Source: Octopus bimaculoides
Taxonomy: Eukaryota
Direction of reading: 5' to 3'
Assembly (NCBI RefSeq): GCF_001194135.2
Contig: NC_068982.1
Location: 87,326,751-87,390,750 of the forward strand
Length of the DNA: 64,000 nt
Shown: positions 1 through 64,000 of the stretch, piece by piece
Layout of the letters: every line of letters begins with the position of its first letter
Position numbering within the stretch: the first letter of the stretch is position 1
Translations under genes and position numbers: made by a program
Notes under the pieces: generated by a model
What the model saw: the letters and a program-made list of their open reading frames with translations, nothing else
What the model was told of the DNA's origin: nothing
Databases searched by the model: none

Positions 1-52
<52 letters not shown>
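1..52. repeat. (GA)n microsatellite; representative of many (GT)n, (TA)n, (GA)n and (ATGT)n tracts (e.g. 1028-1081, 10028-10090, 45465-45538, 50235-50435, 54485-54558, 58425-58655, 59320-59445)
   Basis: Directly visible. Confidence 0.95.
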
Positions 53-53
<1 letters not shown>

Positions 54-1026
54 TTCCTGTCCTAACAGTGTCTGATAGCTACAAACAAGCACCACTGTCA
101 CACAAACAGTGTCATCTGCCACTAATATTTCATGAAAATATGTCCACTCATGGAGTACACGATCTTGCTTAGAAACAGATGAGAGCATCTGGCTGTAAAA
201 ATTCTGCCTCAACAAGCTCTGTCCAACCCATGCAAGCATGGAAAAATGGACATTAAAATGGTAATGATGCTCATTATACTAATGAAATATCAGGCTCTTT
301 CTATTTTCTTCTCCATCACTTAACTAACTACATACTTTTGTTTTCTTTATAGAAGTAATTTGGTTGCAATTTCTTAGTTGTCTTGCAAAAAAAAAAAAAA
401 AAAAAAAAAGGAAAAAGATTTTTAATCAAAAAATAAAAAAAACAAACACCAAAAAGTCTAGCTGAATGAGAAAATTGCTTGCATTCTTTATACTTAAATG
501 CAAAGGCTAAAATTAGTATGTAATATATAATTACTGGACCATAATTATAATTTGGTGGAAAACAATTCATGTCAATTGTCAGGCAACAATGACTGGGCTG
601 GAAATTGGAGTTTTTAGATAGTAGGTCTTGTTTAACGTTAAGCTCAACCCTAACTAAATAGGCCTATCATCAAAAGCATTCTAGCCAGAAACATCCCGTC
701 TTTCTAGGGGCCTCTAAGATATTATTCAATAAGCCCTTCCAATTTTCAACATGATAGGATGTGATTTAGAGGGAGATTCAGCTGCTATTTCTAGTAGATT
801 AGCAGAGCTTCTTCATTGCCTTGTTGGTTATATTAAGAAACTCAATGTTATTGCATCTTCTATTTTAGTTTAATTATAGAATTATAAAATTGAAACAAAA
901 AAGAAGAATGAAGGAGTGAATAGAGAAGGTAAGTGAGGGAGAAGGTGGACGAGTAGTAAGGAGAGTACTCAAATGTCATATGTGAGTGGGAGTGAACAAG
1001 TGGGTGTGAGAGAAAGAGAAGGTAAT

Positions 1027-1081
<55 letters not shown>

Positions 1082-1958
1082 ATTTGAAACTGACTATAAT
1101 TTTAGCAGCTTTTACATTTTTTTTTTTTAAATTATTGAATTGGATTTTACTTTCTGTTATTATATAAATATTAATCAGTAACTCAGTTTGATGGTCGTGC
1201 TTCCAGTATGCTTCACACACACATTCTCTGCAATGCATGATTTCAAACCTAGAGTGGCAGTGCTGTTGAGTTTCCATCATTATTACCTCAGTATGTTTGT
1301 TGTTGTTTAGCCCAGGTTGACATTAATCAAGCAGAGATATGATCAAAGCCATTCCGGTTGTATTTCCAGAGACAGTGAACATAGAAACATTTTTTTAAAA
1401 ATGGTCGGCTTAGATTTGAAAGAGATTTGGCTGCTATTCTAGCAGGTCAAGCAATGACAGAGGTTGGACCATCAAGCTGATTGGTTGTATCTTTGGTTAT
1501 GTATGGTATCTCAGTTTAACTGTCCAATGAGGCTTGGTCACTTGGTCACTTGCTCAGTGTGAAACTTCAACTGCCAAATCTCGATTTGTTCAAGTACTAG
1601 TTTTATTTTGATCAGAATTGATGTTGTCATGTACTTCCTGATATATCTGAGATTTAGGAATGTTTTACAATTGTTTTATTTTAGGCTTTTTTTGTAAAGA
1701 AAGCTGAAACATTTAAAAGGTGTGTGTATCAGATTAACAGATAAGTTTGTTCAGTTTCCTGTTTATTTTAATCCCTCCGAACATTATTTGAATTAACATA
1801 AACACTTTTATTGAAGTGCTTTATGTTCTTTTTTGTAGCTATATTCTTCCTGTGAAATATTGTTCGTTTTAAAAATTTGAAAAGATTTTACCTCTTTTCA
1901 TACATATCATGGAGTGCCGAGTACAACAAATAAGAAATAAACAAACTAATCTGCTAAC

Positions 1959-2014
<56 letters not shown>

Positions 2015-2941
2015 GAGGCATGGCTGTCTGGTAAGCTTGCTTCCCAACCACATGTTCCAGTTTCAGTCCCACTGCATAGCACCTTGAGCAAGTGTCTTCC
2101 ACTATAGCCTCAGGCCGACCAAAGCCTTGTGAGCAGATCTGGTAAACAGGAACTGAAAGAAGCCCATCGTATGATGATTTGAAAACACAATGCCTAATAA
2201 TCTAACAGTATATCTTTTCTAACCCTCTGATGGGATTTTGCCCAATACAATGATTTAATTATTGTAATTTTAATCTTTTAGGCTAAATTGAAAGAGCTGT
2301 AAAAGAATACGTTGGATTTTTGCAGATAATAAATTATATTAATGCTACATCTCCATTATATGGTTGGGGAATTTTCTTATGCAATAATGGCTGCTAATTC
2401 AAAGAGGTATCCAACTGACATACCAGTGAATTGGATGTTTAACACACTCCTTTGAAGGATTTCTTTTCCTCAGTTTGTTACTTTATGTGTATGTGTGTAT
2501 CTTAGTATCTGTGTTTATCCCCATCACCATTGCTTGACAACTGGTGTTGGTGTGTTTATATCTCCATAACTTAGTGGTTCAGAAAAAGAGACCAATAGAA
2601 TAAGTACCAGGCTTACAAAGAATAGTCCTAGGGTCGATCCTTTGACTAAAAGGTGCTGCTCCAGCATAGCCCCAGTCAAATGACTGAAACAAGAATATAT
2701 ATGCGAGAGAGAGACTATCAGTTTATATTGAATAAAAAGAAATCTGATAAATAAAAAAACATGATAGAAAACAATTAGATTTGAGTTAAGTTTTCAATAC
2801 CTAATTACCCTGTGCTTTCAATGAGCTGATCTACATTTACAAGCACAAATATAATTTAATGCATATGTATGTACATTTTGACAGTAATTTACATAAAAAA
2901 TATAATTAAAAAGGATAAAATATGATATATCGTTTAACATG

Positions 2942-2973
<32 letters not shown>

Positions 2974-5900
2974 GAGGGAAAAGCAATTCATTTTAACATT
3001 TTATATTGTAAGACGCAATGTTATACATAAATATAATGTAACATAAGGTAACTGTCGTAACTTAATATTTTCTTCCTATTTTTAGAAGGAAACTTTAATA
3101 AATCAAAGACCAGACCTAGGTTGAATTAGCAGCCATTATTGCAAAGAAATATTGCATAAGAAAATTTCCCAACCCAGATCTGGTAATGCTTCACAACTAA
3201 TAATCCTAATACTATTACTAAAATTATCATCATTATTATTATTATTATTATTATATCAACAATGATGGCCAAGGTCAACTTTGCCTTTCATCCTTTCAAG
3301 ATCAATAAATTAAGTACCAGTCAAGTTCTGGGGTTGATGTAATCGACTATCCCCCTCCCCACACATTCCAGACCTTGTGCCTTCAGGAGAAGGGATTATT
3401 ATTACAACTACTATCATCAATTTTCACTAAAATTTATGTCATTGTGGTCAGCTCTTCCTTTGTTGATATATTTGAAAAGAATAAGGAAGTGTGATCATTG
3501 AGTAAAAACATGCAGCCATGCAGAAAGAAAAGAAAAAAGGTGTAATTACTTCTCTCGGGAAAGGGAGCCTAGACATTTGGTCAACTAGTTGCAAATATTA
3601 ACCATATTATACCAGTCCAGCTATAACTATCATGGTCATTTTGTATGCTTCCTTGGCCGACTGGTTATATCATAATATTAATACAACTCAACAATCTAGC
3701 TGTCATGGACTGAAATGCTGATAAAACATGGAATTACATTCTTCGTTTATTCTTTGCCGCCACTCTTGATAATTAAAACAATCAACTGTAATGTTTTTTT
3801 GGTTCCTGCTATAAAGTAACAGAAGGCCAATTAAGTGGCAGAAATCAACATACTTATTCTCACTATTGCCTTATTATCCTAGAGGTAATTGCAGCCAGCT
3901 TAGCCTATCCTTTATGGTAGGGTATGTCAAACAACAAAACAAATACTGTGATATATATTATAAATTATGATTAGCAATTCAAAACATTTTTTTTTCTTTT
4001 ATACAGTTTTGTTGAGTGAATGATTAATGACTTGAATTATGGAATTTGGTATATATTAGGCTACCAAAGTACAAACTTGCACAAACTTGTAACACCAGTG
4101 GTCTTTATGCTTGTCTCACTGTGTTGGTAATAAATAGCCTCATGTTGCATGTATTCAGAACAGTCATGGAGATCACAATACTATATTACATAAAGCACAG
4201 AACTCTGTGAGTCATTGAGGAACCAAATCTCCCTTAACCCATTACCTCCCATAATTCTATTAACTGGAATTTTTTTTATGAAACTTTGATTTCTAGCATA
4301 AAACAGCCTTAGAAACACACTAGAATGATCAGAATAACATTTTAAATAGAAATAAGCGAGATATTGGGTGAAAAATTAGCAAACCTCATTTGAATATCAG
4401 AGAAATATACCTAGTAGATATAGCAAAAAGGTTAGATATGTGTAAATATTGACAGATAATTAGGAAATTTGTAATTTTTAAGTGATCTCATATGAGATCA
4501 CTGGTAGGTAATGGGTTAATGGATCCTGATAGTCATAATCTTTAGAATGGCAACCTTTTGTGACCAATCCTAAATGTGGACACTGCTCATACTAAGGTTG
4601 GAGGAAGGTTTACATGTAACATAGTCAGTTGTAGGTTTCATCTTGAGTATGACAGGGCAGAGCTAACTGGGATTACCTTACAAAAACTAACTCCCTAGTT
4701 GTATGATTTAGTGGTTCAAATGTAGTTCTTCTCCATTCTTAGCAAGATGTTGCAATAAGAAATATGTGCTTCCTTACCCAGTATCTAAACAGTGACCTTA
4801 CTAAAATAATAATACTAAATGAAGACATGTTAACTAAAATACTAACATGTACTCTTCAAGTAATGGGCACAAGATTAGTTAAGTGGTTAAGAAGCTCTCT
4901 TTGCGACTATATGGCACTGAGTGACACCTTAGGCAAGTATGTGATCCAACTCCTCAGATCAACCAAAGCTTCCTGAAGCAAATTTGGTTGACAAAAATTG
5001 CTCAGGAGCCTATAAGAAGGACAATTCTTGTTTCTATTTTATTCTTTTTTTTTTAGTAGACTCAAATTATTGACTAGTTTAGCACAATTATCTCATCTAG
5101 TTTAGCACCATTATCAAAATCCACTTTGTTGATGACTTGTTCCCTTTCACCCCCACCCACAATTACAAAGGGTTGGGAAACAACTATGCATCGTTCAACC
5201 TCCTGTGACTAATCCATTAAAAAAAAAAAGAAGACCCCAGAGAACTGTTTGTATACATGAGATAGTGTGGCAACTGTTTATACACCCATATACCTTAGGC
5301 CACAAGCAAAAGCTCTTTTCACTAACTTGTCTAACAGTCTAGATCACAACTGGGTGGTCTTCTCTTTTGTCTCTTCTACTGTTAATACAACAGTCTCAGA
5401 TTCCTTCAACTAGTTAATTGAACTTCTCCATACAAGCCCAATCCATCTCTTTTCTTCTTACTACTCTTACTGTACTTTAACCAAGATGCTGCATAAAATA
5501 TTTCACCCAATCCTTCTTCCCTAGAATTCCTTGGAAATTCACCCAACCCCAACCTCTCCAACACTTTTCCTACAAACATACGGCTGAATATTAACTACAT
5601 TAATTTCACTAGTCTGAGAGAGACTGTAAAGGCACCTTCTCTCTCTCAACTTATAAAAGAGAATATTAAAATAAAATCTTTCACTACTGTAGTTCCTTGA
5701 ATATCATTAATAATGTAAAAGATGTTAATATTTGAAGGAACTTTTTAAAGAAAGGAAATGGCAATACACATCAAATACTAATAAAGCAGTCATTTAATAG
5801 CTTTTAATTAATGAATTTTTACTATCTTTGTCCAACCAGATCTTATAATAGCTACTATACACAGACTGAGCAATATTATTTGAATCAAAGAATTTGCAAT

Positions 5901-7516
5901 TAGAGCCAGTGGAGTGATGCCCCACCCACCCAGAAAATACTACAGTACAAACTTGATAAATTTCCTGTTGGAGAATTGAACAACTTTCTCTTTTAATGAG
6001 ATATTCTTAATCGAAATGTTGGTTTAACAAATATTGTTCATTTTGAAAAATATATGAAAGAAATTATTATTATTATTATTTTTATTACCATTGTTATTAA
6101 GGCAGCAAGCTGGCAGAATTATTACTATGCTGGACAAAGTGCTTAGTGACATTTCTTCTAGTTATTTATGTTCTGAGTTCAACTTTGCCATTCATCCTTT
6201 TGGGGATGATAAAATGAATGTCACTTGAATACTGAGGTTGATGTAATTGACTCTTGCTGGTCTTGTGCCAATATTAGAATTATTTTACATTAAAAACTGG
6301 AGAAAGCCAGTACTCAAAGCTTTTACAGATATACACATACTGTCAAGATCAATGTGATTGCTGTTTAGCTTGAAATTTCTGAAAATTGATATCATCATCA
6401 TCATGCATAATTGTGGAGGGTGATGCATTCTATGGAGAAAAGTTTTGGTAAAGCATTTAGTGCAGATTTTTTTGAGAGAGAGAGAGAGAGAAGAAGAGGC
6501 AGTGCATTAGGTAGCAGACAATTTACTAGTTCAGAAAAAGCAGAAACCATTATGATAGCAGAAGCAAAAACAGAAAAAGAATCAAGCACATCAATATGCT
6601 AGTGGGTATGTGTTGGTGAGCAAAAGTTTATCAATCAGATGAACAGCTTGGAGGAGGGGGTGGTTTAACCTAGAATTAATATGTAACAGCTGCTCTGTAA
6701 CATATGTGAGGAATACATTTGTTAAAGCTTGCACTTGTGTCTTCTTAGTATAGGATCAGCAGTTAATCAGACATAAAACAGTTTCAGGTTTGAGAAGATA
6801 TTCTTTAAAATGCAGTTAGTTATATATGGTCCACATCATCTCTTAAACTCACCCTCTCATACCTTGAGAGTTTGCTCTGTCACCCCCATCACTACCATTT
6901 TCTCAGCTGCTCACCCACTTTTTATAATGTGGAGTAAGCATGAAATCCTCCTCTATAGCAACACACCTGTGCTTGTCCCTCAATCACATTTTAAACTTGC
7001 AATAGCTGGTATAAAACTACCCCCTCTCTCAAATATTCCTCCCACTCAGTAATGTTCAAACTACCACCCCAAACACCTTTTTTTCTTTTTACCTTGCAAG
7101 TTACATAGCAATCTCTCTAGTGCTAATGGCATGAAAAAAGCACCCAGCACACACTGTGAAGTAGTTGGCATTAGGAGAGGCATCCAACTGTAGAAACCAT
7201 GCCAAAGCTGACCCAGAAGCTTGGCACAGCCTTGCTGCTTACTCAAACATGTTGAACTGACAAAGCCAGGCTAGCATGGAAAATGGATGTTAAATGATGA
7301 TGACGATAATTAGAAAGAAAGAAATGCAGAAGACCAAAGACTAGTGATATATGAAACAGTGCTTGTGAATTTGTGGTTGCAGTGATTCTTTTTCTATCAT
7401 TCAAATGGTCTTCTTTCAGATGTGATCAATACTTCAATGATTTTTTTTCAGAGAACTGTCAATTTACCAGACCTGAAGTACACTCTAGTTTTGAAGAAGA
7501 AGCCTAGACACTGGAT

Positions 7517-7556
<40 letters not shown>

Positions 7557-10024
7557 ATCATTTAATGTCCATTTTCCAAGCTGGCAAGGGTTGGATGGTT
7601 TGACCAGAGCTGACAAGCTAAGGAGCTGCACCAGACACCAGTTTGTTTTGGCATGGTTTCTATAACTGGATGCCCTTCCTAATACCAACCACTTCACAGA
7701 GTGTGCTGAGTGCTTTTACATGGCACTGCATGAGCACTATCATAATTTAATATCCACTTTTCCATGCTTGCATGGGTCAGACAGAATTTATTGAGTCAGA
7801 TTTTTTATAGCCATATGTCCTTCCTATCACCAACTATAACCAAGCAAGGTAATGTTTTCCAAATGCCAGACACGTTATCCATAGAAGACTAGAAATGAAC
7901 AACACATGACATTGACACTTGTTTACTACCATAATGTGATGGTAAGACACACATGGGTTTCTTTCTGTTTCAGACTACCAAATTCACTCACAAGGGTTTG
8001 GTCTACCCAGAAGTATAGAAGATACTTGCCCATGCCACAGAGTGGGACTGAACCTGAACTCACATAGTTGGGAAGTAAGCTTCTTAACCACACACACACA
8101 CACACACACATACACACACACGAATAGTCTCAGAGGGATGCCTTCTAAGGAGAAAGGTTTCAATAAAGAGTTTACTAGAGTTTCCTGGGAGAGCAAGTTT
8201 AGTTTAGAAAAGCAGAAACAAAAACAGAAATAGGACACAGCACATTGATAAGCCATGAAACCATCATAGTTACATCTAAATATGTAGCTTCTTGATGGCT
8301 TTAGTTGCTTACAGTTCATATAGAAAGGATATATGTTTTCTCCACATGTGTAGTTGCTGCATTTTAATATGACTGAAGGAGGCCAGATTGTCATTACTAT
8401 AGTTTGTGTTTGATGTGAGGTATCTAATTTGTATGTTTATGCTACCTGTGTGCAAAAAGCCAGAAATCCATATTAAAGCTAACATTGGCTATAAAACACT
8501 AAACCCAACAGCTGAGTAAATAGATAAAGTATATAACCTGGAAAGTACCTCACCATCGTTGATATGTGTCCGTTCTACTATATTACACTCCAGCATCTAC
8601 AGATTGCTTTTATTCTTTTGGGTTAAAAAAAACAGAAAGGGCAAAAGAATAAAATGAGAAATTTATCAATGCTGATGAGAAATGAATTATAGGAAATCTG
8701 AATTAGAGAAAGAAAAAACAAAACATAAAAGTATTGATATAATTATTTCCTTGCAGTATTTCTTCCAGTTCTTTGTGTTCTGAGTTCAAATCCTACCAGG
8801 GCTAACTTTGCCTTTCATTCTTTTGAGGATTCATAAAGTACCTTTCGAGGATTCATAAAAAACCTATCAAGTAGTGGAATCAAAAGTACTGACTAACTTC
8901 TACCCACAAAATTGCTGGCCTTGAGTCTAAATCTGAAACCATTATTATTAAACCTGTTTCCTAAACGCCTTGGGTAAGTGTCTTACTATAGTCCTAGGCC
9001 AACCGAAGCCATCATAGGAAAAGGAAGGACTATGGCTACTATAGTATTAGACAGTGTTTTTTTTTTAAATCTTTTACTTAATTCAGTATTGTTCTGCAGC
9101 CATACTGGAGCACTACTTTGAAATGTTTAGTTGAACAGGCCAACTTCACTTACTTTTCAAGTCTGGTACTTATTCTATTGACCAAACTACTAAGTTACTG
9201 AGACATAAACAAACCAACAGCAGTTGTTAAGTAATGAATGGTGGACAAACACAAAGACACACATATACATGCACATCATAGGTTTCTACACCGTTTCTGT
9301 CTATCAAATTTAGTCACAAGGCATTGGTTGGCCTGAGGCATTAGTAGAAAACCTTTACCTAAGGTGCTGTGCAGTAGGGCATTAGGGTTCAATGTGAAAC
9401 CATGCGGTTGCAAAGTGAGCTTCTTAACCACACAGCAATGCCTAGAATGAGCTTTTGATTCTAGTTGTGTTGGATCACAGCTGACACAGGACTGAAAACC
9501 ATGTCTAAGAAGTAACATTAAATAGGATGTTCTTTTACACAGCGATAGTCTTTTTTCTCAACATCTGCTTTTATTCTCAAGAAGATGATATAGGTTTTAT
9601 TACAGTTAGCCTCTAGTTCATATTGTTTTATTGTGTGTTACTGGCAAAGTGTGGAAATAATGTCTATGACTATCACAGGCTGTTTGGTGAAATCAATAAA
9701 GTAAATGTTCAGCTTGAACACCAGTAAAATCAACATCTGCAAGAAAAACATGGGTAGGGAGAAAATACCAGAGAGATGGATAAAAAAAAGGGAAGTAAAG
9801 CAAAGTAAGCACCTTAGACATTAATGCCTTGAGTCCTAGAACTCACAGGGCCAGTTACTCAGTTTCCATGGTGTATAAGTGGCCAACATCATTAACATTT
9901 CTTTTGAACAGGACACCATTGCAGGATTAACTAATTTACAGATGAGTGGACTGGAGCAATGTGAAAGGAACTGTTTTGCTGATGATATGTAACAAGCTAG
10001 TGCAGAGGAATAGAAGTCATTAAA

Positions 10025-10067
<43 letters not shown>

Positions 10068-10389
10068 TAGAGAGAGAGAGATAGAGAGAGAAAGAGAATT
10101 ATGTGCATAAATAAAACTGCTTGGTTTTGACATATAAAATACATATACACATGTAAATAGAAGGAAAGCAAAGCGAACATTTCCTGAAGATGACTATTCA
10201 AGCATAAATATATAGATATTTATATATTAATAGAGAAAACTGTGGACTTGGTTACTGATAAAGATATTGGAGTGTAAGTTCAAATCATTTACATGCTACG
10301 AAGTGTTTTCTATATTGAGAATCTCTGGATCTCATCTGTTGACTATATATATAATGATGATGATCATACACACACACACACGCACGCAC

Positions 10390-10605
10390 ACAAGGGGTGC
10401 TGGAAAGTTCCTGGCTTTGAGTAAAAGAAAATACAGGAGGATCAGTTAATTATGATTTTATTCAACATATTCACCTCTCAGATTCACACACTTATTGCAG
10501 TGGTCCCTCAGTTTTTTTTCTAAACCCTGTAAAAGGGTTCAGAAGGTTGGGCCTCCAACTTGGCCTTTCATGATACCCTTAAAGTGAGGAACATTTCAGC
10601 ACTCC
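10390..10605 (-). mobile_element. Mariner-derived MITE
   Basis: TIR-like GGGTGCTGGAAAGTTCCTGGCTTT at the left end with a degenerate mirror at the right. Reverse-oriented homologue of 16609-16811. Confidence 0.7.
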
Positions 10606-10611
10606 CACCCC

Positions 10612-10652
<41 letters not shown>

Positions 10653-12574
10653 GTCAATTAAACAACCAAACAATAAAAAAAAGGCGAATAAAAAGCAAAG
10701 AGAAAAAAAACGAATGTGAAGATGTGCACAAGAATTATATTAGTTTCAAAGAGAGTGTTTTGAGCATACTTCTTTGTTGGAAAGGAGAAAGAGAGAAGTC
10801 TAGAGAAGAAGGAAAAAGGAAAATCACTGACTGTCCACGTGTGGTTACATTTCTGAAGTAACACACACACACACATGTATGCATGTTTGTATGTGACTGT
10901 TTGTCCCCACCTCCATTTGAGAACTTGTGTTGGGTTGTAAACATCCCCATAACTTAGTTTGGCAAAAGAGACCAACAGAATAAGTAACAGACTTTAAAAA
11001 ATAAGTACTGGGGTCAATTTGTCCAACTAAACTCATCAAGGTGGTGCTCCTGCAGGGTCATTGTCCAAAGACTGAAACAAGGTAAAAAGATCCTATTTCT
11101 GTGCTGGGCTATGTTCATGATTCAGAAAATTTGAGCTTCAATAAGTTGAAAACAAAAATAACATACGTAATGATGACTTAGCTTTCATACAACTAAGTTA
11201 AGCTATTATTAGAATGTAGCAAACATCTTTCAATATCAGCCCACATACAACCAAGTTTAATGTTTTCTTCAAGCCTGCCTCAGAAATGTCTTCATTCAGT
11301 ATTTCTTTTTTTATCTTACGTTATCTATCTTTATCTCTGATGTATTACATCTATCATATGAATGAGCATATCACATTCTCATTCTTTACAAAACATGATG
11401 TAACTCACTGAGATAACATTAAATAATTACATTTAAGGGATTCCTCTACTCCCGTTCCTTCTCATTCAAAACCAACTTCATGTTAAATAATAAACCTTCC
11501 AGTTGCAGTGGATTTTGTACTCCTTTGGTAGGGATGAGTTCAATTTTCAGAAAAGCTCATTTTCAGATTCCAGATAAATATGAATGACAATTTCTCAGTG
11601 ACTTCAAACTGGATCATTAATTATGTAATAGATGTTTTTGGCTAAAGTGAAATAGGAACTCTACAAACAGTCTCTAATTTAAGCACAGAAATGGTAGAGA
11701 TAAATATCTTATGCATTCTTTTATCTGTGGTAATAATTTTTTTTAGAGCCCCACCTAAAAACTGAGTGAGAAAACTTATGTAGAGAAGTAAAGAGCAAAA
11801 TGAAGAAAGAAAAAGATGTATTTCAATTTTTTAGCTTTCCTTACATACATTTCAGTCACTGGACCTTGGCCATGCTAGAGCAGATCTTGAATGGTATAAT
11901 CGAGCAAACCAACCCCAGTACTCTTTTTGAAAAAAGAGCCTCGCACTTATTCCATCAACCTCTTTCACCTAACTACCAAATTACAGATGCAAACAAACCA
12001 ACACCAGTTGGCAAGTGATGGTAGGGGTAGGAGACACACACACACACACACAATAGGCTTCCACAGTTTTCATCAAAACATTCATTTATAAGGCATTGGT
12101 TGGTCTGAGGCTATAGTAAAAGACACTTGCCCAAGGTATTATGCTTGCAGTGGAACTAAACCCTAAACCATGTGCTTGCAAAGCAAGCTCCTTAACCACA
12201 CAGCCCTGCCTGCAGCTAATATATACAAATCTATAGTAAAATTAGATACATTATTATGTTGAGTTCTACATAATGCGATGTTCAAATAACAATATACCTT
12301 TGCTACATTTATGTACTTGTTTTGCAAGATTCTTGATGTGAAATCATGCGTTGAGGAGGGTCATATTTTGTCAACTAAACACACAAGAAGACACATGGGA
12401 TAAAACATCATTGATGAGTTCACACAATGTGTAACAAAAGAGTTTTGACATAGAAACAAAAATAATAATAAAGCTGAAGTAAAAACCAAACGTGTGTGTG
12501 TGTGTGTGTTTAATTGGCAAATTATGACCATGCCCAAGTATTAACCCCCAACCTGATACATCCACACTTCATTT

Positions 12575-14505
12575 CTCCCTCAACTGCTGTTCATTCGCGG
12601 GGAAATTTTACAAACAGGTCTCGGGAGTGGCCATGGGAATAGGAACGGGCCCCAACTATGCATACCTGTTCATTGGCTATATTGAGGCTCAAATATTTTT
12701 AAGATTCACTGGTTCCACTCCTGAACTATACAGGCGTTATATTGATGACTGTATCAGTGTGATCTTGCTCTCCCACAAACAACTAGACTCATCCTCTCTT
12801 TTGTCCAATCTTTCCATCCTGCCCTCGAATTCTCCTGCACTATTTCCAACACTTTCATCGTCTTTCTCGACATTTTGGTCAACATACACCACTCCACTCT
12901 CACCACCTCCATCCACTACTTATACACCAACTCACACTCATACCTCAACTTCTCCTCCTCCCATCATACTCGCACCAAGCTCTCTATCCCCTACTCCCAA
13001 TTCCTGTCTGTGCAGGCTCTGCAGTGACAACCATGACTTTGAGACTCAGTCTCAACTCATGGCTCACCACTTCATCCTTCATGGATATCTCCTCATTACT
13101 ATCCACACCACCCTTGCCAGAGCATGTTCCATGGACCATGCCTCTGCACTCTCTACCCGCACCTGCCCTGCCATTACCCGTCTCCTGTTTCCCCTCACCT
13201 ACCACCCCTCCACCCTGCCTCTCCAAACGTTCCGGTGATTCCAGTCTGACCCCTCCACTTTGCACATCCTTTCCAACCTACCCCTCCCCTTCTTCAAACG
13301 NNNNNNNNNNAACTCATGGCTCACCACTTCATCCTTCATGGATATCTCCTCATTACTATCCACACCACCCTTGCCAGAGCATGTTCCATGGACCATGCCT
13401 CTGCACTCTCTACCCGCACCTGCCCTGCCATTACCCGTCTCCTGTTTCCCCTCACCTACCACCCCTCCACCCTGCCTCTCCAAACGTTCCGGTGATTCCA
13501 GTCTGACCCCTCCACTTTGCACATCCTTTCCAACCTACCCCTCCCCTTCTTCAAACGAGCCCACAACCTACGTGACCTCCTGGTCCACAGTTTCTTCCCT
13601 AACCCTTGCCGCACTTGCCCCTAACTCTCCAACACCACCATCTTCACAGGCACTCATCATCGTCCCTTTCATATCACTGACTCCTTTACATGCACTTCTA
13701 GCAACGTCATTTACTGCATCTCCTGCTCTTTCTGTCCGTCTCTGCACATCAAACGGAACACTGCTTGGCTAACTGGTTCACAGAACACCTCTGAGACATT
13801 AGACTCAGCAATGACACCCTGGTCTCACACCATTTCTGCTCTACTGGTCATTCATTACAACACCTGACTGGGCTTGGATTGTCTTTGCACAGGGGCCATC
13901 CAGACTCCCACCTTCACCATGAAGAGGAATTAATCTTCTCTGCATGCCACATGGGCTCAACTCACCTCACCTCCCCTCTTCATCTGACTCTCCTCCTCCT
14001 CTCTTCTCACATCTACTTTCTCTCTTCACTCCTACCCACCTTCTCCCTTCATCATTACCCCCCCCCTCCATTCACACCCTACCCCTACACATCCAAACCC
14101 CACCACCCNNNNNNNNNNNNNNNNNNNCCCCCACACAACACCACCCCTCGCACACTAGTACTGACCACTTCCCAGCACCCATACCATCATCCACACACCT
14201 ACACATTACAAATGCACACACTTACGCACACATCCACACATCAAGGTCACCAGCCCATCCACGTGCACATGCACTTTCGTTTTGGGATCACCAATACTTT
14301 ATTATCTCCCCTTCTTCCTAGCTCTCCTGGCTAACCACCTCTGTCCAGCTAGCCGCTAAAGCTTTTTTTATTCTCAGTTTATTTTCTCATGTTCCTTTCT
14401 GTTGAAGAGTGTAGGCTTGAAATGTAAAAGACTTTCTCACCTTCCTGAGCATTAAACTAATACACCTGTCTTCATCTTTTGTTTTTCTGTAAATTCCAAC
14501 TATAA
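12575..14505 (+). mobile_element. Degraded Penelope-like retroelement (RT + GIY-YIG + 3' terminal region)
   Basis: Translates to FYKQVSGVAMG...PELYRRYIDD (PLE-type RT) and SNVIYCISC (GIY-YIG start). Frameshifted and spans two N gaps. Confidence 0.85.
13301..13310. other. Assembly gap (others: 14109-14127, 24135-24319, 30756-30765, 43866-44076, 54559-54603, 57485-57494, 58124-58155)
   Basis: Runs of N; the short 10-N gaps are flanked by duplicated sequence. Confidence 0.99.
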
Positions 14506-15225
14506 CAATAATATATCTTTGATTGGAAGAACCCTGCAATATTTTCTATAAATGAGAAAATGTGACCCTGGGAGGGACTACATGACAAATATATAACTCA
14601 TTAGCTCTGTTTACAGTGTCAGCCTAGTCTAAAGATATAACTTAAGTCATTCATTTCCATCCATTTCAAAGTTTTTATCCTCATTAGCTTCCTATAAGTC
14701 CTTATCCCCACCTCTTCTCTGATTTTCTTGACCTTTATTTATTTATTTATTTATTTATGTGTTTCAGCCAAGTGGCTGCGGTCATGCTGGTGCACCACAC
14801 ATTTATGTTTATAATCCAGACAAAATATATAAAGATCTTATCTTTTATTGATTTATATTAGAGTGTGGAAGATATCATTCATCTTTTATATGTGTTCCAT
14901 CAATAAGATTAATGCTATTAAGAATGATGATTATATACACTGCCGTGTGCTTAATATTAGACTAAATGTCTGGAGGACCATAAAGTAATATCACTACCAA
15001 TTCAACACCAAAGACAAACACCAAGCTGACACAACCTATTGTGTATTAGACTATGCAACGATGAAACCGAGATGATTAAATGTGTATAACAAATAAAAAC
15101 AAACAAAAGAAACTGAGGTAATTTGTCAGAAATACAACAAAAACACATCAGTAATATTCAGTTCTATATTTAAGAGATGAGGAATTATTTACATTTGATG
15201 GATATTTGTTCTCATCTTGTCTGTT

Positions 15226-15271
15226 AACACAACGTTCCGGCTGATATAACCTCCAGCCTTCATCAGGTGTC
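15226..15271 (-). ncRNA. Minimal type-I hammerhead ribozyme-like motif (degenerate, GAAA>GGAA)
   Basis: Reads GACAC-CUGAUGA-A-GGCUG-loop-CAGCC-GGAAC-GUU-GUGUU. Stem I (GACAC/GUGUU), stem II and a palindromic ACGU helix III are present. Confidence 0.6.
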
Positions 15272-15336
15272 TTGGGGAAATTTCGAACCTGGGTTCTCAT
15301 TCCTAAGGTATTTTTCGATATTATTATTATTATTCA

Positions 15337-15409
15337 GGTCACTGCTTGGAACTGAACTCGGAATCTTGGGGTTAGTAGCCGATGCTCTTAACCACTATGC
15401 CATATGACC
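15337..15409 (-). pseudogene. tRNA-derived (Asn-like) segment inside the Penelope 3' region; truncated mirror copy at 16151-16216 (+)
   Basis: 73 nt GGTCATATGGCATAGTGGTTAAGAGCATCGGCTACTAACCCCAAGATTCCGAGTTCAGTTCCAAGCAGTGACC with A/B boxes and partial acceptor stem. The anticodon arm resembles tRNA-Asn (TCGGCTGTTAACCG). T-stem mismatched, so not a functional tRNA. Confidence 0.55.
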
Positions 15410-16287
15410 ATGGACAATTACGGAGTGAATTTTAAGGCTTATAAATCTAATATTTTCCTATCCTTCCTTAATACCGGTTCCCATATGCTACTCATATCTG
15501 CACTCGGTCTGCTTAGGAGGTTGTTGTTTCCTAGCATATGTGCTGCTTCTTTTAGTTTTCATATTTTCCAGCGGTGTTCTCTGTCTATTATTTTAACTTC
15601 ATCCTACCGGAGGAGGTGGTCTCCATTTTTTCATACATGATCAGCTATACCAGATTTATCAATATCTCCTCATGTCACAGCTTTGCAATGTTCGTCTACC
15701 CTTATTTTGAAGGAGTGGCATGTTCCGCCTTTGTATTACCTACCACAGCTGCATGGGATGGAGTACATGCAGAATATGACCAAAAACTGTGTGTGCTCCA
15801 TCCCATACAGCTGTAATAGATTATACAAAGGCGAAACATGCTACCCCCTCAAAATAAGTGTAGAGGAACATCGCAAAGCTGTGACACTGGGAGATATTGA
15901 TAAATCGGGTATAGCTGATCATGTATGGAAAAATGGAGACCACCTCCCCCTGTGGGATGAAGTTAAAATAATAGACAGAGAACACAACTGGAAAATACAA
16001 AGACTAAAAGAAGCAGCACATATGCTAGGAAACAACAACCTCCTAAGCAGACTGAGTGTAGATATGAGTAGCATATGGTAACCGGTATTAAGGAAAGATA
16101 GGTAAAAAATTAGATTTATAAGCCCTAAAATTCATTCCGTAATTGCCCATGGTCATATGGCATAGTGGTTAAGAGCATCGGCTACTAACCCCAAGATTCC
16201 GAGTTCAATTCCAAGCATAATAATGATAATAATAATAATATTGAAAAAGACCTTAGGAATGAGAACCCAGGTTCGAAATTTCCCCAA

Positions 16288-16330
16288 GACACCTGATGAA
16301 GGCTGGAGGTTATATCAGCTGAAGCGTGTT
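16288..16330 (+). ncRNA. Hammerhead-like motif, degenerate copy
   Basis: GACAC-CUGAUGA-A-GGCUG...CAGCU-GAAGC-GUGUU; GAAA mutated and cleavage-site region shortened. Confidence 0.45.
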
Positions 16331-16608
16331 AACAACAAACAAGATGAGGACAAATATCCGTCAAATATAAATAATGATCAGTATCATTGTTTTAACATCC
16401 ACTTTTCCATGCTGTCATGAGTTAGAAGCAGATTTTCTACAGGTTGATGCTCTTCCTGTTGCTAACCATCACTTGATTCTAAGCAAGGTAATATTTCCAG
16501 ATACATTTTTGCAGAATGCTAGAAATGACACTGCTTATATAACAGTGATACTCAAATACTACTCTCACACACCGTCAAGAAGAGGAAACAAACATTCACA
16601 TTCACGTA

Positions 16609-16811
16609 TACATGAGGGGATGCTGTAAAGTACCTGGCTTTAAGGGTATTGCGAAAAAGCTTTTACAGAGTTTAGAAAAACTGAAGGACTGCTGCAGTAA
16701 GTGTGTAAATCTGAGAGAGGAATATGTTGAATAAAATCATAACTGATCCTCATGTGGTTTTTTTTTTTTATTTTTTACCTAAAGCCAGGAACTTTTCAGC
16801 ACACCCTTGTA
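16609..16811 (+). mobile_element. Mariner-derived MITE
   Basis: TIRs GAGGGGATGCTGTAAAGTACCTGGCTTTA / TAAAGCCAGGAACTTTTCAGCACACCCTTGTA. The interior ends ...CSKCVNLREEYVE*, like the mariner transposase C-terminus. Confidence 0.75.
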
Positions 16812-18511
16812 TATGCACACACACATGCAACAACACATGTGCACATACAAATACAAACACGATGGGCTTCTTTCAGTTTCTGTCTACCAGTTCCACACAC
16901 AAGGCTTTGGTTGGCCTGAGATTATAGCAAAAATAATTTGTCCAAGGTGCGCCATACAGTGGAACCGAACCTGAAACTATATGGCTAAGAATCAAACTTC
17001 TTTACCAAACAGACGTGCCTGAACCTACATGAAATTAAAATTCACTCTTTTATTCCTGATTTCCAATTCAAAATATTAAAGATATAATTTTATTTGAAAA
17101 ATCTGATATAATGGCAAACAACATTTTTACTTAAAGCAATATAATTCACCCCCACCCCCAACATACTAATTTTGTGTGTTAGACTAGAAACTAATTATTT
17201 CAGCCTGTGTTACACTTAAAACTAAAACGAACTTTCAATTTACTATCATATCATCAGCATTCTTATAGAAGGTTGTGAGCTGGCAGAATCTCCAATGCAT
17301 CAGATAAAATGCTTTGCAACATTTTTTCTAGTTCTTTACATTCTGAATTTGAATTCTGCCAAAGTTGACTTTGCCTGGGGTCAATAAAGTGAAGTGTCAA
17401 TCAAGTGCTGAAATTAATGTAATTGACTGACCCCACACCCCCAAAACTGCTAACCTTGTGCCAAAATTAGAAACCATCCTTTTGTCATTATAATTGTTGC
17501 TGTTTTTGTCTGACATCATGTGATAGTTATAAACTATGCCATCCTTATATAATGCTTTGTTTTAAATTTTCTGTGAAAACACATGCGACCTTGGGGCAAT
17601 ATTACCTTGCTTAGAAACAGGTGATGGTGATAAGAAGGGGATATAACTACAGTTGGATGCCCTTCATGAAAATATGCCTCCATAAATTTTGTCTGACTGA
17701 TGCAAAGATGGAAAAGAAAGCAAGTGGATGTTAAAACAATTATTAGCATTTAGTTCTATATTTAAAAGATGAGGCATTATGTACATAATGTAAATAATTA
17801 TTATCATAATTATTAAGGTGGCAAGCTGGTTGAATTGTAAACATGTCAGACAAAATACTTAGTGACATTTCTTCTGGCTGTTCATACATTCTGAGCTGAA
17901 GTATGCACATAGGATCTCACATTGAGTGAGTTGAAAAACTATGAGCAACTGAGATTACCAAAACAATTAATAGACAAAAGTCTCCCTTTTGAGTGTTTAA
18001 CCCTTTAGCATTTAGATTACCCTATCAAATGTAATGCTTATTTATTCACATTGTTTTGAATTTATCATGCATTATCTCATAGTTTTGAGATGTAATTGTT
18101 TTGGCACAATGAAGACTATAGGGGATCTGGTCTCTGAAATCAACAGACATACTTCAGTCTTATTAAACCCTACTCTACTCAGTTGGTAAGATTAACAGTA
18201 ATATAGAAGTATAGGGAGGTCGATAATATCAACAACATGACTGAGGGAATGTACTTCAGAGAAGCATTCTGCATATTAAATACATATATGGCAGGGTCCC
18301 CACATATATAATATATGCTAATGAGAGATTAACTCCAACAGAACCCTAGATGTAATGAAATTATTGCCTTTTAACCCTTTGCCTATTCATGCAAATGTTT
18401 TGGGACAAACTTATGAATTTCCTTAAGTTTGTCCTAAACGTCCATGCTAATTTTTAGACTTTTAGTTAGCCCTTGTTTCATACATTGAGTAATATAAAAT
18501 TTTCATTTCAT

Positions 18512-18673
18512 AGGTGCTGGCATAGCTGTGTGGTCAGAAGCTTGCTTGCCAACCACATGGTTCTGGGTTCAGTCGCACTGCGTGACACCTTGGGCAAGTG
18601 TCTTCTACTATAGCCTTGAGCCAACCAAAGCCTTGTGAGTGGATTTGGTAGATGGAAACAAAGAAGCTTGTCA

Positions 18674-18708
<35 letters not shown>

Positions 18709-18885
18709 TTATTTATGTGCGTCTTTGTGTCTGTCACCCCCACCATTGCTTGACAATGGTGCGTTTATGGAGCTGAAACTTAGTTTGGCAAAAGAGACTG
18801 ATAGAATAAGTATTAGGCTTACAAAGAATAAGTACTGGGGTCGATTTCTTCAACTAAAGGTGGTGCTCCAGTATAGCCAGTCAAA
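18512..18885 (+). mobile_element. tRNA-derived composite SINE (head - microsatellite - tail). Related copies: + ~2016-2170, 2500-2695, 10890-11085, 24375-24578, 35550-35640, 39820-39930, 49925-50020, 53100-53320, 59245-59540; - ~8000-8090, 9060-9440, 11830-12215, 16860-17030, 42480-42830, 56290-56540
   Basis: Repeated head (GCTGTGTGG...GGTTCAGTCCCACTG...CACCTTGGGCAAGTGTCTTCTACTATAGCC) and tail (...GAATAAGTACTAGGCTTACAAAGAATAAG...GGTGCTCCAGCATGG...GACTGAAAC). Confidence 0.85.
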
Positions 18886-21800
18886 GTCTCTCAACTCATT
18901 ATATTACATCTGTGAATCCCCACCACAGAACTGACAAATGGTCATTAAAACAACAATTACAATGACAAAAATCAGCTTTTAAGTAGTTATTCTTAATTAT
19001 AAATAATTTCCAAAGATTATCATTATCTCCATGACATGGCCATAGAAACACTGTGTAAGAAATATCACAAATGTCTGCTTCGTTGCACTGTAAGCAATTG
19101 AAGTTGTGAATAATACAATTAGTTCACAAGAATGGTCATCTATCTATAGAGTTTCTGGCTTTATTCACTGACAACTAATTTATCTTGAATGGCTTACTAA
19201 AACTGGAAATTTTTAATCAGCCAGCAACAAGCATCATTATGAAGATAGATTGGATGCATGATTGTTTTGGTTCTCAGCTTTAGCCATTTCACTGAAGTTG
19301 CTGTAATGACATTGTGAAAGGCATGAACAGCACAACTTCAATTTCCTTATTTCTTCTAAGACCATGTGCCAATTTTATATTAAAAAAAAAATCAATATAA
19401 ATCAGTTTGTGACAGGTGCAGGAAAGCTGAGTGAATTTGTGACCTGGTTTTGATTTAAAAATTGAAGTTCAGAAGACATTGTCTTTGTAACAAATCAATA
19501 TCTAATTAGCTTTATTTGTCACACATCCTACCATACCAAAGATATTTGGCATTTAAAAAGATGTGCTCCACATTAACTGGAAAGATAACAGTTAAGCTCC
19601 TTTTAAATTTCCGGTTTTTAAGTAGTTTTCTTACCTGAATATCTTCAGTACTTAACTATGCTGAAAGTCTATTAGTTTTAGCAAACTATTACAGTGGATC
19701 TTTCTGAGGAAAGAATTTTCTATTCAAAATCCAAAAGTAGTAGTTTTGAATGTGTTAGGAGACAGAACTGAAGAACAGCAGAGTAGTGACAGAGGTGAGG
19801 AGTGAAAAAGTAATCATGAATGAGGGGAAAAAAAAATCAGCATTATCATCATAGTTTAATGTTCACTGTTCCATGGTTTAGAAAATTTGTTGAGACAGAT
19901 TTCCTACAGCCAGATGCCATTCCTGTCACCAAACCTCACCTGTTTCCAAGCAAGATAATATTTCCCCATCATCAGAAAGGTTTTCCAAGGAAGACTATAA
20001 ATGAACATTACTTGTGCAACAGTGATGTTCATTTACAACTATCATGTGATAGGGTACACACTAATATGCGCACACACACACACACATCTTTTAAGTTTGT
20101 TTACGAGAAATGTCTTGAATATGCAAGTAAAACTATTCCATTATGCTGGCTACAATCTAATGTTGCTGACTGGTGAACCAGTTTTTGTGGGTTGCACCAA
20201 GCCATACTGATATAATATGGGATAAATATAGTAATAATAATGCATCAAGATATTTATAAATTCCATCCAAAGATTTTTATTATTAGTGTGTGTGTGTGTG
20301 TGTATATGTATATCAGGCCTCTTTCCAGTTTCTGTCTACCAAATTCACTCATAGGGATATGGTGGAAGACGCCTGCCCTAGATGATATGTAGTATGGCTG
20401 AGCCAGGGACCACATGTTTGTGAAGCAAATTTCTTAAACACAAACATTAACATATTTAATAAAGTTTGTTGATAGGAATTAAATTATATCCTTGAACAAA
20501 TTTAGTACCTGTAATAAGTCCATAACCTACTAGATTGAGCAACATCATTAAAAACTTCATACACATGATAGATGGGAGAAAGTCAATCTAGTGCAAAAGC
20601 AAAATAGCAAGTGTGTTTGATCACCTAAAAAGTCTTGATTTCAAACTCACCATAGAGTTTCATTGAGAATTTGAACACTACACTTAAAACCTCAGTCTGC
20701 ATAACTGCTGGAAATGGGTACCAAATTATTTAAAACCTATGATAAAATGTTGGTAGGATTAGGGACAAAATTTGTCTTTTATTGGAACTGTGGATTCAGT
20801 GCAAAACCTATTTTGGCATTGGATGCTTAGGTGCTAAGAAAATTTATTTATGCTCTACATAACAATTAACTTCAATCACTCACTGCTACCAAATTACTAA
20901 ACCTCATTTAGAATTTTTACTTAGGCTTTGTTTATGTATCTAATGGCTGGTGAATTATTGATGAAACAGGAATGAAGAAGCAAAAAAAAAAAAGCATTTG
21001 TGCATAATGTATTTCTTTCATATTTGCAAAGCTGGCATAGCAGATAGTTATCTTAAATTTTGATGCAGTGAACAAAAAGATTCAGAGCAAAACAGGGTCA
21101 CATATATAATGAGTGATAGAAATAGCATCCAAATCTTTATTCAGTCACACCCTATTGTTTAAAAAAAAATTAAGGACACTTCTAATAATGTACATCTGGA
21201 TATGAAAAGAAAAATATGAGCAACAAAATGGAAGTAGGGAGTTACTCAAGTGAAAAGAGAGCAAGGGAAGTTTGGGATATAAATGGTTTGAAAGTAAATC
21301 TGAAATGATGTCTGACAGAGACAAAGTCAAAAGTAACCTTCCATATATTTACTTAACCCATTCCAACATGGAATCTGGCTACTAAAGTGGTAAAGGTGGT
21401 GATAACAGCTGTAGTGATTATGAAGGTGGTGGTAATTGAGATGGTGAAATTGGTAATAGTGATGATGTTGGTAGTGTATACTCATACAGGCTTCTGTTCT
21501 ATTAAATCATAAATTTATAAATTTCTGGAGAAAATGTTTGTGTAGCCAGATGACATTCCAATTGTTAACTACCATTATCTCATCAATACTAACCAAATCA
21601 ATCACAATTAGCTGATTATCTTAGGATTTAAAAGTCTGTCAACGTAAACATTTTTAATAGCTTTTACTTCTCAAACATAATAGTACTAATAGAGGACTGG
21701 GATGAATTTTATTCACAGTAGCCTTGCTTCTGATGAGAATGTCATAAGTAGATTGTACCTACAAACATCATTATGAAGCAGGCCTTGGACTGTAATTTGC

Positions 21801-23179
21801 TTTAGACAACTCCTGATGAAGTTGCAAGAGTACTGTCATGACATGCAACATGATTGAGGCACCTTTTAGACCAGAAGGAGCTCATCCCTCCCCAGATTTG
21901 ACTGCAATTGATTTCTTCCAAAGGGATGGACAAATGGACAGAAAGAGCAATAGAAAGAGAAGAATCGACTCTGAAACAGAACTGGCAATATATCACTTTA
22001 TCAACCCTTGAAAGGATGAAAACAAGTTTACGTCAATGCTATTTGAACTCAGAGTGCAGGGGGCTAGAACAAATACTGTGACAACTCATTCACTTCACTG
22101 CCTTGAATAATCTGAGTCCCAAACCCTTAAAAAGTCATAGGTACCAATTTAAAGCTGGCTTTGATAGGGAACCAGAATACATTGTTTTCAAAGTGAAGAA
22201 AAGTAATCTGAAGCCAGCAGAGTATTGTTTTACCAGTAAAAAAAAAACAAAAAAACATACAACAGTAACAGGATTTGAACTACTGCCCTTATAGTCAGTA
22301 GTTCAATGTCTTAATGTAACAACTTTGCTCTCTTCTAAAATGGGATTTAGATCAGTTCCTCAACTGAATCTTTCTTCATATAGAGATTTGGAGGCACTGT
22401 GGTTCTGATTCCTGGACTGGGCGACGTGTTCTTGAGCAAAACGCTTCATTTCATGCTATTCAGTCCATTCAGCTGGCAGAAATTAGCAATTGTGTGACAG
22501 ACCGGCGTCCTGTCCAGGTGGGGAATTTATATGCCATGGAAACCTAAAAACTGGCCCTTATGCGCCAGCATGACTCAAGAAATTAACTTTTTCTTTTTTT
22601 TTTATATATATATAGAGATGTAAATCAGTATAACAATGTTGTTTAGTCCTAGGTTAACTCTAAAAAGTAAACCTTTGTTCAAGGATCAACTGATCTTTCT
22701 TTTGTCCTAATAATGTATTTCAGACTTATATGTGTCTTTAAGCCAGTAAAAGTAGGGAGATTTGACTGCTACCTTTTGGTGGTTCTTCACTGGCCTTGAC
22801 AGAGCATGTGCTTAGCCCCCAGATCAGCTCTGATTGAGTAGCACTAGATCAAAGTTATTCCAGGCAGGACAATCTGTTTTTTTAAGAATATAAAGATCTA
22901 TATTATCCAATGTATTATTTTAAGGACACTTGGGTATGTGTCTGGCTACTGCTTCCTTTCTTATCTTGGCCACTGCCAAGCTTGCACGAACTTTCTTCTC
23001 TCTTCCTTTCAGTTTGTCACATCACAGCGTTCAGTATACACATATATATTTTTTTTTCACGTCTGGCCCAACTAGCCCTTCTTGTTTATTTTCACTGTTT
23101 CATTTTCCTGTCGCGTTTTCTGTTTGCCACTATATTCCTCCACATTACAAATTTAATTTGTTTCCACGGGAACAGCCAT

Positions 23180-23345
23180 TCTAACAATGCATCCTGCCCT
23201 AACTCTTCAAAACGCTTAGTTTTAGAATGGTGGCAGCTGATGAAGGAAATGTTCTCTATGTGGCCTGCATGTTTTCTGTGCTCTGTTTATGTTCTGTTTC
23301 TCATTTTGTCCAGGTTTTTTTGTGACGTCCTGAACCCAGATATGC
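23180..23345 (+). mobile_element. Possible Penelope-type terminal-repeat remnant
   Basis: CAGCTGATGAAGG motif in a pyrimidine-rich context like the other PLE ends. Confidence 0.3.
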
Positions 23346-23417
23346 ATCTATATATACATGTAGATGTAGGTATGTACATACATGTACGTATATATGCATA
23401 TACTCACATATTATTTG

Positions 23418-23458
<41 letters not shown>

Positions 23459-24895
23459 CACACACAGTGTTCATATATGGCTGTTGATTTACTCTTACAA
23501 GTTAATTAGCCATATGAAATACCAACAGGTTACACAGCCCTAGTTGATATTAGATAATTAGAAGTTAAATCCATTACCCCAGAAAATAATATCTCTGAAT
23601 ATTGTTCTTAATGTTTTTCTAACTTTTTTGTTTTTAACCATTTAACATTATATAATGAATACAACATAGTACAGATGTCCACCACATAGGGTAAAAAATA
23701 GTCAAAAGTAATGGATATGAGATTAATTTCAAATCATTATTTAAAATAGTGCAAAAATATATTGCCATCATCATCATTTTATCATCCCTGGGCCAGATAG
23801 AGTTTGTTGAGGCAAATTTTCTAGAGCCAGATGCCCATCCTATTATCAACCATGAGCTGTTTCCAAGCAAAGTAAGATTTCCCTGTGGCCAGACATACTG
23901 TCACAGAAGATTGGAAATGAACAATATTGTTTGTATGATGATGCTCAGTTACCACTATCACGTGATGTCAAGACAAGGAGAGACAAGCACACACACACAC
24001 ACAACAGCTTCTTCCAGTTTTTGTTCACAAAGTCTATCACAAGGCTTTGACAGTTGTCCAAGTTGCCACAGTGGGACTGAACCCCACACAGCTACTTGCA
24101 CCTATATATAGACATTAATATATATATATATATANNNNNNNNNNNNNNNNNNNNNNNNNNNNNNNNNNNNNNNNNNNNNNNNNNNNNNNNNNNNNNNNNN
24201 NNNNNNNNNNNNNNNNNNNNNNNNNNNNNNNNNNNNNNNNNNNNNNNNNNNNNNNNNNNNNNNNNNNNNNNNNNNNNNNNNNNNNNNNNNNNNNNNNNNN
24301 NNNNNNNNNNNNNNNNNNNAAGAAGTCCGTCTTATATATATGTATATATAGAAATATGTATGTGTGTGTATATGTTTGTGTGTCTGTGTTTGTTCCCCCA
24401 ACATCACTTAACAACCGATGCTGGTGTGTTTACGTCCCCGTAACTTAGCGGTTCGACAAAAGAGACCGATAGAATAAGTACTAGGCTTCCAAAGAATAAG
24501 TCCTGGGGTTGATTTGCTCGACTAAAGGTGGTGCTCCAGCATGGCTGCAGTCAAATGACTGAAACAAGTAAAAGAGTATATATATATATTAACTAGCACT
24601 CTGTTGGTTGCAACAACGAGGGTTTCAGTTGATCAGCCTGCTCATGAAATTGTTGTGTACTCCACAGACACATGTATCCCTTAATATTGTTCTCATGGAG
24701 GTTCAGCGTAACACAGAATGTGACATGGATGGCCCTCTGAAATACAGGTACAACTCATTTTTGCTAGCTGAGAGGACTGGAGCAATGTGAAATAAAGTTC
24801 TTGCCTAAGGACACAATGTGCAACTGGGAATCGAACTCATGGCCTTATGGTTGTGAGCCAATTACCCTAACCAGTAAGCCACACACCTTCACTAT

Positions 24896-25232
24896 ATATG
24901 AGACTCCCTTCAGTCATGACTGACCATGAGATTGCACCTAGAAAGTTACCCTCCCAGGCACAAGTCCGGGCAAGGATGTTTATGGAAGACCAGCAGTCAT
25001 CCATACATACCAGCCTCCCCTCTCCACGCCACCAGTGTTATCCAAGGGAAAGGCAAAGACATACAGCTTGGCACCTGTGACATCGCAACTCATTTCTACA
25101 GCTGAGTGAACTGGAGCAACGTGAAATAAAGTGTCTTGCTCAAGAACACAACACGCGGCCCGGTCCGGGATTCAAACTCACAACCTCACGATCGTAAGCT
25201 TGATGCTCTAACCACTGAGCCATCTGCCTTCA
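24896..25232 (-). mobile_element. tRNA-headed SINE with conserved central domain. Related copies ~22390-22570 (+), 24620-24895 (-), 40580-40800 (+), 41500-41830 (-), 52410-52545 (-)
   Basis: Head GGCTCAGTGGTTAGAGCATC...GGTTGTGAGTTTGAATCCCGG and shared core TGTGTTCTTGAGCAAGACACTTTATTTCACGTTGCTCCAGTTCACTCAGCTG. Confidence 0.8.
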
Positions 25233-28090
25233 CCACTATATATATGTATGTGTGTGTGTGTGTGTGTGTGTGAAAATATTATTTCCATGCTGACATTTTC
25301 ATTACTTTTTGCAAAGATTGCTTTTACAGCTAACATTAACTGGGTATGCTTTTAATTATATGCCTGGAGCAGATGGGCAGTGTCCATAGATAGCTCTACA
25401 CAATTTATATAATTATGTGGTTAATAATGGGATGTGTTTAATGTTTCATTCGAATTATAGTCGATCAGCAATCAGAGAGGAACAGGTAATGTGTACAGAA
25501 GGGAGGAATTAAAGAGTGTAGTGGGATGTAGGAACCAAGTGTGCTAAGAAAGATCTAGCAATTGTAATGGAAAGAAGTATGTCAAAGCTGGTGAATATTT
25601 CAAGAGAATGAGATTAAAGCTTGTAAAATGGAGACGGCTATTATTGTAGTCATAAAGGAAACCTGTAACTAGATTCAATCATTACACAGCAACCATGATG
25701 GAGCAGAACATTCATTAAACTCAATATTTTGTCAGGTACTTATTGAAGGATAGAAAGCAGAGTCAACCAAGGGTAAAGAGAAGCAGTTAAGATGAATTGA
25801 AAATAAAAAGTATGTTAATTTGATGCACTCAATTTTTGCCAGTGTGCACCAATAGATGCAAATATGTGCAGACACACACAAGGAAAAAGTTGATAGTTGC
25901 TTTGAAGTTTTGAATGTAGGTTCAAGACAGCTGGTTGATGAAGGCTATGCAATTGAAACTTCAAAGTAATTATCAACCTTTTCTTCTTATAAATGATATA
26001 AAAAAGTTACTCTACTGAAAGGAACTGAGTGGTACTTCAAATTAATGTTTCAACATTTGTTTGTTTGAACATTTGTTTGAATGTTAGTCTGCTTGTTTTA
26101 ATGTGTGTGTGTGTGTGTGTGTGTGCGCGCGCACGCACACACATATATATATCTACCGTCATCATTTGATGTCTGTTTCCCATGCTGGCATGGGTTGGAT
26201 GGCTTGACAGGGACTGGCAAGCTGCACCAGGTTCCAATTATGTTTGGCATGGTGTCTATGGCTGGATGCCCTTCTTAATACCAACTACTTTAGGGTGCAC
26301 CGGGTACTTTTTACATGGTACCAGCGCCAGCAGGGTTGCCAAGTAACTTGCAAGACAAAAGCCTCTCAGTTGTGAGAGGGGGGTGAAGCCAAAGAGAGTG
26401 ACAGTCTGCCAGGTGAGAGGTTAAAATATGATAGAGGGACAGAGATAGTTGTCTTACTATAGAGGAGATACTTGGCTATCCCAGTAGGACAAAGAAGGAA
26501 GGTGGGAGAGAGTTAGAGAGAACGATAGAGAGAGTCAGAATATGAGAGAGAGAGAGAAATAGATGGTGTTGGAGATGTATTGAGGCCTATCTACAGTGAA
26601 CAGTGGAGGTGGGAGTATAAGTAGTACAGAGGGAATAGAGGGGCATGTTCCATAAGAGTTAGGGGATATGTTTAGAAATGAGGAAGACAGCAAATAATGG
26701 TGAGGAAAATCGGAGAGGCTGAGAGGTGTGGTAAGGAAAATATGTGAGGACATGGAGAGTGTGTGGATAGGCACAAGAAAGTGGAGGGCCCTGCCGTGGG
26801 AGAGGAGCATGAGGTAGAGCGGAGTGGAAAGGCTTGCAGTGGGTGGGACACATGAGGGAAAGTGGTGGGGAGAGGCCTGCAGCAGGTATTGGGAAGATGG
26901 GGGAGTTTTAACAAAGGCCAGATAATGCCTGTGCATGTGAGATGGGGGGTAGGTCTATGAAGGACATGTGTGTATGTGTGGATGGCCATAATTTTACTTA
27001 GCTTGACATGTGTTCTCAAGCACAGCAAATCACCAGAAGTCTTGGTCTCTTGTCATCTCTGTGAGGCTCATCCAGCTGTAGAAACAATGCTAAAGCAGAC
27101 ACTGGAACACAAGCAGTTCTCAGACCACTGAATCTTGTCAAACTACCCAACCGTACCAGCATGAAAGATGGACATTAAAAGACTACGATGATACATATAT
27201 GCATATATATCATTAACCTCATCATTTAACATCCATTTTCCAGACTGGCATGGATTCAGTCATTTGATTGGATCCAATGAGTTGGTAGAAGCATCTAATG
27301 TCTGTTCTGGCATGGTTGGATGCCTTTCCTAATGCTAACCACAGTACAGAATGTACTGGGTGCTTTTTTTGAGGCACTAACACTAGTGAAGTTGCTTTGC
27401 ACCTTGCAAGACTATAATGGCCTAAAGGAGAATAGAAGAAAACGTGAAAGGGTAAAGTATGATGAAGGGAACAGACAGCTGGGAAAGGGTGGTAGAGAAG
27501 AGAATAACAGAACAGACACTATCGGAGGAGTATGGAAGGAATAAGGGAAAATGGATTAATGTCAGGGATTAATGAGAACAACCGAATGATAAAGATAAGG
27601 TGGGTTGTGTACAAGGGTCTTGAGCTATTCCACATTGCTAGAATGAATAAGGAGGGAAAATGTGACGGAGAAAGGAACATGACAGAGGGTGGTGAGGATC
27701 TGGAGAGAGTCACTTAAAGGGGAATAGAGTGAGTTGGGGATAGGCCAGAGAGGAAGAGACATGATGGTATAAGGGAACTTGTGAGAAGAGGACAGTAAGA
27801 GAAAATGTGACAGACAGTGGGGAGCAGTGGGTGAGTGCAATGAGAGTAGTGAGGGAAAGAGAAGCTGGAAGTGAAGGAATATAGTGAGATATGGAGAGAA
27901 GAGATCGTAGAAGTTGAGAAGCACAGAATGAAAGTAGTAAAAGCATCCCAGATGGGGAGGCTCAGTGAAAGTAGCAGCAGAGGAGTTGTGGATGACTGCA
28001 GCAAAAGCATCCCAATCACTAACCATAAATATATATATTTATTCAAAGTGGTGGTGCCCCAGCATGGCAGCAGTCTAATGACTGAAACAA

Positions 28091-28127
<37 letters not shown>

Positions 28128-30333
28128 CATCATCATTTAATCTCTGTTGCTCATGCTGGCATAGGTTGGATGATTTGACCAGGGCTGGTAAGCTGAGAGG
28201 CTGCGCCAGACTCCAGTCTGATTTGGCATGGTTTCTCTGGCTGGATGCCGTTCCTAACACCAACCACCTTGAGAGTGTAATGGGTGCTTTTACATGTTAC
28301 TGGTACAAGTGCCAGTTGTGTGATGCCAGTATCTACCACGACTATGATTTTACTTGGTTTGATGGGTTAAGTACAGCATATTGCCAAAGGTCCCAGTCAT
28401 TTGTCATTGCCTCTGTGAGGCCCAATGCTTGAAAGGTGTTTTTGCTTGGGACCATGCAGTTGCAAAGTGAACTACTTTAGCCACACAACTTAGCAAAAAA
28501 CAGTTGAATGATAAGCAAATGGCTAAATATCAATCAAATGGCAATGGTTTCTTTTGATGTAATGAAGAATGCAGGCATATATGTATGTATGTATGCATGT
28601 ATGAGTGCAGCAACATCCCAGATACAAGTAGCACTCTAGTGTAATCATTTGATAGCTGTTCAGCACAAATAGAAGCATTTACTAGCCCTGAAACAAAGCC
28701 CAGTCTTAGTAATACAATTTTAATAATGTAAATAATATGATGTCTCAGAGATTTATCAACAAAATAATTTATATTTATATCCTAGCTATGAGTGGAGGTC
28801 ATGGCTACTGGCCAAAGATAAATGATAAAATATTAATGGAAACTTTTAAATATCTTAGGTAGTTGGTTACCATGCTTCAGTACTTTATGCAAACAATACC
28901 AGAAATCACTTAATAATTTTACAAAATTAGAGGTAATTTGAGCGAGCTATTAATTAAAACATAATATAGTCTAAATAAAGCAAATTTAGGAGTATTAAGA
29001 AAAAATGTTTTTACAAGCATCAAACCAGGTTTTTTAGCCTCGTCTTGAAGCACTTCAAATTCTATTTTGTATACTGAGTGGTGTAGGGAATGGAGGATTA
29101 TTTATTATTAGTTTTAATATATAGACATACCAACTGGGATTTTAAAGTGGATTTAAAGAATATGAATTGAATGGGATTGCAAAATTATAATGAATATAAT
29201 GGTTTAGCCCATGCCATTTTATAAATGTATTCTCCTAAGGAACAAAAATAGCAACATTAGCACTAACAATTCATCACCAATTGTTTCATGTTAACGTGGC
29301 TGTTTGTGACAAATACGCATTGTTGCATCTTTCCATAAATATTGATTCTGTATTATCTCCTGACATCAAACCTATCAACACCTATTGGCCTTAATCTCTT
29401 TCACCAGCACAAAGACACAATCATTACACATCAAAGAGACACACATTTAATGCACCTAATGTGCAGACAGTATAACATGCAAGGAAAGCTTAAACTATTT
29501 TGAAACCATGAAATGATAGCAAATGAAAAGAGAAGTAGGTCCCTTTTGGGTTTACTCTCTTTTGTATACCATATTTAGAGGAAATATTATGGTCATCATA
29601 GCAATTGATACAGTGATGGAAGTTAGTTGGCAGCATGGCTCAAAATGTCAACACATCTGACAAAATTCAATACCTTCTTTATATCTATCTTCATAATGAC
29701 CTTTAGTGACAAACCCTGAGAAATATGTTAGCCTGTTCATAAACAACAGCCTAAAAACATTGTGGAGCATCCAATCCCAATTGAGTGAGAAGAAAACATT
29801 TAGAGAAGCTCATAACACAAGGTTAGAGTGAAACTTTTGCAGCTAAGCAATAGCAAACATTATCAACAGTAAATGTTCCCAATGTCAAAGGGGTTGATAT
29901 TCCCATTGGGGTGGAGGTGAAGTTGGGTACCAAAAATAAATTTCTTGATATAGTCTGGAAGAATGTTTTTGAGGATTCATCATCATTTAATGACCACTTT
30001 CCATGCTTGCATCAGACAGAATTTGTTGGGGCTGCTTTTCTATGGCTAACTGCCCTTTCTGTCACCAACACTCACTCATGTCCCATTGTCAGACATATTT
30101 TTCACAGAAAACCGGAAACAAACAACATCACTTGTATGTCAGTGATGCTCATTTACACCCATGTTATGAGATTTAGACAAAGGTACACTTCCCCAGAAAA
30201 CAAAGTCAACTTACTTGGAGGTTGACAACAGGAAGGGCATCCAGCTGTTGGAAATCTACCTCAACGAATTCTGCCAACGCATGTGAGCATGGAAAAGTGA
30301 AAGTTAAAACAAGGATTATACAGACACACATGC

Positions 30334-30377
<44 letters not shown>

Positions 30378-30637
30378 GCTTTTTATGTGTCACCAGCACA
30401 GGTGCATTTATGCAGCACCGCATGAGTACATTTTATGTGGCACCAGCACCTGTAAAGGTGCAAGGCTCCATACATACAGGCTTGTGCCTCTGTGGTATGC
30501 AAAAAGCAACCAGCACACTCTGTATAGTGGTTTATGTTAGGGAGGTCTGGACAGCCCCCACACCCAGCTGACTAGCTCCTATCAAACTATCCAACCTGTG
30601 CTAGCATAGAAAACATGTTAAACGATTATATATCTTG

Positions 30638-31195
30638 TGAAGTATATTTGCCACCTAAATGTGGCTAACCCTTAAGGGTTGATGCTACTGTAGCTTGTAG
30701 CGCCAGGAAGACATCTCCAGCTGGCTATTGACACACTATCTGTGCCCAATCAGTANNNNNNNNNNGACATCTCCAGCTGGCTATTGACACACTATCTGTG
30801 CCCAATCAGTATTTGCAATGGGAAGTCATCGTTCCCATCTCCAGCTTGACATGATACACATGGACCTGAGTTTCTGGATATTGACCCATCATCAGCATGT
30901 GACAACCACTGGTTGGCGATGGGAAATGATTCTCAATGCAAATATATATATATACTTTTTCCAGTGACGAAAAGTCACTGATCTTGAAAAAGTGGAAACA
31001 AGCAATATTCAGAAACTCGGGTCCATATGTATTACGTCAGGCTGGAGATGGGAATGATGACTTCTCTTTGCAAATACCGATAGGGCACAGACAGTGTGTC
31101 AATAGCCAGCTGGAGGAGATGTCTTCCTGGGACTACAAGCTACAGTAGCATCAACCGTTAAGGGTTAGCCACATTTAGGTGGCAAATATACTTCA
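30638..31195. mobile_element. MITE with long terminal inverted repeats
   Basis: TGAAGTATATTTGCCACCTAAATGTGGCTAACCCTTAA... is mirrored at 31195. The arms pair over ~200 bp; an N gap with artefactual duplication lies in the left arm. Confidence 0.85.
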
Positions 31196-33476
31196 TGATG
31201 TCGTGCAGCTACTGTTCATACCTTACTCAGAGATTTATTATTGCTTATATATATATATACATGATAACCTGAAGAACAGCAGCTGACAACTGGTATTTTG
31301 TCGAGGTGAAGTAAACCTGATCCACAATTCTGTTGTGTATGAAATGAAAAAATGCTATGTAAGATTGAATGTAATGGGAATTAAATCGATTTCTATTTCT
31401 TTTTGTAAGTTTTCTAAATGAATATTTCTTTCCAGGATGGCGGTAGATCATTATTTTCTTGTCCATAAGTTGAAACATTTTAATGGAAAAAAGTTGCTTA
31501 AGTTCGCCATCAACACAAGCACTGAAGCGAGTTAAACCTTAATTTTTTGTTTTGCATTCATTTAATTTTTATTTTGTATATAAAAGAGTTTTTACAGGAT
31601 GGAGCTAAATAACCTATGGTAAAGAGCGAAACAAAAATGTGATTTGAGAGTAAAAAAATTAATAAATATGTGATGGCAAAGTGTGAAAGACAAAATAAAA
31701 GGGGTGGGGGTATTATAAAATGGAATTCTGAAGAATTTTTTTTCAAGAATGAAATGGTAATAAAGGATGAAGAGTGATGAAAGGTGGAGGATAAGAAATT
31801 TGAACAACATGAATTAAAATTTTTGCTTTTCTAATTCAAATTACAAGTCTATCAGAAATGTTTCAGGGTGTGGAATACTATAAAAAATGATGGAGGAAGA
31901 AAATTTAATGTTGAAAAGTACTATGAAAGAAAGTGGAGTGAATTTTTTTTTCCTTTTTTTTTTCTCTAAAAATGCAATTTACACGAGTTTCTTTAAAATG
32001 TGGAATACAAAAACATGAAGTAAACGTAAAAATATATTTCTGGCTGCTGTCATGATGGCGGTGAAGCAGACGTTTAAAAAAATATGGATTTTAATTTTTT
32101 TTTAATGCCCCACCACCGCCAACATTGTTTCGAAACGTAGCTTACAAAAACTTGAGAAAATCTCCAAAAAAAAGGGAGAAATTCCGATTTATGTGGAGCG
32201 ACTGTTCCGAAAGTCCACCACTAAATATTATTATAAATGGTTAGGATACAAAAACAAAATAACTATTGACAGTCTACGCTGAGAAATAATGCATAACAAA
32301 CAGTTAAAAAGTGGGATAAGGTTTGCCGTAAGGAAGATGAATATATCGCATAAACCTGGGACATTATGCTTAAATAAGTAATCAATAAACAGATGTGGCA
32401 ACTTCACACAATATGTTCGTTAATGTTCCCCGTCCTTTACTTCAACACTTGTAAGAGTGAAGTGAGCGAAGAAGCTCCTACTTAATCGCTTGCCCTGCTG
32501 AAAATAGTTAGTAAGATCTCTCTTCAAAAGCTTCTACATCGTTTTGAAAATAAAGTTCGTGTTTTAAAACACTGTATCTTACAACAGTATATCTAGGATA
32601 AAACTGGGATGGTCACTGCTGCGAGAATGACGAAACGATAAATTTGGACTGAAAACGAAACGCCATTCATGTGTTGAACCTGTTGATCGTTCATGCTACA
32701 GGTTCAACTGCTCACTTCAGGGCCATAATTCTACTCTAGAAAAAGTTGATTGTAGCTACAGAGCTATTCAATAAAAATAAGTTATTAGTAAACAGTAGAT
32801 TGTTAATAAGCTGATAAGAAACTTTATTTAGTTATGTAATAAATGTGCAACAACATAAACACACATACAATATATATATACACACACACACACACATAGA
32901 TATATACACAGAGGATATATATATATATATATATATATAGTAAATGAACCCTATAATACAAGGAGTCCTCGAGGTACACTATACCAGGCCATCTGTCTCA
33001 CCTCTCCATATAGCCCTACATAAAAGTAGTCCGTATTTTACTAATCGGGTCGATCCCATAAGGTACAGAGCAATGTAGAACTACGATAAACACTAGTCGA
33101 TCTACACCACTACAGACTCTTTCAATCAACATTTAAAAACATGAAGAAAAAAAAAACTGGTGGCGGTCTGCGTTGGCAAGAATTTTGTAAATGAAGTTCA
33201 TGATTTCGGATAAATTTGAAGGCAATGGGGAAAAGGGAAGAATCTGTCTCTTAGGGGGTTGTCCCTGGGTCAGAGAGTGTAAAATAATTTTCTAATTTCA
33301 GACGAAGAGAAAGCCCTATAATGTTAGATACAAGTTTCCCCCCCATAGCTGAAGAAGTTCTCTAAACACACGAACTACTAACATGGTCAATGTGGACATC
33401 ACATGCCCCCGCAAAGAAACAAATGGATTTATGCCTATGCATAGAGAAAATCTTCGTTTATAATCAATAAAAGTAC

Positions 33477-33555
33477 CTACTATTTTTTTCAGCTGTTCTG
33501 TTTGTGTAACCGGCTTAGGATCACTATCAAAGCCACTGTCTTCCATACCATCCAT
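33477..33555 (-). CDS. FAM219A: First coding exon of a divergent gene, probably FAM219 family (MDGMEDSGFDSDPKPVTQTEQLKKIV + 1 nt)
   Basis: A strong polypyrimidine acceptor (...gttttatgttag|CTACG) opens the exon at 33586; ATG at 33555; donor GTAG|gtactt (phase 1; alternative ATA|gtaggt in phase 0). KPVTQTEQLKKIV aligns loosely with human FAM219A KPSPLQVKL(EKQRE), and human FAM219A is head-to-head with DNAI1. Only 26 aa are visible, so identity is tentative. Confidence 0.5.
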
Positions 33556-33800
33556 CGGCAATGTGAATTGTAAATCCAGATCGTAGCTAACATAAAACAA
33601 ACGGGGAGAAAATGAAAATAGTGATGGAAAGCAAAGAAAGAGTAAATAAGATTCCAGCAATTGAACTCTGTCTTTGCTATTATGTTGGACTATAACAGCA
33701 ATAACGATCAGAGAAGTATTGCCAGAACATTTTAGGCAAAAGGAAATTAAACGAGCAGCAGTAAACAATATTTATATCTGGAATCCCACGAATGCAACTA

Positions 33801-33808
33801 CCGGAAGT
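33801..33808. promoter_or_regulatory. ETS-type motif CCGGAAGT
   Basis: Perfect ETS core in the locally CpG-richer region between the two start codons. Confidence 0.4.
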
Positions 33809-34034
33809 AGAATTGTAATCATGTGACAACAGTAGACGAATATTATTTACCGCTTGGTAAATACACGTCTCTTGTTCACAAGTTCGATTCTGGGTTTAGA
33901 TCGATCGATAATTATTCTTTAAATTGTATAACTATTTCCCGGATAGATATTTCTATTAAAAACAAAATTTTTGATTATATTTATTTGTAATTTTACTCTG
34001 TATTCACAACGAAAACGTGTTTTCTGTTCCTTAC

Positions 34035-34085
34035 CTTCGTAAATAATCTTGGCTTTCACCTCGTGTCAACCGTGATTATATTTAT
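34035..34085 (-). other. Putative non-coding first exon of the minus-strand gene (5' boundary unknown)
   Basis: Minus-strand donor GAAG|gtaagg at 34035/34034 could splice to the acceptor at 33587 (448-bp intron). Confidence 0.45.
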
Positions 34086-34100
34086 GTAACCCATAGCAAC
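34086..34100. promoter_or_regulatory. RFX X-box motif (GTAACCCATAGCAAC)
   Basis: Fits the consensus GTNRCC-N0-3-RGYAAC exactly and lies just upstream of a motile-cilia gene. RFX control of ciliary genes is established. Confidence 0.75.
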
Positions 34101-34173
34101 TAACGCACACCTTACTTTTCTAGATATCAAGCACTAAATTGTTTGAGTTAATTTCTCAATTTACTCTTTTAAA

Positions 34174-34203
34174 ATGCCATCCAAATCTTTAAATAAGAAA
34201 GCG
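34174..34203 (+). CDS. DNAI1: Axonemal dynein intermediate chain 1, putative coding exon 1 (MPSKSLNKKA)
   Basis: ATG at 34174 (aaaATGcc), 10 open codons, donor GCG|gtacgt in phase 0, matching the phase-0 downstream exons. Lies ~75 bp downstream of an RFX X-box. The N-terminus is poorly conserved, so support is splice signal plus position. Confidence 0.7.
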
Positions 34204-36331
34204 GTACGTATAACGTAGAACTTTTAAACGTTTTTATTTTTAATCAATGTGAATTACCTTTAGTTTATTGGCTACGTTAGCGTAACACAAAACTATTCAA
34301 ATCGTTTAGTAACTGTTGCCTGGGCTGGCAGAAAATGTAATTATACATAGAAATTAAATAATATATGTTTTAGTCTTATTCTTACATATGAATATTCCTT
34401 TTAATTACCTTTAATATTCAGTTTAATTATCTTTATTTGAGACAATTAAGGTAATTCTAAACTGGTGGAAAGTGTTAACTGCTCACTAAATTAAATATAT
34501 TAACACTAACTTATTTGCATTCGTGCGTGCGTACGTGTGTGTATGTGTGTATGTTACTTATCCTCAAAACAATTCGATTTTTCTTATGCATTTCCATAGT
34601 GATTCTTTCCTCGCTACTACAGCAAGTATGGTGAAGTCTTTGCATGGCTGGTAAAAAAAAAAGTCTAAAACATGTTCGAAGTTGTCTCTCTTAATTATCG
34701 AACTATTTGAAATATTGTTAGTCTTAGATTAATTTTCTTTTTCGCACTGTATAATTATTTCAAGTTAACGTTTTCATGTTCCTGATACTAAATATAACAA
34801 CACAAACCTAGTATCTGAGATTGTTTCAATTATTGTTAAATACGAATTTTTCAGACTAATTAAAAACGAGGAGACCTACAGAATATAAGCTTTGCAGGGA
34901 CAAGGATTGGGCTGTTAAGAGAGATAAAATTAATGGATAAAATGAGTTAATATTTAATCATATTGTTGTCAACTAATTACATTATGTAAAATAATCCATT
35001 GGTTTCCTAATTTAATATAGTATTGATTTTTCTATATTATGCAAAATGATTTAACAACTACTTCAAGAAATGGACATTGTTTCTATAAATAACCACTAAG
35101 CTGTGAGGTAAGAGTGAAAATTATTGTCAACCAAATAGACCGAGGTTATCTGAATATTGTCTTGAGTTGAGGTATAACTCAATGGCCATAGATTTGTGTT
35201 TCTGAGCTTTGTTTGTTCAGAAATTTAGTTATCTTAACTTCTCAACATTTCATTTCATATTTCTTATAAATGGAAAACTGTTCAAGTTGTATGACTGTTG
35301 TTGAATCATTTCCATCATAACTTTTACAAGACAACTTGGATGTTCAACCTCACACTATTGTGTTAGAAAGAAGAAAGGGCTGATATTCAAGAATGTAATT
35401 TTCTTTGTCTATTGAATTTCAGATATTGTTTTACTGACTTTTAAATAGTAACACAGTTTTTAGAGAGTAAAACTTGTTTCCCTTAGTGTGATGAGTAATT
35501 AAATGGCAAATGTATGCTTTATTTTGATCATTTATATACTATAAGATGTGGGTAAGGCCAAGTGTCTTCTGCATTAGCTCTAGACCAATCAAAGCCTTGA
35601 GTGGATTTGGTAGACAGAAACTGAAAGAAACCCATTGCATATAATATGTGTGTGAGATTGTGTCTCCTTATTTTGACATCATACTATAGTTATAAATGAA
35701 CATTGCCATCATACAAGTGGTATCCTTCATTTACAAACTTCCATGAAAATATATCCAACCATGGAGACATATTACCTTGCTGAAAATAGGTGCAGGTTGG
35801 TGACACAAAGGGCTTCAATGAATTCCATCAGATTTATGTATGTATGGAAAAGCAATGACAATGATGACAATTTCCTTTCCTTTTCTTATTTATTCTTTCT
35901 CCATTCTTTATTGTTTACCTTTGTAAAATGCCTTCTTTTTTTATTGAAATCCAAAAATCAGTATTTGAATACCAAAAGTTGGATACACAAGAATTGACTA
36001 GACACTCTTATTTTTTATTTTTTTTTTTTGTATCATGTGAAAATGGTTTTATCTTCAGTGCACAAAAATCAATAAGCTTCTTCTTCAAAGAGTTAAAAAC
36101 TGTTGTGTAATTAGTGAAAGGTGAGGAAATGCATGGGTTATTTCAAAGAGTGAATGTCCAACTTATACCACATCTCTAAGACATATTACAGATACTTATA
36201 GTTATTTTGACTATGTTGATCATACAATAGAGAAAGGTAGAATGTATATGAAATGAAATGAAATTTATTCTATGTTGTATCAAACATGGACATCAATATC
36301 ATCTGTCATTGCTTCAATATTATCAATTTAG

Positions 36332-36388
36332 AGCACTCAGATTACAGGAAATGTGGATATGTTGCGAAGGAGAATGACAAAAATCAGG
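36332..36388 (+). CDS. DNAI1: DNAI1 putative coding exon 2 (STQITGNVDMLRRRMTKIR)
   Basis: tcaatttag|AGC...AGG|gtaagg, 57 nt, open in phase 0-0. The basic character parallels human exon 2 (SISIGRGTRKR, recalled). Confidence 0.6.
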
Positions 36389-37759
36389 GTAAGGTTTTTA
36401 AAAAATAATGGTATGATAATAAAAACTTTTAAAGATTAACTTTCTATCAGTAGAAATAACATTTCTTGTGAAATTAATTTTCATGTAATTTGATTTTAAA
36501 TTCTTTATTTGCTTTAACTAACCACTGTTGTAAGCATTCAGGCCAGGCCACTGGTTTGAGGATGACTTATTGTTTTTTGCCCCGCTATCTCAGAGAGGCC
36601 CAGAAAATGTTCATAGGTACTGTCCCTTCTCCCTTGACTAACTCGTAAAAAAAAACATAAATATAAATATAATTAGCTATTTGTATTTAATTGGGATATT
36701 AAGTTTTTACTAATGTATCTATTAACATGCTGCTTAAATCTTCTGTTATGAGTGTTAACACATTAAGGCCATTTTACAATCATTAAATTTGATTAATGCT
36801 ATCAATGCTTTATTTGGATTTTATTTTCAACTAATCAATATTTCTACCACTATAATATATATATATATATATATATTCATAAACAACAAAGGTAAGTGAA
36901 TGAACAATGAATCACTCTCAGGACAGAATATTGGTTTATTGGGGAGAGAGAGAGTGGGAGATGGGGACTTGCAGACTGTTTGCAGTATAACATAGACATG
37001 GCATACAGTAGGTATGTTGTTTGTATCCTATCTGTGGGGTTATTTCTTTCTTTTCTTTTTTTTTTTATAAATTGGTTCTTATATTGCTTAATATAATTTT
37101 ACATTGAAAAATCTTATGAATTAAACCATTCATAATCTAATACATGAAATCATTTTTCATCATAAGCATAAATCAAATTAAGGTGAGTTACTTTACTACA
37201 GGCAGTATTAGTGTATATATTTTATAATATATGGAATTTAACTTGTCCAGCCATGCTGGGGCACCGTTTAGAAGGGTATAATCAATTGAATTGACCTCAA
37301 TATTTATTTTAAGTCTAGTACTTACTCCATCAGTCTTTTTTTGCTAAACTGCTAAGTTGCACAGATACAAATAAACTAATATCAATTAGCAAGTGATGAG
37401 AGACAAACACACACACACACACACATTCATATGTATGTATATATATATATCATCATCATCATTATCATTGTTATATATGTATATATATAAGTGAGTTTGG
37501 AGGGATAGATTATCCAGGCAGATACTGCATTAGCTGTCAGTTAAGTTCCAATTAATGGTTAACCACAACGATCAGTATTTAACGTCTGTGGCTACAATTT
37601 GTTTGTCACTCTGTGAATTCTTCTGGATATTCTTTGCTGGATGGTAAAAATCATCTGTAGTATATGTTGATATTAATAATGATAAAGAATATGAAGACTT
37701 GTACATCCTCAAAATTTATCTCATAGTTATGTACAGCATATTATGATGGCCTACATATG

Positions 37760-38330
37760 CTTCTGCTTATTGACTACTCACTGTTGCAAATGCAACCTTG
37801 CAATAATGTTGGTGCTGCTTCATCAGGTTCTGTACATTTGATTGTCCTTGAAGTGAACTGATTGAAGTAAATTTTTCTTAGTTAGTGTTCTATGGGAGTT
37901 GGGATGTTGTTATTTATAGGCCACTCCTGTCTGAAGTTAGGGCTTAGTCTAAAATAGGTCATGGTTAAGATTATTGTTTTTGTAAGGCTTTTGTTTGTTT
38001 TAATGATTGCGTGTGTTATGTCTTTGATTTCAAGTGTAGTGCTTGCATTGAAGGATTCAAATTTGTTTAGTTTCATTTTTTCGTTGGGCTGCTCATGATT
38101 TGTGTTATATATTGGGTAGGGTTTGTTCTTTTTTTAATGATGGTTGTTAAGTATTGTTATGTTTAGGTCATGTTATTCTATTTGTTATATCAAGCTCAAT
38201 TGTTTCTGAGGTATTGGTTATCTAGAATTATCCCTATATCTCTTAAATGTCCTCCTGTGTTTGTATAAACATCTTAAGGCTTGTTCGTGTCTTGTATTAA
38301 TTAATGTGTGTTTTGATGTAAAGTTCTATG
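37760..38330 (-). mobile_element. Highly degraded Penelope-like 3' fragment
   Basis: Composition resembles the other minus-strand PLE remnants, and a CCTGATGAAG motif lies at its 3' end. No intact protein motif. Confidence 0.35.
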
Positions 38331-38444
38331 CATAGGTCACATCTATTTCCCCTTACTTGATAAGGCTTAGCGGTATTAATTAGTTACCAATCAATAGAAT
38401 AGCTATTGATTTTGCTTCTAATTGACAAAACTAGTTTACTACAG

Positions 38445-38670
38445 CATCATTCAAGTGTGGTCAATACCAGTGCTGCCTGACTGGCCTCCATGTTGGTGGC
38501 ATGTAAAAAGCACCCTCTACACTCTTGGAGTGGTTGGCATTAGGAAGGGCATCCAGCTGTAGGAACCTTGCCAGATCAGATTGGAGCCTGGTGCAGCCTC
38601 CTAGCTTGCCAGTCCTCAGTCAAACCGTCCAACCCATGCCAGTATGGAAAGTGGACATTAAACGATGATG
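38445..38670 (-). mobile_element. Interspersed SINE/LINE-tail repeat. Related copies ~7085-7300 (-), 7555-7735 (+), 26155-26360 (+), 27210-27410 (+), 28128-28435 (+)
   Basis: Shared CATCATCATTTAA(C/T)GTCC...CCATGCT.GCATGGGTTGGA...GCTGGATGCCCTTCCTAA..CCAACCAC motif. Confidence 0.8.
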
Positions 38671-41600
38671 ATCAGGCTTGTATTTTTTGTTTTCCTATTT
38701 CTGAAAGAATTTAAATGATTAGCTAGTCTCTTTTTGAAAAAAGAGAGCTGGCCCCTACATGAAAGTAGTCTTTTCTCTATATATAAACATGTCTGTTGAT
38801 TCACCAAAAGTGATAAATAACAGAACTCAGTGGAAATGTAGAGCATTCTTTAATACGTTGTGACTGAAAGGCTCTAATTTCCAGTATTCAGAGTTTACTC
38901 ATATCTAATCCTCAGCTAGTAAACTGAGCCCGGTTTTCTTCTGAAATATCCATTGTCTGGATATTTTTTTAAAATAAGAAATGAAAGTTTGAAGAAAATG
39001 CTTATCCTTATGTTCTGTTTAAAATCTTTTATAAACAACACATGCAAAAAACAGTTACTTCAAGCTCACACTTTTGATTTCATTTCTGGTTTTCAAACTC
39101 CATACAAGTGCATTGCTGTTAAAGCAATGTTCCAAAGTAATACTTTTAACCAATGTTTTTTAAAAACAATAAGTGTGTATGTGGATGTTCATTTTACATA
39201 CGCTTGTGCAGATGCACACATATACACACACTCATACACACATATATATACAGAATTATGTATTCATGTACACACATATATACAAATGCATATGTGCACA
39301 TGTGCACACATAGACATCCCCCATACACACATATTAAAACATATCAATAAAACCTATTAATCAAACATTTCAAAATCAATGTTTTTTTTCTGAATCAGAA
39401 CAAAATTCAAAGAAGCTTACATTTGCATAAAAGATACTTGGTCACATGCATACAACACATTAACAGTCCAGTTCTTTTGTTCAAACTATTACTGTCTTGA
39501 GTCAAGATTCTCAATTTTTCACTAGAACAAAGTCCACAATGCATCTTTTATTTGAAGCTGTAATAGAAGACAGTGTGGAACTCAGGCTATAGATCTTTTT
39601 ACTTGTAGCATACCTCTGCTTTATGTCATTTGCTTATTGATTACTTTTGACTTGATAAAAGGTCAATATTTCTGTATATAAGAAAGTGTAACTGATTGAA
39701 GCAATTTTAGTTTATTATTCATACCTTCCTTTTGAAAAGACAGATAATCTTGATCCAAATAGGATTTGAAACTAAAACAAGTAAGAGTAAAAAACTAAAT
39801 TCATCAAATATTTGCAGCCCTAGAATTCTTGGTTCAATCCCACTGCAAGGCACTTTGGGCAAGTTTCTTCTACTATAGCCTTGGGTTGGCCAATACCTTG
39901 TGAATGATATTTGGTAGATGCAAACTATATAAAGAATATAAAATATCAGTAAAAAAGAACCCCATAAAACAGATATTTATTCTGTCTCAAGTTACAGGTA
40001 CTTCCTTGCCACTCTTACTCTCAGAAATATTTTGAATCAGTAACTATCATATTGGAAACTGATAACCAATAATACTATTGTATCCACCAGTCATGATTTT
40101 AAATAAATAAGTAAATAAGATATACAATAAGGTATACAACTGTTTTTCCATTTAGACACACAATTTTAGGGGACAATGTATTCTATTAAATCAATTCCAG
40201 TCCTTAACTAGTACTTTATTTTTTTGACCTATCACCTGGAAGGATAAAAGATGATCTTACCAAGATTTGAACTTAGGAACTAAATAGTTATAACTAAATA
40301 CCACATAGCATGTTTGTCTGACACTAATGAATCTGTTATATATACTTCATATTAATTGCAGATTGAAGGCCAGCAATGTCTTTTGCTGCACTTAGTTTTA
40401 TCCTTGGTCATTTTGTTTTCAAATTCTACTAGACTGACTTTTGTGTTTCTTCATACAGAGCTATTGATAAAATCAATACCAGTCAAAAACTGAGTTAATA
40501 TAATCAAAAATACAACACCACAAAAATACAACATCTTGTGTGTGTATCTGTTAGCAATCAGTATTGTAGAGAATGTGTGGAGGCGCATGGCTTAGTGGTT
40601 AGGGTGTTGGACTCATGATCATAAGATTGTGGTTTCATTTCCTGCACCAGGCAATGCGTTGTGTTCTTGAGCAAAACACTTCATTTCACATTGCTCCAGT
40701 CCACTCAACTGTAGAAATGAGTTTAACCTGGAGAATGATAGGCTCCACCAGGCTTTCTCACCCAAGATATGCTGCATGGCTGCAGCACCCCATTGATCCC
40801 CAGGGGGTTAAGGAACTTGTTCATTATAGTAGAGAACTGAACTTTGAGGGAACATCAGTTCCTTCATGTTTCTGTGTTCAACTCCTATGAAGTCTGCTTT
40901 AGTATCTCTTCACATATCAATAAATTGAATGTTAGTTTTGTGTTGGGTATGGGATTTAGAAATAATATGATTTACAACTTCAAACAATATTACTACACCC
41001 ATTGTTTTTTTCCCTTCACCAGATAAAGCAAATAGTTATGTCTAATAAAACAGATTCCATTTGTACCACATTGATGAATGATAAACAACATGCAAATCCA
41101 TGCTTCTGTAACACTGCACATGTCCTGGTTTTTGAATAACTACATAATGTCCTGCATATCATAAGAGGTGACTAAAAGAGTTGATAACAGTAAAATACTG
41201 TCTCAGAAAACCTGTCCAACCCATAGCAGCAGAGAGAGAGGATATAAAACAGTTATAATGATGATGTCATCCATGCTTCTACTTTAATATGGATGTTTTC
41301 TCTTTACGGCTTGAGTTCAAATCCCACTGAGGCTTATTTTGGTTTTCATCTTTCAGGATTGATGAAATAAATTCCAGTCACGTACTGGGACCAATGTTGT
41401 TAACTTGCCCCCTCCCCTCAAAACTGTAGGTCGTGTGCTAAAAATTAGAAAGAATATCAATATTAATATGGATATGGATTTTAACACTAAACAAGCAATA
41501 TAAGCTGGCACTCTGTTGGTTCCAATGATAAGGGTTCCAGTTGATCTGATTAGCAGATTAATCTGCTCATGGAATTAATGTGCAAGTGGCTGAGCACTTC

Positions 41601-43173
41601 ATGGACACTCATGCACTTAACATAGTTCTCAGGGAGATTCAGCATGACAAAAGAAGTAAAAAGGTTGGTCCTTTGAATTACAGGTACTACTCATTTTACC
41701 AGCTGAGTGGAGTGGAGCAATGTGAAATAAAGTGTCATGCTCAAGGACACAATGTGTTGCTGGGAATTGAACTCATGTCCTTGTGATTGTGAGCTGAAAA
41801 CCCCTAACCACTAAACCGTACACCTTCAACAATATACTTTGATAAAATCAATTAGTGAAACTTTGTGCCTCTCCTACTGAAAGAATCATGGAGTGGTACT
41901 TGTAAGCAATTGCCTTGACATGAAACCACTTACCTCAAGCCTAAAGGCTCATGTGGCTGGAGCTTATCAGGATTTTCAAAGCATTTATCCTGAGAGAACA
42001 AGATTCCGCCATTGAAATGGATACCTGTCCATCAGAGTTAAAGCCACTCAATGCCACTGTGCCATTTTCAACTGTGAGCACTGGCGCAATACAAAATAAA
42101 GAATCTTGTTCAAAGACACGAAGCATAGCCAAACCCAAGAATTAAACCCATGACCTAGAAAATTGTAAGCCTAAAACCTAACCTCAAAGCCACACACCTT
42201 CAATGAGTTCATGTGTTGAAACTGAATTAATTTCATTGTGAAAGAGTCAACCACACCATTTAAAACACACATATAATGTTAACTTGTCTTCTTTCATGAT
42301 TTCTTTATAGTATTGTTTACAGTTTACTAATTGTGTCAGTGATCAAGTTGTGGATGTTTAACAACAGTTTTTGACATAAGTAGTGTTGAGGACTATCAAG
42401 AAATAAAACAAAGACATTGTAATAGTATGTGTTATTCAAATGATTATTGTGACTATGCAAAGAACTAAATGCTATTTTTATTCTTTATCTTTCACTTGTT
42501 TCAGTCATTGGACTGTAGCCATGCTTGAAGGGTTTTTAGTTGAACAAACCAACCCCAGTACTTACTTTTTAAGTCTGATGCTTATTCTATTGGTCTCTTT
42601 TGTCAAACTGCTTTGTTATGAGAACATAAGCAAGTCAAGTGGTGTGTGTATGGAAGGGAAGGAAACAAACACAGGCATAAAGACACACACACACACAAAA
42701 CAGACTTCCACAAGTCCCATCTACCAAATTCACTTGCGAGGCATTGGTTGGCCCGGTGCTGTAGTAGGAGAAACACTTGCCTGAACTTGAAATCTTATGG
42801 TAGCAAAGCAAGCTTCTTAATCAAACAAACATTAGAAAAATTAATGAGAAGTATATAGAATGGAATCCATTATGAGGATCACAATAGTTGTGAGGTTAAA
42901 GTCCTGGGTTTTATTGATCATATCATTATAATTTCATATCTTATAATAGCAGTTATTGTGATTGTAGTCCTAAGTAAAGCACATAACTCTGTTTCCCTCA
43001 GCTTGGTTGATAACCAAAATAGTTTCCCTCCCACTTTATGGTTCAAGTTTTAGAAGTAGAAAGGTCATCAAGCTATTGAGAACAAAACACAACTGTTTCA
43101 TTAAAATCTATTGTAAAAAAAAATGGACATGGAGAATTTGGGAAAAAAATCTAATTCATGTATTTTTTTTGTT

Positions 43174-43405
43174 TTAACTCATTAGCTTTCAGGTTACTCT
43201 GTCAAATGTAATACTTATTTATTCACATTGTTTAGAATTAACTACACATTAATCTCGTAGCTTCTGGATTTCAATGAGGTGATTGTTTATTTTTACAACG
43301 ATATAATTGTAGGGTAGGTATGAGAGATTGAATCTGCTAAGTTTCAACATAAAGCAGTGAGAATATTTTGGCTATATATAACCAGTATCAATGCAAAAAG
43401 GTTAA
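43174..43405. mobile_element. piggyBac-like MITE (TTAA ends); partial homologue from ~17996
   Basis: TTAA-CTCATTAGC ... ATGCAAAAAGG-TTAA; interior matches 17996-18100 (TTAACCCTTTAGCATT). Confidence 0.55.
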
Positions 43406-43494
43406 AGTTTGGCATTAAAAATATGTTTTTATTTGTAGTCTAGTAATTAGCGTCACAGTGGTCATCATGGCCATCATCAACATCATTGTTGTCC

Positions 43495-43495
<1 letters not shown>

Positions 43496-43549
<54 letters not shown>
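43496..43549. repeat. (CAT)n microsatellite
   Basis: Directly visible. Confidence 0.95.
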
Positions 43550-43830
43550 ATAAGTGGAATATTAATATACTTCGACATTTGCTATGCAAATAACATATTT
43601 TTCCTTACTAATATTACTAACAGCCATCATCGGTGATACTAACAAAAGGTATATCAAAACGGAGATTAAGTGTTTCCAAACAAGCTGGATCAACAAAGGT
43701 ATCATAACTGTTGTTATTATTGTTGTTGTTTTTGATACTGTTTATTATTGCTATTGTTTATGAGTGTTTTATATTTATACATATATAGATAAATATTTAT
43801 ATCTATACCTTTTACCCTTTACTCTTTAGT

Positions 43831-43865
<35 letters not shown>

Positions 43866-44149
43866 NNNNNNNNNNNNNNNNNNNNNNNNNNNNNNNNNNN
43901 NNNNNNNNNNNNNNNNNNNNNNNNNNNNNNNNNNNNNNNNNNNNNNNNNNNNNNNNNNNNNNNNNNNNNNNNNNNNNNNNNNNNNNNNNNNNNNNNNNNN
44001 NNNNNNNNNNNNNNNNNNNNNNNNNNNNNNNNNNNNNNNNNNNNNNNNNNNNNNNNNNNNNNNNNNNNNNNNNNNNATATATATATATATATATATATAT
44101 AGGAAAAATACTGGAGATTCAGTATATACCACGTGGTGAAATTATGAGC

Positions 44150-45443
44150 TGAAAATATGTGGAAGACATATAAAAAGTGGAAGAGAAATGCCTTCATTTC
44201 ATATAGTTTAATATCTTGTTATAAAGAAATTTTTATATAAATACATATTTTATGGATGTCATGAAATCCAACTGGTTTTCACTATTTAAATTAGCTTTTC
44301 AAGGGGCATTGTGAAGTAATCAATTCTTGTGACAAAGGGGTCTTGCCATTTTGGATGCTTGAAAAGTAAGAATGAGTCTAGAGAGTGGACAAAGGGGGGA
44401 AACATGTGGCAAGGAGGACAAGTAACACCTCAGTATAATTGTTGAAATAGGAATGTGTAAGGATCAGGTAGTCAAGTTTGTATATTAAGGTGTGGTCTGT
44501 ACTTTTGTATGAACAGGTTTTCCTTGTTTAGGTGTTCTGGTAAGAAGATTGAATCTTTGCATTGGTATAATGGAAAGCTATAGAAATTCAGCATTTTATT
44601 TCTTGTGCATCTGTCAATATGTTCGCTCAGGGCTATCTGCCCGTATTTAGGAAAACAAATCTGCTCTTTATACAGCGTGACTCTGTGTCTCAAAGTAAGG
44701 CACGTTTGGCCCACATAATTGTGGCCGCAACCTGAGCAGGTTAGGACATAGATAAGGTTCTGGGAAGTACATGTGAAGTTAGTCTTAACTGAGAATTTTT
44801 CTCCTTGCTGGAATGGGAATTCTGAGCCTTCAGTTAGGTATGGGCATGTACCACAATTAGGTCATCTGCATTTTTTAACTGTTGGTACCGTATGTATTGA
44901 GTATAGTTTTGCACTTGTTAGGAATCTCTTAAGTGATTTGTGTTGTCTTTTGCGTTTGAGGAGTTTATGTGTATTTAGGATGTTGTTCATTTTCAGGTCT
45001 TGATTGAGCAGAAGGAGATTTTGTATAATTGTGTTGTATGCTTCATTGTTTCTGGGATTGTGGGTTGATATATATGGGAGTGGTTTAAAGTGAGGTGTGG
45101 TGTTTTGTTTTGTTGTCCTTAGTGTGTTTGTGTCCAATTTCTTAGCATGTTTAATTCCATGGTCTATAAGTGCAGGTAGGTATTGACATTCAGTGAGTGT
45201 TATTTTGAGTTCTTGTAGGAAAAGTTCCCAAGTGGTTGCATTAGATGCAATTGTACAGATCCTTTTTGCTAGATTGAATGAGATATTTATTTCGCTAATT
45301 TAAATAGCGAAAACCAGTTGGATTTCATGACATCCATAAAATATGTATTTATATAAAAAAATTTCTTTATAACAAGATATTAAACTATATGAAATGAAGG
45401 CATTTCTCTTCCACTTTTTATATATGTTTTCCACATATTTTCA
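44150..45443 (-). mobile_element. Penelope-like fragment flanked by ~146-bp inverted repeats
   Basis: Minus ORFs 44862-45137 (...KRKRQHKSLKRFLTSAKL) and 44472-44714 (GQTCLTLRHRVTL...KENLFIQKYRPHLN) resemble the PLE linker and GIY-YIG. 44150-44295 is inverted relative to 45294-45443. Confidence 0.75.
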
Positions 45444-45460
45444 ACCTATATATATGTGTG

Positions 45461-45541
<81 letters not shown>

Positions 45542-47334
45542 TCTGGTGTAAGAGAATTTCTTATCATTATGGATCATTAAATTGCATACTCAATTAAAGC
45601 AACTTGCTCCCCGCTGCAGACCTTATTGAATTTTTAATCAACTTGGATTCCAGAGTCATTTCCCTTGTTTTTCTTGGCAAGAATTATCATTAATGCTTAT
45701 ACTTCTTTTCACTACTTTTTTTCTTTTTTTCATTTTATATTTTATATTTTGAAGATTGGATTGCTACATTAAATATGTTAATATCCACTTAATCATGGAT
45801 CAATTAACACAGCTAGGAAGCTTATACATAGCCAACTGACCTGTTCAATGGGCAGACACCAAGTCCCACACAACGAATTCTATATATTCTTTAAAATGGA
45901 GAAATTAGAATAATTTGTCTTATTATATGAACAGAGCTACATAACAGTAACCACAAAATCTCAGTTTCCAGTTAGAAGACATTGGCACAGGGCTACAAAT
46001 TTAACAATACCAGTCATAGCTATTTAATTGACTGTACTCCTTTGTGTTAATAAGCAAAATCATTATGCTTAGAACAGTTTTTACTCAATGCTTAGTGGCA
46101 TTTTGTCCATTCTTACATTCAAAATTCAAATTCCAGTGAAGTCGACTTTGCCTTTCATCCTTTTGGGATTGACAAGTACCAGTTGAGCACTGGGGATGAT
46201 GTAATAGATTAAATCTCTTCCCTGAAATTTCTAGCCTTGTGTCAAAATCTGAAACCAATATGATCCTGTATTTGCACAAGAATGTGTAGGCCTAGGCAAG
46301 GTATTATTTATTTATTTTTTTTGAGAAAGTCTATCTCTTGCTCATATATGCAAGACTCCGCTCTCTCCATGGCACTGATGTTTATCCAAGGAAAAGGCCA
46401 CTGTCTTGAGTCACTTATGCTTAGCACCAGTATCATTGAAGGTATTGCTAGCAGAATGCAAAGAGCCAGAGGATATACTGCAAGCCATCTTGCTTTACTC
46501 TTTAACAGGTCTGTCAATCCACTATATTGGATTGGCAACCCTTGCTAATATGGAAAACAGATGTTAAATGATGATAATGATGATGATGACTCTGAAAGGA
46601 TGAAAAGCAAAGTTTGTCTTGACATGATTTGAATACAGAGCTTAGAGAGTTGGGATAAATACCACGATGCATTGTATCTAACACTCTAACAACTCTGCCA
46701 TATTCCAGTTCTTGTATTTCTTTTATTCCGTAATGTATGCAACAAATGCCTTAACATTTCATGATTTGAAGTATTCACCAACAGGTGATCAGCTCTAATG
46801 ACTTCAGAGCAAGTAGACAATGAGAGCTGAAGTGACCATACTTTCTACTAAAGCCATTAAATCTTTCTGCTAAAGGCACAAGGTCTGAAATTTTGGGAGA
46901 TGTAGTTAGTCAATTACATTGACCCATGCTCAACTAGTTTTAATTTATAAACCCCAAAAAGATGAAAGGCAAAGTCAACCTCAGCAAAATTTGAACTCAG
47001 AATGTAAAGCTGGAAAAAATGTTGCTAAGCATTTTGTTCAGTGAGATAACAATTCTGCCGGCTCCATGCCTTAATGAAGGGCATTAAAAATATAAACAAA
47101 ATGAAATAGTTTCAACTCAATCCATTACATGGTTTAGCTCAACCACGTGATTGCTGGGTGCTTTGTATAAAGTCCTCTCAAGTGCAAACATTTGGCCCAG
47201 GCCCCTGGTCTGAGAATAATTCTCCTTTTATTCTCATAGTCTTGTAGACCATAGAAATGGTTATAGGTGCAGTGCTTCCTCATCTAACAAAACCATTAAA
47301 AAACAAAATTTAAAATTTTGCAGACTTCTTCTTA

Positions 47335-47540
47335 TGGTTTAGCCCCCAGGTCCACCCTAGTAGAGAAGACCACTAATCTGATTAAAGGTGTCCTAGCCAT
47401 GACCATCCTTTTAACTTATTGAGTATTGTGTATGTATGACAATATTATCCAACGTTTCCTTCCCTTTTTGAAAAAAAGTTTAAGAAAGATTTAGCTGTTA
47501 TTTCTAGCAGGTTGATTGACTACATAAATCCTTCTGAGTT
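47335..47540 (+). mobile_element. Interspersed repeat family (...GATTTGGCTGCTATTTCTAGCAGG...). Related copies ~620-830, 1300-1470, 51400-51570, 54800-54980, 55900-56100
   Basis: Recurring CATTCCAGCCATGACCATCC and GCTGCTATTTCTAGCAGGTC motifs. Confidence 0.6.
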
Positions 47541-48206
47541 GGCTCATTTTATTGATTTATTTTAACAATAGCTTTCTGTCTTCTTTGTGACACTTACCAT
47601 ATTAACTAATTTAAAGCTAATCTATTTGATGAATCTCCAGTTTCTATAATGTAAAGCAGGTGAGAGATAAATCTTTTTTGGCAAATATGCTAGCCTGTAG
47701 AAATAGCTTTTCCTACAGCTGGAATAAAACCCAGCACTGCAAGCTGCTAATAAACTACATTAGTTCTACAGCACTCCTACTGCTACATGCATTTGTAATC
47801 TTGATTTAGACTAGCCCCAACCTGCTAGAGATATCAGCCAAATTTCCATCTAATCACACTTTAATGCCTTAAAAAATCAGAGGCAAGGTAAATACATGTC
47901 TCAAAAAAATGAGGATAGTCATGAATGGAACCTCTTTGATTACAGGTTTACTTTATTGAGGCTGATTAAAACAACTTATGACTTGCTAAATGTCTCGACT
48001 AACACCACAAAGTACCAGTGACAGGGTATGAAACACTTGCCTTTTAATTGGATATTCAATACAATACTAAATCAGCTAATTGTGATCTTACATGCTACTT
48101 TAAGTTACAAGTTAAATTGTGTCTTTTTTTTTCATAATTACTTTTGTAAAGGTTTTCAGTTCCTTGAAGTTTTGTAAAATGTTTAAATTGTTGTCATATT
48201 TTGAAG

Positions 48207-48260
48207 GATGGTGATGATTTAACTGAAACTGGGGATGCTGATACAGAAGACTGGATGCAT
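48207..48260 (+). CDS. DNAI1: DNAI1 coding exon 3 (DGDDLTETGDADTEDWMH)
   Basis: ttttgaag|GAT...CAT|gtaagt, 54 nt, phase 0-0. Resembles human DEDSGTEVGEGTDEWAQ. Confidence 0.85.
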
Positions 48261-48283
48261 GTAAGTATGATACAATATATTCT

Positions 48284-48519
48284 TTAACCTTTTGATGCCA
48301 ACCTGCTTAAGACCAACTTTGGCTCTGTGATACAGTGATACAAACTTCCTATATTAAAGTGATCTAAATTAAACTATCAATTAAAGTTTCATGCTAATTT
48401 AAGTTCCAAACACCAGTTTAATTATGAAAAACTTATTTTAGTAAATTCTTAGTTATCTTCAGAATCAATTGAAACAAATGTAGTATATCTTAAAAGAAAT
48501 ATGGCAACAAAGCAGTTAA
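48284..48519. mobile_element. piggyBac-like MITE (TTAA ends); second, less complete copy at ~48834-49045
   Basis: TTAA-CCTTTTGATGCCA ... TGGCAACAAAGCAG-TTAA; starts 23 bp after a DNAI1 donor site. Confidence 0.55.
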
Positions 48520-49407
48520 ATGATTAGTCTATTCTACTAAAAGTACTAAGTGATGACTGAATTATCTAGTGGGAATAAATTTGATAAGATGAAGTGGCAA
48601 GCACAATGTAGTGTATCCAATATAATTTTACACCAAAGATGTTGGCAGTTAATTCATTAGAAAACTACATCACAGAATTATTTCCTGCTGCTAACATCAA
48701 ATTAAGGTAGGGCACTTTGTTATATTGGGCAGTAGTATATAAAGTTATAATATTATTACGTTAGTGCAATGTAACTGGCCAATTATCTTGTGGAGACAAA
48801 AACAGTACTGTTAAAAATAGCAGCAAAATAGATTTAATCCTTTTTGATGCCAATCCACCTGAGAATGTCACTGGTTTTATGATACAAAATTTCTGTCTTA
48901 AAGTAATCTAAATTAAAATGTAGCATCAAAATTTTGTGCTAATTTATGCTGCAAACACCAGTTTAAGAATGACAAGGTTATTTTAGTAAATTTTTCATTG
49001 TTTTAATAATAAATTGAATCAAAGTCAGTGTATTTCAACAGAGAGAGAAGCAGACACTCTATTTTGTAATCACTAATGCCTTCATCCAGCTTGTGAAAGA
49101 TACATGGTTTGAGTCCTGTCAGTGAAGTTATTTTTTGTCTCAAACTGGCACCTGTAATATCTAATGTCATCTATAATATTATGCACCTTGTCATGACATT
49201 TGAGTGTTAAAATATCAACAATCATTAACTATAGAATGACAGAAAGAAACAATATAAAATTTAACATTCCTTTTAATGTTAAATATTGAATGAGATAACT
49301 GAAATCTTTTAACATAACAAAATAAGTTCAAATGTTATGCTTTCAATAACATTAAGAATGGATTGAAATTGGAGTCTTAGTTAAAATCTTTAACATTATG
49401 AAACAAG

Positions 49408-49560
49408 TCTTCTTCTTCTTCTTCTTCTTCTTCTTCTTCTTCTTCTTCTTCTTCTTCTTCTTCTTCTTTTTCTTCTTCTTCTTCTTCTTCTTCTTCTTCT
49501 TCTTCTTCTTCTTCTTCTTCTTCTTCTTCTTCTTCTTCTTCTTCTTCTTCTTCTTCTTCT
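49408..49560. repeat. (TTC/GAA)n tract, ~50 units
   Basis: Directly visible; one interruption. Confidence 0.98.
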
Positions 49561-49668
49561 TTTACTACGACTACGTTATATAACTACACAGATGTGTGTG
49601 TGTATATGTGTATATGTTTATTTACACTGTATGCATACATTCATACACCCATACATACATACATACGT

Positions 49669-49700
<32 letters not shown>

Positions 49701-50916
49701 TCATGCAGACACATACCAGGGCTTATTTTCAGGATGAGTGTCAACAAAAATCTATACTAATTCTATTATTTCATGTCTCTTGCTCTATTTACACCCATAG
49801 CTATCTTATATCATTGCAACTAGAGCATGAATTTAAATATATGTCATATTATGTAGAAATCAATATTAAAATTTAACTTTATTATTGATAGATAGACAGA
49901 TGTAGATGGATTTAAATAAATACTTAGATGTGGTTAAGAAGTTTGCTTCTTAATTACATGGTTTTGAATTCAGTCCAGGCTGACCGACAACTTGTGGATG
50001 AATTTAGTGGACAGAAACTGTTGTGTGTGTGTGTGTGTGTGATCATCTAACATCTGTTTTCTATGCTGGTGTGGGTTGCATATTTTGGCAGGATATGCTC
50101 AAATGTCAACCATGCCAAAGCTGACATTGGAGCTTGACACAAACTTGTAGCTCACCAATTTCTATATATATATCATATATAGCCATCTAAAAATAAAAAA
50201 ATTCTGAAAAAAATATGCACTTGTACTTTGATTAATGTATGTATGTATGTATGTATGTATGCATGTGTGCATGTGTGTATGTATATATGTGTGTGTCTGT
50301 CTGTCTGTATGTATGTATGTATGCATGTGTGTGTGTGTCTATATGTATGTATTTGATAGGTAGGTTGGTAGGTAGGTAGTTATACATGCATGCATTATGT
50401 ATGTATGTATGTATGTATGTATGGTTGTATGTATGTATTTATATGTGGGGGGGAGCGGTGGGGGAGTATTTACATTCTGTGCTTTGTATGAAAAAGCTCT
50501 GAGCTACAAACAATGATATTTTTTGACATTCCCTATCAATTCCTTTGTGAGCTTTGCAGTTTTGAAGACAAATGGAATGAAAAGTTCTTACATGAAAAGA
50601 AGGTAGGGACATCCTGCTGTAAAACCATGCCTCAGTAATATATATCTTATCTGACTAACTCATGCTGGCATAGAAAAACAGGCAGAAAACTTAATAAATG
50701 ACAATAATACGCTTGTACAATAATTTTTATCACGGATAACCTCAAAAAGTTATAGAAGCTTCAGAATCTATTTTTAATGGTGTCCGTTATAAATTCAACA
50801 TACACTGTTTCAGCATTCCATTACCCATAGTTTTCTGCTTGCTGTATCTTGTTTACCTGTACATAAGGGCAATAATAATTACACTCAATATTCTATTTGT
50901 GGTTATATTTTGGCAG

Positions 50917-50964
50917 AGTAAAACATTAGTGAAGCCGGATGACCAACTCTATTTGACTGAAGCT
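50917..50964 (+). CDS. DNAI1: DNAI1 coding exon 4 (SKTLVKPDDQLYLTEA)
   Basis: tattttggcag|AGT...GCT|gtgagt, 48 nt, phase 0-0. Matches human SKATVRPPDQLELTDA. Confidence 0.92.
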
Positions 50965-52735
50965 GTGAGTAATTTTTATTTATTTTCCCCTTGCTGGTAA
51001 ACTAATAAAAAAAACTATTGTGTATATGTGATGGTTGACATCTCTCACTTGTAATGTCTTCTTTATATTCTTGCACAAAACAAATTGGAAAACCAAGTAA
51101 ATAGTCTAAAGAATCTCCAACAAAAAGTTCAGCAGTTTGTCACTGGTACTGCATAGTGTCCATTACAGTAGAAACAGTTAAGTTTTGAATAGCTCAGTCT
51201 GTCTGGATGTTAGTAGGTACTGAAGGGTATAAGCAATCCACTATGGTAGGCAGTAGCAATACGGTAAAACTGGTAAGTGGTTTGTTGTTGTTTAGCTCCA
51301 GGCCATCTGTGAGTGAGCAGACCCATGGTGAAAAGCTTTCTAGTTGCAACCCATTTTTTATTCAGATGCAATGTCCAATACATTCTTGGTTATATTTTCA
51401 GGGTTATTTTTCATAAGATGAGACGATTTGAGAGTGAAGAGGTGACTGCTATTTCCAACCAATTGAACGTCTATGTAGAGATTTCCTTGTTAACTCAAAG
51501 TACTGAGTTCAATTCCTCTTGTTGGTAGCCTGAATAGAAAACCCAAGCTTTTGCTGGTTTTATCAGTAGATATGATAACCCATTGATGGATACGTTCTTT
51601 TTTTTTTCATTAAAAGACATGTAGTTGACTTAGTCATCTAATGAGATGAACTTATTGCAGTAATAATTTGTTCATAATTAATTACCCCTAAGATACAGAG
51701 ATTATCACGTTTAAAGAGTGTTTGCCTACTGGCCAAGAAGTTAGAAGTTCATATTCTGTCAGCAGCACTTCACTGTTACAAGTTGCTTAACTCTCAGTCC
51801 ATCTAGTTGGCATTATGTACCACAGGGGTGAGAACAACTAATTGCTCTAAACAGTAATGTCATTATAAAATTAACAACCTAACTGTTAGCTTTCAGTACT
51901 GAGTTCAGCCATTTACTCAATGGAGCTAAAAGTAATTTTTATGAAGCATTCATTTCTATATTTAGTAACAATCATTCTGTCTCAGTATTTCACTTAACTA
52001 ACTCATAACAACAATGAATATACTGACTTGCAAATGATAAATGTAGGTCAAGAGAAGTCAGTCCAGCATCAGAGTTAGTGTTCCTTGTTCATATTGGATC
52101 ATCTTACTTTTGAATTTAAATTCTAGTTCTGACTACATATTGTGTGTGACGAATAAAATGTAGCATTAAAGTCATTGTCTGCAGATATTCAACAACAAGT
52201 GTCCATTAATTTCCTTGATTGAGATACCCCCATAAAAATAGTTATACACATCACTTGCTAGTGAGTATGATCTTCTAGCGTGTATCATTCTTTTAACTAG
52301 CTGTTTTAAGTGCCTCTGTATTGGTGAGCTGACATAAATATTCTCTCAGCTCTCACAGCACATGAAGAAAATTAAAGATACACTAGCTAGAGGGAAATAG
52401 AGCTGAAAAGGGCTGTATTACTCTGCTGAGTAGACTGAAGCAATGTGAAATGCAGCATATTGCTCAAAGACACAATGTGCCAACTGGTCCTGGAATTGAA
52501 ACCCCAACCTTATGATCATGAGTCCAACACGCCTAACTACTAAGCCTGGATATTCATTGTCAGGCAATAAAAAATGATTTCTCTTTTGCGACAATAAATT
52601 AATTACAAATACAAAAATTAGCAAAAAAAAAAAAATCAAAAGAGTAATCAAGAGAAAATTAAATTTCTGATAATCCGTCAATGTTATTAGTTTATGTGTG
52701 TATGATTAAACTGTTTAAAAAATTATTTCTATTAA

Positions 52736-52870
<135 letters not shown>

Positions 52871-53523
52871 TAAAAAAAAAAAAGTGATAATTTAATTTTC
52901 ATTTATTTCGTCATATATTTCGTAATTTTGTATTTTATTCTGTTCTAAGTCATTTTTCTATTGTGTACATCTGTTTAGTTTTTCTAAAGAGAAGTGTGTG
53001 TATGCATAGCTTTTGCAATCATATTGAGAAATTAGGAGACATTTGTAAAATTCATGTGATTAATGTTAAATGTGAACACTTCATTTGAGGTGGGGAGAAT
53101 GTCTATGTGGTTAAGCATGGATGTGTAAGCTACGAAATTCACTTCACAATCACATAGTTTCAGGTTCAATCCCACTGTGCAAGCCCCTGGGCACATGTCT
53201 TCTATTGTAGTCTTTGGCCAGCCAAAACCCTGCTAGTAATTTTCTTCTATTGTAGTTTTGGGCTACCCAAATCCCTGTAAGTAATTTTGCTATATAGAAA
53301 TTTCAAAAAAGCCCACAGATACATACATACATATTTATATGTATGTATGTACATACATGTGTAGATGTAAAAGAAGATGAAGGAGCACTTAAATATTAAT
53401 GGTCAAGGCCAATAAAAGGTTATATGTACAGGGTGCAGTGAATATATTGTCATCTAAATTACGCAAAAATGAAAATAACACTGACATCTCATTTTAACAG
53501 TTATATTTTCCAAAATTACATTA

Positions 53524-53713
53524 TTTACAGTTGATGGATATTTGTCCTCATCTTGTTTGTTGTTAACACATTTCAGCTGATATGCCCTCCAGTCTTCATC
53601 AGGTGTCTTGGGGAAATTTCAAACCTGGGTTCTCATTCCTAAGGTATCCCTTAACTGTCAATAATGTAAATAATGTACATAATTCCTCATCTCTTAAATA
53701 TAGAACTGTATTA
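53524..53713. mobile_element. Short insert of the Penelope 3' terminus with an inverted segment and 14-bp direct flanks
   Basis: Shares sequence with 15160-15310. CCAAAATTACATTA occurs at 53510-53523 and 53714-53727. Confidence 0.7.
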
Positions 53714-54502
53714 CCAAAATTACATTACAATATCTTGAAATACTAAAGAGTAAATTTATTCAATAAAATTGTCACTGACTTCAACCATGGCCTCCAGGGT
53801 GCTTTTATGTGGCATCAATATCAGTGCTTTTTACATGGAAACATATAACTTGACAAAAAGTTATTGTTGGTTTCGCATCTACTATTACACTAGGCAATAT
53901 AGACAATTCATCTTACATGCTGGCCAGAAATCCATAACCTCTTTAAAGCTGGAGGTAAATATAAAAAATTGTTTCAGTCTGTTTGATTGTGAGAAAAATG
54001 AAATGAAAGTACCTTTTCTAAGAGGTAACGAAGAGTTGCCTCTCCTTATATGATTCCAGCCATGGCTGAAGCAGGTGGTCAGCTGTGCTTGTATGTATTT
54101 TCTTGTTATCTAGTATGCAAATGAATAAGACCACATTTCTGAAATGAATTTTCTGTCATGATGGCAGTGATTAAAAATTTCAGTTTGTGAATTCAAAGCA
54201 AATTTTCTACCATGAGGGCAGCAGCTAAATCTTTTTTTTTTTTTTGGTTTTGTTTTTCATCACTAAGCTGATCAAGACTATATTTACTTCTAGCATTTAA
54301 ATGGTTATGTATTTCCAACCAGCGTGTCTGATGGGTTATCCATATTATCGAGTGCAATAGTAGATGTTAAACCAATTTTAACTTTCTGATCAATTATTTA
54401 GCTATATGCCTTAAATGCTCAAGTTCTGTTTTACAGTGTGATTTTCTTTTGACCTATGGACAGCTGACCAATAATATATACATACAGACAGACAGACAGA
54501 CA

Positions 54503-54558
<56 letters not shown>

Positions 54559-54665
54559 NNNNNNNNNNNNNNNNNNNNNNNNNNNNNNNNNNNNNNNNNN
54601 NNNTATATCTATATACATATACATACAAACATACACACACATACATACCACACCACACATACATA

Positions 54666-54712
<47 letters not shown>

Positions 54713-56680
54713 ACAGGAGTCTGTGTTTCTGTGTGAGAGGTCAAAGGCTGTTCCCTGTTGCTATATATTTTCTAGGCCATCAAACCACCAGATGTTACTG
54801 TTTGTTACTTAGTCCCAGATCAGATGAACACAGGATTAAATGTTTACATTCCAGTGATAATTATTCCATCAACATAGTGAATCCAGGACTACATTATCCA
54901 ATATGTACTTCCTTTTTATAAATCAGTAGGGTTTGTTTTGAAGTGTGATTTGGCTACTATTTCTAGCAGGCTAAGTAATTCTATAGGAAGAAGTTTGCAT
55001 GGAATATAAAGATATAAAGAGAAACAAAAGTGAAAAAAACAATACAAAGCAAAACACAAAAGTACATTTTGTTGTTGCGATGATAGTCATCTCTTACTAA
55101 AACATATAATCAGATTTCTTGTGCCAAGATTCTTTACCAAAAGTCTTTGTTATCAACAATGAGATATATTGATCTAGTGAAGCCTTATGTTTTTTCTTAA
55201 GTTTATGTTCTGCTTTTTCTCCTCCTATCTATTTCTGATTTGATAATCAATTCAATCATATTGTTGTTGCCATCCAGTTATAGAATTATTCTTAGAATTT
55301 TGGCTCTCTCGCTGTTTATTGTAATTTCATTTCTAACCTAGATGAAAAATTTCAAAAGTTGAAAGTAGATTTCAATGTTTCTGTATTGTTAATATAACTC
55401 CTCTCTTTCACTGCTAGAATTTCACTGTTACTAAAGGAATTAAAATAACTCTTGTGTACATTGTTAAAATAGAAGATTACTAACAAATTTCCTGCAATGT
55501 TGTGAGGAAATTTAGAAAATTTGATTTGTTGCAGTTGTTGCAGTTATAATGTGTAGTTACAAGTCACAGCAACAGGTATTATAAGCCCTTGGGCAAATCA
55601 GTGCACTGAGCCTTATAGTATTTGTTTATTGACAGCAAGCCACAGTATACGTAGATCAGAAGTGGACCCTTAGATCAGTGAGGCCCCCAGGTAACTGGCA
55701 GTGTCCCTCTGCAGGTATACAGATATACCTAGAGACTGAAGAGATAGTCATACTGGACAACATACCTGAACATTGGCTGACTACTTGAAGGTCATCAAAT
55801 AATAATGACACTCAAGTAGTGAACCAAATGTATAAACATAGCCCACATATCCATCATTTCAAGTAATGTAACAATCTCTCCACAATCCAGTATTTTTCTG
55901 TATGTCTGTTGTGGTTTCCTTTTTAAGTCCCAGGTCAGTCTTGATATAACAGACCTGTGATAAAAGGCATTTAGCAACAATCCTCCTGTCTTTTTCCAGC
56001 ATGTCTCAATGTACATTATTTTAAGATGGTAGGATCTGGTTTGTAGGAAATTAGTTTGCTATTTCTAGCTGGTCAATTACCAGGTAGAAGCTCCCTTAAT
56101 ACAGTAGCTCATCTACTTGTGTCACTGCTGAGACAAGCAAAATGGTATCAGTCACATCACAATAATTACTACTCTTCTGTTAACTGAAGTTCCATATGTG
56201 CCTGTGTTTTACAGGATTTATATTATCTCAATTTAATTAATGAGAGGACAGGCACCAGGATTTACTGTGAAAAATTACCTGTGTCAAACCAGTCTTTTAT
56301 CTTTTACTTGTTGCAGTCATTGGACTGCAGCCATACTGCAGCACCACCTCAAAGGAATTTTATTGAACAGATCAATATGAGTACTTACTTTTAAGCTTGG
56401 TATTTATTCTTTTGTTTCTTGTGCCAAGTTGTTAAGTTAAGAGCAAAAAGTAATACCACTTATCAAGTGGTGTGGGGGTAGGGGCAAACACTGATACACA
56501 CACACACACTGGGCTTCCATACAATTTCCATTTACCAAATTCACTCACTAGCATGCCAATCAGATCAAAATCAAAGAGTGCTTCTATGGACTATTAATAT
56601 TTTCACTCTCGAGAGTATCTTGGTCAGACTATGAACTTTTCAGCCAACCCTCATATGTGTGAATGTGTGTGTGTGTCTAA

Positions 56681-56711
<31 letters not shown>

Positions 56712-56747
56712 GGAAAATGTGTGAAATCCTTGGTACAGTTAGGTATA

Positions 56748-58420
56748 TTTGAAAAAGGAAAAGAATGACTTCACTGGTATTTCTAATCAATTTAATTTTT
56801 TAATAATATAATTTTACTGTTTAGTTTGTAGATCTAGTAAGTTCTTTGTAAACTTTGGTGGGGAGATTTTTTAAAGGTTCCTTGTTAACTTTCCTGGAGA
56901 ACTTTCTTGCATTCATGGGTGGCAGTTGACAAAACTGATCTCTGGTATTGTTGTGCTGTGTCATTCTATATTTAAGAGATTTGGGTGTATCTGTGGTGGG
57001 GTTGGGGTTTGTTAATAAGTGTGAGAGTGAAGGAGTGTTGATGAACAAGAGTTGAAAGAAAATAGTGAATGGTAGAAACAAGGTAATTGATTGAAAGTGG
57101 AGTGGGGAGGTGGTGGGGTGTTTAAGGAGTGTTTTATGAAGGGCTTTCGAAAGTGTCCTCCAGCTGGTTTCATTTGAATAGTTGACCTTTGGTAAAAATA
57201 TAATGGTCAGATGTTTTTCAAATTCTTTTTTTATAGCTGAATTTAGGTGTGTGTCTGGGGGGTAGGGGTAGAGGTTAATGAGGTATAAGGTGTCTTTTGA
57301 TAAAAAGTGATGATAGTAGAGAGAAAGAAATAAGGTTAGTTTTGAAATGTTTGTTAATAGAAATGTATTTTCTTATATTGGGAGGGGAGGTGGGGGAGAT
57401 CATGCTAGCTCACATATTTACTTCCCTACATATAAACATACAAAAAGTAACCTTAAGATCATCAGCATTCTCTCACACACATGCNNNNNNNNNNCCCTAC
57501 ATATAAACATACAAAAAGTAACCTTAAGATCATCAGCATTCTCTCACACACATGCACCTTCGTTTTGGGATCACTACTTTTTTGTTATCTCCCCTTCTTC
57601 TCAACTCGCCTGTTTGATCCTTCTGTCTGGCATTCACCATGATAGATCGCTGACCACTACACTTATATTTTTTTCTCTCCTTGTTTCTTTCTGTGTTCCA
57701 TCTGTTGAAGAGCATAGGCTCAAAACGTTAAAGACTTTCTCTATTCCCGAGCGTTATACTAATACATCCATTTGTTGTTTACACCACTTGTCTTTGTCTG
57801 TTGTTTTTTCATGAATTCTCCTATACACCCATATACACACATGCATACATATACATACATATATACATATATATATTTATATATACACAGGCATATATAC
57901 ATATAGAGAGAATTCACAAAAACAAAAGACGAAGACAGGTGGTGTTGACAACAAACAGATGTATTAGTTAAAAGTGAAAAATCTTTAACGTTTCAAGCCT
58001 ATGCTCTTCCACAGAAAGGAGCACAGAAAGAAACAAGGAGAGAAAATAAAGAATGTGTAGTGGCTACGCATATATACATACATACATATACACATATGTA
58101 TATATATATATATATATATATATNNNNNNNNNNNNNNNNNNNNNNNNNNNNNNNNTATATATATGTACATACATACACACACACATGTATACATGCATAT
58201 ATATACATACACACATTCGATTGTTGAAAAGAAGAACAACCCTTGGAGGTACACTACCATTTCACTAATCCCCTCCCCCCAATGTATATGTGAACTTAAA
58301 AAATCTCTCCACCGAAGTTAACAAAGAACTTACTAGATCTACAAACCAAACTGTAAAATTATATTATTAAAAAATTTAATTGATTAGAACTACCAGTAGT
58401 CATTCTTTTCCTTTTTCAAA
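56748..58420. mobile_element. Nested Penelope-like remnants with two pairs of inverted repeats
   Basis: Outer inverted pair ~56748-56874 / 58296-58420; inner pair ~57655-57822 / 57905-58065. The inner repeat is homologous to the 3' end of the 12.6-14.5 kb Penelope. Confidence 0.7.
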
Positions 58421-58466
58421 TACACACACACACACACACACACAAATATGTATGTATCCATATATC

Positions 58467-58504
<38 letters not shown>

Positions 58505-59197
58505 CACACACACACATGCACACACACTCATAGGCACATACATACACATATATATACATACATATATGCATATATATATGTATGTATATATATGTGTGTG
58601 TGTGTATGTATGTGTGTGTACATGTGTGTGTGTGTGTGTGCATATGTATGTGTGTGTCTTTGTCTTTTCTTTAATGGTACGGTCATTTTGGAGAATCCTT
58701 GATTCTCATTTAAAGTTGGTAGCAATTGACATGAAGCAATTAACTTGCTGTCTTTAAAAGCAGAGATAATTTCAATAACTTTAGAATTCATATTGTATGT
58801 TATTTAATATTCTTTATTTGTCTTTCTTGTTCAAATACATGCCACTGGGTGCTTTGAGTTCTTTTGGCACATTTTCATTTTATTTATCCAAATTACCTTG
58901 GCCATAAATGAATTCTAGTCTTTTGTGTATAAATCAAATTTTCCCATCCTGCCTGCTGAAGATCAGGTGGGACAATTGCTGTGCTGATGACACCTATTGA
59001 GACAGAAACACATGTCCACAGTTGTCCTCTTGTCTTCAGACAACCCGACTGTCTTTTTCTTAATGTTTTTTTTTTTAAATATTTTCTCATTTGGAATTAC
59101 TACCAACTGTTACCAAGTGATGGATCTAACTTCTCTGGAAGCAGAAATTTCAAGAATTTATCTTGTATGCTATTTAATATACCCTTATCCGTATTTG

Positions 59198-59244
<47 letters not shown>

Positions 59245-59318
59245 TGCAGGCAAGTATCTTCTTCTATAGCCTTAGGCTGACCAAAGCCTTGTGAGAGGAT
59301 TTGGTAAAGAAGCCTGTC

Positions 59319-59359
<41 letters not shown>

Positions 59360-60257
59360 TGCGCATGTGTGTGTGTGTGTGCGCACGTGTGTGTGTGTGT
59401 GCACGTGTGTGTATGTGTGTGTGTGTGTATCTATGTGTGTGTGTTTGTAACTGTGTTTGTCCCACAACCACCACCACTTGATAACCAGTGTTGGTGTGTT
59501 TATGTCCCTGTAACTTAACAGTTATGCAAATTGACTAATAGAATACTGCTCCTACCACTCCCTCCCCCAGCTACCCTCTTCTGTATCCTTTTGTCTTCTC
59601 CAGCTCTTTGTTTATCCACTCTTCAGCCCTACCCATTTTTCAGTCATCCCCCTATCCCCTCATTCTCTTTCCCATACAGTCTTGTGAACTGCTCTCCCAT
59701 CCATGCTCTTATAATCACTTTGTACATTAAGGAACAACCTGGGCATCTTATCACTATTATCTATCTCTTGCAGCTCCTACTGAGCATTTTCTTTTTTCTG
59801 TCTCCCTTTCCCATATTAGATGTGATAGCCATGCAGATCCCTCTACAAGAAGCTGCTTTTCCCCCGCCACCCTCATAGTAATCCCCTCATTTCCTAGCAT
59901 CAAAGTGAGCTCCTAACACCCCCAGGGTTCACACTCCTGTGAATTGTGTGGTAACTTCAAAAGTGCAGGTAGCATATAAAAAACACCCAGCCCATGCTGT
60001 AGAGTAGTTAGCATTAAGAAGCACATCCAACCACAGAATCCAAGCCAAAGCAGATACAGGTGAATATGGAGTCTTTGGACACATCAGATCCTATCAAACC
60101 ATGTAACCTATGCCACCATGGAACATGGACTTAACGATGGTAATAATGAACTGATATTTCCTCATATATTCCCATCATATGTGAATTATATACTTTGATA
60201 AATAAATGAAATCATTATTTAGTTATTGATATAATAATAAATGTCTTCACTTTTTAG

Positions 60258-60384
60258 GAAAGACAGTATAAACCAATCTCAACTGTTGATCAACTGGCTG
60301 TCCATTTCACTCTTGATGGTAACATCATCCATAAAGATTCCGATGAGGCAAGGCGACAATTTATGCGAATGAATGTTCCAGATG
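60258..60384 (+). CDS. DNAI1: DNAI1 coding exon 6 (ERQYKPISTVDQLAVHFTLDGNIIHKDSDEARRQFMRMNVPD, ends phase 1)
   Basis: cactttttag|GAA...GATG|gtattt, 127 nt. Matches human [35 protein letters not shown]. Confidence 0.95.
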
Positions 60385-61045
60385 GTATTTACCAAACTTA
60401 TTTTCTCAATTACCCACCCATCAAAAAATACAAAACCTTTAAACAAGCACTCTTTCAGAAATTACTGGCTTTCCCAGCTCTTCAGGAATTCTGTCTTGAA
60501 TTATATTAAATAAAATGGTTTTGATACAAAATGCAAGGTTATATATTTCTAATAAAGGTAGCAGGCCACTCATTTTGGGGCATAATGTAGTTGATTAAAA
60601 CAATCCAGTAATTTAACAAGGATTATTTACATCATATCACATGAGGTCAATAGTTCAAATCTTATGAAGATAATTTTGTCCTATTCTAAAGCAACGAACA
60701 TATCACTGCATACCTCAGTTTGTTTGACTGTCAAAGAGATGCAACAAATATTACAATCAATTTTTCCAACACTTTTGTGAGTCTGTGGATCCACCATCCT
60801 AATAATAGTAATAATGATAATCCTTTCTACTAAAGGCACAAGGCCTGAAATTTGGTGGGACAGGGACTAGTTGATTACATCGACCCTAGTGTTTCACTGG
60901 TACTTAATTTATTGACCCTGAAAAGATGAAAGGTAAAGTTGACCTTGGCGAAATTTGAACTGCGAACATAAGGACAGATGGAATGCTGCTAAGAATTTTG
61001 CCTGGCATGCTAATGATTCTGCCAGCTCACCACCTTCGTAATAAT

Positions 61046-61105
61046 AATGATGATGATGATGATGATGATGATTCCGATGATGATGATGATGATGATGATG
61101 ATTCC

Positions 61106-61141
<36 letters not shown>
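61046..61141. repeat. (GAT)n tract with two TTCC interruptions
   Basis: Directly visible. Confidence 0.95.
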
Positions 61142-61142
<1 letters not shown>

Positions 61143-61390
61143 CAAGTATGTCAGAGACAACATATACTAATGCTTTATAACAGAGGTATGAGGCCAGAAA
61201 TGTTAGTGGAGAGGTTTAGTTGATTAAATTGACTTCAGTATTTGACTGGTACTTATTTCATTGATCAAGGAAGGATGAAAAGCAAATTCATCTGTGGTGT
61301 TGGTGAGTGTGAACTCATAATATAAAAGAATGTAATTGAATCCAGCTCAGTATTTTCTCTTTTGTTTCTCTGATATTGCCAACTAATAAT

Positions 61391-61607
61391 CTTTTCTACT
61401 CTAGGCACAAAGCCCGAAATTTTTGGGGAGGCGGGGGGTGGGGAAGTCGATTAGATTGACTCCAGTACGAAACTGGTACTTAATTTATCGACCCTGAAAG
61501 GATGAAAGGCAAAGTCGACCTCAGCAGAATTTGAACACAGAACGTAAAGCCAGACGAAATACCACTAAGCATTTTGCCCAGCATGCTAACATTTCTGCCA
61601 GGTCACA
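61391..61607 (-). mobile_element. SINE family with GGCGAGCTGGCAGAA head. Related copies: - ~46860-47070, 60820-61035, 61900-62115, 62670-62860, 63545-63750; + ~3265-3400, 6100-6280, 8760-8945, 17270-17475, 41300-41450, 46090-46260
   Basis: Shared core TTCTGAGTTCAAATT...GTCGACTTTGCCTTTCATCCTTTC...AAGTACCAG (B-box-like) and (ATT)n flanks. Confidence 0.85.
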
Positions 61608-61631
61608 ACCTTTATTGCCAACTAATAATAA

Positions 61632-61870
61632 TGATGATTGCTTGCTGCTTACTTGCTTCATGTTTTTGCTTGATGGGGCTGGGGTCATCCCAGGTTAGTA
61701 GTCTCAAAAATGCCATCATGTGTAGATCTGACCAGGTCCACCAGTGCTCTGCATCACTGGCAGTCCTGTGCCAGCCCCTCTGCATCCTCTAAGGTGATGT
61801 CAAGCCTCTGGTGTGGGGCCTTCCACAAAGCCTCTTCCAGCCTGCAGCTGCTGCAATGAATGAGAGTAAA
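61632..61870 (-). mobile_element. RTE-like LINE 3' fragment
   Basis: Minus translation LDITLEDAEGLAQD..RALVDLV resembles the RTE ORF C-terminus (...AQDRxxWRxLV). Confidence 0.5.
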
Positions 61871-62140
61871 GCCCTGACATCATCACTAATAATGATAATG
61901 GATTCAAACTTTTGCACAAATCTAGAAAATTTCAGTGAAAGGGGTTTCAACGATTACATCCTCCTACATGCTCAACTGGTACCTATTTTATTGACCACAA
62001 AAAGATGAAAGGTCAAAATCAACCTTTCCAATATTTTAGCTCACAATGTAAAGAGTTAGAAGGAATGCTACTAAGCATTTTGTTCAATATACTAACAACT
62101 CTATCAGCTCACCACCATAATGATAATAATAATAATAATA

Positions 62141-62372
62141 CTTAGGTATAATTAAAAAATACTCAGACAAATACATAACAAAAATACCAGGACTTACAAA
62201 TATATGTAACATACAGAAAATTGCACTACTGGGTACTGCACACATTCTACGCAAAACACTTTCAATACAGTAAACATAAAAGCACCACAGCAAACCACAG
62301 CACATACCCAAGGCGCACAGAGCTGCGCTCGGTAGTGAAGTGAAAGCACGTTATAAAAATAAAACTACTGAA
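62141..62372 (+). mobile_element. 3' end of an R4/Dong-like non-LTR retrotransposon
   Basis: Translates LGIIKKYSDKYITKIPGLTNICNIQKIALLGTAHILRKTLSIQ*, resembling the C-terminus of restriction-like-endonuclease LINEs. Flanked by (AAT)n on both sides. Confidence 0.75.
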
Positions 62373-62606
62373 CAATAATAATAATAATAATAATAACAAC
62401 AATGGCACTCTTCTTTTTATGTTTCTATTTCTTCTGGAGGAGTTACCTCAATCCTACAAATATTAACCAAAATGAAGTAGATTGATAAGTTTATTTTTTG
62501 AACCCATGGAAGACACACGAGATGTCAAAATATTGTTCACTTGATAACGATGGTACTCTTCTTTTTTTGCTTCTATATCTTCTGGAGGAGTTACCTCTGT
62601 CCTATA

Positions 62607-62669
<63 letters not shown>

Positions 62670-62891
62670 CCTTGAAATTTTGGGGGAGGGGACTAGTTGA
62701 TTATATTGACTCCAGTGTTTCACTGGTACTTAATTTATTGACCCCAAAAGGATGAAAGACAAAGTTGACCTTGGCAGAATTTGAACCAAGAACATAAAGA
62801 CAGACAAAATAGAACTAAGCATTTCGCCTGCTATGCTAATCATCCTACCAGCTCGCCACCTTAAATAATAATAATAATAAAAATAATAATG

Positions 62892-62952
<61 letters not shown>

Positions 62953-63766
62953 TGCCCTGATGCAGTACCAGGCACTGGCTCTCATAACTTCTGATCTTAA
63001 CTGATTAGAAGTGTGACCATGCACATGTTTTGTCTTGGTATAAAAGATGGGCTACAGCAAATATTCTGCTCAGTACCACACATTTGCTTGTCAGTTGCTT
63101 GATCTTAACCAGTCAAGCATGTCCCTTGGTGGCTGATGATATGTGCATCTCTGATCACAAGCAGAAGTAGTGGGGAGCATCATAGCCATGTGTTGAGAGA
63201 AATTCTTTGGGGTTTGAATTATTCACCTCTGGAAACATGGGTATTTCATTCAACATCTTTAAACGAACTTTATTCAGTGAACTTTTGAGTGGAATGGGCT
63301 ACTCGACTTGAAGAAAATTCTAACTGGGCCCCACCTGCAAGGTCATGTGCTGTTTATCTTGATATGAGATCACCATGTTGCGCACATATGGTTGTGATGC
63401 ATGTGCCTGGTATACCCTTATCAGATGGGTAGTCATGATGGGTATGTTGAGCTTTGTATATTTGTACCTCAGTAACACTTTGATGGCATGCACTGGTCTC
63501 TCACGCAATAATAATGATAATAATAATAATAATAATGGTTTAAAATTTTGCCACAAGGACAGCAATTTTGGGGGAGGGGATGAGTTGAAAATACTGAGCC
63601 CGGCATTCAACTGGTACTTATTTTATTGAACTTGAGAGGATGAAAGAAAAAGACAACCTTGGTGGAATTTGAGCTTAGAACATAGCAACGGGCAAAATAC
63701 TGCTAAGCGTTTTGTCCAGTGCACTAATGATTCTGCCAGCTCGCTACCTTATATAATAATAATGAT

Positions 63767-63829
<63 letters not shown>
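62607..63829. repeat. Several (AAT)n arrays (~62607-62668, 62862-62949, 63507-63535, 63770-63829)
   Basis: Directly visible. Confidence 0.95.
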
Positions 63830-64000
63830 CCTTTCCTGCTTGGCACTGATGCCTTTAACTGACATGCTAAGCAGAACTGGATGTGGCTACAAATGCTAGA
63901 GAAAAACAATCAACCATCTCTTGTATATGGATGATCTAAAACCGTATGTTGCAAAGGATAAACAACTGGAAACATTACTACAGACAGTGCATAGATTTAA
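63830..64000 (+). mobile_element. RT fragment of an R4/Dong-like LINE (runs off the window)
   Basis: LSCLALMPLTDMLSRTGCGYKC*RKTINHLLYMDDLKPY has the YMDD motif and an in-frame stop. Begins directly after an (AAT)n array. Confidence 0.8.

Follow-up and report, generated by a model that had tools for sequence, protein, structure and literature searches.

The closest described counterpart of the locus analysed here is the vertebrate gene pair DNAI1 and FAM219A (C9orf25), which is situated at 9p13.3 in human and whose linkage was published in 2006 as conserved between human, chicken and Fugu (Li et al., 2006; PMC1487180). A human methylation probe is annotated both to the DNAI1 body and to the FAM219A TSS1500 region (PMC12731890). 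The second relevant system is that of the metazoan ancestral microsyntenic pairs, for example HSPE1-HSPD1, in which the two genes face each other 5'-5', mostly with less than 1 kb between them, in deuterostomes as well as protostomes, and whose signatures have been attributed to cis-regulatory constraint (Irimia et al., 2012; PMC3514665). Bidirectional gene pairs that have been conserved form a well-known class (PMC3514665; PMC1487180), and the pair described here from Octopus bimaculoides is real, ancient and ordinary in kind. We found no text describing the FAM219A-DNAI1 pair outside the vertebrates, although supplementary lists could still include it. Of the two genes, DNAI1 encodes intermediate chain 1 (IC78) of the axonemal outer dynein arm, and we know of no function for FAM219A.

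The window, by which we mean the whole stretch of O. bimaculoides DNA that was analysed (64 kb), has about 35% G+C, is strongly CpG-depleted, and contains assembly gaps and many microsatellites. The long open reading frames at 12.5-13.2, 15.6-16.1 and 44.5-45.3 kb were considered as retroelement domains, for which Pfam gave no support.

Near the middle of the window, an ATG at 33555 on the minus strand opens a short coding exon and an ATG at 34174 on the plus strand opens a 30-nt exon. A preliminary description of this DNA had placed the two ATGs at these positions, about 620 bp apart, and had proposed that FAM219 and DNAI1 are divergent neighbours as in human. The positions were confirmed, the exact gap being 618 bp, and the proposed identities are supported by the octopod protein identity and the DNAI1 exon matches presented below. 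The two genes are divergent (head-to-head), both starts lie within one CpG island, and with less than 1 kb between their 5' ends they show the spacing and orientation of the described class. With high confidence, we interpret positions 33481 to 34203 as the 5' ends of two divergent protein-coding genes, FAM219A on the minus and DNAI1 on the plus strand, which would have been inherited as a pair from the bilaterian ancestor and would persist because the gap is a small target, with no need for co-regulation. The orthologues, their divergent orientation and their adjacent 5' ends are the same as in vertebrates. The octopus locus differs in that octopod FAM219A has an N-terminal exon with the motif MDxMEDSGFDSD, which human FAM219A lacks, and in that its introns are far larger, FAM219A intron 1 exceeding 33.5 kb. 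Unlike those of HSPE1-HSPD1, the products of FAM219A and DNAI1 have no known functional relation. The features of the locus are listed in Table 1.

Table 1. Predicted features of the FAM219A-DNAI1 locus, in positions of the 64-kb window.
Feature	Position	Strand	Description
FAM219A intron 1	1-33480	-	at least 33.5 kb; exons 2-5 past position 1
CpG-undepleted island	31600-35100		sole one of the 64 kb, with its centre between the two genes
FAM219A coding exon 1	33481-33555	-	MDGMEDSGFDSDPKPVTQTEQLKKI, 25 codons (75 nt), phase 0, 25/25 identity to octopod N-termini
Conserved non-coding block	33782-33841		ETS-type site ACCGGAAGT at 33800-33808, ~245 bp upstream of the FAM219A ATG
X-box, RFX-type, perfect	34086-34100	+	GTAACCCATAGCAAC, 74-88 bp upstream of the DNAI1 ATG
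DNAI1 coding exon 1	34174-34203	+	MPSKSLNKKA, donor GTACGT at 34204
DNAI1 exon 2	36332-36388	+	STQITGNVDMLRRRMTKIR, phase 0/0, AG/GT; 84% identity to Argonauta L001 635-714
DNAI1 exon 3	48207-48260	+	DGDDLTETGDADTEDWMH, AG/GT; aligns with Bulinus DDLTETGE..DDWMQ and human DEDSGTEVGEGTDEWAQ
DNAI1 exon 4	50917-50964	+	SKTLVKPDDQLYLTEA; aligns with Bulinus AKALVKPDDQLELTDV and human SKATVRPPDQLELTDA
DNAI1 exon 5	52781-52861	+	27 residues; match to human DNAI1 from residue 60
DNAI1 exon 6	60258-60384	+	42 residues; gene runs past 64000

Protostome FAM219A proteins, obtained with a vertebrate FAM219A query from a library of representatives at 50% identity, have the N-terminal motif MDxMEDSGFDSD in common. 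In its general form, M-[DE]-x-M-[ED]-D-S-G-[FI]-[DE]-S-D, located on a first exon that comprises about 21-26 codons, this motif reads MDGMEDSGFDSDPK in the window. The corresponding N-termini read MDSMDDSGFDSDPK in Lineus, MDSMEDSGIESDQR in Lingula, ..DSMEDSGIDSDQK in Solemya, MEDSGFDSDTSK in Tachypleus, MEDSGFDTPDE in Capitella, MDSMEDSGFDSDQK in Pecten and MDSMEDSGIDSDQK in Patella. When the protein of each species was mapped onto the corresponding genomic locus, FAM219A showed a conserved five-exon structure, in which, in invertebrates (Patella, Pecten and Owenia among them), exon 1 comprises 21-26 codons with the N-terminal motif, exon 2 ends with ...ELQKK[LI] and exon 3 begins with E[RK][QH]R.

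In the window, the minus-strand frame from 33555 reads MDGMEDSGFDSDPKPVTQTEQLKKIV, i.e. MDGMEDSGFDSDPKPVTQTEQLKKI(V), and GT dinucleotides come next at 33480 and 33476. The FAM219A proteins of O. vulgaris (P0301) and O. bimaculoides (XP_014779489.1, P0340) start with MDGMEDSGFDSDPKPVTQTEQLKKI/ENSNHAKNG...ELQKKIERQRDASRK..., where the slash marks the exon boundary, and run into the FAM219A body; a tblastn comparison of the O. vulgaris protein with the window returned 25 of 25 identical residues at 33555-33481 (E=1.5e-13). The FAM219A-like X1 protein of Argonauta hians (P0268) has the N-terminus MDGMEDSGFDSDPKPATHTEQLKKI/ENCNH..., and the O. vulgaris and Argonauta proteins score 57.3 and 61 bits, respectively, against the Pfam profile for FAM219A, PF15260 (gathering cut-off 27). 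At the DNA level, exon 1 is 85% identical between octopus and Argonauta, with the Argonauta donor ATT/GTAAGT at the homologous position. Because the octopod proteins read ...LKKI/ENSNH and the Argonauta donor is kept at this place, the exon ends with the Ile codon at 33481 (phase 0), and the donor GTAGGT starts at 33480. This homology identifies the exon on the minus strand as the first of FAM219A. Its splice from 33481 to exon 2 is predicted by analogy with the gene models available for O. vulgaris, O. bimaculoides and Argonauta. The cephalopod FAM219A proteins were retrieved with a chimeric query, in which the window exon was joined to the FAM219A body of Solemya and to a putative DNAI1 N-terminus; full-length cephalopod DNAI1 was not among the matches of this search.

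These results also correct the exon as first described. Its presence stood, while its assumed end, 26 amino acids up to 33477 plus a phase-1 G, was 4 nt too far compared with the 25 codons in phase 0 found here. The equation of KPVTQTEQLKKIV with human KPSPLQVKL/EKQ was wrong: ELQKK[IL]/E[RK]QR represents the junction of exons 2 and 3 in invertebrates, which lies outside the window. The assignment to FAM219A was right although the argument for it was wrong, and the real evidence, the N-terminal motif, had not been used. A homology check of the exon peptide had been proposed, with a continuation into a non-FAM219 protein as the outcome that would contradict the assignment; the O. vulgaris and O. 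bimaculoides proteins carry the identical N-terminus and continue as FAM219A.

The identity of 25 out of 25 residues with annotated octopod FAM219A N-termini (E=1.5e-13) and the gene structure in Argonauta, where exon and donor are conserved and exons 2-5 follow on the same strand, refute the reading that the minus-strand frame is a chance frame or the exon of an unrelated gene with a spurious likeness to FAM219. We give this reading practically no chance, even though several searches with the exon in isolation appeared to favour it. The window exon alone had no match in Pfam; however, PF15260 begins at human residue 54, which leaves exon 1 outside the model. Padded with intron read-through, the exon yielded no candidates in a word-index search, a negative that is unreliable because P0191, which shares seven 5-residue query words, was missed as well. 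A full-length invertebrate FAM219 profile ranked the exon first among the 3437 open reading frames of the window, though with just 7 bits and E ~1.

The remaining FAM219A exons were not found in the 64-kb window, either by tblastn with the octopod proteins or by a profile search of all open reading frames. In Argonauta, exons 2-5 are located 24.6-42 kb downstream of exon 1 on the same strand, beginning with exon 2 at 24.6 kb. The C-terminal motif DGYxLD..PDDEDLDLIPP, which is present in the octopod proteins sharing exon 1, was likewise not detected in the window by motif scan and tblastn. It belongs to exon 5, which is beyond the window edge as the gene runs past position 1, so that its absence is not a property of the gene. 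With human FAM219A, tblastn and motif scans gave no match in the window, exons 2-5 being located outside it and exon 1 having no conserved counterpart in human. As a database query, human FAM219A returned vertebrates only among the 120 best matches listed, and invertebrate FAM219A was reached only via the 50%-identity representative search.

On the plus strand, six DNAI1 exons were assembled under the guidance of N-terminal fragments from molluscs and vertebrates; all have AG/GT borders and exons 1-5 are in phase 0. Exons 5 and 6 together match residues 60-125 of human DNAI1 (PDB 8j07 chain m1) with E=8.8e-27, and in the PDB ranking for the DNAI1 N-terminal region (...VDQLAVHF) human and mammalian DNAI1 (8j07_m1, 9fqr) come first, followed by Chlamydomonas IC78. 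The predicted product MPSKSLNKKA/STQITGNVDMLRRRMTKIR/DGDDLTETGDADTEDWMH/SKTLVKPDDQLYLTEA/... aligns from residue 1 with Bulinus MPQKQQQKVKATQSLERKRSKRNEDDLTETGE... WD40/beta-propeller matches in Pfam were obtained for the syntenic Argonauta product (677 aa) and for the neighbours in Patella, Pecten, Owenia and Ptychodera (701-759 aa). The WD40-coding part of octopus DNAI1 is situated past position 64000.

We identify positions 34174 to 34203 as the true DNAI1 start from its MP[SP]K beginning, the Argonauta exon, the in-frame exons and the X-box upstream. The Argonauta counterpart, MPSKPLNKKG/GTATGT, has an intact donor and differs from the octopus exon mostly by synonymous or conservative changes, and in both species the frame continues from exon 1 into exon 2 in phase 0. 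The MP[SP]K start agrees with DNAI1 in five other species, for which the annotated starts are MPPKAPVKGK (Patella), MPPKAIGKGK (Pecten), MPSKAKGKQV (Ptychodera), MPPKGGKGLK (Owenia) and MPQKQQQK (Bulinus). Alternatively, DNAI1 would start at the exon at 36.3 kb and 34174-34203 would be a non-coding or uORF exon, which would place the coding starts about 2.8 kb apart. In-frame ATGs do occur inside exon 2 (MLRRRMTKIR), and the 677-aa WD40 product of Argonauta is annotated from inside exon 2 (L001:693), in the same frame as octopus exon 2. However, this Argonauta model opens at ACT (Thr) and not at ATG, one codon into exon 2, and is therefore 5'-truncated. Together with the conserved exon 1, its phase-0 read-through, the shared start and the conserved X-box upstream, this makes a start at 36.3 kb very improbable.

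For the comparison across animals, exact-sequence look-ups of FAM219A proteins were followed by tblastn with DNAI1 fragments within a flank limit of 10 kb, so that a looser FAM219A-DNAI1 linkage could escape detection. A tabulation across bilaterians had been suggested in the preliminary description. Divergent pairs were found in the gastropod Patella vulgata (274 bp from ATG to ATG), the bivalve Pecten maximus (254 bp), the annelid Owenia fusiformis (220 bp) and the hemichordate Ptychodera flava (452 bp), as well as in Argonauta, where the distance is 6747 bp without an assembly gap and thus more than 1 kb. DNAI1 was not found within 10 kb upstream of FAM219A in the nemertean Lineus longissimus, where the neighbour is a Methyltransf_32 gene, in the chelicerate Tachypleus, in the echinoderm Holothuria or in the priapulid Priapulus. 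Since four lineages are without the adjacency within 10 kb, the FAM219A-DNAI1 linkage is not obligatory. The pair is present in Mollusca (Octopus, Argonauta, Patella, Pecten), Annelida (Owenia) and Hemichordata (Ptychodera), and according to literature in vertebrates. Its occurrence in the same orientation in deuterostomes and lophotrochozoans is most simply explained by a pair that already existed in the bilaterian ancestor and was lost several times independently. A linkage dating back to this ancestor, as previously suggested, is also the economical reading in view of the gastropod, bivalve, annelid and hemichordate pairs.

The interval between the two ATGs stands out in its base composition. 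The CpG observed/expected ratio is 0.23 for the whole window as opposed to 1.22 in 33556-34173, with a peak of 1.6, and all 618-bp segments with a ratio of at least 0.8 fall in 31.6-35.1 kb. Judged by this ratio, the island is probably of the unmethylated type, and it spans both gene starts. In general, an RFX X-box is the usual driver of motile-cilia genes, whereas ETS-type promoters are typical of broadly expressed (housekeeping) genes. As in RFX/X-box promoters of motile-cilia genes, the octopus locus has a perfect GTNRCC-N3-RGYAAC within 100 bp of the DNAI1 ATG, at which RFX would be expected to bind. This perfect X-box is the sole match in the 64-kb window compared with 0.11 expected, and the ETS-type site ACCGGAAGT likewise occurs once in 64 kb compared with 0.08 expected, both motifs having been picked after inspection of the sequence. 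The X-box block, part of the Argonauta-conserved block at 34079-34237, shares 27 of 28 nt with Argonauta at an equal distance to the DNAI1 ATG. Patella, Pecten, Owenia and Ptychodera have no X-box that is exact or has a single mismatch between the two genes, look-alikes found there by eye having at least two mismatches.

The block at 33782-33841 is 87% identical to Argonauta L001 9046-9107 and is a probable candidate for the FAM219A core promoter; CCGGAAG also occurs in the intergenic regions of Patella and Pecten. Binding of an ETS factor here, as of RFX at the X-box, would be in keeping with what is generally known of housekeeping and ciliary promoters. If the FAM219A leader begins at the ETS block, it contains upstream ATGs at 33731 and 33594, and the start site of FAM219A may therefore be nearer to its ATG. 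The distance from X-box to ETS block is 277 bp in Octopus compared with 5.7 kb in Argonauta, again without an assembly gap. Since both are retained at the larger distance, the promoter modules of DNAI1 and FAM219A are physically separable.

These observations suggest an explanation for the persistence of the pair. Transcription of the two genes would proceed in opposite directions out of a single hypomethylated island, in which each gene would have a promoter module close to its start: for DNAI1 an RFX X-box some 80 bp before the ATG, for FAM219A the ETS block some 245 bp before it. A gap of a few hundred base pairs that is filled by two promoters would offer breakpoints very little room, and almost any break in so short a stretch would disable one of the promoters, so that the pair would persist; obligatory co-regulation would not be needed.

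A shared bidirectional promoter, with common cis-elements and a co-regulation that has kept the pair together since the bilaterian ancestor, is the more interesting alternative in view of the lack of a known function for FAM219A, and we regard it as unlikely, if by no means negligible. It would fit the very short gap (220-618 bp) in five lineages and four phyla and the single CpG island over both starts, and conserved 5'-5' pairs in general are enriched for gaps below 1 kb and for co-expression (Irimia et al., 2012; PMC3514665). However, Argonauta keeps the X-box/exon 1 and ETS/exon 1 modules despite their separation by 5.7 kb, the two modules bear different types of motif, and the adjacency was lost in four lineages. 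Given the wider gap in Argonauta and the loss in four lineages, the two genes need not be tightly coupled. The shared regulatory constraint which the preliminary description had derived from the linkage was not demonstrated, considering that the Argonauta modules are 5.7 kb apart and four lineages are without the adjacency. In addition, human DNAI1 expression is limited to ciliated tissue, whereas FAM219A is expressed broadly. A more specific form of co-regulation would tie FAM219A to motile cilia or outer-dynein-arm biology, the linkage, half a billion years old, then reflecting joint control from the shared island in ciliated cells. We consider this quite improbable; if it were true, FAM219A would become a candidate ciliary or primary-ciliary-dyskinesia-related gene.

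Persistence through a gap that is too small to break remains our preferred reading, and the contrast between Octopus (618 bp) and Argonauta (6.7 kb), in which the modules are intact, offers a natural experiment that sets shared regulation against it. The published vertebrate pair is hereby extended to molluscs, an annelid and a hemichordate, and FAM219A-DNAI1 can serve as an easily scored marker of ancestral bilaterian microsynteny which has survived the heavy rearrangement of cephalopod genomes. The results also bear on annotation: the O. bimaculoides protein that contains the FAM219A exon is labelled 'uncharacterized' and is truncated, and the Argonauta DNAI1 model is without its first exon.

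The O. bimaculoides protein XP_014779489.1, which begins with the FAM219A exon 1 of the window, goes by the name 'uncharacterized protein LOC106875748', and no Pfam family matches it. Its sequence runs ...QPLVAIMSDD and then RMVPDVFVHL..., while the genomic sequence of Argonauta hians at the corresponding exon 4 donor reads MSDDR*V. Judged from this comparison, the RMVPDVFVHL... tail looks like a read-through beyond the donor; the protein is therefore without the exon carrying the LIPP motif, and XP_014779489.1 is probably a truncated FAM219A model. The O. sinensis FAM219A isoform X2 carries an alternative N-terminus, MSRLPFLRE, fused to exon 2. Since these residues correspond to Argonauta sequence directly upstream of exon 2, they suggest that FAM219A may have a second, internal start that skips the DNAI1-adjacent exon.

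The annotated DNAI1 product of Argonauta (677 aa) begins at a Thr codon, one codon inside exon 2, and is without the conserved first exon MPSKPLNKKG, which is located 2.5 kb farther upstream. With a chimeric query composed of the window exon, the Solemya FAM219A body and the putative DNAI1 N-terminus, the word-indexed protein search returned no full-length cephalopod DNAI1, yet one is encoded on the Argonauta contig. The same type of search with FAM219A exon 1 padded by intron read-through failed to return the protein P0191, despite seven 5-residue words in common. Negative results of this search are untrustworthy for short or N-terminal queries.

In the intergenic region of Argonauta, an insertion separates the conserved ETS block, the probable FAM219A core promoter, from FAM219A exon 1. 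Within this insertion a tRNA-like sequence (...GCTCAATTGGTAGAGCGCTGAACTGGAG...) occurs twice; the two copies are probably tRNA-derived SINEs and help to explain the larger FAM219A-DNAI1 intergenic region in this species. The short intergenic regions of four other animals contain NRF1-like cores and the octopus interval contains none, as judged by eye alone and without statistics.

Coordinates of the features in the window and in the compared loci
Feature	Locus	Position	Detail
Intergenic region with NRF1-like core (by eye)	Owenia L007	9781-10000	GCGCATGCGC
Intergenic region with NRF1-like core (by eye)	Ptychodera L005	9549-10000	CGCATGCG
Intergenic region with NRF1-like core (by eye)	Pecten L004	9747-10000	GCGCATG
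Intergenic region with NRF1-like core (by eye)	Patella L002	9727-10000	CATGCGCA
DNAI1 exon 2	Argonauta L001	640-696	
DNAI1 first exon	Argonauta L001	3224-3253	
Insertion	Argonauta L001	9110-9900	~650 bp
FAM219A exon 2 region	Argonauta L001	34655-34753	
FAM219A exon 4 comparison	Argonauta L001	43847-43936	
G+C-rich segment	window	12000-14400	GC skew -0.39
Palindrome	window	15184-16375	FAM219A intron 1
G+C-rich segment	window	26500-28100	GC skew +0.39
Homopolymer run	window	49380-49583	~200 nt, T on plus strand

The near-perfect palindrome consists of a 14-nt centre flanked by three nested inverted-repeat pairs of 320, 150 and 114 nt (90-96% complementary), and the ORFs on its two arms are mirror images. 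The structure probably represents a repeat element duplicated in inverted orientation. Two further segments are G+C-rich (0.45-0.47 vs. a background of 0.35), with strong GC skews of opposite sign, small N gaps and long proline/serine/histidine-rich ORFs in several frames; no Pfam match was obtained among the sampled ORFs, and comparing one segment with the other revealed no long inverted match. The homopolymer run falls within DNAI1, in the intron that separates exons 3 and 4.
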